Shown one piece after another: positions 1-64,000 of a stretch of 64,000 nt of DNA; within the stretch, counting starts at the first letter, position 1; each line of letters opens with the position of its first letter. The notes beneath the pieces are model-generated. The model was not told the DNA's origin. It searched no databases and worked only from the letters and a program-made list of their open reading frames with translations. Location of the stretch: contig JAVKOQ020000005.1 of assembly GCA_031835245.2 (NCBI GenBank), positions 62,001 to 126,000 on the forward strand. Direction: 5' to 3'. The DNA comes from Balamuthia mandrillaris (taxonomy: Eukaryota). Both the position numbers and the translations under genes were made by a program.

Positions 1-6689
<6,689 letters not shown>

Positions 6690-6804
6690 ATAGCGTAATG
6701 CTCCATTCGTTTTCATAGTAACCTCTTCCTTGTATTTTGTATTATTTTTTTTTTGGAACCCGTTCATATTTGTTCCTCTCAGCGTCTTCTTATCGTCTTC
6801 ATTC

Positions 6805-6973
6805 TTTCTTTTTATTTATAGTTACATTTATACTTGTTATTTTTATTGATAGAAATTTATGTTTATATTTTTAATGTTTATTTTTATTTTTTTCTATTTT
6901 TATTTTCTATTTTTTATTTTTTAATGTTTATTTTTTTATTTATTTTATTTTTATTTTTATTTTATTTTTATTT
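6805..6973. repeat. AT-rich low-complexity intergenic tract (TTTTA-like units)
   Basis: Directly visible between the RICTOR stop and the next gene. Confidence 0.8.
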
Positions 6974-7087
6974 CATGGATAAAAAACAACATACGTCATC
7001 ATAGCTGTAAAAGGGTATTTTAATTGGATTTTAGGATAAATGGTGGCGTCACTTGCAAAATATTCCAACAAGAAAAGAGAAGAAAAG

Positions 7088-7962
7088 ATGGACAAGAAGG
7101 AGGAGTGGAAGGCCTTGGCCACGTGGGAGAAGGACGGCGTGTTCGTGCTGTGCCTGAACAGGCCGCAGCGCAAGAACGCCTTCAACCGCGACATGTACGA
7201 GGAGTGCATCCAGGCCTTGGCCCTGGCCGCGGCCGCGGAGCCCGTCCGCGCGGTGCTCCTCACCGGCAGCGGGGATTACTTCAGCAGCGGCAACGACCTG
7301 GCCAACTTCCTGCAGTACGACCCGGAGACCCTGCAGGAGCAGCTGCGGCAGTCCAAGGACCTGCTCACCCGCTTCGTGAAGGCCTTTCTTCATTTCCCCA
7401 AGCCCATCGTGGCGGCCATCAATGGGCCTGCTGTCGGTAAAGATCTTGTTTTTTATTTTTTCAATCGCAGAACTTTCAGAAATTAATTCAATCCACGAAA
7501 CAAAAATAAAACAACAAAGGTATCGCCACAACGATTCTTGGTCACTGCGACTTTGTGTATGGTCACGAAAGGTACCATTCTTTTCTTTCTTTCATTTTCA
7601 CTTATCACAAAAGAACATGAGAAACATGAGATTATTTTTTTTTCGCTCATCAAACCAATCTTTTTCATCCGCAAGTTGCACTTTTCACACACCCTTCATG
7701 TCGCTGGCCCAAAGCCCGGAGGGCTGCTCCTCCCTTCTCTTCCCCGAGTGCATGGGCCGCCTCAAGGCCAACGAGATGCTGCTCCTCGGCAAGAAGTTCT
7801 CCGCGGAGGAGGCGCTCTCCGCCAACCTGCTGAACGCGGTGTACTACGACAAGGACAACAAGCAGGGGGAGACCTTTGTGGACAGGGTCTTTGCGGTGGC
7901 CAAGCAGCTGGCCGAGTTCCCGCCGCAAGCTCTTCAGCTCTCCAAGAAGGTTTGTTCTTGTT

Positions 7963-8020
<58 letters not shown>

Positions 8021-8118
8021 TCTCTCTCTCTCTCTCTCCTGTTCTTTCATTCTTCTTTTGTGTTGCCTCTTTGCTCCTTTCTTCTTTTCGACTCTTTCTC
8101 TTTCTTCTTTCATGCATC

Positions 8119-8150
<32 letters not shown>

Positions 8151-8354
8151 TTCTGCTATTCTTCCTTCTTCATGTCTTTCTTATTCATACTTGTTCTTGT
8201 TCAGCTGATCAAGAGCGAGGCAAGAATGGCGCTGTTGGAGAAGAGCAACGCGGATGAGGTGGAGCTTTTGGGGGAGCGATGGGCCTCAGAGGAGTGCATG
8301 CAAGCCATCATGAAGTTCATGATGCGAAGACAAGACAAGAAAGCCAACCTTTAA
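7088..8354 (+). CDS. Enoyl-CoA delta isomerase (crotonase fold, ECI2/PECI-like), probably peroxisomal
   Basis: LNRPQRKNAF, YFSSGNDL, FPKPIVAAINGPAVG, TFHTPFMSLAQSPEGCSS, ANEMLLLGKKFSAEEA, ERWASEEC; ends in -ANL (PTS1-like). Several GT-AG introns. An upstream in-frame ATG at 7040 is an alternative start. Confidence 0.88.
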
Positions 8355-8403
8355 AGTATTATAATATTGCACGTTATTTATTGTTCGGCCTCCGTTGAGC
8401 ACT

Positions 8404-8484
8404 TTACAAGTTCTTACGAATGACATAGTTGAGAACTCCTCCATTCTGTTTTGTTGCCAAACAAAAGTTAGAGCCGAAAAAGAA

Positions 8485-8528
<44 letters not shown>

Positions 8529-8837
8529 AGTATGTACGTTGTAATAGTTGAGTTCGGTGTCAGTGTCGAAGCGAAGAACGGTGTCGAATTGTTCGATGGC
8601 TCCACCAGAGACCTTGACTGTGACGGTAGCGCCGGCGCCCAACCCCGTGATGTCCACGGAGAACTGTTCCTTTCCAGTCAGGCCCAATGAATCTGTTATT
8701 TTTGTGTCATCAACCGAGAGAGAGAGAGAGAGAGTGTGAGCAAGAACGAGAAAAGACAAATGAGAAACAGAAAAGGACGAACGCGAGAGAGAAGCGAGAG
8801 AAGAGAGAAGAGAGAGAGAGAGAGAGGGAGAGAGAGA

Positions 8838-8884
<47 letters not shown>

Positions 8885-10620
8885 GAACCAGCATTTTGGC
8901 CAGGGAGGAACTGCAAAGGAATGACGCCAAACAACACCAGGTTGGACCTGTGAATCCTCTCATAGCTCTGTGCCACCACAAACTTGACGTTCTGCATCCA
9001 CACGCCCTTGGCGGCCCAATCCCTGCTGCTGCCCGATCCATACTGCTCTCCAGCGAGAATGCAGAGCGGCTTGTCGCCATCCTTAATGTACCTCTCAGCA
9101 GCATCCCACACGTCCAACTCCTCGCCAGAGGGATGGTGAATCGTTCGTGGGCCAGCCTTGCCACCAATCAGCTTGTTGACCAAGCGAATGTTGGCAAAGG
9201 TGCCGCGGGCCATAACTTGGTCGTTTCCTCGGCGAGCGCCGTAGGAGTTGAAGTCGCGACGGTCCACACCTTTGGAGAGGAGGTAACGGGCGGCAGGCGA
9301 TTTGATGGAGATGGAGCCAGCAGGGCTGATGTGATCTGTCGTGATGGAGTCACCGAGGTTCAACAGGCAGTATGCGCTCTCGATCTGATCAATTTGTTAT
9401 TTAAGATGGGAAGAAATTAACAAAGCATAACAACAAAACAAAGAACAATCCAAACCTTTGTCAATGGGTTAAGCTCCTTTTGCATGCTATCAAAGAAGGG
9501 AGGGAAGTGGATGTAGGTGGAGTTCTCATCCCAAGGATAGAGCTTCTCGGAAGAGGCTTCGAGGGCGTTCCACTGCTGTGTGCCCTGGGTGACCTTGCTG
9601 TAGACCTCCGTGAACATCGAGCGGAGGACAGAGTGCTTGGCAGTCTCGGCCACCGCCTCGTGGGAGGGCCAAATGTCGCGAAGGAAGATCTCCTTGCCTT
9701 CCGCGTTGACACCGATGGGTTCAGTCTCAAAGTCGATCGTGGTGGTGCCTTAAAAGACAACAACGGCGTAAGATGAAACCAGAAGAGAAATAGAAAAGAA
9801 AGAAACCATGAAGAATAGAGAAAAGAGATGCTAAGAATATGGAAAGAAAAGAACGCACCAGCAATGGCATAAGCCACAACCAACGGAGGGCTAGCAAGGT
9901 AGTTAGCACGCACGTGAGGATGAATCCTTCCCTCAAAGTTCCTGTTGCCGCTGAGCACACCGCAGCAGACGAGGTCTCCCTCCTCCACGGCCGCAGCTAC
10001 TTCCTCCGGCAGAGGACCGCTGTTGCCGATGCAAGTGGTGCAGCCATAGCCTACCACGGAGAAGCCCAGTTGCTCGAGGAAAGGCAAGAGCTCGCTCTTC
10101 TTGAGATACTCAGTGACCACACCGGAGCCGGGGGCCAAAGAGGTCTTCACCCAGCGGCGTACGCTGAGGCCAGCCTCTACGGCGTTCTTGGCCAAGAGGC
10201 CAGCTGCAGTCATAACAGGAAAAATTAATATGGGTAGCCGCAGACAAGAGAGGAAAACAAGGAAAAAGACAACAATACCGGCAAGCATAACGTTGGGGTT
10301 GCTGGTGTTAGTACAGCTGGTGATGGCAGCAATAACAACGGAACCATGTCTAAGCTCCTCGTCTTTGCCTTCGAATTGGAACTTGACCACTCGGTCCTGT
10401 AATGACGGATCAATGAGAATGTTGCTAGGCGAGAATAGACAGAAAAACTTCAAAACAAACCAGCTGTTCCTTCGGGATGGCAAAGCCCTTGAAGCCAACA
10501 GGGTTCTCCAAGCACTTGAGGAAATCTTGCTTCATCTCAGCCAAAGGAACGTAGTCATGAGGACGTTTAGGGCCTATTCAATTGAAGGGTCAATACATTT
10601 TCTGTCGCTATTAGAAAGAG

Positions 10621-10655
<35 letters not shown>

Positions 10656-12278
10656 GAGAAAAGAAGAGAAGATAGAGGATATAGAAACGAGAGCAGAGAG
10701 CGGAGAACAGAGAGAAGAAATACCAGACAAGCAAGGAATGATGGTGCCGAGATCCAGCTCCAAAACATCAGTGAAGGAAGGATCCTGGGAACCATCAGTG
10801 TAATCCCTGAAGAGGCCCTGGGCCTTCAAGTAGGCCTCGATGTAGGCGATTTGTTCCTCGGTACGTCCAGTCAGACGGAGGTAGTCCAAAGTCTTGTTGT
10901 CCACAGGGAAGTAACAAATAGTGGCTCCCATTTCAGGAGACATGTTGGAGATAGTGGCCCTATCGGCAATGGAAAGCTGCTCCACGGCCGGTCCAAAGAA
11001 CTCCACAAACTTCTCAACCACACCCTTCTTCCTCAGTGCCTTGGTGATAGCCAGCACCAAATCCGTGGCGGTGGCGTGCGGGGGGAAGGTGCCGGTCAGG
11101 CGGTAGCCCACCACCTCCGGCAGCACCATGCTAATCGGTTGATCCAACATGACGGCCTCCGCCTCGATACCACCCACGCCCCAGCCAACGACGCCCAGGC
11201 CGTTGATCATGGGGGTGTGACTGTCAGTGCCGACAAGGGAGTCAGGGTAGAGCAGCCCGCTCTCGCTGTTGTGGAAGACGCAGCGGCCAAGGTACTCCAG
11301 GTTGACCTGGTGGACGATGCCAGCGCCTGGAGGGACGATGGTAAGGTTGTTGAAGGCCTTGGCGCCCCACTTCAAGAACTTGAACCGCTCGGCGTTGCGC
11401 TGCATCTCTGCCTCGAGGTTGGCCTGCAGGGCATCAGCAGAGCCGTACTTGTCTACCTGCACGCTGTGGTCGATGACGAGGTCTACCGGCACGGCGGGGT
11501 TGATCCTGTCGGGATCGCCGCCCAGACGCTTGCAAGCGTCCCTCATCGCAGCTGCCAGTCAACATAGCGAAAAGACACATAGAAGAGGAGGAAAGAGGAA
11601 CATAGAAGCATGCAACAGAGAGAAAAGCAAGAGAGAGAGAAGTGTGTAAAGAAAGAGCACATAAGGCGAGAGGAGAGAGAGAGAGAGAGAGAGAGAGGGG
11701 AGGAGAGAGAAGAGAAAAGGTAAGTGAAAAAGAACAAGGCAAAAAGGAACGAGGAAAATGGGAAACATAGCACAAATGGGACAACAACGAACCCAAGTCA
11801 ACAACGGCAGGAACGCCGGTAAAGTCCTGCAAGATCACGCGAGAGGGCTTGAACAGGATCTCTGTCTGTGTGGTGGAGGTTTTCTCTGCAAAGCATCAAC
11901 CAATCAATCGTGGTTGGAGTGAGCGTGTCAGCGTCCTTTTTCTAGAAAAAAAGTGATGCAAAAGAATTGGTGTTGATTTTTTTGGTTACCCCAGTTGAGA
12001 ATGTTTTCTACATCTTCCTTGCGCACGCCAGCAAAGCCACAGTTCCTCACTGCCGACTCCAGCAGCACACGAACGGAGAAAGGCAGCTTCTCTGTGTTGT
12101 TGATTATTATTTTTTCAAAAATCCAAGATGGAGGGTGAGAGAAAAAGAAAGGGAAAGTGCGGAAAGAAATATTACCAAGACGAGAGTCGTTGAGCTCAGG
12201 AAGAGAAAAGTAGCGATAGGTCTGCTCGCCAACGTTCAACTCCCTCTGCAAGTGTTGGTAGGGGTTCGTGCCTTCCAT
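8404..12278 (-). CDS. ACO1: Aconitate hydratase, AcnA/IRP1 (cytosolic) family, multi-exon
   Basis: [108 protein letters not shown]; last exon [13 protein letters not shown]. Confidence 0.96.
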
Positions 12279-12331
12279 CTTTTTTTTGAGATGATTTGTA
12301 CATTGTATAATTCAAAAAAACTACGTTGAAG

Positions 12332-12374
<43 letters not shown>

Positions 12375-12684
12375 AAAGAAGAACGTACGTTGTCGTTGAA
12401 GTGGTGGAATAGCTCTTTTCTCTCTTTCCTTTTGCCTTTTTTTTTTCGTTCAGAATACAAAAAAAAATTATTTAAGGATGGAGAAATTATCTATTTATAT
12501 TCAATAATTTTAGAAAAAATCGCCGAGGAGTTGTCGACATTTTCCTTTTTACAACAAAGTGGTGAATTAATTTTGTTTATATAAGGACAAGGACTTACGT
12601 CATTCAAATTCTTTGCATTTCATACATTCCTTGCATTCCCGTTGGAAAAAAAGAGTTACTGTTGTTTTTTTCTTGTGGATCCCG

Positions 12685-12993
12685 TTAGACGCACTCTTCA
12701 CAGCCTTCCGCGCAGGTCGAGGAGCCGTCGGAGCAATTCTTGCACGCCAACAAGCAGTCCTTGCAAGGCAGCTTCATCAAGCCGCCAAAGATGTGCTTGT
12801 CGATGCAGACCAGCAGGCAGCAGGCGGGGTTGCACTTGCAGCAGAACTTGCCGCAGCAGTAACAGGGGAAGCAGATGATGTAGACGACGAGGCCGATCAG
12901 GCCGGCGATGAGGGCGAAGGGGAAGAGTAGGATGAATAAAATGCCCTTGAGGATAGACCAGCAGCCCCCGCAGCAACAGCAAATAGTTCCCAT
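12685..12993 (-). CDS. Small Cys-rich membrane protein (102 aa, 22 Cys, one hydrophobic segment)
   Basis: Single-exon ORF with GC-rich third positions; CCCCGGC N-terminus, hydrophobic stretch, Cys-rich tail. Confidence 0.7.
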   Translation of the reverse strand: MGTICCCCGGCWSILKGILFILLFPFALIAGLIGLVVYIICFPCYCCGKFCCKCNPACCLLVCIDKHIFGGLMKLPCKDCLLACKNCSDGSSTCAEGCEECV

Positions 12994-13116
12994 TTTTTTT
13001 CTCCGGTGTTGTTGGTCTTCTTGTGGTGTGTTGCTGTTTTGGTGTGTTACCGTATCTTTCGGTTCGAAGATTTTTTTTCTGTTTTGTTAACAAATATTCC
13101 GTTACCTGCTGCGCAG

Positions 13117-15463
13117 CAAGGGTGGAAATCGAGCACTGGAGTGCTCGGTCGACAAAAACCCGCAAATAGTCAGTACTCGCGCGAGTTTGTGCCACGTCAG
13201 CGAATACTCAATTTTTCGAGTACTTTAATTAGTTTTGAGTGGCAATTTGAGGGCGAATTATTGGATGTTTCTTAAAGAAGGACCCGACCATAATTTATCG
13301 TTTTAGAGTTTCGGGCAAGAGAGTAAAGCGAAGAAAAAATTTTGAGCAAAGAGAATGGAAGCACCGCAGCAGGAGCAGGAGAAAGAAAAAGAGGCTGAAC
13401 CAAAGAAAAAGCGACGTCTATCGCATGTATTCCAACACTTCGTAGACGCCTCCCCGTCCAAAGAAGGAAAGCTGATGGTTCGATGCAACCACTGCAAAAG
13501 AAAGATGTGTTACAGCGATGGGCCAACAACGAACCTGTTGAACCACCTTCGTTCACAGCATCCCGAAACTACCTCTAAAAAAGTCTCCGAGGAGCTAATG
13601 GATGCGATTTGCGAATTTTGGGTGATGAACTCTCTTCCGTTTCATTTGGTGGAAGCCGAACCGTTTCAGAAGATTCTTTCATTCTGCGACGACAAGTTAA
13701 TGCCCGTCACACGCTATGGATTGAAAAAGAAAATCAAAGAATGGTTTGGAATTTTTTGTTTCCTTCCTTTTTGTCGTTGCTGCTTTCTGCTTTTTTTCTA
13801 GTTCTGTTTCTTTTTTCTCTTTATTGTGAGTTTTTTTTTGCTTTTTTTTAATGCTCATGTATCAGGTATGCATGCACACTTTTGAGCCTTCAAAATGAGC
13901 TGCAGCAAGAAGTCCGGGTATCAGAGGCACTGTCATATGACTTCTGGACTGCACCAAACAAGGACTCATACCTCGCTATAATCCTTCGTTACGTTTCCCT
14001 TTCCACTTTTCAACCAAAGACAGTTGTCTTAAGCGTGGCAGTCTTTGAAGAAGCTGAGCACACTGCAAATAACATACAAAAAGTTCTGATCCAGATTTCC
14101 CGCGACTGGAAGCTTTCTTTTGAGGACACTTTTGTTGTTGCAGATGGAGCAAGCAACGTTTCTGCAGCAGCGCGGCGTCTTTCAATGGAGCATATACACT
14201 GCGCAGCTCACAAACTCCACCTCATCGTCACCCATTCTATTCCTTCCATCCAGCCTCTTTATGACAAGTGCAAAGCCCTTGTCACTTTCTTCAACCAAAG
14301 CTCAAAAGCAAGCTTAGACCTTCGTGACCATCTAAAGAAAGAAAAGAAGAAGTTCCGCACTCTCATTCAAGAAAACACAACGCGATGGAACAGTACTTTT
14401 GAAATGTTTCGTCGTCTTCTCAAAGTCCGTGGTGGCTTTCTTCAAATCTTACAAAAGCATAAACGGGAAGATTTGCTCCTGGAGAGTGCTGAATGGGAGT
14501 TGTTGGAGCAAGCAAAGACGCTGTTAGAACCGTTGGCCACCTTAACTACGGACATTCAATCCCCTAATTCCTCCATTTCTATCATTCTACCTGCGTTACT
14601 TTCCTACTACTACAACTATCTTCCGTCATTTCCCTTCCCTTCTCAATCAATTCTCAACAACCTTGTGTCACGTCTACAAACACATGTTTTTGAGGCGATA
14701 TCCTACTACTTTGACACATCCGCTGCTATGGCAACAGCACTTGACCCACGTTTTCACCAACTCAAATATTGGCCTGCTCCAATGGCAATACGCGTTCAAC
14801 AAAGGATCCTTCAATGCAGCATTACATCCACTTCAGCTTTAATACCGACCTTCCCATCCTCAAAAAAGCACAAGAAGAGTTGGATTGACATGTTGCTTCA
14901 AACAAATACACCATTAACAACAACTCAACCAAGCAACTCACAACTCCAACGTGAATTAGAAGCATTTCTCTCTGGCCAAGTCCTTAGTCCCTTCGAAGAT
15001 CCTTACCGTTGGTGGCTATCTCATTCACAAACCTATCCTCTACTCTCCCAAGTGGCAGCCAAGTTTCTTGCGATTCCTGCGACTTCAGCTCAAGCTGAAA
15101 GAGTCTTCTCTCTCGCGGGTCACATTCTCTCTCCAGACCGTTCAACGCTCTCTCCTAAGCTTGTTGACATGCTTATTTTCTTGAAGTATGCGCACAATAA
15201 ATAACCACTTGCTTCTCTCTCCCGTCTATTTGTTTCGATGTACATCGCTCCCTCTCGCGTTCCCTTTTTGTATTTTAATCAACAATTATCGAGTCTTAAT
15301 CATAGATATCTTAATTTATGGACTCCATTTTAATTCGAGTGGTGCTGACATCATCGCGAGTGCTATTCACTAAAAAAGAGGCACTCGCCAGCAGTCGAGT
15401 ACTCATAACGTCTAATACTCACGAATGAGTAGTCGAGTGGTGAATGCTTGATTTCCACCCTTG
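13117..15463 (+). mobile_element. Complete hAT (Ac/hobo/Tam3) DNA transposon, 2347 bp
   Basis: Left TIR CAAGGGTGGAAATCGAGCA (13117-13135) and right TIR TGCTTGATTTCCACCCTTG (15445-15463) match at 18/19. 8-bp TSD CTGCGCAG at 13109-13116 and 15464-15471. Subterminal CGAGT/ACTCG/AGTACT repeats at both ends; internal transposase. Confidence 0.96.
13355..15204 (+). CDS. hAT transposase (BED Zn finger + DDE + C-terminal dimerization motif), ~575 aa, one intron 13744-13865
   Basis: BED-like HVFQHF...CNHC...LLNHLRSQH; SYDFWT (D1), VADGASN (D2), HCAAH (CxxH), TRWNSTFEM, PATSAQAERVFS (E). Removing the GT-AG intron joins the two ORFs in frame (..KEW|YACTLLSLQN..). Confidence 0.93.
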
Positions 15464-15652
15464 CTGCGCAGGCTATATAATTTATGCCGACATTATCCAT
15501 TTTTATATCGGTTTATCCTTTAGAGGTATTTTTAGGCGGATAGGATTATTTGTCTGACCAATGGGCTAATTTCAAATGATCGAAATTTCATCAATATTGC
15601 CATCTTATTTTTGAATCAAATTATTGCATTTCGTTCAAAGATATTTTTTACC

Positions 15653-16578
15653 CATAACGCTGTGTACGTGGAACAAGGCACGGGCAAAGTGCACAACTAT
15701 TGTGGTCGAACTCATGCAGAAAAACATAGAGGTGTGGTGTCCCTTTGGACCTTGACTTGCTCACTCTCTTGTCGTTCCGTCCTGTCTTTCTTGCTTTGTC
15801 ATGTTTCTCTCCTGTTGTTTCAGTGCTATCGTTTGGGTTCACCAAGTAACAAATCCCTTTGTTCTCTGCAACACTAGCACTTGGTTCTACAAACGCTCCC
15901 TCAACGAAAGCTCCTTCCGCCTCCACTTCTCCCTGTGTTACCGTTGTCTCCTCCGCTGACCGCAAATACCAAGACCTCTCTGCCCAATTCGCTCAACGTT
16001 GGCGCCATCCCTCCAGGCCCGGCGCCATCCACACCATCCTCCGCATCCACAACCCTCTCCTCAAGCAACGCTTCAAAGCCTATCAACAGCACATCGTCAG
16101 TAACGTGCCAAACCTCCAAGTTTGGGGAGAAGGAGGTCCTGGCAACACCCACAGACGCTTCCATGGGACCAAGAGTTGGGTGTGTGACCTGGGAGTTGGA
16201 AAGCAATCTCAAAGCTTGAAGCTGTGCAAGAATGCAAGCTGCTCTGTGTGTGGAATCATCCGCCAGGGTTTAAAGCTGAGCAAAGTAGTAGGACGGAACA
16301 GGTTTGGCCAGGGCTTGTACTTATCTTCCACTTCCTCCAAGGCCAATGACTATACCAACAATTGCCTGATGAGCGGTGGATATAGAGCCATGTTCTTGTG
16401 TTACGTGGTGGTCGGGAAAGGATGGAAGATACTGCAAGACAGCCCCTCGTTGCCGGGTCCTCCCAAAGGCTTTCACTCGGTGTTGGGAGAGGTGGGCTCT
16501 TCGTTGAATTATGATGAGGTGATTGTATACACGGAGGAGGCTGTTTATCCTGCTTACTTGATCATTTACAAGCAGTGA
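15653..16578 (+). pseudogene. PARP-like ADP-ribosyltransferase domain preceded by a half Zn-finger repeat; no ATG start visible (5'-truncated)
   Basis: RRFHGT, RFGQGLYLSSTSSKANDY, AMFLCYVVVGK, LNYDEVIVY (H-Y-E triad positions present). Upstream exon HNAVYVEQGTGKVHNYCGRTHA joins in frame through intron 15732-15877. Confidence 0.72.
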
Positions 16579-16716
16579 CAAAGCGAAAGTTACTCAAAAA
16601 ATGTTCAAGTCATCCTTTAAGCAGGGACGGTGCTATCAAACATTCACCTTGGGAGGAATTCATAACGTGAAACAAAAAGGAGAACAAGAAAGAAAGAGCA
16701 ATGGAGTTTACTTCGT

Positions 16717-18876
16717 TCAGAACTTGCAAAAGCCTTGATGTCTCGGCACAGGTATCACGTCCCTGATATTGTGCGTTCCAGTCAAGAACTGCACGAACCG
16801 CTCGAAACCCATTCCAAAGCCTGCATGTGGGACAGAGCCCCAACGCCGCAAATCCAAGTACCACTCGTAGTCTTCCGTCTTCATGTTCATCTCTTTCATT
16901 CTCCTCGACAACAGCTCATAGTTCTCTTCACGTACACTTCCACCGATTAACTCCCCTATGCGTGGAACAAGCAAGTCCATTGCTTGTACCGTTGGCCCTG
17001 CTTCTCCTCCTTGTTCTTCATCGTTGAGCTTCATGTAAAACGGTTTGATGGCTTTGGGATAGTTGACGACGAAAACGGGACGTCCCTCGCAAAGCTCTTC
17101 GCACAAAAACCGCTCGTGCTCTTTGTGAAGATCGTCTCCCCATTTCGCTTGGAACTGAAACTTGCTGTTGTCTCGCTCTTGCTCCTTTTGTAACCACCGA
17201 ATGGCTTCCGTGTAGGTCATCACTTCAAAAGCCTTCTCTTTGGCTTCGCACTCTACTATCCGTTGGAGGCGTTGGCGAAGGTCCTCATTTTCTTCCACTT
17301 GTTGCTCAAAGAAAGCCAGTTCTGGTTCGCATCGCTCCAAGACCTGACGCACTACCGATACCATCATGTCTTGCGCTAAACGGATGTTGGTGGAAAGGTC
17401 AGCAAAGGCCAGCTCGGGTTCCAACATCCAAAACTCAGCGAGGTGGTGTCGGGTGTTGGAAGGGTCAGCACGGAAAGTTGGACCAAAGGTGTAGACTCGA
17501 GACATAGCGCAGGCCGCCATTTCTGCTTGCAACTGCCCGGACACTGTCAAGCTCACTGGAGTGTTAAAGAAGCTGTTCTTCTTCATTCCTTCCGCTTCTT
17601 CATTTGTTTGTGGTTTTGTTTGTTCTTGCTCCGGTTGTGATGGTTGTTCTTGGAAAGAAGGTGTATCAACGATAAATTGTTCACCGGCCCCTTCGCAGTC
17701 TCCGCTGGTGAGAATGGGAGTGTTGACCTCGATGAAGCCTTGAGAGTCAAAGAATTGGCGAATGGCCAGGGAGGCGGCGTTGCGCACGCGAAGCACGCTG
17801 GAAAACGTTCTTGTGCGAGGACGCAGATGCGCTATTTCGCGGAGGTACTCCAGAGAGTGTTTCTTTTTGGCTAAAGGATACGTCTATTTGGTTGTTTTGA
17901 GGTATGTGACCATGATGCAAGGAATAAAATAACCGAAGGGAAGTGAAGAAGAAGAAGAAGAAGAAGAAGAAGAAGAAGAAGAAGAAGAAGAAGAAGAAGA
18001 AGAAGAAGAAGAAGAAGAAGAAGAAAGAGGAGGAGAAGCAGCAGAAGAACAAGAAGGAGAAAAAGAAAGTAAGAATGTACATCAGGATCACAGGGGCCCA
18101 ACAGGGAAATGCTGTCACCCTGCAGCTCAATTCGCTGACCACTCTTTGGGCTCTCCGCGATCGTCCCAGTGATGGAGATGCTGCAACCGGTGCTCAGCCT
18201 AAAGGCCGTCATTCAAACATGAGTCAGCAAATGAGCACGAATGAAGAATAATACGAAAGAAAAAGAAATAAGAAGAAAGAAAAGAAAAGAAAAAGAAAAC
18301 AGAAAAAAGAAAAAAGAAAAAAGAAAAAAGAAAAAAGAAAAAAACAACAAAAAAGAAAAAAAGAAAAGAAAAAAGAAAAGAAAATAAAAGAAAAGAAAAA
18401 AAGGAAAAAGAAAAAACAGGAACAAAAACAAAAAAAAGAAAAAGAACAAAAATAAAAAAGAAGAAAAAAGAAAAAAGAAAAAAGAAAAAAGAAAAAGAAA
18501 AAAGAAAAAAGAAAAAGAAAAAAGAAAAAAAAGAAAAAGAAAAGAAACAGAAAAAATGCAGACATCAAAAAAGAAAAAGAAATAGCAACGGAATAAGAAG
18601 AGTAGCGAACCCTTTGGCAGAGTCAGGCGTAGCGATGACTTGCAGCGAGTGATGGTGAGTCCCATCCGTGAGCTGCAAAAAACTGAAATGCTTCTGGTGA
18701 CGGACCGTTTGAAGCCACCCGTTGAGGCGAACCTTTTGCCCGATCATCGCCTCGCCGCTGCCGAGCACCTGCGCCACGGTCAGCGGGAGCTTCGCGCTTT
18801 GTACCAGATCCTTGAGCGGCGTGGCGGTTCTCGTCGCAAAGCAACGACGAAAGGGAACGTTTGCGCGAAAAGTCAT
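16717..18876 (-). CDS. NARS2: Asparaginyl-tRNA synthetase, mitochondrial/bacterial type
   Basis: Transit-like MTFRANVPFRRCFATR, OB-fold GWLQTVR..FLQLTDG, TPILTSGDCEGAGE, LTVSGQL, YTFGPTFRAD..TRHHLAEFWMLEPE, GELIGGSVRE, GFGMGFER, NIRDVIP. Confidence 0.95.
17945..18580. repeat. Two intronic purine tracts: (GAA)n 17945-18025 and (AAAAAG)n-like 18255-18580
   Basis: Directly visible; pyrimidine-rich on the sense (minus) strand of the AsnRS gene. Confidence 0.9.
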
Positions 18877-19164
18877 TGCCACTCTTAAAAACGAATCGAA
18901 GAGGAAGAGGAAAGAGGCTTCGCAGTGTGTGTTCAGCGCAAGGGATCCTTTGTTTCTTTTTGTGTCGACATCAGTGGGCCATTGTTCACAATTGCTGTGG
19001 TAGATGTCAACGATTAGAGCAGAGTGAGTGCAGCACGAATTTTTGCCGACAAACACCACAGCAGTTGTTAACAAGGGCTGTAGTTGTTGTCAACGAAAGG
19101 AGCAGCAGGCAAGCAGTAGTTTTTGTCGACACCAAGAGATTCTCCACGTTTGCCTCCTGATACA

Positions 19165-19197
<33 letters not shown>

Positions 19198-19199
19198 GC

Positions 19200-19821
19200 T
19201 CCTGGCATCAAACAAGCCTCTTGTTAGACGTCACGCGGCCTAGCTTGTGGTTGAGCTTGGAGTAGCTCCTTGGGTTGTAGGTGTTACAGAAGATGAAGAA
19301 GATGGTAATGCGCCTGTAGGAGAAGACGAAGTACTTGAGGCAGCTGGCATGTGGTTTGGTGAAAGAGAGTGTTTAGAAAACAGTCGAAAGAACGGGAAAA
19401 GAGGGACGGAATGGCAACAAAGAGAGCGAATAAAGAGACAACATAAAGAAGAGGATACCTAAATGCTTTTGTGCGTGAGTTCGACCACAATAGTCGTGCA
19501 CTTTGCCCGTGCCTGGCTCCACGTATACCGCTTTGTTGCACCCTGGCAACCCACAAACCTTTGTGGCAAAGGAACTTGATGGAGTACTAACTCCCGTTGT
19601 TGTCTTTGCTTGGGGTTGAGCTTTCAAAGCACCTTTTCCACCATAGCAACACCAGCATTAGGCTTTTTCTCTTTGCACAAAAAAAAAAATGTTGTGTTTC
19701 CCGTACCATGAGCAGTGGCGTGTGTTCTGCCACAGTAGTCATGGACACGGTTGGTGGTGGGCTCCACAAAGACCGCCTTCGTGCAGCCTGGAAAGCTACA
19801 AACGGGAGCAGCAGCTTGCAT
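19200..19821 (-). CDS. Protein with two C-x4-C...H-x-YCGRTHA Zn-finger-like repeats and a Ser/Thr tail; probable N-terminal half of the PARP-like gene
   Basis: MQAAAPVCSFPGCTKAVFVEPTTNRVHDYCGRTHA, intron, CGLPGCNKAVYVEPGTGKVHDYCGRTHA, intron, S/T linker with stop at 19240-19242. Out-of-frame remnant ACLMPG at 19200-19217. Confidence 0.7.
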
Positions 19822-20123
19822 CTTTTTGTTTTCTTTTTATCTCGTTTGTGCACTTTTATCGCAGCATTTGCGGCCATTTGCCAGAGCGTTATCGCGTGTA
19901 ACGATTATTCCGAAATATTTTGAAAATTTGTTCAAATTATTTATCTATTTTAGGATATCCCCTCGATTATTTGCTGTTAAATTCGGAATTGGGAAGATAA
20001 ATTTTTCGCCGATCGGAAAAAATAATGCAAATTATTTAGTGGAAAACAAATTATCAATCGTTACTGGCCTCCCGTTCGTCTTCTTCTTTGGCTCACCCAC
20101 ACTGCGAAGGACGAAGAGACGCC

Positions 20124-21948
20124 ATGGGGTGGAGCCAGGACCGCCGGTTGCTGCTTGCCGCCTCCTTCTTCCTCTTATCCAGCTTTTTTGTAGGTTCGTA
20201 ATAATCGTATCTCCTCTTTTTTTTCCTCTTTCTCTCTAATCTTGTTTCATACAAAGAACAAGGAAGAAGCGATCAGTCACAGTTCCCGTTGAAGCCGATC
20301 GACTATGACGTCCCCGCTCAACAAGGGCAGCTGCAACCCTTCCACCTCTCCGCACGCAGCGGCTTCACCGGCCTCGTGAAGCTCTCCTGGTCCTTCTCCT
20401 CCGCTAATGCCTCTCTTCCCAACGTTTTCGGAGCTGCTGGGGGTGTGCCCAGCCTCGCTGGTCCGTTGCAGAACGGCTCGGTCTTGTTGGCGGCTGGACA
20501 TGAGGGGGATGACGCCTCCTGGTTCTTTGTGGTGCAGGCCACGAGTGCCACGCAGTATGCTCTGAAGTCTTCCATGCAAGCTACTGTTATTCGTTAAGTG
20601 TTTTTTTAATTTTCGTTCTTCATTTCTTCTTGTTCTTGTTCTCCTTGTTCTTGTTCTTCTTCTTGTTCTTCTTCTTCTTCTTCTTCTTGTGCTTGTTCTT
20701 GTTCTTCTTCTTGTTCTTCTTCTTGTTCTTCTTCTTCTTCTTCTTCTTCTTGTTCTTCTTCTTGTTCTTGTTCTTGTTCTTGTTCTTCTTCTTCTTCTTC
20801 TTCTTCTTCTTCTTCTTCTTCTTCTTCTTCTTCTACTTCTTCTTCTTCTTCTTCTTCTACTTCTTCTTCTTCTTCTTCTTGTTCTTCTTCTGCTTCTTCT
20901 TTTCTTTCTTTCTTTGTTCTTGTTCTTGTTCTTGTTCTTGTTCTTGTTCTTGTTCTTCTTCTTTCTTCTTCTTCTTCTTCTTCTTCTTCTTCTTCTTCTT
21001 CTTCTTGTTCTTCTTCTTCTTCTTCTTCTTCTTCTTCTTCTTCTTCTTCTTCTTCTTCTTCTTCTTCTTCTTCTGTCTTTTCTGTTGTTCCTTTCGTTCT
21101 TCACCTCCTTTCTCTAACTGACAAACAATAGATACGCTTTCTCTCACCTCCGGCCAACCCTCCGAACTGATCGACTTGGACACGGGCGAGTACCAACTGC
21201 TCCACCTCCCCTCCAGCAAGCACAGCAACGGCCTCGTCACGGTGGACGTCGTCCAGAAGAAGTATCCTAACCAGCAGCTCTTCATCAGCAGGGGCAATCC
21301 TCGTTTGCTGCCTGACCCCAACGTGAGCCTCAACAAGGTGGACCTGAGCACATGCCCTTGCGACCTCTTCGCGGAGGGACAGCAGGATGGCCTGGATTGG
21401 TACTTCCTGATGTATGCTGGCGATGCCTCTTCGTTCAACAGCAGATTCTTGGTCGTGTCTCATCGTAAGAGCTCTCTTCTCTCTTCTCTCTTCTCTCTCT
21501 CTCTCTCTCTCTCTCTCACTCAACAATGACTCAAACCTTGAAAACAAATGCCAAACTAGCAACGATGGAGTTTAAACCAGGACAACAGATGGCCATCCCT
21601 TGCCTTCCAGACCAGAAACAAACCCTCTTGTTCAAAATGGACGCACAACGAGGACGCGGCGCTTTCATCCGTCTCAGCGTTACCTACAACAGCGCCCCAA
21701 GTTTCAAGTTTTGTGTGAAGAGTCACACCATACCTTCTCCCTCTTCCACGAGCGATTGTTTCGGACCCTATTCCGGAGTTGGAGACTTGAAACAAGAGTT
21801 CTTGGCTACGAGTGATGGACAAGATTGGTATTTCTCTTTCGTGGTGGAGGCAGCGGGCAACAACACTCCTCCTTATTGTGCCATTTCGTTTTCGGTGGAG
21901 TCTTCTGGTAACTTTATTTCTCTCTCTCTTTCTCTTTTGTTTCTCGCG

Positions 21949-21995
<47 letters not shown>

Positions 21996-23244
21996 AATCG
22001 TGTTTTATTTGGCTGTTTTCTTCTCGCTAAACGGCAAATGTAAACCAATACAGAAACTCAAGAACTTGCTCCAGGCCAACGCTTCGCTTATCCAACAAAC
22101 TACAATCCTGTCTCCACGCTCGTTCCTTTCAAGCTGCCTCGCCAAAGCTACACGGCAGAAGAGGGTGGTCTCATCTCGTTTCAAATCGACTCCTCTGACC
22201 CAACCATTACTCAGGTGACTTACTCGCTATCACCCTCCTCCTGCTTGCCCTACAAGCCGCAAACGACGGCATTGAACGTGTCCACGTGGGTGACGAGCAC
22301 CCCAACTTCTATGGATGATGTGGATTGGTGGCTGCTGATGAATGTCACCGGCAGTTATGTCACTTGGGGCATTACCATCACTCCTCAACGTATGCTTTCT
22401 TTCTTATGTTTGTTTTGGTGTTTGTTTTTTCGTTATCTGGCCTCTTATCGCTCAACCGATGAAATGAATGAATGAATGATCAGCTATAACACATCTGGTC
22501 AGCGGTCAGTCCAGCCAATTCGCAGTTTCTTCCTCCACTCCGCGTCTCTTCCTCCTCGATGCGGTTGCCCAGGGCGCCGGTTTGGTGCGTGTGAAACTAA
22601 CGGTCGCGACCGGTGCCGCTCTCTTGCTGCAGGTTCGGTGCAGCAGTTGGCCGGCCCAATGGCAGCAGCTGGACGCCTCCGCTTCCCCGCAGGTCCTCTC
22701 TGCGGACAGCCGAGAGGCAGATGACGTGAAGTGGTGGTTCATGGCCACGAGCACCGATGCCGCTGCCGTTGGCTTTGTGTTGGAAGTTACTGCCGTTGGT
22801 TCGTACTATCTGTTTTTTGTGTTATGTCGTGTTTGGTTTGTTTTGTCGTTCTGTTAACATAACAAACGTACGAAACTATAACAACAGAAACACAACATAT
22901 AGAAAATGGCCAACCTGTTGTTCTAACTCCCCTACAAGAACAATTGTTTGTGCTTCGTCACTCCCACTCTTCCGGCGTTCTCCTGATTGACAATCCACAA
23001 CAAACCAACCTCACCGTCTCTTCCAACTCCAACATTCCTTCTCAGGCGATCGCCGTTGCGAACAACAACACTCAGTTTTGGGTTGTTTCTCAAACAAGCG
23101 ATGAGATCGACTGGTGGATTATCGCACATGAAACCGCAGTTCCGTCCGCTTCTTTCACTGCAACCGCATTACGTACGTGTTCTTATTTCTTTTTTTGTTC
23201 CTTTTTCAAATGCCTTCTATGCTTCTTTCATCATTTCGCTCTCT

Positions 23245-23288
<44 letters not shown>

Positions 23289-26200
23289 CTTCTTTCGCTC
23301 TCTCGCTCTCTCATGAATCTTTACTGAAGTACAAACAAACAAAAACAGCAAGCATCGATATCTCCTCCCAAGCAGGACAACGCATCGACATTGATGCCAC
23401 CGCGATGCGCCAGGCTCCGTTCCAAACGCTCCTCCGAATCTCTCCCAATCATCACCGCCGCAACAACGCCGTTCTCTCCTTCACCTTCTTCGCCAACGAC
23501 AACAGCACTTATTGGCCTCTTCAATTCATCGTGCAAACCAACTCCATTCCTGCTTCTTCCGTTGCTCCTTTAACCAACGGGAGCACCATTCTTGCCTCGG
23601 GCAGCGACGCACAGAGCTCACCGACGTGGTACATTCTCATTCGTAACCCAACTTCGACCGTCCTCAACACCACCTTCTCCTTCGTCTTTGAACAAGCTTC
23701 GATGCTCGAGTTTTGCGATCCGGTCATCACCTGTTACGGTCACGGCGAGTGCCTTCCCCCCGACGAACCCAGCGCAGACGTTTGTCTTTGTATCGGTGCC
23801 CTGGGCTTTGGCTACGAGGGAGAGTTCTGTCATCACAAGACCTCTAGCTTCATCCTCCTCTGCGCCGTGCTCATCCTCAACTTCAACGTCATGTTCTTTA
23901 CGTTTGTGGTGGTCTTCTTCTGGAGCCGCATCAGAAATTGCTTCAGGAGCAGGGAGGAGAAACGACGACGAGCCCAGGCCGCTGAGAAGCTGTCGTTGCG
24001 CAACACGATGGTTCGTCTCTATGGAGAACAAGAAACGGACTCACTCCTTCAAGACGCCATGAAGCAGAAAGAAGAGGAGGATCGTGATCAACGCTCAGCG
24101 ATACTCACCCCAGAGCATCTCATCGAGATAAGCCTCAACAACATGGGTTGCTCCGTTTCCACTTCTTCATTCCCTAGCCTCTCCAAACGCTCTTCCTCCT
24201 CACCAAAGCAGAAGATGCTGCTGCAAAACATTACTGCCACGTTCTCACCAGGAAAGCTGGTGGCCATCATGGGACCCTCCGGAGCCGGCAAGTCCACCCT
24301 GTTGAAAGTGTTGGCAGGAAAGATGAAGCACAAGACCACCGGCACCATCCACATCAACGGCGCTCGCGGTGCTCGTCTCTCCAAGTTCCGTAAGCTCATG
24401 GGCTTCGTGCCGCAAGACGACGTCATGCACCGGGAGCTCTCGGTGGAGGAGAACATCAGCTTCTCGGCGGCTCTTCGCCTGCCAAGGGCCTGGAGAAAGG
24501 CCAGAAAGAAAGAGATGGTGGACCAAGTCATCGACACGCTCAAACTTTCTCACGTGCGTCACAGCAAGATCGGCGGTGGAGACACCTCCCAGGCCGTCTC
24601 CGGTGGCGAGAGGAAGAGAGCGAGCATCGGCATGGAGCTGGCTGCCCTGCCCTCCGTTCTCTTCTTGGACGAGCCGACCAGCGGCTTGGACTCCCCCACC
24701 GCGTTGGAGCTGGTGCGCCACCTCAAGCTCATCGCGCAGCGCAACTTCACCGTCATTGCCGTCATCCATCAGCCCCCTCCGCTGGTCTTCCAGCAGTTCG
24801 ATCAGGTCATGTTGTTGGCCAAGGGAGGCAGGCTGAGATACTTTGGTCCTCCCGAGGAGGCCATTGACTTTTTGCCGGTGGAGAAGCAAACGATGCCGCC
24901 CTTCACCAACCCTGCCGATTACTTCCTGGAGGAGATCGAGTCGTTCCAATGGCAAGTCGGAGCTTCGCCCCCTTCCAGTTCTTCGGCTTCTTCTTCTTCG
25001 AGTGTTCCAGGATGGCAGTCCACAAATAGAAGAGTGCAGCAGCCTCAGTATTATAGATTGCCGCCCAGCTCAGAGCTGGTGAGAAAGAACATGGCGTTTT
25101 GGAGGCAGCTGTGGGGCTTCATGGGCCGGTCGTTCTTGCAGCAGAAGAGGGATCTTAAGGGCTTCTTCTTGAACAACTTCTTGGTCATTCTTTCCGCGTT
25201 CCTTCTGGTACTCCTCGCTTCATCTGTTGTTTTGGTTTTAGTTTAACATTTGCTTCAAAACACAAAAAGGGCTTTTCTTTCCGTGACAACCCTTATGTGG
25301 GTCCGGTTCGTCCTTCGGAGGCCGAGTCTTGTCCCAGCTTCATTCGTGCCGCTTGTTTGCTGCCCCAGGCGGATACGATCTCCTCTCAGAGCATGCTTAC
25401 GTGTTTGGCTATTGGCTTGACTGCTGTTGCCACTTCCCTTGGCGTGTTTGGAAAGTAAGACTCTTTCTCTCTCTCTCTCTCTCGCTCTCTCCCTCTGCTT
25501 TTTGTTAGTTTAAACCAAACTTACTCTCTCATTAACAGTGAAAGGCTAGTCTTTTGGCGAGAGTCCAGTTCCGGCATGAGCGAGACGGCCTACTTCATCG
25601 GCAAGAACCTTGCTGGCTTCTTCAGCATCACTCTTCCTCCGTTGCTCTACATGGCTATCTTCTACTGGCTAACCACTCCCGACGTTCCTTTTGAGAAATG
25701 GTTCGTTTTTGTGCTTGTTCTTGTTCTTCTTCCTCTTGCTCTTCTTCTTCTTCTTGTTCTTCTTCTTCTTCTTCTTCTTCTTCTTGTTCTTCTTCTTCTT
25801 CTTCTTCTTCTTCTTCTTCTTCTTCTTCTTCTTCTTCTTCTTCTTCTTCTTCTTTCTACTTCTTCTTCTTCTTCTTTCTTTTCTTCTTGCTTCTTCTTCT
25901 TCTGTTCTTCTTCTTTCTTGTTCTTGTTCTTGTTCTTGTTCTTGTTCTTGTTCTTGTTCTTGTTCTTCTTCTTCTTCTTCTTCTTCTTCTTTCTTCTGCT
26001 TCTTCTTCTTCTTCTGTCTTCTTCTTCTTCTTCTTCTTCTTCTTCTTCTTCTTCTTCTTCTTCTTCTTCTTCTTCTTCTTCTTCTTCTTCTTCTTCTTCT
26101 TCTTCTTCTTCTTCTTCTTCTTCTTCTTCTTCTTCTTCTTCTTCTTCTTCTTCTTCTCCTCACATTTTTATACAGGTATGGCGTTTTGGTTTGCGTTCAG

Positions 26201-26746
26201 TTCGTGTGCGTGGGAATGGCGTACCTCATCTCCATCCTGATAAAACCGGAACGTTCGCTGATAGTCGGGGTGGTCGTTGTCTTCGTTTGCATCATCATCT
26301 CCGGCTACAATCCTCGTTTGAGCACCATCAAGAATGACTATGGCGTTGCTGGAGAGGTACTTCCTCCTCTCAATCCTGTAATATATGACACTCTGACCAA
26401 CACAAAAAAATAGATAGTAAGCGGCCTCTCCTTTGCACGATGGGGCATGGAAGCCCTCTACCTCTGCGAGGTCACCGAGTTTGACCACATCTACGACATC
26501 CACCCTGGCCTTCAGTACTGGGGCTACCAGGAGAACTTCTTCGTGGTGGATCTCGTCTCTCTGGTCATTTTGGGTTTTGGCTTTCGAGTGTTGGCTTGGA
26601 TGGCCCTCAAGTGGACACAACGAGCGGAGAGAGGCTACCAGGGCTTGCTCGTTGTGATTGGCAAGTTTGTGAGGAAGATCTGCCAGCAGTTGGGATGTTG
26701 TTCCTCTGGAAGTGGAAGATATCGTGGCTATCAGACTCTCCACTGA
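20124..26746 (+). CDS. ABCG/White-type half transporter with a long secreted N-terminal region and an EGF-like module, multi-exon
   Basis: Signal-like MGWSQDRRLLLAASFFLLSSFF; EGF-like CYGHGEC..CLC..GYEGEFC then TM; Walker A GPSGAGKST, GFVPQDD, signature VSGGERKRASIG, Walker B LFLDEPTSGLDS, IHQP; ABC2 membrane exons (FWRESSSG, ARWGMEAL). Inclusion of all upstream exons in one gene is inferred from consistent orientation and splice sites. Confidence 0.85.
20621..21073. repeat. Intronic (TTC)n/(TTCTTG)n microsatellite
   Basis: Directly visible. Confidence 0.95.
25714..26157. repeat. Intronic (TTC)n/(TTCTTG)n microsatellite
   Basis: Directly visible. Confidence 0.95.
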
Positions 26747-26947
26747 ACACCCTTTGTTATTCGTTGTTCCTCTTTCATATCTCTTTGGTTCTATTTATTC
26801 TTTTTCTTTTCTTTGCATCTCCTTGTGTTCATCCTTGTTCTCTTCCTCCTTGTTTTGGTCGTCTTCTGCTGCTGCTGCTTCTTCTTCTCTTCTTCTTGCT
26901 TCATGCTTCTTGCTTCTGTTTTTTCGTTTTTTGTAGCTGGAGGAGAC

Positions 26948-27477
26948 CTAATGCCGAAGCAGCTTTTGTATTTCCTCTGTCTTTGCCACATCCGCCGCTC
27001 TCTCTCCCCTCTTGTTCCTTCTCTCCATGACTTCCACCGCCGCCACCTCTCCTCGTTGCAACGCGTCCAACAACAACCTCACCACAGAGACGTGCCCCTC
27101 AGCAGCAGCCTTGTGCAGAGCGGTATTGCCATCGCTGTCTAGCATGGAGGCATCCGCTTTGCCTCGCTCTAACAATAACCTGACCACCTCCGCGTGGCCA
27201 CAAAAGGCAGCCCTGTGGAGGGGAGTGGCACCCCCGCCAGGCGTGCGGACGTTGGCCTCCGCCCCTTCCTCCAGCAGCAGCCGACAGGCCTCCAAGTGGC
27301 CGTTGCGCGCGGCGTAGTGGAGCGGGGAGTAGCCGTCCGAGTCGAGCAGGTTGGCCAACTTGGAGGAGGAAGCGGAGGAGCAAAGGAGCCGACGCATCTT
27401 GTCGAGGTTGCCTTTTTGGGCAGCGCTCCAGAGCCCTCTTTCGAAAGCCAGTTCATCTAACGACTGCACAGCTGCAC

Positions 27478-27514
<37 letters not shown>

Positions 27515-27711
27515 ACAGATTGGCGTACATAGAGTTAAATAGCGTTCAATGATTTGCGTTTTCACAACAAAACAAAAAAAAAAACAGGATGAATGAAACC
27601 TGTGGTATTAGAAGTACAACATCCATCATGGTGGTGCTCGTGGTCATGATGGTGGTGATGGTGGTGCTGCTCACGCCCGCTCGGCGTAGTGCCAGCAGCA
27701 GGCGTTTCCAT
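26948..27711 (-). CDS. ANKRD39: Ankyrin repeat protein 39-like with a His-rich N-terminus (intron ~27472-27599)
   Basis: Exon 1 METPAAG..HHHHHHHDHEHHHDGCCTSNTT; exon 2 AVQSLDELAFERGLWSAA, GYSPLHYAARNGH, TPGGGATPLHRAAFCGH, DSDGNTALHKAA. Confidence 0.85.
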
Positions 27712-28157
27712 TCTTTCTTTCTTTTTTTTTACTGTCGACACATCCTTTCACGACGACGCGAAAGTGTGTTACATGACCAGGACGACGCGGACTCTGACCA
27801 AATGTCAGGACGACGTGATTAAGGCCGGAACGAAGAAAAACGAGAAAGAACAGCGACAGAAATGGCAAACCTGAGATAAACGAGACGGGTGGAGGGGGCT
27901 CCTTATGTAAGGAGAGGGGGAGGAGCAAGCGTTACAAATTGAGGATCATCCTTTGGGTAAACAGGATCTTGGAGGTACTACGACTCGCTGCTATTGGTGG
28001 AGAGAGGAGATATTTTTACACGCGAAGTTTCGCAGGAGTATTGACTTGTGGGGGCATAGGGCAATGAACTAAAAGGTGATGACCCCACCCCATGGATTTC
28101 GTGGAGTTGGAACCATGACGCACGGAACTTACCATCCTTGGCACCATTTCATGCAGG

Positions 28158-28164
28158 TATAAAT
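28158..28164 (+). promoter_or_regulatory. Candidate TATA box (TATAAAT)
   Basis: About 110 bp upstream of the ATG at 28267, followed by a CA-rich leader. Confidence 0.5.
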
Positions 28165-28266
28165 AATGCCTACTTCTTGCTCACCATTGAAAATCACTCA
28201 ACACCAACAAAACACAAGCAACACAAAACGAGTCAAGCCTGACGAGTTCGTTCACCCGACAAAACG

Positions 28267-28989
28267 ATGAAGAGAGTAATGACCTTGCTGGTTGTGTTGG
28301 CAGCCTTTGCTGCTGTGGCACTCTGCGACAAAGCTGCGGTCGACGCCTCTACCACCACAACGAGATACTACGACGGTGGAGACATCTACGATGGCAAGTA
28401 CGATGGAGGCAACATCTACGATGGCAAGTACGACGGAGGCAATATCTACGATGGCAAGTACGATGGAGGTGACATCTATGATGGCAAATACGGCGGTGGC
28501 AACGTCTTCGATGGTAGGTACGATGGCAACATCTTCGATGGCAAGTATGATGGTGGTGATATCTACGATGGTCGCTATGATGGTGGCGACGTCTACGATG
28601 GCAACTATGATGGTGGTGACGTCTACGACGGCAACTATGATGGTGGCGACGTCTACGACGGCCACGACATTGATTACTATGATGACTATGAAGATGACAA
28701 TGTGAACTACGGAGCTGGTTGGTGCCCTGGTGACATTGATTACGATGGTAACGACGGTTACGATGGCAACGATGGTGGCAACGTCGGCGATGGCCACGAC
28801 GGTCATGATGGTAACGATGGCGGTAACGTCGGTGACGGTCACGATGGTCATGACGGTAACGATGGCGGTAACGTCGGTGACGGAGACGGCAAGAGTGATG
28901 ACAAGAGCAGCCAGGGATCCGACAGCAGCAACGATGGTGGCAGCAAGGACCACAGCGCTGCCCGCTCTTTGCGTCCCTTTGTCTTCTAA
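28267..28989 (+). CDS. Secreted Gly/Asp/Tyr-rich tandem-repeat protein (240 aa)
   Basis: Signal peptide MKRVMTLLVVLAAFAAVALC; about ten YDGG[DN][IV]YDG[KRN] units then GHDGHDGNDGGNVGD units; synonymous variation between units indicates coding constraint. Confidence 0.88.
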   Translation: MKRVMTLLVVLAAFAAVALCDKAAVDASTTTTRYYDGGDIYDGKYDGGNIYDGKYDGGNIYDGKYDGGDIYDGKYGGGNVFDGRYDGNIFDGKYDGGDIYDGRYDGGDVYDGNYDGGDVYDGNYDGGDVYDGHDIDYYDDYEDDNVNYGAGWCPGDIDYDGNDGYDGNDGGNVGDGHDGHDGNDGGNVGDGHDGHDGNDGGNVGDGDGKSDDKSSQGSDSSNDGGSKDHSAARSLRPFVF

Positions 28990-29047
28990 AGACATTTTTT
29001 TTTTTGTTGCACAAAGTGGATAGGCAACACCTTTTTTTTTTCCCACT

Positions 29048-31175
29048 CTAAAATAAAAAAAATATAGTTTCTTCGCTATCACTATCGCTATCGCTATCGC
29101 TGTCTTCGCTATCACTGTCACTAGAATAAAATTCCTCTTCGTCTTCGTCTTCGTCTTCATCATCTTCTTCAAACCGTCTGCGGGGTTCCTGCTGGGGTTC
29201 ATCCCAAGGGCATCCGTTGTCACGTGCCCACTTTAAAATGTCCTTATGTCCGTTGCGTGAGGCCCAGTTACACGTGCTCTCGTCCCAAGGGCATCCATTC
29301 GTATGTGCCCACTGCAGGATCCTCAAGTGTCCTCCTTGTGCTGCAGCGCTACATGTTCGTTCATCCCAAGGACAGCCATTGGCCCTCAGCCATTGCAACA
29401 CTTCCAGTTTGTCTCCTTTTGCAGCAGCCGCACAGGCCGTGGCATCCCAAGGACATCCATTGGCTCTGGCCCATGTTAATATCTCGATGCAGGCCTTTCG
29501 TTCGAATTCGTCCTCCTCTTCATCATCCGCCAACGCAGTGGCGGCTCCTGTACAGGTTCGCTCATCCCAAGGACAGCCGTTCTCTCGAAGCCATCGAAGT
29601 ACTTCAAAACGTTTGGACTCTGCTGCAGCACAGGCCCGTTCGTCCCAAGGACATCCTTTCTCTCGAGCCCATTTCAACATCTCAAAGTTCTCTCGAGCTG
29701 CGGCTGCACATACTTCCTCGTTCCAAGGACATCCACGCTCCCAAAGCCACTTCAACAGTTCAGGTCGCGCCTCAGCAGCAGCAGTAAGGCATGTGCTCGC
29801 GTCCCAAGGACAACCCTGTTCGTGAAGCCATTGGAGCAGCTCCTTATTGCCATGGGCCACTGCCTCATTGCAAGTCTCCACAGTCAAAGGACAGCCCTGC
29901 TCATATGCCCATTTCAAGATCTCAAAGTGACCTCCGTCTGCTGCTTTGCTGCAAACCTTGTCGTCCCAAGGGCAACCATTGTCGTGTGCCCATTTCAAAA
30001 TCTCCAAATGTCCATATTTAGCCGCTTTGCGGCAAGTGGCCTCGTCCCAAGGTAAACCAAGCTCTCGAGCCCACTTGAGAAATTCAAAGTGGCCGCCCTT
30101 CGCTGCAGCGCTGCAGCTTGAAGCATCTACCGGGCAGCCGTGCTCGTATGCCCACTGAAAGGTGGCCATTTGCCCTGCCTGTGCTGCATAGCGCAAGGTG
30201 TCCTCATCCCAAGGGCAATCGTGCGCTCGAGCCCACTTTAGAACGTCCAGGTGTCCTGACATAGCGGCCATTACACATGTTGTCTCGTCCCAGGGGCAAT
30301 AGTTTTTATGAAGCCACTTAAGAACCTTCAACTGGCCAGCTCCTGCCGCATGTGCAGCAGTCATCGTGCTCCAAGGGCAGCCCCACAGTCGAATCCATTT
30401 TAGGGCCTCCAAGTGCCCGTTTTTCGCCGCAGCGATGGTGGTATTCGTATGCCACGGACAAGAACAATAGTAGGCTTTCTTGAGCACGTGCAAATGGCCG
30501 TTTGCCGCTGCAGCATCACATGTCTACCAAAGCAGAAAATGCAAGAGAGAGAGAATGTAAGTGACATGAAGAAGAGCAGGCTGAAGAAAAGAAAGAGAAA
30601 GAGAAACGACGAAAGAGAAAGAGAACGAGAAACGACGAAAGAGAAAGAGAAAAGTGAACAAATGAGAGGAGCATACCTTTTCATCCCAAGGACAGCCATT
30701 CTCTCGCGCCCACATCAACACTTCCAAGTTGCCTTGTCTGGCCGCCTCCTCACATGTACGGACGCTCATCGGATGTCCGTTCTGCACAGCCCATTGTAAC
30801 ATCTTCAGGCTGCTGCACACCGCCTCCTCAAGCAGTACGCGCCGAAGTACGGGATTGCTGCAAGCATACCAACGACGGCAGGTCCTGGCGGCCACAGCTA
30901 CCATGTGACGAGGCAGCAGGTTAATTATGTGACACAATAGTTCGTCTGGGATCTGATCTTGCAGCCAGCTACCACCTTCTCCCTATATTGGACAAGAAAG
31001 CGTAAGCTGCGGGGATCTAGGAATGGAACACAACCCCTTCCTGAGATGCAAAAAGACGAACCGTGTGCGGTGCTTCGTGATTTCCAAGCGGGTCTACCTT
31101 TTCATTCTCTGCGTTTTCCGTATGCAGTGTCTCTTGCTCTTGGTCAATCCTTCGGCGTTTTTGTGGTTTGCTCAT
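29048..31175 (-). CDS. F-box + 'GCPWD' ankyrin-like repeat protein with acidic tail, intron-containing
   Basis: MSKPQKRRRID exon; F-box-like IPDELLCHIINLLP..AARTCRRW; more than 15 repeats of C..AA..GHLEILKWAxxNGCPWD. Confidence 0.85.
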
Positions 31176-31486
31176 GCCGTGTGTTCTCTCTTGTTGCTTT
31201 GTTCTCGTTGGAAACTTCGTGTAGTTAAAATCACCCCTCAAACCCTTTCTTTTTATGTCGACGTTAATTATTTCTTTTAGCGACCCCTCACGTTGTCGAC
31301 GAAAACTATTTATGTCGACAGGAATATTTTCCGACCCCTCAAGTTGTCTACAAAAAACATACCGAAAGAAGAAAGGAAAAAGAAGAGAGCAAGAAGAGGA
31401 CGGCGGAAGGCTCACTTCTTTTTTTATTGGTGTTGTTGAACGGTCTATCCACATCTTTTCCCTCTAGCAACCCTTTTTTTTTCACG

Positions 31487-32427
31487 ATGTCGGACAGAGA
31501 AAGTTTTGTGGACCCAGACGAAGTGGACGTGGAAGGTGAGGAGGAGTTCGAAAGCAGAGGGAGCAGAGGGCGGCTGAGATCAGAGATTTCTGTTTCTGGC
31601 AGCGGTAGCGGAGGAGGCGTCAAGGGAAGAGGAGCCTCTGGTGGTCATGGAGGCATGGAGGAACGCTACGCCGGAAAGTCTGGAGTGTTTGAGCGACTGT
31701 CCCGTGATGGCTCTTCTTCCGCTGCCTCTGCTTCTTCTTCTTCCTTTTCCTCCTCCTCCTCTTCTGTCTCTCACCACGAAAAGGGCGCTTCTGTTCCTCA
31801 ACAATGTATTGTACCACTCTTTTTTGCTTCAATCGTGTTCTATTTTTTTTTTGGGCTTATCACTTTTTTTACTCTGGAAACCCAAAAAATGTAGCGGTGG
31901 AAGGTTGGATTGTCATTGCAGCAAATGTACAGGAGGAAGCTCAGGAGGATCAGATACACGACGCGTTTGCCGACTAGTACGTTCCCTTTTTTTTCTTGTT
32001 TTCTCTTTCTTTTCTTCGTCTCTCTGTCCTCTTTCTTTCCAACTCATTTATAGATCCATTTCTTTCTTCTCTTTGTCTCTTTTTCTCTTCTCTCTTCTTT
32101 CTTCGTAAAGTTATGCTTAACACAACAAACCCAATCCAAAAAAACAAAAAACAAAAAACACTTGGCAGTGGAGTGATCAAGAACATTCAACTTCCATTGG
32201 ACAGAAGAACAGGCTTCGTCAAGGGCTACGCCTTGGTGGAGTACGAAACAAAGAGGGAGGCGGAGACGGCCATCGAGAAGATGAACCAAGCAGAGTTTAT
32301 GGGCAAGACATTAACCGTGGACTGGGCCTTCCTGGCCAAGCCTGGCTCCTCCTCTTCGTCTTCATCATCATCTTCTTCTTCTCGAAGCAAAGGACGCGTG
32401 GGAGGAGCAGGCGGAAGGAGAAGATAA
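31487..32427 (+). CDS. RBM8A: RNA-binding protein 8A (Y14), exon junction complex
   Basis: KGRG motif, [58 protein letters not shown]; two introns. Confidence 0.95.
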
Positions 32428-32628
32428 GTCTTTTGGAGGGAAAGAAAGTAATATGTCGACAGTTGTCTACAAAAAGTATAACCTGTTTTTATGACGACAT
32501 TAGATTTAAATATTTGTCGACATTTGTCTGCAAATAATCGCTCCTACAGGAATAATACGAAGGCGACGCAAAGATCATAAGATCTAAGGACAACAAAAAA
32601 GAAATCCCGACGACATTCGTCTTTTGGG

Positions 32629-32654
32629 CCAATGAGCATTTTTCCCGCCAAAAC
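32629..32654 (+). promoter_or_regulatory. CCAAT box plus E2F-type site (TTTCCCGCCAAAA) upstream of the Fanzor gene
   Basis: CCAAT 32629-32633; TTTCCCGCC 32641-32649 fits the E2F consensus TTTSSCGC; about 70-90 bp before the ATG at 32722. Confidence 0.5.
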
Positions 32655-32721
32655 AACCCTTCCTTCTCCCACGTCTTCGAAGGCAAAGTGGTGGGTTGGG
32701 GTGTGGGGTGGGGTGAATGGA

Positions 32722-34843
32722 ATGGATGCTCATGCTGCTGCCGCCAATAAACTTTTGGTACTCGTCATTCGCCTTGACACTTTTCTGCTACTCGTTTTCT
32801 TTTCTTCTCTTCTCTTCTTTTCTTGTCGTTTCTTTCTTTTCAAAAGTAAACACACAGACACACACATCCACGAAGCTCCACGCACCACCGTATTTCTCAT
32901 TGCTACGCTTCTACTACACAAGGAGGAAACCAGCGGCGGAAGGAGGCAGAGGTGGAAACCGAAGCGGTTCAGCAGCAGGCAGGGGCACCGCTCCGATTGA
33001 AAAGGTAGCGTTCTTTTTTCTCTGCTCGCTCACTACATTTTTTGATGATGGAAAAAAAATTTGTTACCAACCACTCACTAATGATTTCTTTTGTTTAAAA
33101 AAGAACAGCATCACGAACCTCTGTGCGCCTCTTCCACAACGCTGCTGGAAGCTGGCCTGAATGGCAAGTTTGCTACCTCTCACGGGTTGGCCGTTCACTT
33201 CGGTCGGGTCCACAAGGAAGGGGGTCGCGCCACTACTTCTTCTACTCCCACTGCTACTCGGAAAAGAAGAGCGGAAAACGCCCCAGCGGCACCTCAGGCA
33301 AGGGCACAGAAGCGTGGAAGGCCGCAGGCTGCACCCGCCCAGCCCTTTTGGAACCAGTTTTCCAGCGAAATCGGGAGAAGATTAATACGCCCAGAAGCCT
33401 TGTGCTTGGAAGAACCCTTTGCCTGTGGTTCAGGATGGTTCACCGCCTGCAAGCACATTCCTAACGGAGAAAAGGTGTTGGAGGAGGAGGAGGAGGAGGA
33501 GAAGAAGGAGAAGGAGAAGGAGAAGGAAGAAGAGGAGAAAAACCAGAAAGGCTTGTTAGGCCTCATCGAGGGACTCGTTCCGTCTCGCCCAGCCGTACAG
33601 CTCACCAAAAAAGGCAAGAATGGAGAGGAGAAACCGGTAGTGGGGCGATTGGAGAAGATCCGCCTTTATCCGCGCTCGGAACAAAAGAAGACGCTGGCCA
33701 AGTGGTTCGGCACAGTACGATGGACCTACAACAAGGCCGTGGAGTTTCATCGTGAACATAAAGGAATGCCTCTTAAGAAGATGAAGGAACAAGTCAGGGA
33801 GAAATTCCTGAATAACGGCAATTTCAACGGAGAGGACAAGAGCCTTGCGTGGGTGTTGGAAACTCCTCGATACATTCGCAGTGACGCCGTCGATGATTTC
33901 TTCAACGGCGTGAAAACCAGCTTGGCGGCGGGCAGGACTGGATTCAAGATGAAGTTCCGTGGTCGGAAGGACAAGAGCCAGTCTCTCAGCATCCAAGCCA
34001 GGGAGTGGAACCACAGCAAGTCCATCCGCCAACTCCTCTTCGGGGAGGCGCGAATCAAAGCGAGGGACAAGAACTACAAAGTTCCGTCGGAGGTGCTCTA
34101 TGCCGTTCGTCTGGTGAAAGACACTCGACTGGGCCATTACTACCTCTGTGTGCCTCAGCCTTTGAAGCTCATGGGCGAGAGCCAAGCCCGTGAGCACCGA
34201 AGGAGAGAGGCAGGCATCATCGCCTTGGATCCAGGAGTGCGCACATTCATGACCACCTACAACGGCTGCGGGGAGGTCACCGAGTGGGGCAAAGCGGACA
34301 TCAACGAGATAGGCAAGCTGTGCCACCGCCTGGACCGCATGCAGAGTAAGGGCACCAAGGGCAACCACAGGCAACGGCGCCGTCTCCGAAGGGCCGCTGC
34401 TCGGCTTCGCCAGAGGATCCGCAACCTGGTGGATGACCTCCACAAGAAGCTCGTGTCTTGGTTGGTCAGGAACTTCTCCCTCATCCTTCTGCCAGAGTTC
34501 AGGAGCCAGCAGATGGTGCGGCGAGGCCACCGACGCATTGGCTCACGAACGGCCAGAGCCATGCTCACCTGGTCCCACTATCGCTTCAGGCAGAGGCTCC
34601 TCAACAAGGCCAAGCAATGTCCGTCCTGTACGGTCTGCCTCTGCGATGAGGAATACACCTCCAAGACCTGCGGCAAGTGCGGCCAAGTCCACCACCAGTT
34701 GGGGGGAAACAAGACCTTTCGGTGCCCAACCCGAGTGTGGCTACCAGGCCGATCGAGATGCCAACGCCGCCCGAAACATCTTGATCCGCTTTTTTACGTT
34801 ACAAGCACTTACCACCTCCTCCTCCTCTGTGAGGGGGCGGTAG
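32722..34843 (+). CDS. Fanzor2 (eukaryotic TnpB-like RNA-guided endonuclease); exons 32722-32757, 32858-33004, 33109-34843; frameshift near 34723-34738
   Basis: PFWN..EI..RL N-terminal motif, KIRLYP..QKKTL..WFG..RWTYN (OrfB HTH), IIALDPGVRTF (RuvC-I D, 34228), ILLP + DEEYTSKTC (rearranged RuvC-II), CGKCG...CP Zn ribbon, and in the shifted frame ECGYQADRDANAARNI (RuvC-III D, 34757). Both 5' introns are GT-AG and phase 0. Confidence 0.92.
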
Positions 34844-34917
34844 GCGGTAAGGTTGCTTTGGTGCCGGCACCGTTGCTTATAGCGAGTCGTATGACAAGCC
34901 GTGATTAGGCACGCCGG
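34808..34917 (+). ncRNA. Candidate Fanzor omega-RNA scaffold (guide predicted to start at 34918)
   Basis: Long hairpin 34808-34851 over the stop codon; GGTG-CCGG-CACC hairpin 34860-34871; three small hairpins 34874-34910; terminal GCCGG 34913-34917 complementary to the CCGG loop (pseudoknot). Folded by eye. Confidence 0.62.
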
Positions 34918-35177
34918 AGGTGGGTTATTTCTTGTTTCTCTGTTTTTTTTTCCCCCGTCAACTAATTTTGCTTTATTTTCGTTGTCCATTGATCGGCTTG
35001 ATCTTGGCACCATCTTAGGAGTTAAAAGGTTTAAATTCCTATTCTTATTGGAGGTGAACCACTGCTGGCTGTGTTTTGTGTGTACATAGCTGAGTGCAAG
35101 CGATCATATAACAAAAGTAATAACAATGAATTGTAATCACAAGAAAGAAGAAAGAAAGAACAAGCGCTGAAAGGTTT

Positions 35178-36023
35178 TCAATCAGACATAACCTGTCGAG
35201 TGATCCACTGAGGCCATTCGGTGATAGGAATCTGTTCTTCCAACACCCGGGAGTATAGACGATGAACGTCCACGTTCTTGAACCGACCTTCTTGTACCGC
35301 ATTCATCTTTGCAAATATAGCCACACTCACAAAATACCTGTTGGCCATTCAGTTATTCGTTTTTTTTTAAGTTGTTAGTGAATCGGATCCGTGACGACTT
35401 ACACTTGAGAGAAAGTGAAGTAAAAAAAGAGTAAGTAAACGTACTTTTCAGACAGGTCTGTAAGAGCGCTTTCGGTGGAGCGTAGCTTCTGTCTCGTCTC
35501 TCTCAACACTTTGTCTTTCAGGTTAAGCTCATTCTCCAAACAATGAACGCGTTCCTCCAAGTGTTTCTGTGCTGGTGTATTTGTTGCTTCCACCATAACT
35601 CCACTGTTGGACTTCACTTTACGAAACGGCAGTCTCGTTGCGTTTCCACTGTGCAGAAACTTTTGCAGCTGTCTCTGAGAGAGTTGAACTTGTTCCTCCT
35701 CCTCTTCTTCTTCCATCGACAGTGTTAAGTCACTGTTGCTGCTTGTGGCCTCTCTATCGAACAAGTCGGAAGGAGGAGGTTTTACAGAGTAGGGAGAAGT
35801 GGAGGAGGGAGAAACCTCTCCTTCCTCCTCGTTTTTGGAAGGCATTACGAGAGAGAGCATAGGAGAGGTGACGTTCCGTGGAGAGAAGCTGCCGCTGAGG
35901 TCCTCTGTTGAGCTTTGGTGGTCGATATTGAGAGACGAGCTGCTCAACTTCAAAAAAACAGAGGAAGGCACGAAAGAGTTAACTCAGACATACAAGAAAC
36001 AATAACAAAAGACGAGAAAAAAG

Positions 36024-36066
<43 letters not shown>

Positions 36067-36558
36067 CAACGACGAGGAATAAAGGGAGTAGAAACGAGAG
36101 GACAACGACAGCAACAAACGATACTCAACTGCCTCACTGCTATCTACGGCAATATTGTACAACAACGAAATGCTGTTCCTCAACTGGGCAAGCCACCGCT
36201 GTCTCTCCTCTCTCGAGGCAGCGATCAGGAAGTAGTCCCGGAAGGAGGTGCGAATGCTGAACGCGCAGCCGGCATACTTGGAACCAGGGCGGACGGCGTC
36301 GGGCACCTCCACCACCTTGGTGGTCCGCTCGAGGGGGATGTAGTCGATGGCCTTGTCGCTCTTGCAGTCGCTCTCCTTGGCAAAGTATTTGAGGCGCTTG
36401 CCGTCCAGCTGGAAGTAACGCCGCTTCCAGTTCTTGCGCCGGCCGCCTTGCTTCTCCAGCCAGCCCTCCAAGGGAGGCAGCGCCGGAGCTCCCATCATCA
36501 TCATGCTCCCTCTCGCACTGCCGCTCCCCGGCGCCGGTGCTGGTGGTGATGGTTCCAT
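35178..36558 (-). CDS. PH-domain protein with Ser-rich linker and coiled coil, multi-exon
   Basis: LEGWLEKQGGRRKNWKRRYFQL..LKYF..YFLIAASREERQRWL; last exon YFVSVAIFAKMN...IPITEWPQWITRQVMSD*. Confidence 0.85.
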
Positions 36559-36886
36559 TTTGCTGTATGTATGTTTGTCTGTATGTTTCTCTTATTGATT
36601 TGTCCGTTTTGGTTACGCCAATTTTTTTTACCTTTTTCTGGAGCAGCCGAAACCGCGTGGGTATTTTTCGTGACGACACGAAAGAAAAATGTTGTGCGAG
36701 GTGTTTGGTTTTTTGTCGACGAGGCATAATATTAATTAATTTAAAAACGAATGTAGGCTGAAATGAATGAACAAGCCGGATTGGCTGACTTGAATCTGGG
36801 GTGATCTACTGGAAATCGTGCAGGGCTACCGAAAAAGCCTAACTAGACTTTTTCCTCTACAAAAAGAACTAAAAAAAGAAAACAGA

Positions 36887-37422
36887 ATGTTGGCCGGCAG
36901 ACCTGTCTGGGTTCTCTCTGTCTTATGGCCCTGCAGCCTTCTTCTGCTGGCATCCTCCTTCTCCGGGGTCTGTGCCCAGGAGATATTGGCAGAGGATGAG
37001 CTTCATCCAGATGGCTCCGTTGAAGTGGAGTTTGATGGAATGGTGGCTCGCTTCCCGTATCTTCATCCTGCTGTGCTGATGTTCCCAAAGCACAACAAAA
37101 CGGGCCAAGTTATCGAGGATCATTACGGAGGCATCGCCTTCCTCAGCGTCCACGAATTGGGTCACTGTGTGTGTTGCAAAGGCTCTAAACTCCCTGGGCA
37201 ATACCTGGACTGCGACGACGGAATTCCCACGGAGATCTTGGACGTGCGGCAGTGGGACTGGCACAGAGAGACGGTGTTGGACAAGCAAACGGGGAAGCTG
37301 CATAAGGTAGTCTACAGTTCCGAGGATGAGGCGCGGCAAGGAGCCAGCCTGCGAGTGGTTTGGGAGGCTATCAGGGATAACGAGCACAGACCTGTAAGGT
37401 TGTGCAGCCCTCACTCTATATT

Positions 37423-37490
<68 letters not shown>

Positions 37491-38413
37491 CACTCACTCT
37501 CTCCCTCCTTCTCTTTATTATATTTCTGCGTAAATGAAGTAATGGCCAAGCGGAGCGTGTCTTAGCTCTGACTCGAAACAACCTCAAGTTCACTGTGGAG
37601 CTCGATAACTACACCTCTGTCATTCATGGCGACGATGCCCCCAACCAACTCTGGGCATTGGCTGTAAGGCTCGTCATTTTCATGAGCAGAGAGCCGCTCT
37701 ACACTCCCAATTTCTTGGGGACGTTCAACATCGCTGTGGACCAGCCTTCGGAGTGGCAGTGGCATGTTTATCTGAGGTCAAAAGAGCCGCCTTACTTTCG
37801 CTATGACCTCACTCAGGTAGACGTTAGCTTTTATCTCTCTTTTGTGCCTCTCTCTCTCCCTCTCTCTCCCTCGTTTCTCTCTAGTTTAAACCACCTCTTC
37901 TTTATTCCTTCGGAACCGCAGTCCATGTTTTCAATCGCTGATCCGCCGAGCGTCTCCCGCGTGATAGAACCCAACACGACCTTGCATGGCTTCGAGCCCA
38001 TAGACTCCAGGAAACTAGGAGTGTACACGGAAGCCAATGGCACCATCGTCAAGGGAGAGTTCCTCGAAATCACTTTGCCCGCAGGGAGCAACCACATCTT
38101 TTACGACCCAGAGCTCAGCGTCCTGTTGGAAACCTCTGGTGAAGAGGATGGGGAAGGCGATGGAGAACAAGACGGAGAAGATGGGGTCGTGGAGGAAGAC
38201 GGGGATGGAGAAGGTGATGCCGATGGGGATGGAAAAGAGACGGGCAGAAAGGAGGGAGGAGAGGATGATGAGGACGAGTGGATCCCTATTGTCGGAGGGG
38301 TGTTGGGCGGGATATTGTTGGTGGGAGCGGTTGCGGCGTTTGCGGCCTTCATGGCCGTCCGGTGGTGGGTCGCCCACAAGAGAAGGCAACAAGTGGCTGC
38401 CGTCAACTTTTAA
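36887..38413 (+). CDS. Type I membrane protein of unknown function
   Basis: Signal peptide MLAGRPVWVLSVLWPCSLLLLASSFSGVCA, one (CT)n intron, FYDPELSVLL, acidic Gly linker, TM WIPIVGGVLGGILLVGAVAAFAAF, short basic tail. Confidence 0.75.
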
Positions 38414-38461
38414 CGTCCAAGCGAAGAAGAGGCTGCATAAATAAGGGGGGGTTGTGTTTTT

Positions 38462-41400
38462 TTATTTCGTTTCGTTTTGTTGGATTAAGCGGGATAAGAC
38501 TTTTCGCTTTCTGCTCTCTTCCTTTGTATTTTTGCGGCCTTTTTTATCCTTTGTGCTTTTTCTCTTCTTGATCGTTCCTTCTTCCGCCTCGGCCTCCTCC
38601 TCCCCGCCGTCTTGCTCTTTTCCATTCTGCACAGGCACCCGTTCTGCCGCCGCCGCTTTCTTCTTCCGCTTTCCTTTCAACTTTTCTTTCCACCCTTCCT
38701 CTTTCTTTAACATCTTCTTCTTCTCCCCATTTTCTTTTTCTTTGTCATCGTCGTCTTCGTCTTCATCTTCTTGCTTGTTATTGTCTTTCGTTTGTTCTTT
38801 CTCTTTGTCTTTCTCGTTCTGATCTTTTTTCTTTTGTTGTTGTTGTGGACAGGAAAAGTTGTTGCTGTTGTAGGTTGGGAACTGCGAAAACCGATCATTA
38901 ATGTTTGTTGAGGCAAGTTGAACTTGATGATGAAAGTTGTTTTGAGAAGAGATATGTTGTTGTTGATAAGGAGAAGAAAAAGTTGGAGGAAAAGAAGAGG
39001 GAAGAGGGAGAGGAGGAGCAGAAGACGAGTCGAAACAGAAATGAGAAGGTGGAAAGGAGAAGGTAGCGTTCATATGTAGATGGTTGTTGAGGTCTTCGCT
39101 GCCATCATCAAAGGGAAGAGCAAAGATTTCTCCTTCGCCGGGAGGAGGCAACGCTGCTTCCACTTCGTTTAGTACATCATCACTTCCCAACGCGAAATGA
39201 TAGTCTGTTTCTTCTTCTTCTTGGCAGAAGACATCGTCATCGTCATCATCACCGTCATCGTCATCTTCCGCTTCAACTCCGGGATCAGTTTCGCTGAGTG
39301 GCTCTGCTTCCACGTCATTGTTGCTAAAGTTTAACCATGCTTCCAAATCATGATATCCTTGACTTCCATCTGCATTTGTCCTTGAATTGTTTGTTGTTTT
39401 TGGCGGGGACAAAGAAGAAGTTGTGTTGGTAGGCCGAGGTTGTTGTGGAAGGAAACCGTTTTGTCTGGTGCTAATACCTGCTACTGGTGCAGTTGTGACG
39501 ATATCTCTTTCTGCAATGTTTTTGTTTGCTTCGATCGGTTCAGACGAAGCAAAGGAAGGAAGACCGGAAGGAGAGCCAGGATACGCGACATCACTACTCC
39601 GATTCTCCAGTGGAAAAGACTTATTCAACGGAATGCTGTTTCTTGCTTTGCTGTTGGTTGGTGCACTCATTTCCAATTCTTCGTCATATCCTTGATGTTC
39701 ATCTCTTTCATGTTCTACGTTGAAGTTGCTGTCAGCTAGTCGTCGTCGCGTCGTTGTAGAAGAAAGACCTGTTTCTGCATTTCCTCCTCCTCCGCCTCCG
39801 TGTTGTGAAGATGAAGCAGAAGAAATGCGTCTGGCGCCAGAGGTAGTTTCTCGGGTGTTGGAGCTGCGCCCCACTTCAGAGGAGCGCTCCTCATCTTCCT
39901 CCTCGGCATAGTCCACATCAGAGTCCTCCATCTCGAATTGGGAGCCATAAATCTTGGCCAGAGCTTCGTAGTGTTTCGCCAGTATGTGAAGTATCTCTTC
40001 AAATGTCGGCCTATATTTCAATAATCCGTTTAGAACAAATGAGGTTTTTTTTAACAATAAGAAAATGAAACAAAACAATAACAAAGTGAGAAAGAAAAAG
40101 TGTAGCAACTAGAGAACAAAAGAAAAAGAAAGCAAGATTTTACCGTTGTTCTGGCTTTTCCTTCCAACATTTCTTAATGATTTTTCTCAGTATTGGGTCA
40201 CAGTCATTTGGAATCTTAAGGCGAGTGTTGTTCTTGGACACAGCGAGAATGACCTGAGCCGGTTGAAGCCCTCTCCAGGGCATGCGGCGTGTGACCATCT
40301 CCCAAAGAAGCACTCCAAAGGAGAAGGCATCGGACGCCTCTGAGTATTGTCGTTTTGTCATCGCCTCTGGTGCCATCCACTGGACAACGGAAAATAGCGT
40401 GTGAGAAAATAAAAGCGATATAAATAATGGTTTTTAAAAATACGAGCAAACAAGTTTGGACAAAGATAGTTCACCAACCTTTACAGGACCGAATTTTGTT
40501 TGTGTGAAACCTACATCGTGTTGCTTTACGCGAGCTAAACCAAAGTCGGAAATATATACAGCTGCGCACAGAGCAAGAGAGAGAGTGTGTGTGTGTGTTG
40601 CAGAGGTGATGTCAGTAAAAATTGCTTACAAAGAACTATATCAAACAGTATACGAACCATAATTGTCCCCAACGAGAACGTTTCGTGTGGCAATGTCCCG
40701 ATGGATCACTTTCTCCCGATGCAAATGCAGCACCCCTTTTGAAATTGGAATGTATCATGCTTGGAGAAGAGAGAGAGAGAGAGAGACACGAACCAGCAGC
40801 AATGTCTCTGGCCATCTTAACCAATATAACAAGGGGAACTCGCTCTCTGCGCTTCACCAACATATCATAGAGGCTTCCCTTCGGGCAGTACTCCAACACA
40901 AGCGCAAACTTGAGGTCCTGCGGTGGCAAACTCCCTATCGATTGCTGAGTGACCCCTCCTTTTTGTAGATGCTGTTGTGGTTGTTCTTTCGCTCCCACCT
41001 CTCCTTCTCCTCCTCCTGACCCTTCTTCTCCTTCTTCTCCTCCTTTCTGTATTTCATTTGCACTTGCTCCCTGTTTGCTTGGTTGCAGTTGTAATGGTGG
41101 TTGTTGTGCTTCAATGTCGTGATCTTCTTGAATCACGGCTCCCACAAACTTAACAACGTTGGGATGGTTGGAGAGCTTTTGCATCATCTGCGCCTCTTCC
41201 CGTATCTCCATTATGGTAGCCTGATCCGCCTCTTGTAACTTGAAGTGATCAAAGGTCTTGACGGCCACAGGCGCTCCCCTCCATTGTCCCTTGTAGACTT
41301 TGCCAAAGGCACCCGAGCCAAGTTCCTCTCCCAAAATAAGGTCTTTGGGATCTATCTCCGTAAAAGTGAACTTTGTCTTGCCAAAGCGTCCCATTCGTAG

Positions 41401-42494
41401 GCCGCTCTCCTCATCGTTGTTGGGACCCGCACCATCCCATTCCTTTTGCCTTCGCTTCCAGCGCGCTCTGCCCACGAGCAAGGCGATGCCTACCACAAGG
41501 ATGACTAAGACTAGGGAGAAGAGCCCGAGGACAACCCCCAAGACGATTCCCATTTCGTCCCCCTGGTCATTGTCTCGCGGTTCGGCCTCGGTGGGAAAGA
41601 TAGGGCAGGGTCCCCAAACCTGGTAACGCGGCTCTATCATATTTACCACAGTACCGTCGAAGAAGACCGCATTCTCTCCGCCGACGCGGTTCCAGGTCTT
41701 CCCAGAATATCGTAATATCTATTTTGTAGTTTAATTTGTTAATGCAACCAATAATATTATTTGAGAGCGAGAGAGAGAGAGAGAGAGAGAGAGAAATGAG
41801 AGGAGAACAGCTAAGAGGACAACGAAGAAAACAATAGAAAAGCACCATACCGAAGGGTCAATTCGAAAGAACACCGCTTGAGAGATGTAAAAGTTGTTAT
41901 CGGGACCAAGCACCAGGTCGAATGGACCTTCTATTCCCTCTGCCGCCACACCTCTATATGATACTTGAGGAGTGGTTGCATTAAATTTCTGTTACAAACG
42001 AAGGGACAAGAAGAAAATGAGAATTTCGAAATGAGGTTCATGAACAGTGAGGGATGAGGAGAATACCAGAACAAAGCCTTTAGGATTGTTTGGAACAAAG
42101 TCTTGATCGGTCTCATTCATGTGAAAGGATTGAAGGGTATTATCCGTCAGAGTCATAATGACATAAAGAAGACCATCCGCGCCGTGCGCCATGCCCTCCA
42201 GAGCCACCAGCTTTTTACCATAGTCCGAGAAGTAGTAGAGAGGAAAGTTCTCTGGCCCGATGTAGGTATGGTACAGCGTTGGCGGCGGCTGGTGGAGATC
42301 ACGCGGAGTGACCAGGTAGACGAGGGACTCCTCTGCAGCGCTGGCCAGGATGGCAGAACCGCTGACGTGTGGCTCCAGATGAGTGACGCCAGAGAGTGGC
42401 AATATTCCCTCTGGTTAGTTTTTAATAAAAAGTACGAAACAGCAAGAATGTATGAAAGGAAGAAATGTTAATTTAAGCTGGGAAAGAAAGAGTA

Positions 42495-42543
<49 letters not shown>

Positions 42544-42850
42544 GAGAGTAACGAGAAGAAAGAGGGAAGAGCAGAAGAATAATAAACCAATGAATGTCCC
42601 GTTGAGGTCGTAGCGAATGAGGCCATAGGGCAAAGGGTCGGAACAGCTGACGTAAATATAACCTTGGAAGAACACAATGTCTTCTCCTTTGCAGTAAATG
42701 TTTGGCGTGGCACTAAAGGTAATGAACGGCTGATCTAGGATCGCTACTCGCTGCAATCCTGAGGTTAGGTCGTACTTTTCAACGGTTCTAGAAGTCGTTA
42801 TGTATACAAAGTTCTCTGCGAACGTCTCAAATTAGTAACTCAACAATTAT

Positions 42851-42888
<38 letters not shown>

Positions 42889-43300
42889 AATAGAGAATAG
42901 AGAGACTGAAACCAAAGATGAAAAGAATGAGCAAGTTCATGAGTGCATGTATGGTACCAAAAACTTCAATGCCTCTAGGGGAGGAACCCCTAATGGTCAC
43001 GCTGGCCATGAGGTTGCCCTCCAAGTCCAGTGCCACGAGCAGGTTGTTGAGGTTGGTGAAGTAGAGGCAGGAAGCGTCGGGAGGGCCGGAGGAGCTGTCG
43101 CTCGAGGCCAACGCAACGGGCAATGCAAAGAGGAAGAAGGAGGAAAAGAGGAGGAACGAGAAGTAGAAACAGGAGGACGAAGCTTTGTAGTCGTTCTTAA
43201 GAATCATGTGTAGAGCAGGATGACAACGAAGATTTGCAGAAGAAGAAGCGGAGGAGGAGGGAGAAGATGGAGATGGAGATGGAAAGGTTGTTTGAGGCAT
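38462..43300 (-). CDS. Receptor-type protein kinase with tyrosine-kinase-like catalytic motifs, multi-exon
   Basis: Hydrophobic leader, beta-rich ectodomain, TM (GIVLGVVLGLFSLVLVILVVGIALLV), GSGAFGKVY, VAVK, HRDIATRNVLV, DFGLAR, GPVKWMAPE, DAFSFGVLLWEM; long disordered, Lys-rich tail. Confidence 0.88.
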
Positions 43301-44066
43301 TTGGGAATTAGTTTGTTTTTTTTTTTGTTTTGGGTGGCTGATTCGATTATTTTTTTCTTTCTGAAAGCTTCAGCCACCGCTAGTTTGCCTCATGGGGCAA
43401 ACCCACACGAAAAAAATAATTATTATTGTTGATGAAAGCAAGAAAGAAAGATGTCTAATGTTGGATTGTCACAAAAGAAAAAAAAAAGGAAAGGTTCTCG
43501 AAAGAGAAAAAAAAAAGATGCAATCGCCCTTTGAAGTTCCCCTCCACAACAACACAAAAATAAAAATAAAATAAAAATCCCTTCCTTCCTTCCTTTCTTC
43601 CTTCCTTCTTGCTACCTTCCTTGACAGTGCGTGACTTCCTCACCCCTGCCCACCACTACTTTCTTTGCTTTCTTTTTTTTTCCTTCACCTCTGCTACGTT
43701 GTTTGCGCTGCTGCTTTAGGATTTTTTTCGATTTTCAGGAGATATCGATTTTCCCGCTTTCAGCGCTTTTGCAGCAAAACGGGAGCGCGATTTAAATTAA
43801 GGATATGGGAGATATCGGGTCGTTGCTTGTGGGAAGCGGTGGGGGCAGTCGCAGGCCCATGAATGTGTCCTGCGTGATCACGGGGGAAAAGGCGGGGAGC
43901 CCTGCAGGACGGGAGATGCTTCGGTGCGGGTGCCAGCGCACATTGGGGAAAGAAATAGATTGCGGAAAAATTTAAAGTGATCTTGCTACGTCGGTTCGAT
44001 TCTGGTGCGAAGCAAAAGCGTTTTTTTTGTTGTGTTTTTATTTGGAGAGAGAAAAAAAAGATGTGA

Positions 44067-45648
44067 TCAGAAGGCAGCACGCCGCTTCCGAGCAGTGTAC
44101 TTGCTCTCCGCGCGCACGTCCTTGCCTTGCTTCCTCTGTCTCTCCTTCTTTTGCAATATCCAGTCCTTGCTCTTCACTGGAGCTCTCCTGCTTTTCTTTC
44201 CTTTGCGAGCATCTCTTGCACGTTGGCTTTTGTAACAAAGTAATGCAGCATGAGAAACAGTTAACGAAAGTTTTGCGAAGAAAAGAAAAGAGGAGGAGAC
44301 GGTACCGAGCTTCGCCTCTTTCGTAAGTAACGGTGGAGGGTTCACCGCTTTCCTCTGTGCCTAAAGCCTTGGGCAATTCGTAGCCGCCGGGAGGCACTCC
44401 TGCGAACAAACACAAGAACATCCTTCACATAAAAAACAAACCGTTAACAACGCCAACAAAAACAAACATGAAAAAAGAGAAAAGACTTACTTTTTGGCTT
44501 TTGTACTGTTGGGATAGTCCACCACGAGACCGCCCATAAAGCCGCAGCGCATGGCCGCGTTGGTGATGAGTTCCATCTGAGCGGGCGTCTCTGGATAGAG
44601 CTGAAAGACCGCCCTGGCTCCACGCTTCAGGCAGTGATAGAGTGACTGGAAAAAGACCCGCATGCGCTTGCGCGGGTTGTGAGAGGTCTTGTCCTGGTTG
44701 CACAGCCATTGCAGAGCAGAGACACTGTTTATTGGTGTTTGATAAGAGGAATGGCGACAAAGAAGAAAGATGTTGTCAGTGCACAATAGCAAAGCACAAA
44801 GAGGAAGAAGAAGAAGAAGAAGAAGAAGAAGAAGAAGAAGAAGAACAAGAAGAAGAAGAAGAACAAGAAGAACAAGAAGAAGAACAAGAAGAGAAGACAG
44901 AAGAAATACCTGATAGCAGCATCAAAGGTACCTGGCCGGAAAGGAAGGCCTTGACCCATATCCGAAAGGTACATATCGCCCTCTGTCCCTCTTTCACGCG
45001 CAACCTCTAAAGAAAGAAGATAGAAAATCGTTAAAATAAGGACGATGGAGAAAGAGGAGGTAACAACAACCATGGCACAAGAGAAGCAAGAATGAAGCAT
45101 GGAGAAGAATGAAGCAGAGAAGCAAAGAAGAAAATGAAGGAGAACAAAGATACTAGAGAGACAGAAGGAAGAACAGCGAAACGGAGAGAACAAACCAATC
45201 ATTGCGGAACTGATGTCCAGCCCCACCCAAACGTGGCCTGCCTCCGACAGAACGGCTCCGCTCAGTCCAGAGCCGCAGCCCACATCGAGGATGTATTGAG
45301 ACTCTCCTGGCGGAATGGCCAGCAACTCCAACGCCCGTTCCGACATTTGGGTCTGAATCTCGATCATTCGCGAGCTATTATTATTCAAGGCGAACGGATA
45401 ACCACCATAAAGAAGCAAGAATAAGAAGGAAGAACACAAAGAAGAAGCAAGAAGAAGAAGGAGAAGAAGAAAACAAACTTGCTAGCATATTTCTTGGCCT
45501 CATCCTCGTTGTACACCTGGTAGGTTTTATTTTTTACAAAGCAAAAGGTGAGCTCACAAAACCCAAAAAAAAAAAAAAAACAAACAAACAACAAAGAAAG
45601 AGAGGGAAATACGATTTCAGGTGGCGCACGGTGTTCCGGCCTCGACAT
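44067..45648 (-). CDS. BUD23: 18S rRNA (guanine-N7) methyltransferase
   Basis: [102 protein letters not shown]. Confidence 0.96.
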
Positions 45649-45919
45649 CTTCAGTTGCCCTCTCTCTTTCTTTTTTCCTTCTTTCTTTTTTCTTTTTGGC
45701 TGCTGTAATTTCATGACGACGTGAAATATTTCAGAGGTATTTTGACATCGTGACGTCGTGAAAAATAAACAAAAGAATTCCAGGAAAACAATGTTCCACG
45801 AGGGGTCATTTCTCTCTTTTTTGTTTGTCGGAAAGAGAGAGAAAAGAAAGAAAGAAAGGCAACGCGGGGTGGTCCGGTGGAGAGGAGCACCCAACGAAGA
45901 GAGAGCAAAGAGAAAAAAA

Positions 45920-46346
45920 ATGAGTCAGGTCAATCCCAGGGTCAGAAGGTTTATGGCTCTGGCCACCAAGGAAGCCCTCCAAAGCCCCATGAAGTTCCGG
46001 CACGGCGCCGTGCTGGCCAAAGGCGGCCGCATCATCTCCAAAGGCTGCAACAACTACCGCCGCACCATCGATGGAAGCTACTACCTCTCCACCCATGCGG
46101 AGATGGAGGTGCTGCGCAAGGTCGGCCAGACGGCCCCTCCCACCAAGCTGGCAGACAGGTCCGATAACTCCTACTGCAACTTCCCCTCCAAGGGGGCCGA
46201 CCTCTTTGTGGTGAGGGTGGGGCGGGTGGGACTGTCGCTGCACCACAACTCCCGCCCTTGCCCCACCTGTGTAGGTTGGCTGCACCGGTATGGCGTCAAG
46301 CGCGTGTTTTACACCGGTTCGTATAGTCAATCTCGTGGTCTCTGTA

Positions 46347-46384
<38 letters not shown>

Positions 46385-47044
46385 CTCGTTCTCTGCCTCT
46401 CTCTCTCTCTCTCTCTCTCGCTCCTGCTCCTGCTTCTCATATTTTTTCAACCTCTTTGCAAATGAAAAGTGCGTAAACCAAGTGGCACCGCTCCCGAGTT
46501 AGCTGACCAGATGAGCAACCACGATCACAACGGACTAGAAACAGAGAGCGATGACGATGACGAAGAGGAAGAAGAAGACGAAGAAGTAGAAGAAGGAGAA
46601 AACGAACTCATCCCAACCATTCAACCACCGCCACAACAGCAACAAAACCTTCAGTATGATCAGGACAAGATATCCTTCAAGGATGTGCACTGGCGGGTGG
46701 AGAAAGTGGAGGATATGTTGAAGGAAGTGGACCGCATGCAAGGAACCGTACAAGACACCCCTGTCAACAGCACTTCTCTCGGTCGGCGCGTTTTGCTGAG
46801 GAATGTGGATGACTCGTTTTTGCACTCGATGTGGGATATGCGGTTGCGTGCTAGAGTGGGAGAGGATGACTCGGATGATGAATTCGATGAAGAGGAAGTG
46901 GACGGTGAGAGCGATGATGACAGTGATAGCGAGGATGAAACCTTGCAACGGCAAGAAGAAATGGAGGGCGTGGCGTCAAAGCATGTGAATTCTTTTGACG
47001 TTCACAATCCTCGACTTTACAAAGTCGCAAATCTGCGGATATAA
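45920..47044 (+). CDS. Zn-dependent cytidine/dCMP deaminase-fold protein with acidic C-terminal region
   Basis: HGAVLAKGGRIISKGCN, STHAEMEVL, LFVVRV, NSRPCPTC, GVKRVFYT; one (CT)n intron. Confidence 0.85.
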
Positions 47045-47090
47045 AATAAGGCGGCGCAAAGTAAGAAAAGCAACATATACTCCGTCCTAA

Positions 47091-47459
47091 CTAATCCTTT
47101 GCGTCGATGATTCCTTGATCAGAGATTTGATAGATGCACTCGGCCTCTGGCAAGCAAGGGCTGTCATAGATCTTGCAGATGCGTTGCTCGCCACGACCTT
47201 TGCGCAAGTACAAACGCGTTGTTGAGGCATGCGCTAAAACGTGTCCACCAACAGGCTTCTTTGCATCTACAATGAATAGTTGGTGATTAGCATTGAGAAA
47301 GACAAAACGGAAAAGAAGCTGTGGAGTACCAGCAACAAACATGGCACCACCGCCAGGATCGGAGACCACTTGATTGGTGATGAAGACTGCTACATTGAAT
47401 TCCTCAGCCACTTTCATGAGCTTGCTCAACATTCGACCAAGTTTTTGCTGTCTGGCGAT

Positions 47460-47494
<35 letters not shown>

Positions 47495-48667
47495 CGAAAG
47501 CGTAAGTTTTTGTTTGCTAGGGCAAGAGCGAATTGCATTAGTTACCTTTCAGCAAGTTCCCCTCGGCCGGAGAAATCCACACGGAACAGAGCCGTAATGG
47601 AGTCTATAATCTGAAGTGCAGGAAAAAACAGCATAAGCAACCCAAGAAAAGGAAAGGAGCGGAGGGAAAAAGTGCAAAAGAGAAGGCAACACACCAAAAG
47701 ACGGTATTGATCTTCAACCATTTTTGCAGCTATCTGTGTAATCAACTCGGTCTGATGTTCGTGTGTAAAAGCGCGAGCAAAGACAATGTTATCCAGAGCA
47801 GCATTTGGATCCAAGCCAAATCGCTCTGCGATAGGTCCTATCCTGTCTGGTCGGAACGTTCTACCATTAAAGTTATTAGACTTGCTTGTCGGAAATGATG
47901 AAAGGAAGTGTACGAACCCTTCGGTATCTATATAAGCAACTTTGCCGTTGCCACCGTTCATAGAGCGAGGCAATTGCGTCGTTACGCATAACGTATGACA
48001 GAGTTGAGTCTTTCCCGTTCGAAACTCGCCTTCAAAGACAGCCGCTAAGTTAAAAATAGAAATAAAACGTAGTGAAGATGGAACGCACCAAAAACCTCAG
48101 TAATGCTCATGGTCTCGATGCCGCCTTTCAACAAGGTATCCAGTTGAGCGGAACCTGTCGTAATTCTGATGACGTCCTTTCGCTTCGAGAGGTACTCCGT
48201 CCCAGTCATGAAGCTCGAGAACTGTAGCTTTGACGCCGCTTCCACTATTTTATCGCACTTGGCCTCAGATATTCCCTTGATGGAGCACAAGAACTAAAAA
48301 CAAACAAGTCAGCTGCACTGCAAACGACAAAAAAAAACGTGTAGTACCTTTTTGGTGTTCATGAGTATGCTCGCTACGGTGTACAGACCGCCAGCCTTCA
48401 ACTTGGCAATGTCCGAAGCATTGATGCCGAGATCCTGCAGCTTATCAATCTCAATGAAAGACACGGTTTCCTCTTCATCCTCCGCTTCATCTTCAACCAT
48501 CTCTTCGCCTTCCGCCTCGGCTTCTTTGCTCGCCTTCTTCGCCAGCTCTTGTCTACATGGGAACACCAGTTAACTCAGAAACCAGTAACAGAACTACGAA
48601 TAATGAAACGAGAAAAAAAAACGTAGAAATGAAGTAGTGCTCACTGTTTTCTAACAGAACGAGACAT
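47091..48667 (-). CDS. DMC1: Meiotic recombinase DMC1, multi-exon
   Basis: [49 protein letters not shown] and [13 protein letters not shown] are DMC1-type (RAD51 typically has RTDYSGRGELSARQ and GGNIIAHAS). Confidence 0.93.
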
Positions 48668-49050
48668 GATGCAACCTGTAAAATCTATGTAGCGAAGAAA
48701 ACAAAACTGTTTGAGACAACCAGCGGAGAGTAGCAGCGAAAAAATAAATGAAAAATAAAAGCGAGATGTTGCTGCGTACTGGGATAGCTATCAGGGGTGA
48801 TGTGCACTACGTAACTTTCGTGTAGCACGATGGGATGGGATGGAATGGCAAACGGTGCGTGAGTAGTGGTAGCTGCCCGTGTTGCTTTGTTCAGTGCGAA
48901 AAAGAATAAAAGAAACAAAATCCAAAAAATAGTAAACAACAAATAAAAAAAAAGATGACATGGCGGACGAAAAGCAACAGCAGAAGAAAACATTCCTCTT
49001 CTCACTCTGCTGTCTGTTGTGTGTGTCCATACATTCCTTTGGTGAGTAGT

Positions 49051-49197
49051 TTGGGCGGGGATTTATTTTTTGGCGGGAACCGTTGCTATTGGATCGGAGC
49101 AACAAATGCGCCAATCACGATGTGGCATGTTTGTTTCCTTCCTGCAATCCCATAGGTTGGGTAGAGGTAAAGTTTTGGCGGGAAAGAAAACCATTGG
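49051..49197 (-). promoter_or_regulatory. Cluster of E2F-type sites and CCAAT boxes upstream of DMC1
   Basis: TTGGCGGGAA 49070-49079, TTTTGGCGGGAAA 49173-49185, TGGGCGGGG ~49052; ATTGG/CCAAT at ~49088, ~49111, ~49193. Confidence 0.55.
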
Positions 49198-49291
49198 TTG
49201 GATGGATGCAAATTGAAAATGAAAAGAGATCAAAAAAAATGACAACAAAGAAAACAGTTTTCTCCCTTCTGAGCTGCGATACCACCACATG

Positions 49292-51327
49292 TCAAGGGCG
49301 GAGGCCGTTCAGGAACGCGTGCACTTCGAGGGCTGAAGGACGTTGCGAGGGATCCGGATGCGTGCATCGATAATAGAGATCTACCAAAGGGGCATACTCC
49401 TCTGCCGATTGGAGAGCACGAGCCTTGAGAGAGGAAGGAATGGCGGAGCGACCTGCGCTCATGATGTGCTCGCCAACGTCCAACAGCCCTATTTCGCTGT
49501 GAGGATGCTCCAAGAACAGCATCTGCAAAGCGTGTCGTAAGTGAATAAGATAAATCACAGCAAACAAAACAAAAGTACAAACCTCGAAAAGGACCATGCC
49601 CAAAGACCAAACTGTGATGAGAGAAGTGGGTTTAGAGCTTTTGGTTAAAAAAAGCAGCAGACAAAACAACAAACCATCTGCTTTCTGGTCATATGTTCCA
49701 TTCGACCCTCTTACCGCTCGTATGACTTCGGGTGCTGCCCATCTTTTATTTCATTTTTAAGGGAAAACTTGAGAACTGAACCACCGACAGAAGGAGGAGG
49801 AAGCGGCAGAAGGAGAGAAAAACAAGATGAGAGTACCTGGTGGTACCAATTCGTGGAGCGGTTAAAGCATTTGTTGTTCTTGCATTTGTCATTGCACCCT
49901 TATTGGCCACAAGCACTCTGCTTGAGCCGAAGTCACAAAGTTTTGCCGATCGAATGATATTCCTTCTTTCTTTTGGTGATGAGGATCGAGTGGTTTCTGC
50001 TTCTGTCTCACGAAGCTCAATCAGGATGTTCTTTGATTTGATGTCTCCATGAACAATGGGCTGTTCTCGTGAATGAAGGTATATTAATGCTGTTGTGAAT
50101 TATTTCAGTTAGTTTGCCTTTTCTTGGGTTAGGAAACAAACAGCAGACGAACAAACCTTGACTTATGCTCATGATACAAGTGATGATTTCTTTTAGACGA
50201 AAGAACGCCCTTTTGCCCTTCTTGATGTCTTGAATGGTTTGGAACAGGCATCGAGGGATAGCTTCCAAGAAGATCCGCAACTCGTGCCCTCTTTTCTCTT
50301 CACCAAGGTAAGTTACAATATTTGGATGATGAAGCTTCCTCAATAGCATTATCTCCTCTGTTACTCTTTGCTTAGCTGCACAACAAAAGTCAAGGATAAG
50401 AAGATGAGCAAGAAGCGGTACAGAATAACAACCAAACCTGCTTTAGTGAGCGGCCGAAGGTCGGTTACTTTAACCGCACAAATGAAACCTGCAATGTTAG
50501 CCCGCCACACAGACCCACCGCCTCCCTTTAAAATGATTGTTTGTTAAAGCAAGACGTAAAGATAAAGAGAAAACGCAAGATTGCAAAGAAAACACGAGAG
50601 AAATCGTACGCCACTTCCAAATCGTTCGCACAAAACTACTGGGCAACTAGCAAAAGGTCTGGGAAGCATCCACCGCCCATCGTCGGCTCCCTCTCCAGAA
50701 AAGGAAGGAGAAACCAGCGACAATGGCACCTTCTCTGAACTGATTGACGTTGCTCCTTCCTGCAATGCTGGCGAAGGAGATGAAGAAGACGGAGGAGAGT
50801 AGCTTTGTTGAGAATCTGACTTGCAGCCCATGAAAATGTAGCGTCGAGCTTCGTCTGTGTCAATTGGATAAAACTTTGATGGAGCGTGCATCAAGTCCAC
50901 CACCATTTTCTCTCCCTCTCCCTCGCCACTTCCTTCATCGCCCATTTGAACCACATTCCAAAGATACTCTTCTTCCTGTTTTTCTTCTTCCTCCTTCTCT
51001 ATATCATCATTTACTGCTTCCAGAAATTGTTCTTGTTTGGAACGACAATAATGCAGCTCGGAGGGCAGTTGACAACGATCCGCCAAGAACTTGAATAGAA
51101 GAGCACGAGGAACGGCCATCCCGTGAGAAAGTCTACCTATGTGAATCATCCCCGCCTTCCGCTCATCATTATGGCTTTTGTCGTTCAAAAGCTGAAAGTT
51201 TGAAAGAGAGGTTTGTTCTTGTTTTGATAGAGAGGATAGGCGAAGAGATGGAGGAAGAAAGTCGTCAGAAGAAGGAGTAGAGGCAGCACATCGCGAACCG
51301 CCCTACAAAGCAAAACATTAAGCAATC

Positions 51328-51362
<35 letters not shown>

Positions 51363-52113
51363 AAACATGGTGAGGGAAGCAAAGGAGAGAGAGGGGGGAG
51401 GCTAACCATGGCGTTGGCAACATAGAGAGCAAGAATGGTTGTTTTCACGCGAACATCCAAGATTGCCGCACAGCACGCCCGCGCTTGCGAGGTCTGACGA
51501 AGCATTTAGAACGACCAAGAAGAAGAAGAAGGACAAGAGGAGAAACAAGGTGACTGACCAAAAGGGCTAATGCAGCGTCATGCCTTTGATCGAGCAAAAA
51601 AGTAGCGGCCTCTCTGGCAGAGGCAAAGGCAAAACCGTCCCTCATGAACTGGTCGGCGTCCAACACCCCGCTTTGCGAAAACTGTAGGGCGAGCGTCTCT
51701 GCTGCGGCTTCCTCCGAAAGTGCCGCTTTGCTTTGAGCAGCGGACGGTGAAGAGCGAGCAAACAAAGCGGCGCGGCCTTCGTCTAAGGCTTCTAATTCCA
51801 TGGCCCCGATGCTCTGTCGTTTCTTCTTCGTTATGGCGCTGTTGCTCTTGGGTGCATTTCTTCCCGCAGAGGCATGCGATGAGGCGGACAGCATCAGCTG
51901 CTCAAAGCGAGCCAAGTTCTGCGCAAGCTTTTCATCTTCGTCCCCTCCTCTTTCTTTGGCTCTGTTGTCCATTTTTTGTTTTGCGTTACTTTCATTCTTG
52001 CCATTCCAATGCTTTTTTACATTCTGAGCATTCCCGTTTCGGGTAAAACCATGGCAACCTGTCGGGTTGCTCCGGATCTGAGACAAAAGTTGATTAGCAA
52101 AGGAAAATCTCAT
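49292..52113 (-). CDS. Ser/Thr kinase with an N-terminal EDR1/CTR1-like domain, multi-exon
   Basis: IGRLSHGMAVPRALLFKFLAD..WNVV..VVDLMHAP; kinase CAVKV, LHHPNIVTYLG, IVHGDIKSKNILI, KLCDFG, GTTRWAAPE, VWSLGMVLFE. Confidence 0.82.
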
Positions 52114-52830
52114 CGTAATCTTCCCATTTTTACTTTTTTAGGTTAAATTCAGCCCGGAAACTCGTCAGAAATTTTCCCTATTCGTTGGGGTCAAAGGAGT
52201 CCACCCAAGTCATCAGCCGTACAGTCAAACGTTCGTTTTTTTTTTTGACTGGTTGTCATGATAACCGAGAGGGTCTCTCACGTTTTTCCTTCTTTTCTCG
52301 TCTTCCTGGCAAAAACGCAACCAAAGTTGCTTCTTTTTCAAAACGGAAACGGAAAGGAACGGACCGCGCACACTTTTGCAAAAAGCACGCGGACTTGTGC
52401 TTTACTTTTGTTTTGTTTTGTTGAGCGCACACAAAAGTAAAGCACAAGCCAAAGACCTCCCTTGAAAACGAGCCCCACTCTTCTCTTTCACTGTTCTCTA
52501 CTTTATACCGCTATTTGCCCGAACCTTCTCCCCCCAAAGCAAGCAAGTCCAAAATCCTTCATCGCATCGGGGTGCGTGTCTCTTTCATCCACACGCCCCA
52601 TAGAAAAAACAAAACAGATTCAGGGTGTTGGTTTGTCGCAAGTTTTTTTCTTTCAACAACGCAAACGGCCACAGAAGGTTCGTGAAGGTTGAAAAACCCT
52701 TTTTTTCTCTCTCTCTTTTCTCCTTCTTCTTCATCTCGGAACTTTTTTCGTTGTTATTAAACTTAATAAGCGGTTCTTTTTATTTTGTTTTTTTTTCTTC
52801 CTCTTTCAAACGAAAACAAAAAGGACCTTG

Positions 52831-53521
52831 ATGCACTACCCTACTTCTGCTGCTTCCTCCTCCTCCTCCTCCTCTTCTTCTGCTTGCTCCGCGTTTCCGC
52901 TGGCTGAGTTGAGGGCCATGCTGTTGGGGGACGATGCTCCTCTGGCTCCCAAGCCTTCCTCCCCTCTGGGCCCACCACCACCACCGCAAGCAGCCTCAGG
53001 TGCCTACTCCCCTGGCTCGTCATCTCCCTCCTCCTCCCCCTCCTGCCCCTCCCCGCAAGCCTGTCTGTCCTCTCCTACCTTCTCTCCCACATCTTCTCCC
53101 GCTGCGACGCCGGTCACCACCCCAACATCGACCACCTCAGCAACGACATCCTCCCCAACCCCCTCCCTGTCCGATGCGCAAAGACGGGAGCTGGCCAACC
53201 TGCGCTCCGCCTACCAGGTGGGCGCCGGGCTGAAATACCTCCGCCCGCACTGGAAGCACCTCACCCCCCAGGAACAGCGCAAGCTTTTCGGCAGCAACGG
53301 CGGGGGTGGGGAAGGAGGAGGAGGGCCAAAGAGTCCGCCGGACCCGCCTGATCCACCCGGCTGCCCGGCTAATAATGATCAAAGTAACCCCAACCACCAA
53401 CAGGCACAGCGGCGGTCAGCTTCATATGCTTCTTCTTTTACATCAGGTATGGAGATCCTGGTTGCAAGCCTCTTTTTGTGAAGATCTTACCATTAAGATC
53501 GAAGATGTTTTTGCTCCGTCT

Positions 53522-53560
<39 letters not shown>

Positions 53561-54768
53561 AGAGCAACAAAACAACCTCATCCCGTGGTTCCTCCAAGAC
53601 CTAGAGCCCTATCCTCAACAACAACAACAACCACAAACATCACAACAACAAACCCGCACACAGATCCCTTTCTCTCCTGAACAATCACAACCACAACCAC
53701 GAACACGGCAACAATCATCTTGGCGCTCACCAACGCAACACTCCGCTGACACTTCCTCCTCCTTTGGCAGCTGGCCCGCTTGCAGCAAGCTTCCCTCCTC
53801 TCATGCCCACGACCTTCTAAACCTCAATCATAGCCCGTCTTCCTCAACTTCCAGCCTGTTTTCTTCACGGCCAACCCTACCAACACAGCAAGAGCATCGT
53901 CGTCACTCTCCACAACAATATAATGCGGAAGAACAACAACAAGCAGTGGTAGAAAGAGAAGAGGAAGTTTCAAGTGAAAGGGAAGACGATTGCCTCGACT
54001 CAAGCTTTTCATTCGCCGCTGATGCCACCTCCGCCGCCACCACGCCGCCTTCACTCGTTCCTCAAAATTTCTCTCCGTTTCCTCTCTCGCCTTCTTCATT
54101 GGCTTTTCTGTCACACGAACACGAAGCGGACGAGGAGAAGGAGGAGAAAGAGACGGAAGAAAAGAAAAGAGAGCACTCTTTCGAGATGATAACTCCTTAT
54201 GTTGCACCGTCACCAAAAACGACACATCGAAAACGCTCCAGAGATGTTCAGCGCTCTCCTTTCCCTCTTCCACCTAATGAAAACAAACAAAACAATGACA
54301 ACCACAACAACAACAACGTAACACACAGGCGGCTGCGTATATGGAACGACAACGCCCATCTTCAACTGCTCACCACGAATCTGGCCCAAGCAGAGACCTA
54401 CCGATCCACCAATTGGCTGTTAAACCCAACGCACCCTGCCAGCGTGTCAGCTGCTGCCATACAGTATGTGCTTGCTGATCGGTCTGGCCTTGAGGAAGTC
54501 AGCTCGCTCTCTCTCAATGTCCATCTTACGCTCTGTTTGGGTTAGTCTTTCTTTTCTTTGCATCGACACTAACGCTGAAAGTGCTACTTTCTTTGCATCG
54601 ATACTAATGCTGCACTTTAACAGGAGCATTGACACTAGGCAACACGAAGCGATCACTTGAACATTTTGAACAAACGAGATTACAAGCTGGTTATCTCTTT
54701 GATGAGTCTGATATAGGAGTAGCGTACTCCTTAGGCACTATGGCTTTTTTATTCCTCTGGCTGTAAGT

Positions 54769-54806
<38 letters not shown>

Positions 54807-55896
54807 TATTCTCCTTTCCTCTTTTTGTTTTATGATCCTTCTTTACATTTATTTTTTTTAAAAAAATAGGATGGACGATGTAGAAAGAGCGATGTACTAC
54901 AACACAATGGCGATGACCATCTGTAAACGGATGCAAACCACCCGTTCCGGGCAGTACTTTCGCTGCCTCTACCTCAAGTTCCTTCTCAGCTCTAACCTAA
55001 AAGAAATGCACCAAACAAAACAAGAACTTACCGAACTGTTAGCCTCTGGAGAGCTCTCCCCAACTAGCGAGCTCTTCCACCTCGCCTCTCCCTTTGATTT
55101 CGCAGATCCCTCATCCGCCTCTTCTCTTCACTTTACCATTCGTCTTCAAAAAGTGGCGGATGCTTCTCTCTTACGCATCGTCAACGTATTTGGGGGTATT
55201 CGCGAACATCAACTCACCACCGCAGCAAGAAAACAGCAACAACACTCTTCCTTTGGAGCAAAGGAGCACTCAGACGAGTTTATGGATCAGGAAACAGTGG
55301 AACGCTTCCTCATATACGTGGAAGACACGGAGGACCTGGAGCGGTTGAGCGAGGAGGACGGTCTGCCCGGCGTGTTGCAGGTGACCTTCCACCTAATGGC
55401 CTTGTCCCTGCGCGCCAAGTGTTACTGGATGATGGGCCTACAGGAGACAGCCCTGACCATTGCGCTCCGCTTCGTGGAGAGCGCTGAAGATCCACTCTTT
55501 CGGCACATGCTTTGCGGCGGACCAATCCTCTACGTATGGGTATTGGAGATCCTCTTCCTCATGCAGAGTGTGCCCAGCTTGGATCGTTTTCTCTGGCAGG
55601 TGCGAGAGAAGACTGTCTTTTGGGATTGGACCTGGAAGTACTTCACTTTGGCTGTGCTCTCTTCCTATCCAGCCTTACGCTCAGTGCTTTGGACCAGTCC
55701 GTTTGCTACGGCGGCGCAGGCTTGGGAGCATGAATACAACAAGCAGCACAGAAACTCCAGCCACAAGTTAAACCACGGAGGAGTGGAGGAGTTGAAGGAA
55801 GACCTGGTCCGGTGTTTGCGGGAGTGGAACGGAAGATGTTGTGGATCGGCGGCTGTCTTTCCCGTTCTTTCTGGCAGTAGCTTGCAGCACTCTTAG
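52831..55896 (+). CDS. Uncharacterised protein: Ser/Pro/Gln-rich N-half and helical C-terminal domain, multi-exon
   Basis: Phase-consistent exons (52831-53447, ~53562-54540, ~54624-54762, 54871-55896) with GT-AG introns; no family recognised. Confidence 0.65.
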
Positions 55897-56463
55897 AGAA
55901 GAAAGAGAGAAAAAGAAGCTTTGCTTTTTTTCTTGCCAACAGTTTTGTTTTATTGTATAGACAAAGGAAGAGAGGGGGTTTACCACCTGATCATCTTCAA
56001 CTTTCCTGAGAGGGAATAACAAAGAGAGGAAGAGAGACCTCTCCCTCACTAAGGTCAGGCGTGAGGACAGCAGAGAGAGGACACGAGAGATGGGATTCAG
56101 AGGAGAGGAGAGAGGAGAGAGACAGGATACGAGCGAGGAGAGGAAATTGCCTTTCTATTAGGATAATAGCTACTTTTCATAGCATAATAATTGGTACGGG
56201 TGAAATTCAACGTCATAGGGGGAATTCAACATAATAGAAGAAAGTGGAGAGAGAAAAGAGAGAAAACAGAGGGCAAACAGAGAGCAACAATGATGAAAAT
56301 ACCCGAGCCTTGCTGCCGACCATCCTTTCCAGCGTTTGCAGCCTTTCAACAACCATGGGGTTTTTAAATGTTTTTTAAAAAAAATATAACACAACACATA
56401 AAGCGAACAACTACTCTACGTACGTAGAACAAAACAAAAACAAAAAAAAAATATAAAGTTTGA

Positions 56464-57513
56464 ATGTCCTCTCCTTCCCCCTCGGAAGCCACTTTGAGAA
56501 AGAGAATGTTTCAACAACGACCGGCCGGCACCAGCGACTTTCCTGCCTCCAAGCCCGTGCCACGGAGCGAGGCGAGCGAGGAGGCCACCACCCTCCGCGA
56601 GAAGGAGGAGCTCCTCTCCGCCATCAAGGACAAGGAGGCCGAGCTGGAGAACAAGATCGCCAAGCACGCCCTCAAGCAGCAGAAGCAGCAGGAGCTTCCA
56701 TTCGCCTCGTCCCCGACGGACGCCGCCACTACTACCCCCGCGGCTGCCGAAGAGGCCTCAGCAGAGGAACGGGAGGAGGCCAAAGGGAGAGGCTTCATGG
56801 GAATTGGCGGGCTGAAAGCGGCCGTGGACGAGGCCTACGCCGACATCCAGCCCACCACGGAGGAGGAGAAGCGGGCCAGCGTGCTGAAGCAGGCCGAGCC
56901 CAACCCCTACTCCCAGTACGAGCAGGTGGTGTGGTTCTGCGTGAGCGGCTCCATTGGCACCTTGCTCTCCTACTTGCTGTATGCAACTTTCCTCCCTTTC
57001 TTTCTTTAGCTTAAAGTACTTTCATTTTATTTTATTTATATTTTTTTAACAACAAAACAAAAAACAGGTTTGAAGCGTTGCTGTTTTTGGACCCGTTTGC
57101 ATGGCACAAGGGAACTCTCTGTTGGGCTCTCTCCTACCTCATCAGCATCAGTACGTGTCTTCTCCATTTTCTTCTGTGCTTTTGCTTCTTATCCATTGCA
57201 TTTCTGACCCTCCTATCTTCAAACGAAAGGCTGGCAGCACGCTTTGCATAGAGGCTTGTTGATGGGCGACTATGGAAACTACTGGCTGAACCTCCTGAAG
57301 AGCTACATGGTGTACGTGCCGGCCGTCCTTTTCAGCACCTCCTTGTACTACCTGCTGGACGAGAGGCTCCACGTCACCATCGAGAGCAAGTGGATCATCG
57401 TCACCCTGGCCACCGGGCTTTTGACCCTCTTCAGCGTGAGACACGCCTTTGTGCCCCCAGTCGTCAGCACCAAGGACATGAAGCAAGTGCTCAAGGAGAA
57501 GAAGCACTCGTAA
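56464..57513 (+). CDS. Membrane protein with a C-terminal 4-TM GtrA-like region
   Basis: Charged N-terminus then WFCVSGSIGTLLSYLL, WALSYLISI, WQHALHRGLL, LLKSYMVY, WIIVTLATGLL; two introns. Confidence 0.65.
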
Positions 57514-58038
57514 AGAGTATGAAGAAAGAGAGAAAGATCCTCTCCTCTTTTCGGATACTCGTTTTTTTTTTCTCCTGTGTTTTGACTGCACTTTTTTTTG
57601 TAAATAAAAGAGACACTGAATAGATCACAACAACGAAGAACAAAACGTTTCGATGATACTAATGGAGGGAAGACCGGTCGAACAGAGCAATGTCCATTCT
57701 CTTCTCTTACCAGCTATGGCCGTGGACCGAATGTGACGTCCACAGGGACTCGTGTACGGTCCGATCATGTCCATTTCTCCTACTAATCCACAGCAGTCGA
57801 CTGATCTGTTATCTTCCGATGAAAGCTATTCGATGGCGTGCAACAATGGTGCACGAATGCAGAACAATTTGAGCAACATGTCGACACACCAAATAAAATA
57901 AAAGAAAAGAAAAGAAAAGAACAGATTTCCTCTCAGCTCTCTCTTCTCCTTCTTCTTCTTTCTTCTGGTGGGCCTTGACCCCCCTCTTCCTTTGAATAAA
58001 AGAAGGGGAGCAGAACGGTGGGGGGGGGAAGACCCGAG

Positions 58039-58416
58039 ATGAGTCAGCCATTGAACGACACCGACGAAATCGACCTGGAGGGCTTGCCGTTGAGCCAACA
58101 GGACAAATCCGGAGACAACACCAATGCTGCTGCGGTGGAGGAGTTTGTCGTCGTGCCACGGTACGAGGATTTTGGTCACCAAAAGGAGCCTCTCCCTCTC
58201 ATCCCTTTGTTTTATTTAAAAGGTCGCCGGAAGTAGGGCGGTATTCCTCGCAAGCTGACTTTGTGTCGCAACATGCCGCCAACAAGAAACGGAAGCGCAA
58301 GTCTCACAAAGAGGTCCGCCTTTCCTTCTTCTTCGACTGCTTTCTTCTCTCCGCCTTCTCTTTATTCTCTTTTTCTCCACTTTCTTGCTCCCTAGTTCTC
58401 TCTCCTCTTACTTCTC

Positions 58417-58465
<49 letters not shown>

Positions 58466-58507
58466 TCCGCCCTATTGTTCGCGTTCGGTTTCTCTCTCTC
58501 TCTCTCC

Positions 58508-58550
<43 letters not shown>

Positions 58551-61283
58551 GCTTCTTTGTTCAACAAACACTCCAAACAAAAGGGAGCAGAGGACGGCAG
58601 CTATAAACCTCCAAAGCAAAACGCTGATGACACTGCCGCTCGCTGCAGCATTTGTTATGACGAGTGGACCAGCAGTGGCACTCATCGTCTTTGCTGTCTC
58701 GCATGTGGGCATCTCTTTGGTCGTTGCTGCATCGAGAGATGGTATTACATTTCTTTGTCGTTTCTTTCTTTCTTCTTTTCTTTCTTTGTTTCAGTTCATT
58801 CTCTCTTGTTGTCGTTTCTTTCTTTCCTCCTTTTCTCCTTATTCTTACGTAGCGTTTGAAACAAACAACAGGTTGGGTTCAAGAAAAAAGTGTCCAACGT
58901 GTCAAATGAAAGCAAAGAAAGCCGACATTCGCGTGTTGTTCTGTCAAAGCGTGAAGCTCACAGCCATCGAAGCGGTCAACACTGAACAAAAACCCCAAAA
59001 ACAGCAACAACAAGAACTCTCTACCGTCAACAAAAAGCTGGAAGCAAAGCTGAAAAAGTTGCAAACGGAAAACGAGCAGCTGCGCAAAGAGCAGGAGCAA
59101 CTCACCTCCAAATTTCTGAACGCGCGAGTTAGTGTTGCACGACTTCAAAAAGCATTCGAGCAAGAAAAAACAAAGTACCTCTCTCTCTCTTCGTTTGTCT
59201 CAATTCAACGCGCAGTTTTTGTGAAAACTGACAACCCACAACTACAATAGGCGAATAGAGCTACAACGAACGCTTTTGTGGAAAGATAGGTCTGCCACAA
59301 CAGCACAAAAACCATCCACCGACTTTATCGATCTTACAACTCCTTCCACAAACACCTCTGATGTAACTATCATGCAAACATCCCCTGCATCAACAAAAAC
59401 ACTCTCACCTTCTTGTTCTAGTTCAACATTCTCTTCTTCTCCACAAACTGCTCACATTTCACAAGAACATATCGCTCTTTCACCTCCAACTTCTTTTTCG
59501 TCTCATCCTTCATCGTCATCTTCATCGTCCTCCTGTTCGTCTACATCTTTCTCTCGTTCTTCGCCTTCTTTCTCAACACCTCCAGTGACTCTAACAGCAG
59601 CTGCTAGAGCTACCCTTCCTATTGCTTCTCACCCACTGCACAGCATTGACTCTTCGTCCTATCGCACTCTTCCGCCTATCAAACTTTCGGTGCGTAGTTT
59701 TATCTGAGAATTTTTTTGTCTTGCCTTCTTTCTCATATACAAACCCAGAAATCTCGTGTATTGGATATCAGCAAAGAAGGCTTTCTACTTGCCTCTTCTG
59801 CCACTCCTTCTTTTACCTCCTCTTCCCCTTCCCCTTCTCCTTCTTCTTCTTGGGGCCTCTTAAAAGTCAGTCTACTCGACCCAACCTCTCATCAAGACTA
59901 CATTCCAGACCTCCACGAGAGGCCATTCGTGACATTCGATGGAGTGCTTCTCATGGTGGTCTTATCTTGACCGGTTCTTTGGACCGAACTATCAAACTAA
60001 CTAGCACTCGCACCAACTCTGTCGTCTTGTCTTACGCTCTTGATGGTCCTGTTTGGGCTTGCCAATGGAAAAACAATAACAACCGAGGAGAACAAACCGA
60101 TTGCAATGAAAACGATAATGACAACTTGCTTTACTGTGCAGCAAACAACACGTTATACCTATTTGACATTCGACAAACTCGATCTTTTGTGGCGAGCGCG
60201 ACTCCTTGCCATCAACCTATTCACTCTATCCTTTCTCTCTCTGCTCCATTCTTTCTTCCTGTGGATGCAACTTCTTCTGCATTGTTGGAAAACGATCAAC
60301 AGAAGGAAATGTTGTTGGTAGGATCTTGCGAAGGATTGTTTACCTGTTCTCTTGAATCCGGTGCTACCACATCCTCAACTTCAGCGCAACCGCAGTCTTC
60401 GTCGTTTAAACTGCCCTTGCGAGGTATCTATATTATCTCTCTTTTGTTTCAAAGCAACTTGTCCTTTATTATTCAAACATTTAAAACTTATCATCTCTTC
60501 CTTCTCTATTTCTTCTTCCTTCTTTGCTGTCAAGGTGGGTGTACGTCTGTATCATTTGATGTGGCCAGTAGACACTGTGCTGCTTCCTTTCGGTCTATGC
60601 CCTACTATCACTTCTCTGCACATACTGTACTATCCTCATTCTTCCTCCTTCCTCACTTCTTTTGTCTCATTATTTCTCTATTATTCAGGTATTTGGTTTT
60701 GAAGACACAACTGTAGATAGTAGAACACAACCAGAGCGAGAACGTGGTTCCTCTCGCTCTTCTTCATCAGCTAGTGTTCCTCATCAGGAACGGACAGACA
60801 ATGTGCTTCACCCTCATCTCAAAGAGCTACGAACAATTTACACAGGAAGCAAACAACGCCTCCTCTCGCGATCGCAGTTGTTCAGCATTGTAGAAGAAAC
60901 ACCTCCCAGCGAAATCGTTTCTTCGTCGTCTTCGTCTTCTTCGGCAGCAAGGTACTGTCAACGGTTGATCATGGCTGCTGCCAACGAAGAAACAAAAGCT
61001 GTACGTTCTCTCTTCTCTCTCCATTGCCTGTTCTTTTTTTTTTCCTTCAGCTTCTCTGCTTTTGTATTCTTCTCTCCATATCTTTTTTCTCTCTCTGTCT
61101 CATCTCTCATTCTCTCCCTACAAAAAGGTGGTTTTGTGGGATTGCGGCAGAGGAGAGTGCATTCGTCAGTTGGAAGGACACTATGGCTCTCCTGTAACGG
61201 ACGTATCCTACTTTCAAGAGGGCAGCTCTCACTTTGTCGCCTCTCTCAGCGAAGAGCAGTTGTTGCTCCACCAACTTTCCTGA
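58039..61283 (+). CDS. RFWD3: RING + coiled-coil + WD40 E3 ubiquitin ligase
   Basis: CSICYDEWTSSGTHRLCCLACGHLFGRCCIERW..CPTC..KAKKADIRVL, coiled coil, IRDIRWS..LTGSLDRTIKLTS..VVLSY..PVWACQW, LFDIRQT. Confidence 0.88.
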
Positions 61284-61504
61284 CAATAAAATAAATAAAT
61301 TCATAAACTTTTAAATAAATCAATAATGGATAAACTATTATCAAAATTTTCAACAAAAATCGAAATTAACAAAAATATTGCAGCAGTTGAAAGTTTATCA
61401 TAATAGTTGATATAAATATACAATATTGACATTCGTTAACAATTATCAACACTTTCACTTTTGCACCGATAAAAGTGTTACAAAGAAAGAGAAAGTTAGA
61501 AACG

Positions 61505-62821
61505 ATGCAACAACCCACAAAGAGCAGAATAGACAGCGGGATGGTACGCCAAAGTTTGTTGGGCTATCTGCAGACATCGGTCAAGTTTATCAGCGCAGAA
61601 TACGCCGCCACAGGGGCGGCCATCACCGGGAAGGAGGAGGAGGGCGTGTCCATGCTCTTCGACGCCATCGAACGAGTGCTCAACTATGGCCTTCTTTCAG
61701 GTTTTTTTTTTCAAACAAAACTTCTTCTTGTTATTCTTTTGCTTCCTCTTCTTCTTTTCTTCTTTAGACTAAAAATAAATAAATAAATAAATAGATGGAG
61801 GGTTCTTTTCTCAGTCGCTATCGGTGGGACGCTATTGGCGCTACGTGGAGCACGTCATCGAGCTGGACACCGCTCGACCGCCGTTCGCCTACGCGGAGCA
61901 GGTTCGGTGGGTGCGGCGGAACGTCTCGGAGGAGGAGCAGCGCGGGAGGACATGGCTACGGCTGGCCCTCAACAAACAAAGCCTTTGGCAGTGTTTCAAC
62001 CTGTTGGTGAAGGACCGGTCGCACACCAGGTAACTCCTCTCTTCTTTTTTCTCTTTTCTCTTCTCCTTTTTCTCTTTCTTAGTTCTTCTCTTCTCTTGGT
62101 TTCTCCTCTCTCTTTCTCTCTTATCTTTCTTTCTCTCTTATCTTTCTTTTCTCTCTTCTCTCTTTCTCGCTTCTCTATTCTCTTTCTCTCTGACTCTTGC
62201 ATCCCATCTCTCATTCGCTCTGCTTCCCTACTCTCTCCATCTTGTGTGCAACATTCTAAAATCATATGTGTAACGCTATGCAGCAAGTGGTATGAGAGTC
62301 ATGCCATTCTGCGCCAACCTGATGACTGTGCCATCTTTTTGACTATGATGGTAGGACGAATATATCATTCTTGTTCTCTCTCTCTCTCTCTCTCTTTTCA
62401 TTGCTGTTTATTCTTATTGTTTGTATTTACACAGCAAGGCGTTTCCTCGGTGGCTTTCGCTCTGCCACTTCTTTTCGGAGCATCAGAAAAGAAAAACAAT
62501 TCCTCGTCTTCCTCTTCTTCTTCTTCTCCGACATCACTACAATTCATAGACCCACACCACATCATGCGAATGGAGCAAGAGTACCTGGAAAGCAAGAGAA
62601 ATAACCCGACTGCTGCGGCTTCCTCTTCGTCGACTGCACCCACCACGACTTCACCAACCACAGAGAAACGAAAGAAGAGAAAGAAAGCCAAACGTAGAGT
62701 GGCTGTCATCGAAGAAGAACGAGAGGTTGAAGCCCATAACGAGCAACCTCCACAACAGCAACAACAGCAATCACAACATGCGAAAGCAAACCAACAAGAA
62801 CAAACCAACATTGGTCTGTAA
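61505..62821 (+). CDS. RUN-domain protein (3' end uncertain)
   Basis: LFDAIERVLNYGL, YWRYVEH, RGRTWLRLALNKQSL, WYESHAILR are RUN-domain blocks; followed by a low-complexity KKRKKRKK region. Confidence 0.78.
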
Positions 62822-62947
62822 CAACCATTCCTTGTTATTTCCTCCCTCCCCATTTATGTTTTCTTCTTTCACAAGGTACTCTCGCTCTTTCTTCCCAGCC
62901 TGGCTCTCTTCTTCGTCTCTAGCTTTCTTTCTTTTTTAATGATTCAT

Positions 62948-63411
62948 TCACAACCAATGAGGCTCATCCAAGTTGAACGCCATAGAGTCCTGGCACAGGC
63001 CTTCATCCGAGGTGGTGCAGCCGGAGCAGGCGCAATCCCTCCCCGGACAGGAGCCGCTGCACTGGCACTTGTAGCCGCCGGCGCAGCAGTGCTGCTGGTC
63101 GGGGCAGCAGCAGGCGTTGGCGGCGGGGCAGCAGGCCGCCTGCCCGCCCATCAGGCAGCAGGTCATGGTCTCCCCGCAGGGATCGTCATCGCAGGCGTCT
63201 CTCCCGCTTGCTCTTTTGTAATAGGCTCTCTGTTGGTTTGGTGTTGGTTAGCGCAAACAAAGTGAGAAAGAAAGGAAAGGGAAGGGAAGGAAAGGAGAGA
63301 AAGGAAAGGAGAGACCTCGTCGTGAGAGGGTTGAAGATTCAAGAGGGAGCCGCAAGCGGCGAACGCAACGAACAAGGATAAGAGGGTGAGGAAGATGACT
63401 TTCTTTTGCAT
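62948..63411 (-). CDS. Secreted single-granulin-domain protein (~125 aa; intron 63230-63315)
   Basis: Signal peptide MQKKVIFLTLLSLFVAFAAC; CDDDPCGETMTCC..ACCPAANACCCPDQQHCCAGGYKC fits the granulin Cys pattern. Confidence 0.85.
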
Positions 63412-64000
63412 GGTGTTTCGGTGTTTGTGTGTGTGAAAAAAAAAAAAGAGGAAGCATTCGTTGTTTGACTCCGTTTTTTTATAACCAGAGCGGGTTGTAC
63501 CCCTTTGGCGATCGCGAGCCAAAGGGACATTCGGCAGCACTAGAGCATGTTGTTTCTTTGCATTTTCTGCCACGCTTCTCTCTGCTCTCTCCCGATTTTC
63601 TCTCTCTCTTCTCTTCTCTCTTCTCTCTCCCTCTCTGCTCTCTTCTCCCTTCTCTCTTCTCCCTTCTCTCCTCTCGTCTCTCTCTCTTCTCTCTTTGCTC
63701 TCTCTCCTCTCTCTTTTCTCGTGGAGGGCTCTGGTGTATCGTTGGCAGGTGCCGTTCTCCTCCCTGGCCAGGTAGGTAATGCTTGCTGTTATGTTCATCC
63801 TACACAACAACAAACCAGCATAGTAAGCAAAGGAACAAGAAGAGCAAGGGGGGGTGTTATTCTTTCCGCTCGCAAGAGGGCAGCCCCATCGCAGCTCTGT
63901 ATCCGGATTCAAGGGCGTTCCTCGTTTCGGAAGCTCTCGGCGTCAGTTTCCACTGGCTCTTCTCAAAGATCTTCTGACGAAGCGCTTCCCTGTCGATGGT

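Follow-up and report, generated by a model that had tools for sequence, protein, structure and literature searches.

The closest described systems to the locus reported here are Fanzor genes of eukaryotes and giant viruses. Fanzor2* denotes Fanzor2 genes that lie in non-IS607 transposons bounded by terminal inverted repeats (TIRs), described in one alga, Chloropicon primus, and several molluscs; they have been proposed as an intermediate stage linking IS607 elements with Fanzor1s, and their right repeat is reported to pair into the omega-RNA scaffold (PMC10711439). The same paper gives the Fanzor fingerprint as a DPG motif combined with a shifted glutamate. Eukaryotic IS607 elements encode a serine recombinase (TnpA) that overlaps or precedes the Fanzor start. 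The ACa elements of Acanthamoeba are described as having neither TIRs nor target-site duplications (TSDs) (PMC3627910), and a paper that reports introns and nuclear localization signals (NLSs) in Fanzors also says of a mimivirus IS607 element that it has inverted terminal repeats (PMC10530073). The Fanzor1 element Spu-1 resembles the element described below in having a single ORF, about 2 kb, between inverted repeats, and its ghost elements are short derivatives that share ends, as are found in Balamuthia (PMC10432273).

We analyzed a window of 64,000 nucleotides, by which we mean the whole stretch of DNA under study, from Balamuthia mandrillaris. This amoeba is a human pathogen, and our analysis drew no link from the element to virulence. 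The Balamuthia genome preprint states that transposons still need dedicated annotation and gives a mean intron length of 113 bases (10.1101/2025.02.25.640156). We found no mention of Balamuthia Fanzors in the open literature and the readable supplements searched; for Fanzors together with C2H2 fingers, the search listed one red-algal genome paper.

We conclude that the locus at 32560-35017 is probably a broken copy of a multi-copy, non-autonomous Fanzor2*, that is, an IS607-derived nuclease in a TIR DNA transposon that is moved in trans. The Balamuthia element and the described Fanzor2* share the fingerprint, the lack of TnpA, degenerate TIRs and several copies per genome; the Balamuthia element differs in its amoebozoan host, the lack of a TSD at this copy, a likely C2H2 start and a spliced antisense RNA. 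New here are the amoebozoan host of a Fanzor2 between TIRs, the likely C2H2 finger at its start and the likely antisense RNA. Fanzor introns and NLSs, TIR-borne Fanzor2s, the Acanthamoeba IS607 Fanzor2s, the ApmFz2 structure and ghost elements were already published.

Identity of the nuclease

The main frame of the nuclease (33085-34908, plus strand, as are all element features below unless stated) contains an HTH_OrfB_IS605 domain at 33655..33747 (Pfam PF12323, E 5.3e-10), the RuvC-I motif ALDPG at 34222..34236, a proline at the canonical RuvC-II position in ILLPEF (34483..34500), and the shifted catalytic glutamate with the first CxxC in EEYTSKTCGKC (34648..34680). This glutamate stands six residues before the zinc finger (EEYTSKTC), and it is invariant, together with the D, P and G of RuvC-I, across 119 aligned proteins. 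A second frame holds the last cysteine pair together with RuvC-III; in it, DRDANAARNI begins at 34751 and the stop codon ends at 34843 (34751..34843). All of the motifs named in the original prediction were found at their places, including KIRLYP (33655), WFG..RWTYN (33703), the proline paired with the ExYTS glutamate, and two NLS-like basic motifs, RKRR (33259) and KRGRP (33310), which are predicted signals in a disordered linker (33259..33324).

TnpB families of Pfam and NCBIfam match the nuclease frame. The best solved relative by sequence is the mimivirus Fanzor2 ApmFz2 (PDB 9b0l, E 4.6e-20; PMC11832414), encoded by the element ISvMimi, and a structure search with a model of the paralog P0126 (mean pLDDT 81.7, with values below 50 at residues 1-62) likewise placed 9b0l at rank 1 (E 1.3e-16) and SpuFz1 at ranks 36-37; the Spu-1 protein, a Fanzor1, is a far weaker structural match to the Balamuthia model (E 6e-5). 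Both proteins have a disordered basic N terminus followed by a structured N-terminal domain, an HTH, a rearranged RuvC and a C4 finger, whereas the Balamuthia protein adds an acidic tract and a C2H2 pattern; the two are 17% identical in the structural alignment. The proteins of ACa-1/2 (PMC3627910) and of loci L001, L002 and L008 belong to the same clade, at 37-44% identity, and the Balamuthia protein and the eukaryotic IS607 Fanzor2s have conserved PFW and WF motifs in their N-terminal domain. The proposed assignment to Fanzor2, or IS607-derived TnpB, agrees with the family matches, 9b0l, the DPG and shifted glutamate, and the tree described below, and the best HMM and structure matches fall within the TnpB/Fanzor family. 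Judged by its sequence, the nuclease is a Fanzor2 of IS607 descent and a predicted RNA-guided DNA cutter.

Element ends and genomic surroundings

We compared the locus with RNA data comprising samples of 3-5% from each of three raw runs and a contig set, X9, all aligned to 31300-36800. These RNAs come from other strains, pool all copies of the element and are apparently unstranded; X9 is only guessed to be RNA, but the absence of two host introns from it is what RNA would show. The element spans 32560-35017 (2.46 kb) and is larger than the 32722..34917 first proposed, an account that lacked the TIRs, the 22-base loss and the zinc finger, all of which we found here. Its left end (32560..32601) and right end (34974..35017) form imperfect inverted repeats of about 42 bases, with 29 of 43 columns matching. 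Reads from other loci diverge before 32560 in all four runs (19, 13 and 4 reads, and 1 contig), and the right end is defined by two contigs of one run, X9, that leave the alignment at 35008 and 35018. In a scan of 3654 window tiles, four scored as high: the left end twice, the right end and one by chance. When the overhanging read letters from the right end of another copy are used instead, the match between the ends over the first 17 bases rises to 15. We detected no TSD of at least 3 bases at this copy when the ends were shifted by up to 3, only 2-base matches, and no 8-base TSD of the hAT type. Elsewhere within the window we found neither a second copy of the element nor another copy of either end, and the left end has no match among the related loci (best 35/60).

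Elsewhere in the genome there may be a solo left end of 40 bases (matching 32560-32599) with 9-10-base direct repeats at its flanks; two runs contain reads that point to it, and we deduce the repeat from loose lengths of 89+40+20 that match one read. Several other sequences share only these 40 bases.

The insertion lies between convergent host genes, as was claimed. On the left is an RRM gene (31487-32427, plus strand; Pfam RRM_1), which is RBM8A-like, and on the right an exon of a PH-domain gene (35950..36558, minus strand; Pfam PH) with an intron downstream (35338-35444, minus strand); the RNA data reveal spliced host introns on both flanks. Divergent from the RRM gene is a long ankyrin-repeat gene (29048-30982, minus strand) that contains numerous PWD repeats and has an acidic tail. 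The motifs TGTCGAC(A) and TTGTCTACA, which may belong to host promoters or repeats, form mostly intergenic clusters at 31256-31345, 36714, 12532, 18963, 19124, 27733 and 57879 as well as just left of the Fanzor2 element (32454-32515).

A separate, young-looking hAT element stands at window positions 13117-15463 (plus strand). It encodes a BED finger and a hAT dimerisation domain, has 27-base inverted arms at 96% (duplication included) and a perfect 8-base duplication, CTGCGCAG, and the closest protein matches found share only about 32% identity. This hAT is the only transposase among 79 other window ORFs scanned, a subset of those listed. Both it and the Fanzor2 element start with (C/T)AAGG, but the remaining repeat sequence differs, and we treat the shared start as only a hint.

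Absence of a serine recombinase

A TnpA profile built from 13 resolvase-type TnpAs of related loci has no match in the six frames of the element or of the 64-kb window, in agreement with the earlier report that no serine recombinase is visible; the element contains no transposase gene, which supports its description as non-autonomous. Among its relatives, TnpA is present at 125 of the 140 assessable loci (159 were fetched, 19 of them with too little upstream DNA), and ApmFz2, too, sits in an IS607 element with TnpA (PMC11832414), unlike the Balamuthia nuclease. The leader (32602..33160) is common to other copies, whose paralog predictions translate the same DNA, and it holds no recombinase remnant. 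Two candidate remnants that recall TnpA, 'KKICY' from the leader and 'LLEPV' from the overlapping frame, were rejected for hhalign E values of 0.18 and 0.12, respectively, and wrong spacing. A second plus-strand frame is open for 121 codons (33099-33464) over the Fanzor N terminus, where TnpA overlaps Fanzor2 in relatives, and its product has no significant resemblance to TnpA.

In the tree, which is the product of a quick, unfinished search with 92 rows given and some loci omitted from the rows drawn, the Balamuthia family falls beside the TnpA-bearing L002 (SH-aLRT 94) within a mostly star-like radiation. A TnpA-less Fanzor2 was also seen at L014:1557-3220, in an intron-rich, eukaryote-like metagenome contig.

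The main alternative is that the element is a TnpA-less IS607 derivative moved in trans by a serine recombinase encoded elsewhere in the genome, with the end repeats serving as binding sites for that enzyme. The IS607-type character of the close relatives (125/140) speaks for it, as does the missing duplication at this copy, given that IS607-type Fanzor2 elements are described without TSDs (PMC3627910), and so do the inverted terminal repeats attributed to the mimivirus IS607 element (PMC10530073). The ends, however, form a long inverted pair, a 9-10-base direct repeat seems to lie on either side of one short copy of the left end, and the element retains no TnpA remnant. We consider this explanation unlikely and favor capture by a TIR transposon.

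Probable protein start and C2H2 finger, and frame breaks

The likely true start codon is at 33161, where the paralogs P0002 and P0126 begin at a matching ATG. It is followed directly by the first of two breaks (33161..33165), at which 22 bases are missing behind 33165. Contig set X9 carries these bases at a depth of 375.6/375.6; the raw reads have the 22-base form at 0/1, 0/2 and 0/2 where depth collapses. Short direct repeats flank the loss, which is probably real. The loss removes both finger cysteines and shifts the frame, and the downstream frame thereby connects to upstream sequence in this copy.

What survives at 33169..33213 is half of a C2H2 finger (F..L..H..H). The full pattern, C-x2-C-x3-F-x5-L-x2-H-x4-H, is present in P0002 and P0126, which are the only 2 of 139 proteins to carry it and are both from Balamuthia. 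The pattern occurs in none of the 151 locus ORFs with DPG (from 159 loci) and at no N terminus among 135 further proteins, and a search with residues 1-70 recovered only the family itself (2/46 candidates). Against Pfam zf-C2H2, the finger gives an E value of 0.015, under the cut-off, and its PDB matches are C2H2 fingers. Its Atlas score of 0.87-0.88 is a lead only, and a single-sequence AlphaFold model made with no alignment returned an uninformative plain helix. We regard a C2H2 finger at the protein start, unseen in the non-Balamuthia relatives checked, as likely from these patterns.

The second break, at 34724..34726, is the absence of 2 bases from a C run, which shifts the frame before the last cysteine pair and RuvC-III. 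The 2 bases are present in 9/10, 8/17 (plus 2/14 placed at 34724, two bases earlier) and 2/4 of the raw reads and in X9 at a depth of 313.2/313.2. The same break is found in P0129, and a nearby G-run shift in P0001 and P0122. Indels in G or C runs are typical of long-read assembly errors, and the second break may be one. RuvC-III is out of frame in this assembly and in frame in most RNA reads, as well as in P0125 and P0126; the Fanzor2 family is transcribed with an intact C-terminal frame. Because the 22-base loss shifts the frame and the 2-base loss cuts off RuvC-III, this copy, as assembled, cannot make the full protein.

Copies of the element

The closest proteins to the nuclease are annotated as Balamuthia mandrillaris and comprise 16 annotated proteins or pieces on 15 contigs. 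The core identity of the first 12 annotated copies to the 32560-35017 copy is 82-100%, with values of 95-99% among several copies. As annotated, each of the 12 paralogs tested is broken or partial. Loose read ends at window positions 34416-34451 agree with translated P0215, which represents a second subfamily, diverged or chimeric, for which transcripts likewise exist. Noncanonical RNA joints at 33640-34467 and 33962-34226 suggest internally deleted copies of the element.

The damage to all 12 tested copies and the deletion forms in the RNA could also mean that the family is dead or domesticated, its copies immobile and its RNA read-through noise. Against this stand the copies that are still 95-99% identical, the several breaks that fall in error-prone G or C runs of long-read assemblies, and the majority of RNA reads that keep the frame at 34725. 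We judge a dead or domesticated family improbable.

Proposed introns and a likely antisense RNA

The original prediction placed two introns in a coding 5' extension of the nuclease translated from 32722. Both exist as sequence: intron 1 (32758-32857, plus strand) and intron 2 (33005-33108, plus strand) have GT-AG ends, are in phase 0 and are low in GC like host introns, and intron 2 has a branch-like CTAAT. The corresponding joints, 32757->32858 and 33004->33109, are listed in none of the four RNA runs, where only about 1-6 reads per run cover the leader and a joint was listed only if supported by 3 reads from 2 starts or by a contig. No joint was found that ties the 5' exons to the nuclease ORF at this depth.

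The RNA instead shows a different, antisense joint. The joint 33032->33119, with CT..AC ends, occurs in all four RNA runs (5, 2 and 2 reads and the X9 contig, depth 375.6) and corresponds to a minus-strand GT-AG intron of 86 bases (33033-33118) over the leader; its ends are like those of the first host RRM intron. A genomic deletion is the alternative. Such ends are expected at a random joint about 2% of the time, and 7 of the 12 annotated copies encode peptide from within the skipped bases, so splicing is likelier than deletion. A spliced antisense RNA likely crosses the leader; no long ORF runs across its joint.

The spliced model of the 5' extension equals the public gene prediction P0124 letter for letter, and the same prediction stands for 5 of the 12 annotated copies. 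This agreement is a second prediction and no test, since gene predictions are no experimental support. The extension from 32722 owes its open frame entirely to the 22-base loss behind 33165. In the four other predicted copies, the frame appears to be reached solely through removal of 13 finger bases, which the RNA contig keeps. Thirteen bases are implausible as an intron, being below the lower intron size limit. The extension has no Pfam match, and the intact paralogs start downstream with the C2H2 finger. The intron-coded extension is likely a gene-prediction artifact; the plus-strand introns are unproven and, if real at a low level, would lie in a leader rather than in the nuclease frame of intact copies. 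Despite the host-like phase-0 GT-AG introns, the repeated prediction and the low RNA depth over the leader that might hide the joints, translation from 32722 is very improbable when an overlapping minus-strand joint is seen in 4/4 runs and the proposed joints in 0/4.

Predicted omega-RNA region

The predicted omega-RNA scaffold region (34800..35017), placed by its position, folds better than its shuffles (z -2.36, 3/300 as good); the z score is -1.89 for 34790-35020 and -0.46 for 34856-35017 alone. Within the predicted scaffold, the right repeat takes part in the pairing, which matches reports on Fanzor2*. No Rfam family matches the region, the best match having an E value of 0.6, at chance level. 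A U-rich, intron-like stretch (34920-34984, plus strand) lies in the loop of the predicted omega-RNA stem. It has a GT donor and a CTAAT 23 bases before its end and is skipped in 2 reads of one run; its acceptor is TG rather than AG, and this TG is mirrored in the left repeat. The TG acceptor disfavors a plus-strand intron in the omega-RNA region, which we hold to be unlikely, and a genomic deletion at 34920-34984 is as likely as an intron.

Discussion

Under the reading that we favor, a non-autonomous Fanzor2* in a TIR transposon, the nuclease would descend from IS607-type elements and would have lost the overlapping serine recombinase. The Fanzor2 would then have been captured by a TIR transposon, and its movement would depend on a cut-and-paste DNA transposase acting in trans. 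A C2H2 finger would have been gained at the protein start, with translation from 33161 yielding a protein that bears the finger and a nuclear signal. By analogy with studied Fanzors, the protein of intact copies would bind an omega RNA transcribed from the right end and the DNA next to it and would cut the empty donor site, where repair would restore the element; this cutting model is reviewed in PMC13565253. As a guess, the antisense RNA might dampen the element.

A more far-reaching and less likely history can be offered only tentatively. In it, a DDE transposon, perhaps a hAT-like one, captured an IS607 Fanzor2 independently in the Amoebozoa, and a eukaryotic C2H2 DNA-binding finger took the place of the region of recombinase overlap, with self-control by spliced antisense RNA and possibly an intron in the omega-RNA region. 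Such an element would be a living intermediate between Fanzor2 and Fanzor1 with an added targeting domain.

For annotation, our results caution that the public gene models of this Balamuthia family likely invent intron-split extensions around frameshifts, and this may inflate counts of 'intron-containing Fanzors'. For the family, an amoebozoan TIR-borne Fanzor2 would add one more case of capture or loss. If a compact Fanzor2 naturally bears a C2H2 finger, it could contact DNA next to the TAM as well, which would be of interest for editing tools.

Follow-up and report, generated by a model that had tools for sequence, protein, structure and literature searches.

The stretch of DNA behind a Fanzor2 nuclease gene of Balamuthia mandrillaris very probably encodes a real omega-RNA scaffold, and the guide which follows that scaffold is probably encoded by the mobile element itself and fixed in most of the copies seen. 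The overall account which we prefer, and to which somewhat better than even credence is given, is that this is very likely the pseudoknot-closed omega-RNA scaffold of an IS607-derived Fanzor2, ending at 34919-34921, which now lies inside a longer unit with a fixed guide, the likely relic of capture by a larger inverted-repeat element. All coordinates are those of the window, that is, the whole 64-kb stretch of DNA analysed, and every feature described lies on its forward strand. An earlier note had proposed the omega-RNA region of a Fanzor2 at this position, and the proposal is borne out both by the nuclease gene and by the matching structure found in relatives.

The nuclease gene and its surroundings

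The Fanzor2 gene occupies positions 33161-34843, its start being placed from paralogues with a C2H2-like finger at the N-terminus. Its product matches the Pfam families HTH_OrfB_IS605, OrfB_IS605 and Cas12f1-like_TNB, the nearest solved structure is that of mimivirus Fanzor2 (9B0L, E 2.7e-19), and the closest named proteins, 70-95% identical, are labelled Balamuthia mandrillaris. The setting is eukaryotic, the flanking genes being rich in introns and containing RRM, PH and ankyrin domains. In the pattern reported for Fanzor2 (PMC10711439, in part), DPG stands at RuvC-I, the catalytic glutamate six residues before the first CxxC, and RD after the zinc finger; the motifs ALDPG, E-x6-CxxC (as DEEYTSKTCGKC) and DRD are present here, the last of them spanning a frameshift. 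The window copy is in fact frameshifted twice, near 33167 and near 34726-34731, and other copies are open across the 3′ frameshift (nine of ten reads of run X22, and a contig of run X12). None of 13 named host proteins, which are assembly gene models and may contain errors, has DPG, E, the last cysteine pair and DRD together. Two paralogues (P0003 and P0185) start with a C2H2-like zinc finger before the Fanzor2 N-terminal domain (Pfam zf-C2H2 E 0.015, below the cut-off), and this finger (33161-33215 in the window) is partly lost in the window copy and in several others.

Ankyrin-like repeat genes, which are common in giant viruses of amoebae, lie at 29048-30937, ~1.6 kb upstream of the element. 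An open reading frame at 28267-28989 has a signal-peptide-like start and many short Asp-Gly-Tyr repeats, and could encode a surface or cyst-wall protein.

Parts and fold of the predicted omega-RNA

The motifs that the earlier note had named are all found where it placed them. The predicted RNA begins with a long 5′ hairpin (34803-34858) which overlaps the last codons and the stop of the nuclease gene, its inner part, 34808-34851, covering the stop codon TAG at 34841-34843 as had been claimed. Stem-loop 2 (34860-34871, from the MAFFT alignment and pair counts) consists of a GGU/ACC stem, GGTG/CACC in the earlier description, and a loop, GCCGGC, which supplies the 5′ strand of the pseudoknot (CCGGC, 34864-34868). 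A variable domain at 34872-34912 then contains three small hairpins (34874-34884, 34886-34895 and 34898-34910) within a GT/AC closure at 34872-34873 and 34911-34912, and is followed by GCCGG at 34913-34917, assigned as the 3′ strand of the pseudoknot from the pairing in relatives. The 5-mer GCCGG itself occurs only twice within 34801-35100.

The folding energy resides in the 5′ part. Hairpin 1 (34802-34857) is far more stable than shuffled sequence (z -4.4, reached by 0 of 300 shuffles) and the whole of 34802-34919 is moderately so (z -2.8, 2/300); taken by itself, the 3′ part (34857-34919) is not more stable than shuffled sequence (z -0.5, 94/300), and the two base pairs of the GT/AC closure have a pairing probability of just 0.18. 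When the pseudoknot strands are held single, the predicted fold is that of hairpin 1, stem 2 and the three small hairpins.

What supports the small hairpins is the placing of substitutions in other copies. Eight are listed in 34860-34919, of which six are unpaired, one keeps its pair as G-U and one breaks stem 2, a placement expected by chance with P about 0.02. Within the weakly folding variable domain the substitutions lie in loops, and in the 3′ strand of the pseudoknot no substitution of at least 2% is listed across four runs. The T at 34892 is private to the window; nearly all other copies have A, giving a middle loop GUAA, a GNRA tetraloop. Covariation within the family in hairpin 1 was set aside, the substitutions at 34838-34860 being mixed and the reads behind them differing at many positions. 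In Rfam the best match is TarB with 18 bits against 80, and no family approaches its gathering score. As a separate observation, positions 35004-35012 at the right end of the element are complementary to stem 2 and its loop (34859-34867), the 7-bp core having a pairing probability of 0.97 in a read-through transcript. Such a transcript is predicted to lose the pseudoknot, which may amount to a switch between mRNA and guide RNA folds.

The pseudoknot in relatives

An alignment of 42 homologues led to 80 metagenome and 79 viral loci. A serine-recombinase motif, as in IS607 elements, is present in 98 of these 159 loci and was found nowhere within the 64-kb window, such that the in-element TnpA of IS607 is not a feature of this element. 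The pseudoknot was examined in those 88 regions (87 loci and the window) in which the last RuvC motif could be recognised and was followed by 150 nt or more. To pass, a region had to contain a G-rich stem-loop in which five bases of the loop are complementary to a 5-mer that lies 30-190 nt downstream and is followed by [ACG]G. On this rule, which was written after the sequences had been seen, and with some loci near-identical and related loci not independent, 33 of the 88 regions pass (32/87 relatives and the window), as against 1-7 of 88 in 20 rounds of shuffling. The window passes with exactly the pair that the earlier note had proposed, and taken alone does so only at the ~4% level.

When aligned by MAFFT with no structure given, the loop and 3′ strand of the window fall in register with those of 17 passing relatives. 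Double-sided changes occur at all five pseudoknot pairs, a result reached by none of 500 shuffles, and registers slid out of place are only 37-58% paired; since the rows were selected for passing the pairing test, these figures show register and variety and are not an independent test. The window has G-C pairs where other rows have U-A or A-U. The partners CCGGC and GCCGG are those which the earlier note had named. The inner part of hairpin 1 also resembles the hairpins of loci L003 and L010, and a compensatory pair distinguishes these two from one another. Both features expected of an omega-RNA, overlap with the end of the open reading frame and a loop able to pair with the last bases of the scaffold, are thus present in the window, and the scaffold length of ~115-120 nt agrees with the ~110-120 nt given previously.

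A covariance model built from 16 relatives, with the window left out, gave no hit on the window RNA even with E values of up to 10 allowed; it did recover 8 of 22 other loci (E up to 1). The window RNA is therefore atypical in sequence. Among the relatives themselves, loci L001-L086 and L104-L108 form a conserved family of IS607 Fanzor2 omega-RNAs behind metagenome and viral nucleases, with strong covariation of the pseudoknot. In viral contigs, neither a scan with a single protein nor exact patterns from the right end and stem 2 gave a relative or a match.

The end of the scaffold and a probable built-in guide

The scaffold had been taken to end directly after the pseudoknot, at CCGG (34917), and this is incorrect, as is the guide start derived from it, which is 2-3 bases too early. 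Five sets of near-identical relatives, in unlike flanks, diverge 2 nt past the pseudoknot (L001/L006, L015/L016, L004/L011 and L104/L108) or 3 nt past it (L002/L005 and L104/L106), so that AG(G) at 34918-34920 belongs to the scaffold. Within the host, a minority form diverges after 34921; it is seen in two X3 contigs, whose tails are alike only at chance level, and in seven reads of X23 which share one tail. The scaffold tail is accordingly placed at 34918-34921, with a predicted end at 34919-34921 and most likely at 34920. A GG core, which the earlier note had mentioned for IS607-type ends, would be 34919-34920, the position that fits best.

The predicted guide, 34921-34934, is fixed in the main family, and its last six bases are all T in most copies. 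In X3, a unitig runs unbroken through 34854-34971 at a depth of 75.9 against ~11 outside (~7 times), and in X12 a contig spans 34120-34946 without a break. Positions 34931 and 34892 have equal depth in X2 (45.2 and 45), X3 (102.4 and 101.9) and X12 (14.9 and 14.9). Depth at 34931 in X1 is 29% of that at 34892, which breakage at T runs or a greater number of short-form copies may explain, and the share of long-form copies in X1 is in consequence uncertain; 29 X1 contigs have C>T at 34931. The view that the element ends at its scaffold is hence wrong for most copies, the main family continuing to 35019. A scaffold at the element boundary, with a variable guide behind it, is found in the minority form and not in the main family.

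The earlier note had expected copies to lose identity right after 34917. Copies of the main family remain identical well past it, which refutes the idea that their guide is flanking host DNA. It does not refute the RNA itself, since covariation in relatives and the divergence of the minority form after 34921 mark one and the same end. A fixed guide would exclude the usual mode of action, in which every copy has its own empty site cut. As to what the guide might recognise, it holds GGGTTA (34922-34927), one unit of the TTAGGG reported as the host telomere repeat (bioRxiv 10.1101/2025.02.25.640156, in part); a telomere target was considered and rejected, the likeness being of only six bases, noticed after the fact and probably due to chance.

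The mobile element

Copies were judged only from contigs and reads of sequencing runs (X1, X2, X3, X12 and X22-X24). By contig depth, mixed flanks and an end joint, these place the gene and its RNA within a multi-copy mobile element of ~2.46 kb, 32560-35019, which has no transposase gene. Summed contig depth in X1, which is not a copy number, is ~2,000-14,500 inside the element and 18-59 outside. Upstream of 32560 the flanks are mixed (six X2 contigs and 19 X22 reads), and one contig contains the joint of 35019 to 32560. At the right end, high depth persists through 35010-35021 and then gives way to single-copy level, from 1376 to 29 to 18.6 in X1 and from 343 to 13.6 to 10.8 in X3, where it is 343-674 over 34950-35021 and ~11 past that. 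The end at 35019-35021 is therefore sharp and common to copies of the main, long form. Between guide and end lies a T-rich spacer, 34935-35019, which is delimited by X3 depth, has no fold of its own (z +1.35) and includes the right arm of an inverted repeat (34976-35008). The left arm of this imperfect subterminal repeat, 32568-32599, matches the reverse complement of the right arm in 25 of 33 columns, a score reached by 3 of 2000 shuffles with windows picked by eye; the 33-nt terminal window alone is not significant (347/2000). A similar likeness to the left end for the 3′ end of the scaffold was rejected (800/2000 shuffles).

The carrier may be either an IS607-like element with a GG core or a cut-and-paste element that duplicates TA. 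The right end reads TTAGG, and GT stands before 32560 in other copies, which bears on the question of a GG core; a TA duplication is compatible with the ends of other copies, as a fit only. The other haplotype in X1 joins 32544 to 35096, the letters between being not known, and is not a clean empty site. This second haplotype, from which 15 bp to the left of the element and 76 bp to its right are missing along with the element itself, could be a scar of excision or repair. No DDE transposase fusion was found among 57 longer homologues, and no second copy of the element ends or of the RNA elsewhere in the window.

Shorter derivatives also exist. Gene-less joins of left end to right end are represented by a joint of 32667 to 34962, by a loose end in X2 and by a loose end before 34937 in X3. 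Short gene-less elements (32560-32700 plus 34937-35019) appear to be more numerous than full copies in X2 and X3, and in two X23 reads the end of the scaffold is fused almost directly to the right end (34919-34986), guide and spacer being missing.

Transcription across the element

RNA reads came from three RNA-seq runs of one study, of which 3-5% each was read and which are not small-RNA libraries. There are 272 over the element in X22, and 34 (X23) and 11 (X24) over 34770-35110. Gene and scaffold are both covered, and there is no enrichment, no strand bias and no piling up of ends. Coverage ceases at ~34921-34929, no read clearly crossing from the scaffold into the T-rich part, and this stop fits either the end of a transcript at the U run or the presence of short-form copies in that strain. 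Over 34962-35019, where the DNA depth of X3 is highest, RNA depth is near zero.

Alternative explanations

Four other readings were weighed. The fixed guide may itself be functional, aiming the nuclease at nuclease-less sister copies, which repair from a full copy would then convert, such that the gene would home within its own transposon family. This is unlikely, though several observations speak for it. Gene-less end joins exist, and depth in X2 and X3 is greater at the ends than in the interior; those copies that are expressed keep the reading frame; and the left arm, kept up to 32696 in short elements, carries at 32690-32697 the 8-mer GGTGGGTT, the same as at the junction of scaffold and guide. 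In the 64-kb window this 8-mer occurs, on both strands, only at 32690 and 34919, and GG with the first six guide bases at 32690 is the sole such site among 29 other TGGGTT sites. Against this, the match is of just 5-6 guide bases, the single short-element junction seen departs after five, an 8-mer would recur by chance within 2.5 kb in an estimated ~8% of cases or more, and full copies hold the same site and would target themselves.

A shade less probable still is an RNA extended to 35019, the end of which would pair with stem 2 and replace the pseudoknot, in the manner of Fanzor1; its guide would be variable host DNA from 35020. The complementarity of 35004-35012 to 34859-34867, with its strongly predicted 7-bp core (probability 0.97), would permit this; the resulting 218-nt scaffold would be near the 205 nt of mimivirus Fanzor2 (PMC11832414, in part), and Fanzors are reported to shift their RNA boundary onto new ends (PMC10711439, in part). 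Such pairing, however, would destroy a pseudoknot which is unchanged in the copies and, according to part of the same report (PMC10711439), needed in IS607 TnpB. Moreover, the added 100 nt are without a fold and contain U runs, and the near absence of RNA over 34962-35019 is at odds with the high DNA depth there.

Slightly more doubtful again is that this is an ordinary IS607-type Fanzor2 family which ends at ~34921 and has variable guides, the long form being a single expanded lineage with a dragged flank and no general meaning. The existence of short-form copies, the stop of RNA reads at 34921-34929 and the fall in X1 depth after 34925 speak for it. The long form, however, is the main form in three independent studies (X1, X2/X3 and X12), includes copies only ~82-87% alike (X1 record 7 and X3 record 15), and has a sharp common end at 35019-35021 with an inverted repeat of the left end. 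Finally, that there is no functional RNA at all, the hairpin arising from CCT/GGG-rich codons and the pseudoknot match from chance, is very improbable: the failure of the relatives' covariance model to find the window, the want of an Rfam family at cut-off, a scaffold with no more RNA depth than the gene and a 3′ part without an energy signal are outweighed by an order and position of elements that match those of relatives, an independent boundary within 4 nt of the predicted end, and substitutions that avoid the stems.

A possible history of the element

The preferred account, that of a captured omega-RNA cassette with a fixed guide, would run as follows. Transcription of the 3′ end of the gene would yield an RNA that folds into hairpin 1, stem-loop 2, the three small hairpins and the CCGGC/GCCGG pseudoknot, and the folded RNA would be bound by the nuclease, as suggested by relatives and by the structure of mimivirus Fanzor2. 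That the RNA is made and bound, and the pseudoknot formed, is a prediction. In the ancestral short form, the end of the element would have coincided with the end of the scaffold, and the landing site would have supplied the guide; divergence of just this kind is observed in the minority form. One such cassette may then have been enclosed in a unit whose ends are 32560 and 35019, carrying with it ~100 bp of downstream DNA, though the order of these events is conjectural, and the unit would have multiplied with the help of a transposase encoded elsewhere. The same short guide, with a U run at its end, would consequently be common to all long copies, and a copy's own empty site could not be cut with it. 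As a fixed guide removes the benefit of cutting that site, the gene would be expected to decay, as it has in many copies. Against a general decay, those copies that are expressed keep their frame across the 3′ break (nine of ten X22 reads).

Relation to known systems

The closest parallel is ApmFz2, or ApmFNuc, the IS607 Fanzor2 of Acanthamoeba polyphaga mimivirus (PDB 9B0L; PMC11832414 and PMC10530073, both in part). It is alike in its rearranged RuvC and in having an omega-RNA behind the gene, a 5′ loop of which is pseudoknotted with the last bases of the scaffold. It differs in possessing its own serine recombinase, in an RNA which passes the end of the element, such that the guide is flanking DNA, and in a scaffold of 205 nt against ~118 in the window. 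The Fanzor2* elements of Chloropicon primus and of molluscs, e.g. Mercenaria (PMC10711439, in part), also have a non-autonomous or non-IS607 carrier with degenerate inverted ends and have kept the pseudoknot; in those, however, the inverted repeat and target duplication are reported within the scaffold and the guide is variable, whereas the scaffold in the window ends ~100 bp inside the element. ISXfa1 and related IS607 TnpB (pro-Fanzor) elements, in the part of that report concerned with them, share the stem-loops, the pseudoknot and a GG core in the scaffold after the pseudoknot, but are bacterial, have TnpA and use a variable guide.

More generally, the omega-RNA is described, in parts of PMC10432273 and PMC10530073, as abutting or passing the right end, and a 2026 review (PMC13565253, in part) gives the 3′ 14-15 nt as not conserved among copies. 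Guides that do not come from the insertion site are reported for TldR repressors and for the fixed-guide TnpB named as the ancestor of Cas12k (PMC13565253 and bioRxiv 10.1101/2025.08.27.672191, both in part). These systems are bacterial, and the TldRs are nuclease-dead with a known promoter target, whereas the family in the window keeps catalytic motifs. No description of a fixed or shared Fanzor guide was found in the literature covered, most subscription papers, Repbase and the Fanzor2* supplementary figures of PMC10711439 lying outside its scope. Likewise, no paper was found on Fanzor and Balamuthia together, and Balamuthia is absent from the supplements of three Fanzor papers in a term search of all files but one scanned one. 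Support for the Fanzor2 omega-RNA as a real RNA of a known kind is fairly good; its boundary is corrected here, and its unexpected feature is a guide that is probably built into the element. Among bacterial TnpB derivatives such fixed guides are already known.

The finding adds a compact (~118 nt) scaffold to those of Fanzor2. The accepted role of TnpB and Fanzor nucleases is to cut the empty site left by the transposon, which needs a guide from each landing site. A single host appears to hold both states of one family, the guide being variable in the short copies and built into a long form which is far commoner, and as such offers a natural experiment on the part that Fanzors play for their transposons. 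Decay of the nuclease in the long form would support the homing model. Were the fixed guide to serve homing onto nuclease-less sister copies, which is unlikely, it would mean a Fanzor2 uncoupled from the end of its transposon, with a hard-wired guide and a programme of its own. Retention of the nuclease in the long form would require a target for the fixed guide, which would be a first step towards domestication, as in bacterial TldR and Cas12k.

Follow-up and report, generated by a model that had tools for sequence, protein, structure and literature searches.

How did TnpB and Fanzor nucleases enter transposon families with DNA ends that are incompatible with the guide scaffold? According to published work, the RNA absorbed these ends, and the pseudoknot was lost in Fanzor1. 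We analysed a stretch of 64,000 nucleotides from Balamuthia mandrillaris (the window, whose coordinates are used throughout), in which a segment of 99 nucleotides that looks like a spliceosomal intron lies between a predicted Fanzor2 omegaRNA scaffold and the flank. The first-pass annotation had read this segment as a possible splicing-controlled switch that holds the guide RNA inactive until it is removed. The explanation we lean towards is that splicing removes the terminal inverted repeat (TIR) and creates the guide RNA, with the scaffold joined to the flank; its function is predicted. If true, removal of the end by splicing would solve this conflict in another way, and one open to eukaryotes only.

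The element and its guide scaffold

The Fanzor2 gene is located at 33161-34843 (plus strand; start and stop taken from the annotated copies P0002, P0140 and P0141) and is broken in the window copy. It contains the Pfam domains HTH_OrfB_IS605, OrfB_IS605 and Cas12f1-like_TNB, its best PDB match is the mimivirus Fanzor2 (9b0l, E 9e-19), and the nearest database proteins, with 80-90% identity, are Balamuthia mandrillaris "transposases". A TnpB-like HTH, RuvC and a zinc ribbon are present and are closest to those of IS607-type TnpB/Fanzor2; the catalytic E is found six residues ahead of the zinc finger (DEEYTSKTC in the translation). The gene thus has the sequence hallmarks of Fanzor2, and RNA-guided DNA cleavage is predicted for its product. 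Compared to reads and other copies, the window copy carries a 22 nt deletion near 33165 and a 2 nt deletion near 34726, resulting in two frameshifts, the second of which is common to at least one other annotated copy (P0144). Being frameshifted, it would at most provide RNA to a protein made elsewhere. Many of the annotated copies are shortened or frameshifted; an intact C-terminal frame is kept in P0140 and P0143. In the region of 33161-33230, other copies (P0002, P0141) start with a CxxC...HxxxxH zinc-finger-like motif, the CxxC part of which is lost here.

The gene lies in a multi-copy transposon that extends from 32561 to 35015 and includes the segment 34920-35018. At least 12 annotated protein copies, named Balamuthia mandrillaris transposases, are found on different contigs; a second copy of the element is absent from the 64-kb window. 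The left TIR (32561-32604, plus strand) is marked by loose read ends and varied flanks before 32560/32562. RNA reads show varied flanks upstream of 32560, and the two bases preceding the left end are TA in four of the five listed flank groups of other copies, AA in one and GA in the window copy. On the right side, the summed depth of DNA contigs is far above that of the flank until approximately 35018 and then drops to 18.6 in run X2 and to about 10 in run X9 (contig depths are not copy numbers). A contig of the RNA set X13 likewise matches through 35018 and continues into a different flank. An alignment of the left end with the reverse complement of 34972-35016 has 32 identical columns out of 46, and one of 20000 random 45-mers scored as well. 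Together, the varied left flanks, the depth drop and this match define an element with imperfect TIRs of about 44 nt (right TIR: 34972-35015, minus strand) that is flanked by TA, as in mariner/IS630-type elements, which are TA specific. TA is found at both right ends and is followed by G at both known right flanks; in the window, this likely target-site duplication and the G form the TAG at 35016-35018. The architecture is solid: 34920-35018 forms the right end of a TIR transposon that is present in multiple copies and carries a Fanzor2 gene.

A right end near 35018 had been offered earlier as a fallback and is supported by the multi-copy depth up to this position and by the different flank in X13. 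The same depth rules out that the segment is unique flanking DNA, and a left end without a donor rules out that the whole element is an intron. TIRs and a target-site duplication are the features of the Fanzor2* type of TIR transposon. IS607EU elements have no TIRs, end at the scaffold end and carry a serine recombinase gene; the TIRs found here set this element apart from them. No transposase was detected in the element, and the two upstream open reading frames that were scanned had no Pfam match. The TIR is no copy of the scaffold, since the only stretch they share is a 7 nt match. An automatic TIR search over the related loci gave no convincing terminal repeat; this search is insensitive and missed the window's own TIR as well. 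RNA data also contain joints of internal deletions, 33961-34227 (about nine reads, X21-X23) and 33639-34468 (one X13 contig). They likely derive from non-autonomous copies, and P0140 has a similar internal loss.

The core of the omegaRNA scaffold is predicted at 34803-34919 (plus strand) from folds and from the alignment of its hairpin with relatives, and its start may lie further 5′. It consists of a long stem (34803-34858), the pseudoknot hairpin, two small hairpins, the pseudoknot strand and AG. The hairpin with the loop CCGGC (34864-34868) aligns to the pseudoknot hairpin of relatives. The loop is a perfect 5 bp complement of GCCGG at 34913-34917, with letters on both sides changed in comparison to relatives, and the AG that follows is CG in most close relatives. 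Altogether, 159 related loci were compared. In 12 of 13 families with right ends defined by copies, the loop-complementary 5-mer ends 1-3 nt before the element end; three of the BLAST ends behind this count were trimmed by hand by 2-3 nt, and the count comes without a chance control. Among 26 aligned scaffolds the pseudoknot helix is the sole consensus structure and covaries, which is partly circular, since the relatives were chosen partly by that pairing. The covariance model matched the window only at 34761-34846 (E 6e-5) and stops short of 34919; therefore, the scaffold end rests on the hand-assigned pseudoknot. This strand and the end rule of the relatives uphold the end at 34919 that had been proposed before. 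Viral contigs contained no match to the scaffold end.

The comparison shows that IS607-type relatives stop 1-3 nt past the pseudoknot strand, with the flank directly as the predicted guide. In ApmFz2 (PDB 9B0L) the pseudoknot immediately precedes the guide, according to the available text of PMC11832414, and in IS607 TnpB the pseudoknot is needed for activity. Taken together, these observations place the predicted ancestral guide start at 34920, which is now 99 nt away from the flank. With the ancestral end at 34919 and the TIR beyond it, the TIR separates the scaffold from a guide derived from the flank. The guide had been proposed to consist of AG plus flank: its origin from the flank holds, whereas the AG belongs to the scaffold by ApmFz2 numbering, which would put the first guide base at 35019 or 35020. 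The flank at 35019-35039 (plus strand) has single-copy depth in X2 and X9 and is, by analogy to the relatives and ApmFz2, the predicted guide after splicing. Neither candidate guide (14 nt, up to two mismatches) has targets in the window other than the guide sites themselves.

The segment between scaffold and flank

The segment at 34920-35018 (plus strand) is likely a spliceosomal intron. It contains the donor GTGGGT, a variable pyrimidine tract, the branch site ACTAAT (34961-34966), the TIR and the acceptor TAG. The motifs reported in the first-pass annotation, AG/GTGGGT at 34918-34925, ACTAAT and CTTAG/G at 35014-35019, are all present, as is the length of 99 nt. With a GT donor, a branch site, use of the first downstream AG and a host-like size, the segment has the sequence characteristics of a U2 spliceosomal intron. 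No AG is found between donor and acceptor, and this is likewise the case in 13.6% of 20000 base shuffles. RNA reveals two nearby host introns of 89 and 107 nt, and a third, deduced from contig pieces, has 192 nt. The donor is unlike those of the three host introns (GTATTG, GTACGT, GTACGT), and the distance from branch site to AG is 53 nt, compared to 37 and 27 nt in the two host introns with a clear branch motif.

The splice signals are placed at the borders of the older parts. The donor lies exactly at the old element end, where the CG of relatives has become AG/GT; the branch site is located just upstream of the TIR, and the TA duplication with the next G provides the first AG downstream of the branch site. 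Copies differ freely in the middle of the segment but not at donor and branch site: of the 40 substitutions listed, 17 are located in 34931-34957 and none in 34920-34930 or past 34957. Five X2 contigs regain the match at 34961, and a divergent X9 copy retains ACTAAT. X13 and X2 also include contigs with a variant 3 nt duplication at the donor (34920-34923), which results in two tandem GT sites.

The evidence for splicing is thin but exact. Five RNA reads from other copies of the element break exactly at 34919, three into foreign sequence (X21) and two to an internal site (X22); they come from two runs of one study, with raw RNA runs sampled at 3-5% of each. The X21 coverage falls from 11 reads at 34892 to two at 34931 and one at 34952, part of which may be due to strain divergence. 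Beyond 34919, the three X21 reads continue for a median of 99 letters in foreign sequence, which does not start with GT. Its first 14 letters have no match in the window, and the consensus agreement of 0.81 among the reads hints at more than one locus. The two X22 reads jump from 34919 to approximately 34985, which is at the usual distance from the branch site, and the landing site follows TTG instead of AG in the window copy. A cryptic site, an AG at this position in another copy or a deletion might each explain it.

An exon-exon junction was thus seen from its donor side in five reads of other copies and in none of the window copy. No reads joining 34919 to 35019 are listed in six runs, and RNA coverage of the window copy's flank is near zero. 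The earlier intron claim is supported by the motifs, the host-like size and the few reads that break at the donor; its junction was not seen. Among the joints listed for the DNA runs X2 and X9 none starts at 34919, with loose ends listed in part; in X9 the segment is still covered at a depth of 170, compared to 232 in the scaffold (about three quarters). RNA of X13 retains the segment, with a depth of 279-404 compared to 440 in the scaffold (single positions), though a host intron is removed in it. Since X13 also has a dominant intron of minus-strand type within the element (33033-33118), part of this signal may be antisense.

The same layout is found in a second Fanzor2 family. In L012 the pseudoknot strand is followed by AG/GTTAGT, TACTAAT and TAG, with a segment of 94 nt, and the match of a model built without this locus stops precisely at the AG. 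L160 (92% protein identity) retains AG/GTTAGT and loses similarity after about 45 nt of the segment, and L004 has the downstream segment in common with one base fewer at the donor. Since L012 and L004 share the segment and L160 keeps the donor, the post-scaffold segment is encoded by the element in this family. Among 64 assigned scaffold ends (63 relatives and the window; the remaining loci are incomplete or ambiguous at the end) only the window and L012 combine AG/GT, branch site and acceptor. In trees, the L012 family groups with pseudoknot-ended elements (SH-aLRT 97-99), away from the window. These quick trees favour an independent origin of the two arrangements, and a single origin is not rejected by the AU test (p 0.338). 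Splicing in the L012 family is predicted from sequence. Viral contigs contained no close relative of L004. The L160 contig is AT-rich and eukaryotic-looking, yet was binned with a bacterial genome. Its post-scaffold segment gives way after about 45 nt (L160:1090-1180) to repeat-rich sequence that begins behind a TA and may be a further inserted element.

Competing explanations and the proposed guide RNA

In the explanation that we prefer, the spliceosome would skip the whole TIR, from the donor at 34919/34920 to the terminal AG, and splicing would restore the ancestral junction of scaffold and guide. The spliced RNA would be used as omegaRNA, with a guide that begins directly behind the removed segment. 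In analogy to TnpB/Fanzor biology, the guide of each copy would target its own empty site, and cutting would restore excised copies by homing-type repair. The element would be moved by a transposase encoded elsewhere, and the TIR could serve it free of the demands that a place in the RNA scaffold would impose. One observation counts against a spliced guide: the right junction rebuilds TAG plus guide target, and since 3 nt TAMs have been reported for Fanzor2, a TAM of this length could let the element cut itself. The four left flanks of the TA type have no common upstream motif. More tentatively, Fanzor2 elements may have handed guide RNA assembly to the host spliceosome more than once, in an amoeba and in an AT-rich soil eukaryote, with an intron that hides the DNA end and splicing that fuses scaffold to guide and gates the nuclease.

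The intron might also be real and simply be a 3′ UTR intron of a decaying element, with a dead guide RNA and splice sites placed by history or chance. The two frameshifts of the window copy, the many shortened or shifted annotated copies, the self-targeting problem and the retention of the segment in X13 would fit such decay. We consider it unlikely, because the perfect pseudoknot has changed on both sides compared to relatives, both splice sites are located exactly where guide geometry requires them, the donor has the same position in the second family, and P0140 and P0143 keep their C-terminal frame.

Two further explanations make use of base pairing between TIR and scaffold. The complementarity described earlier is present: CGGCTTG (34994-35000) can pair with CAAGCCG (34895-34901), and TTGGCACCA (35004-35012) with TGGTGCCGG (34859-34867), in nested order. 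Both "anti-scaffold" strands are sequence inside the right TIR. Of 2000 dinucleotide shuffles, 2.2% contain both helices (0.3% for the TIR part), and 18.5% and 26.9% contain the one or the other; with thresholds set after the fact, the joint occurrence is modestly above chance. The duplexes reach −13.7 and −10.1 kcal/mol, compared to −8.3 kcal/mol for the pseudoknot. The pair probability of the helices is 0.82-0.87 for RNAs starting at 34790-34855 and about 0.01 for starts at 34740-34760; in folding, 30-50 nt of extra 5′ sequence thus abolish them. Freeing the pseudoknot strands costs an extra 0, 2.5 and 0.8 kcal/mol in unspliced compared to spliced RNA for three starts. Variants in X9 and X13 weaken both helices, with four instead of two G-U pairs and the loss of one pair in the 7 bp helix. 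Their TIRs are nearer to the left TIR than the right TIR of the window copy is, and the stronger pairing in the window copy is due to changes that make its right TIR less similar to the left one. L012 has no counterpart of this pairing.

If there is no functional splicing, TIR and TA would be part of a longer scaffold with the nested helices as stems, and the guide would follow 35018. This resembles Fanzor1 and Fanzor2*, in which TIR and target-site duplication are predicted in the scaffold in the accessible part of Yoon et al. (PMC10711439), and it agrees with the high pair probability in the shorter RNAs and with the segment being kept in X13. In contrast, the 9 bp helix would disrupt the pseudoknot hairpin, which is needed in IS607 TnpB and adjacent to the guide in ApmFz2. 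The breaks of the X21 and X22 reads at 34919, the free variation within the segment and the weaker helices in other copies also speak against it. A longer scaffold is therefore rather improbable.

We give the same low weight to the idea that splicing occurs and that selection favoured TIR strands which pair with the scaffold and thereby hold unspliced RNA inactive, for example to bar the intron start, which is present in every copy, from serving as a self-directed guide. The rarity of the nested pair in shuffles and duplexes stronger than the pseudoknot speak for selection. The extra cost of at most 2.5 kcal/mol, the loss of the helices with longer 5′ sequence, the weaker pairing in other copies and its absence from L012 speak against it. 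From the switch proposed in the first-pass annotation, the complementarity thus remains, and inhibition of the unspliced RNA finds little backing; a weak safety lock is possible. Finally, the reads breaking at 34919 might stem from DNA copies with the ancestral IS607-type end, where relatives indeed end and for which DNA loose ends are listed in part, with a segment that is intron-like by composition only, but this is very improbable, given the X9 depth that continues into the segment, the recurrence of donor, branch site and AG in L012 and the X22 reads that rejoin within the segment.

Fanzor2 in IS607-type elements, as far as described in the available text on ApmFz2 (PMC11832414), shares with the window the nuclease family, an omegaRNA overlapping the 3′ end of the gene and a pseudoknot before the guide; there, the element ends at the scaffold end, whereas here the TIR and an intron-like segment intervene. 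Fanzor2* and Fanzor1 cut-and-paste transposons (PMC10711439; PMC13565253, accessible parts) likewise have Fanzor between TIRs and a short target-site duplication. In those, TIR and duplication are predicted or shown to belong to the scaffold, whereas here splicing likely removes them and leaves the ancestral pseudoknot end in place. In IStrons, IS607 or IS605 elements with a group I intron (10.1101/2023.11.20.567912, accessible part), splicing also meets the guide RNA at the right end. There, the whole element splices itself out, which cuts the scaffold off from the guide and is antagonistic; here a short spliceosomal intron would join them, in a cooperative way. The proposed IStron analogy thus likely points in the wrong direction, and an Rfam search of 32400-35600 found no group I intron spanning the element and no credible match at all (none better than E 3.1).

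Introners are transposons that create spliceosomal introns, and their splice site appears to draw on the target-site duplication, as it would here. In this element, the difference is that only the right end is an intron and that the donor is located inside a non-coding RNA.

Jiang et al. (PMC10530073) describe intron gain in Fanzor genes and, in the text available, not in the guide RNA. The supplement of Yoon et al. contains no match for Balamuthia or for intron, and the literature searched, with subscription papers largely outside it, contains no report of a spliced Fanzor guide RNA or of this element. If our explanation is true, this would be the first natural guide RNA assembled by the spliceosome found in that literature. 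Guide prediction from element boundaries would then give the wrong scaffold at such loci, and guides turned on by cell-specific splicing would be suggested.

Further transcripts and neighbouring genes

Two X22 reads contain the last scaffold letters (34906-34917) and then jump back to 33592, beside CAG. An X13 contig starts at 33592 too, and the back-jump is no clean splice from 34920; circular RNA or template switching might account for it. The joint at 33033-33118 (minus strand), of the type CT..AC, is present in all four RNA sets, with nine raw reads and an X13 contig at depth 376, and points to a spliced antisense transcript from the 5′ region of the element. The two plus-strand open reading frames scanned around it matched no protein family.

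The element is flanked by an RRM gene and a PH-domain gene. Upstream of the element, an ankyrin-repeat protein with CPWD repeats is encoded at 29048-30364 (minus strand), a type common in amoebae and their giant viruses. The reading frame at 28267-28989 (plus strand) has a signal-peptide-like start, followed by YDGG/DGND tandem repeats.
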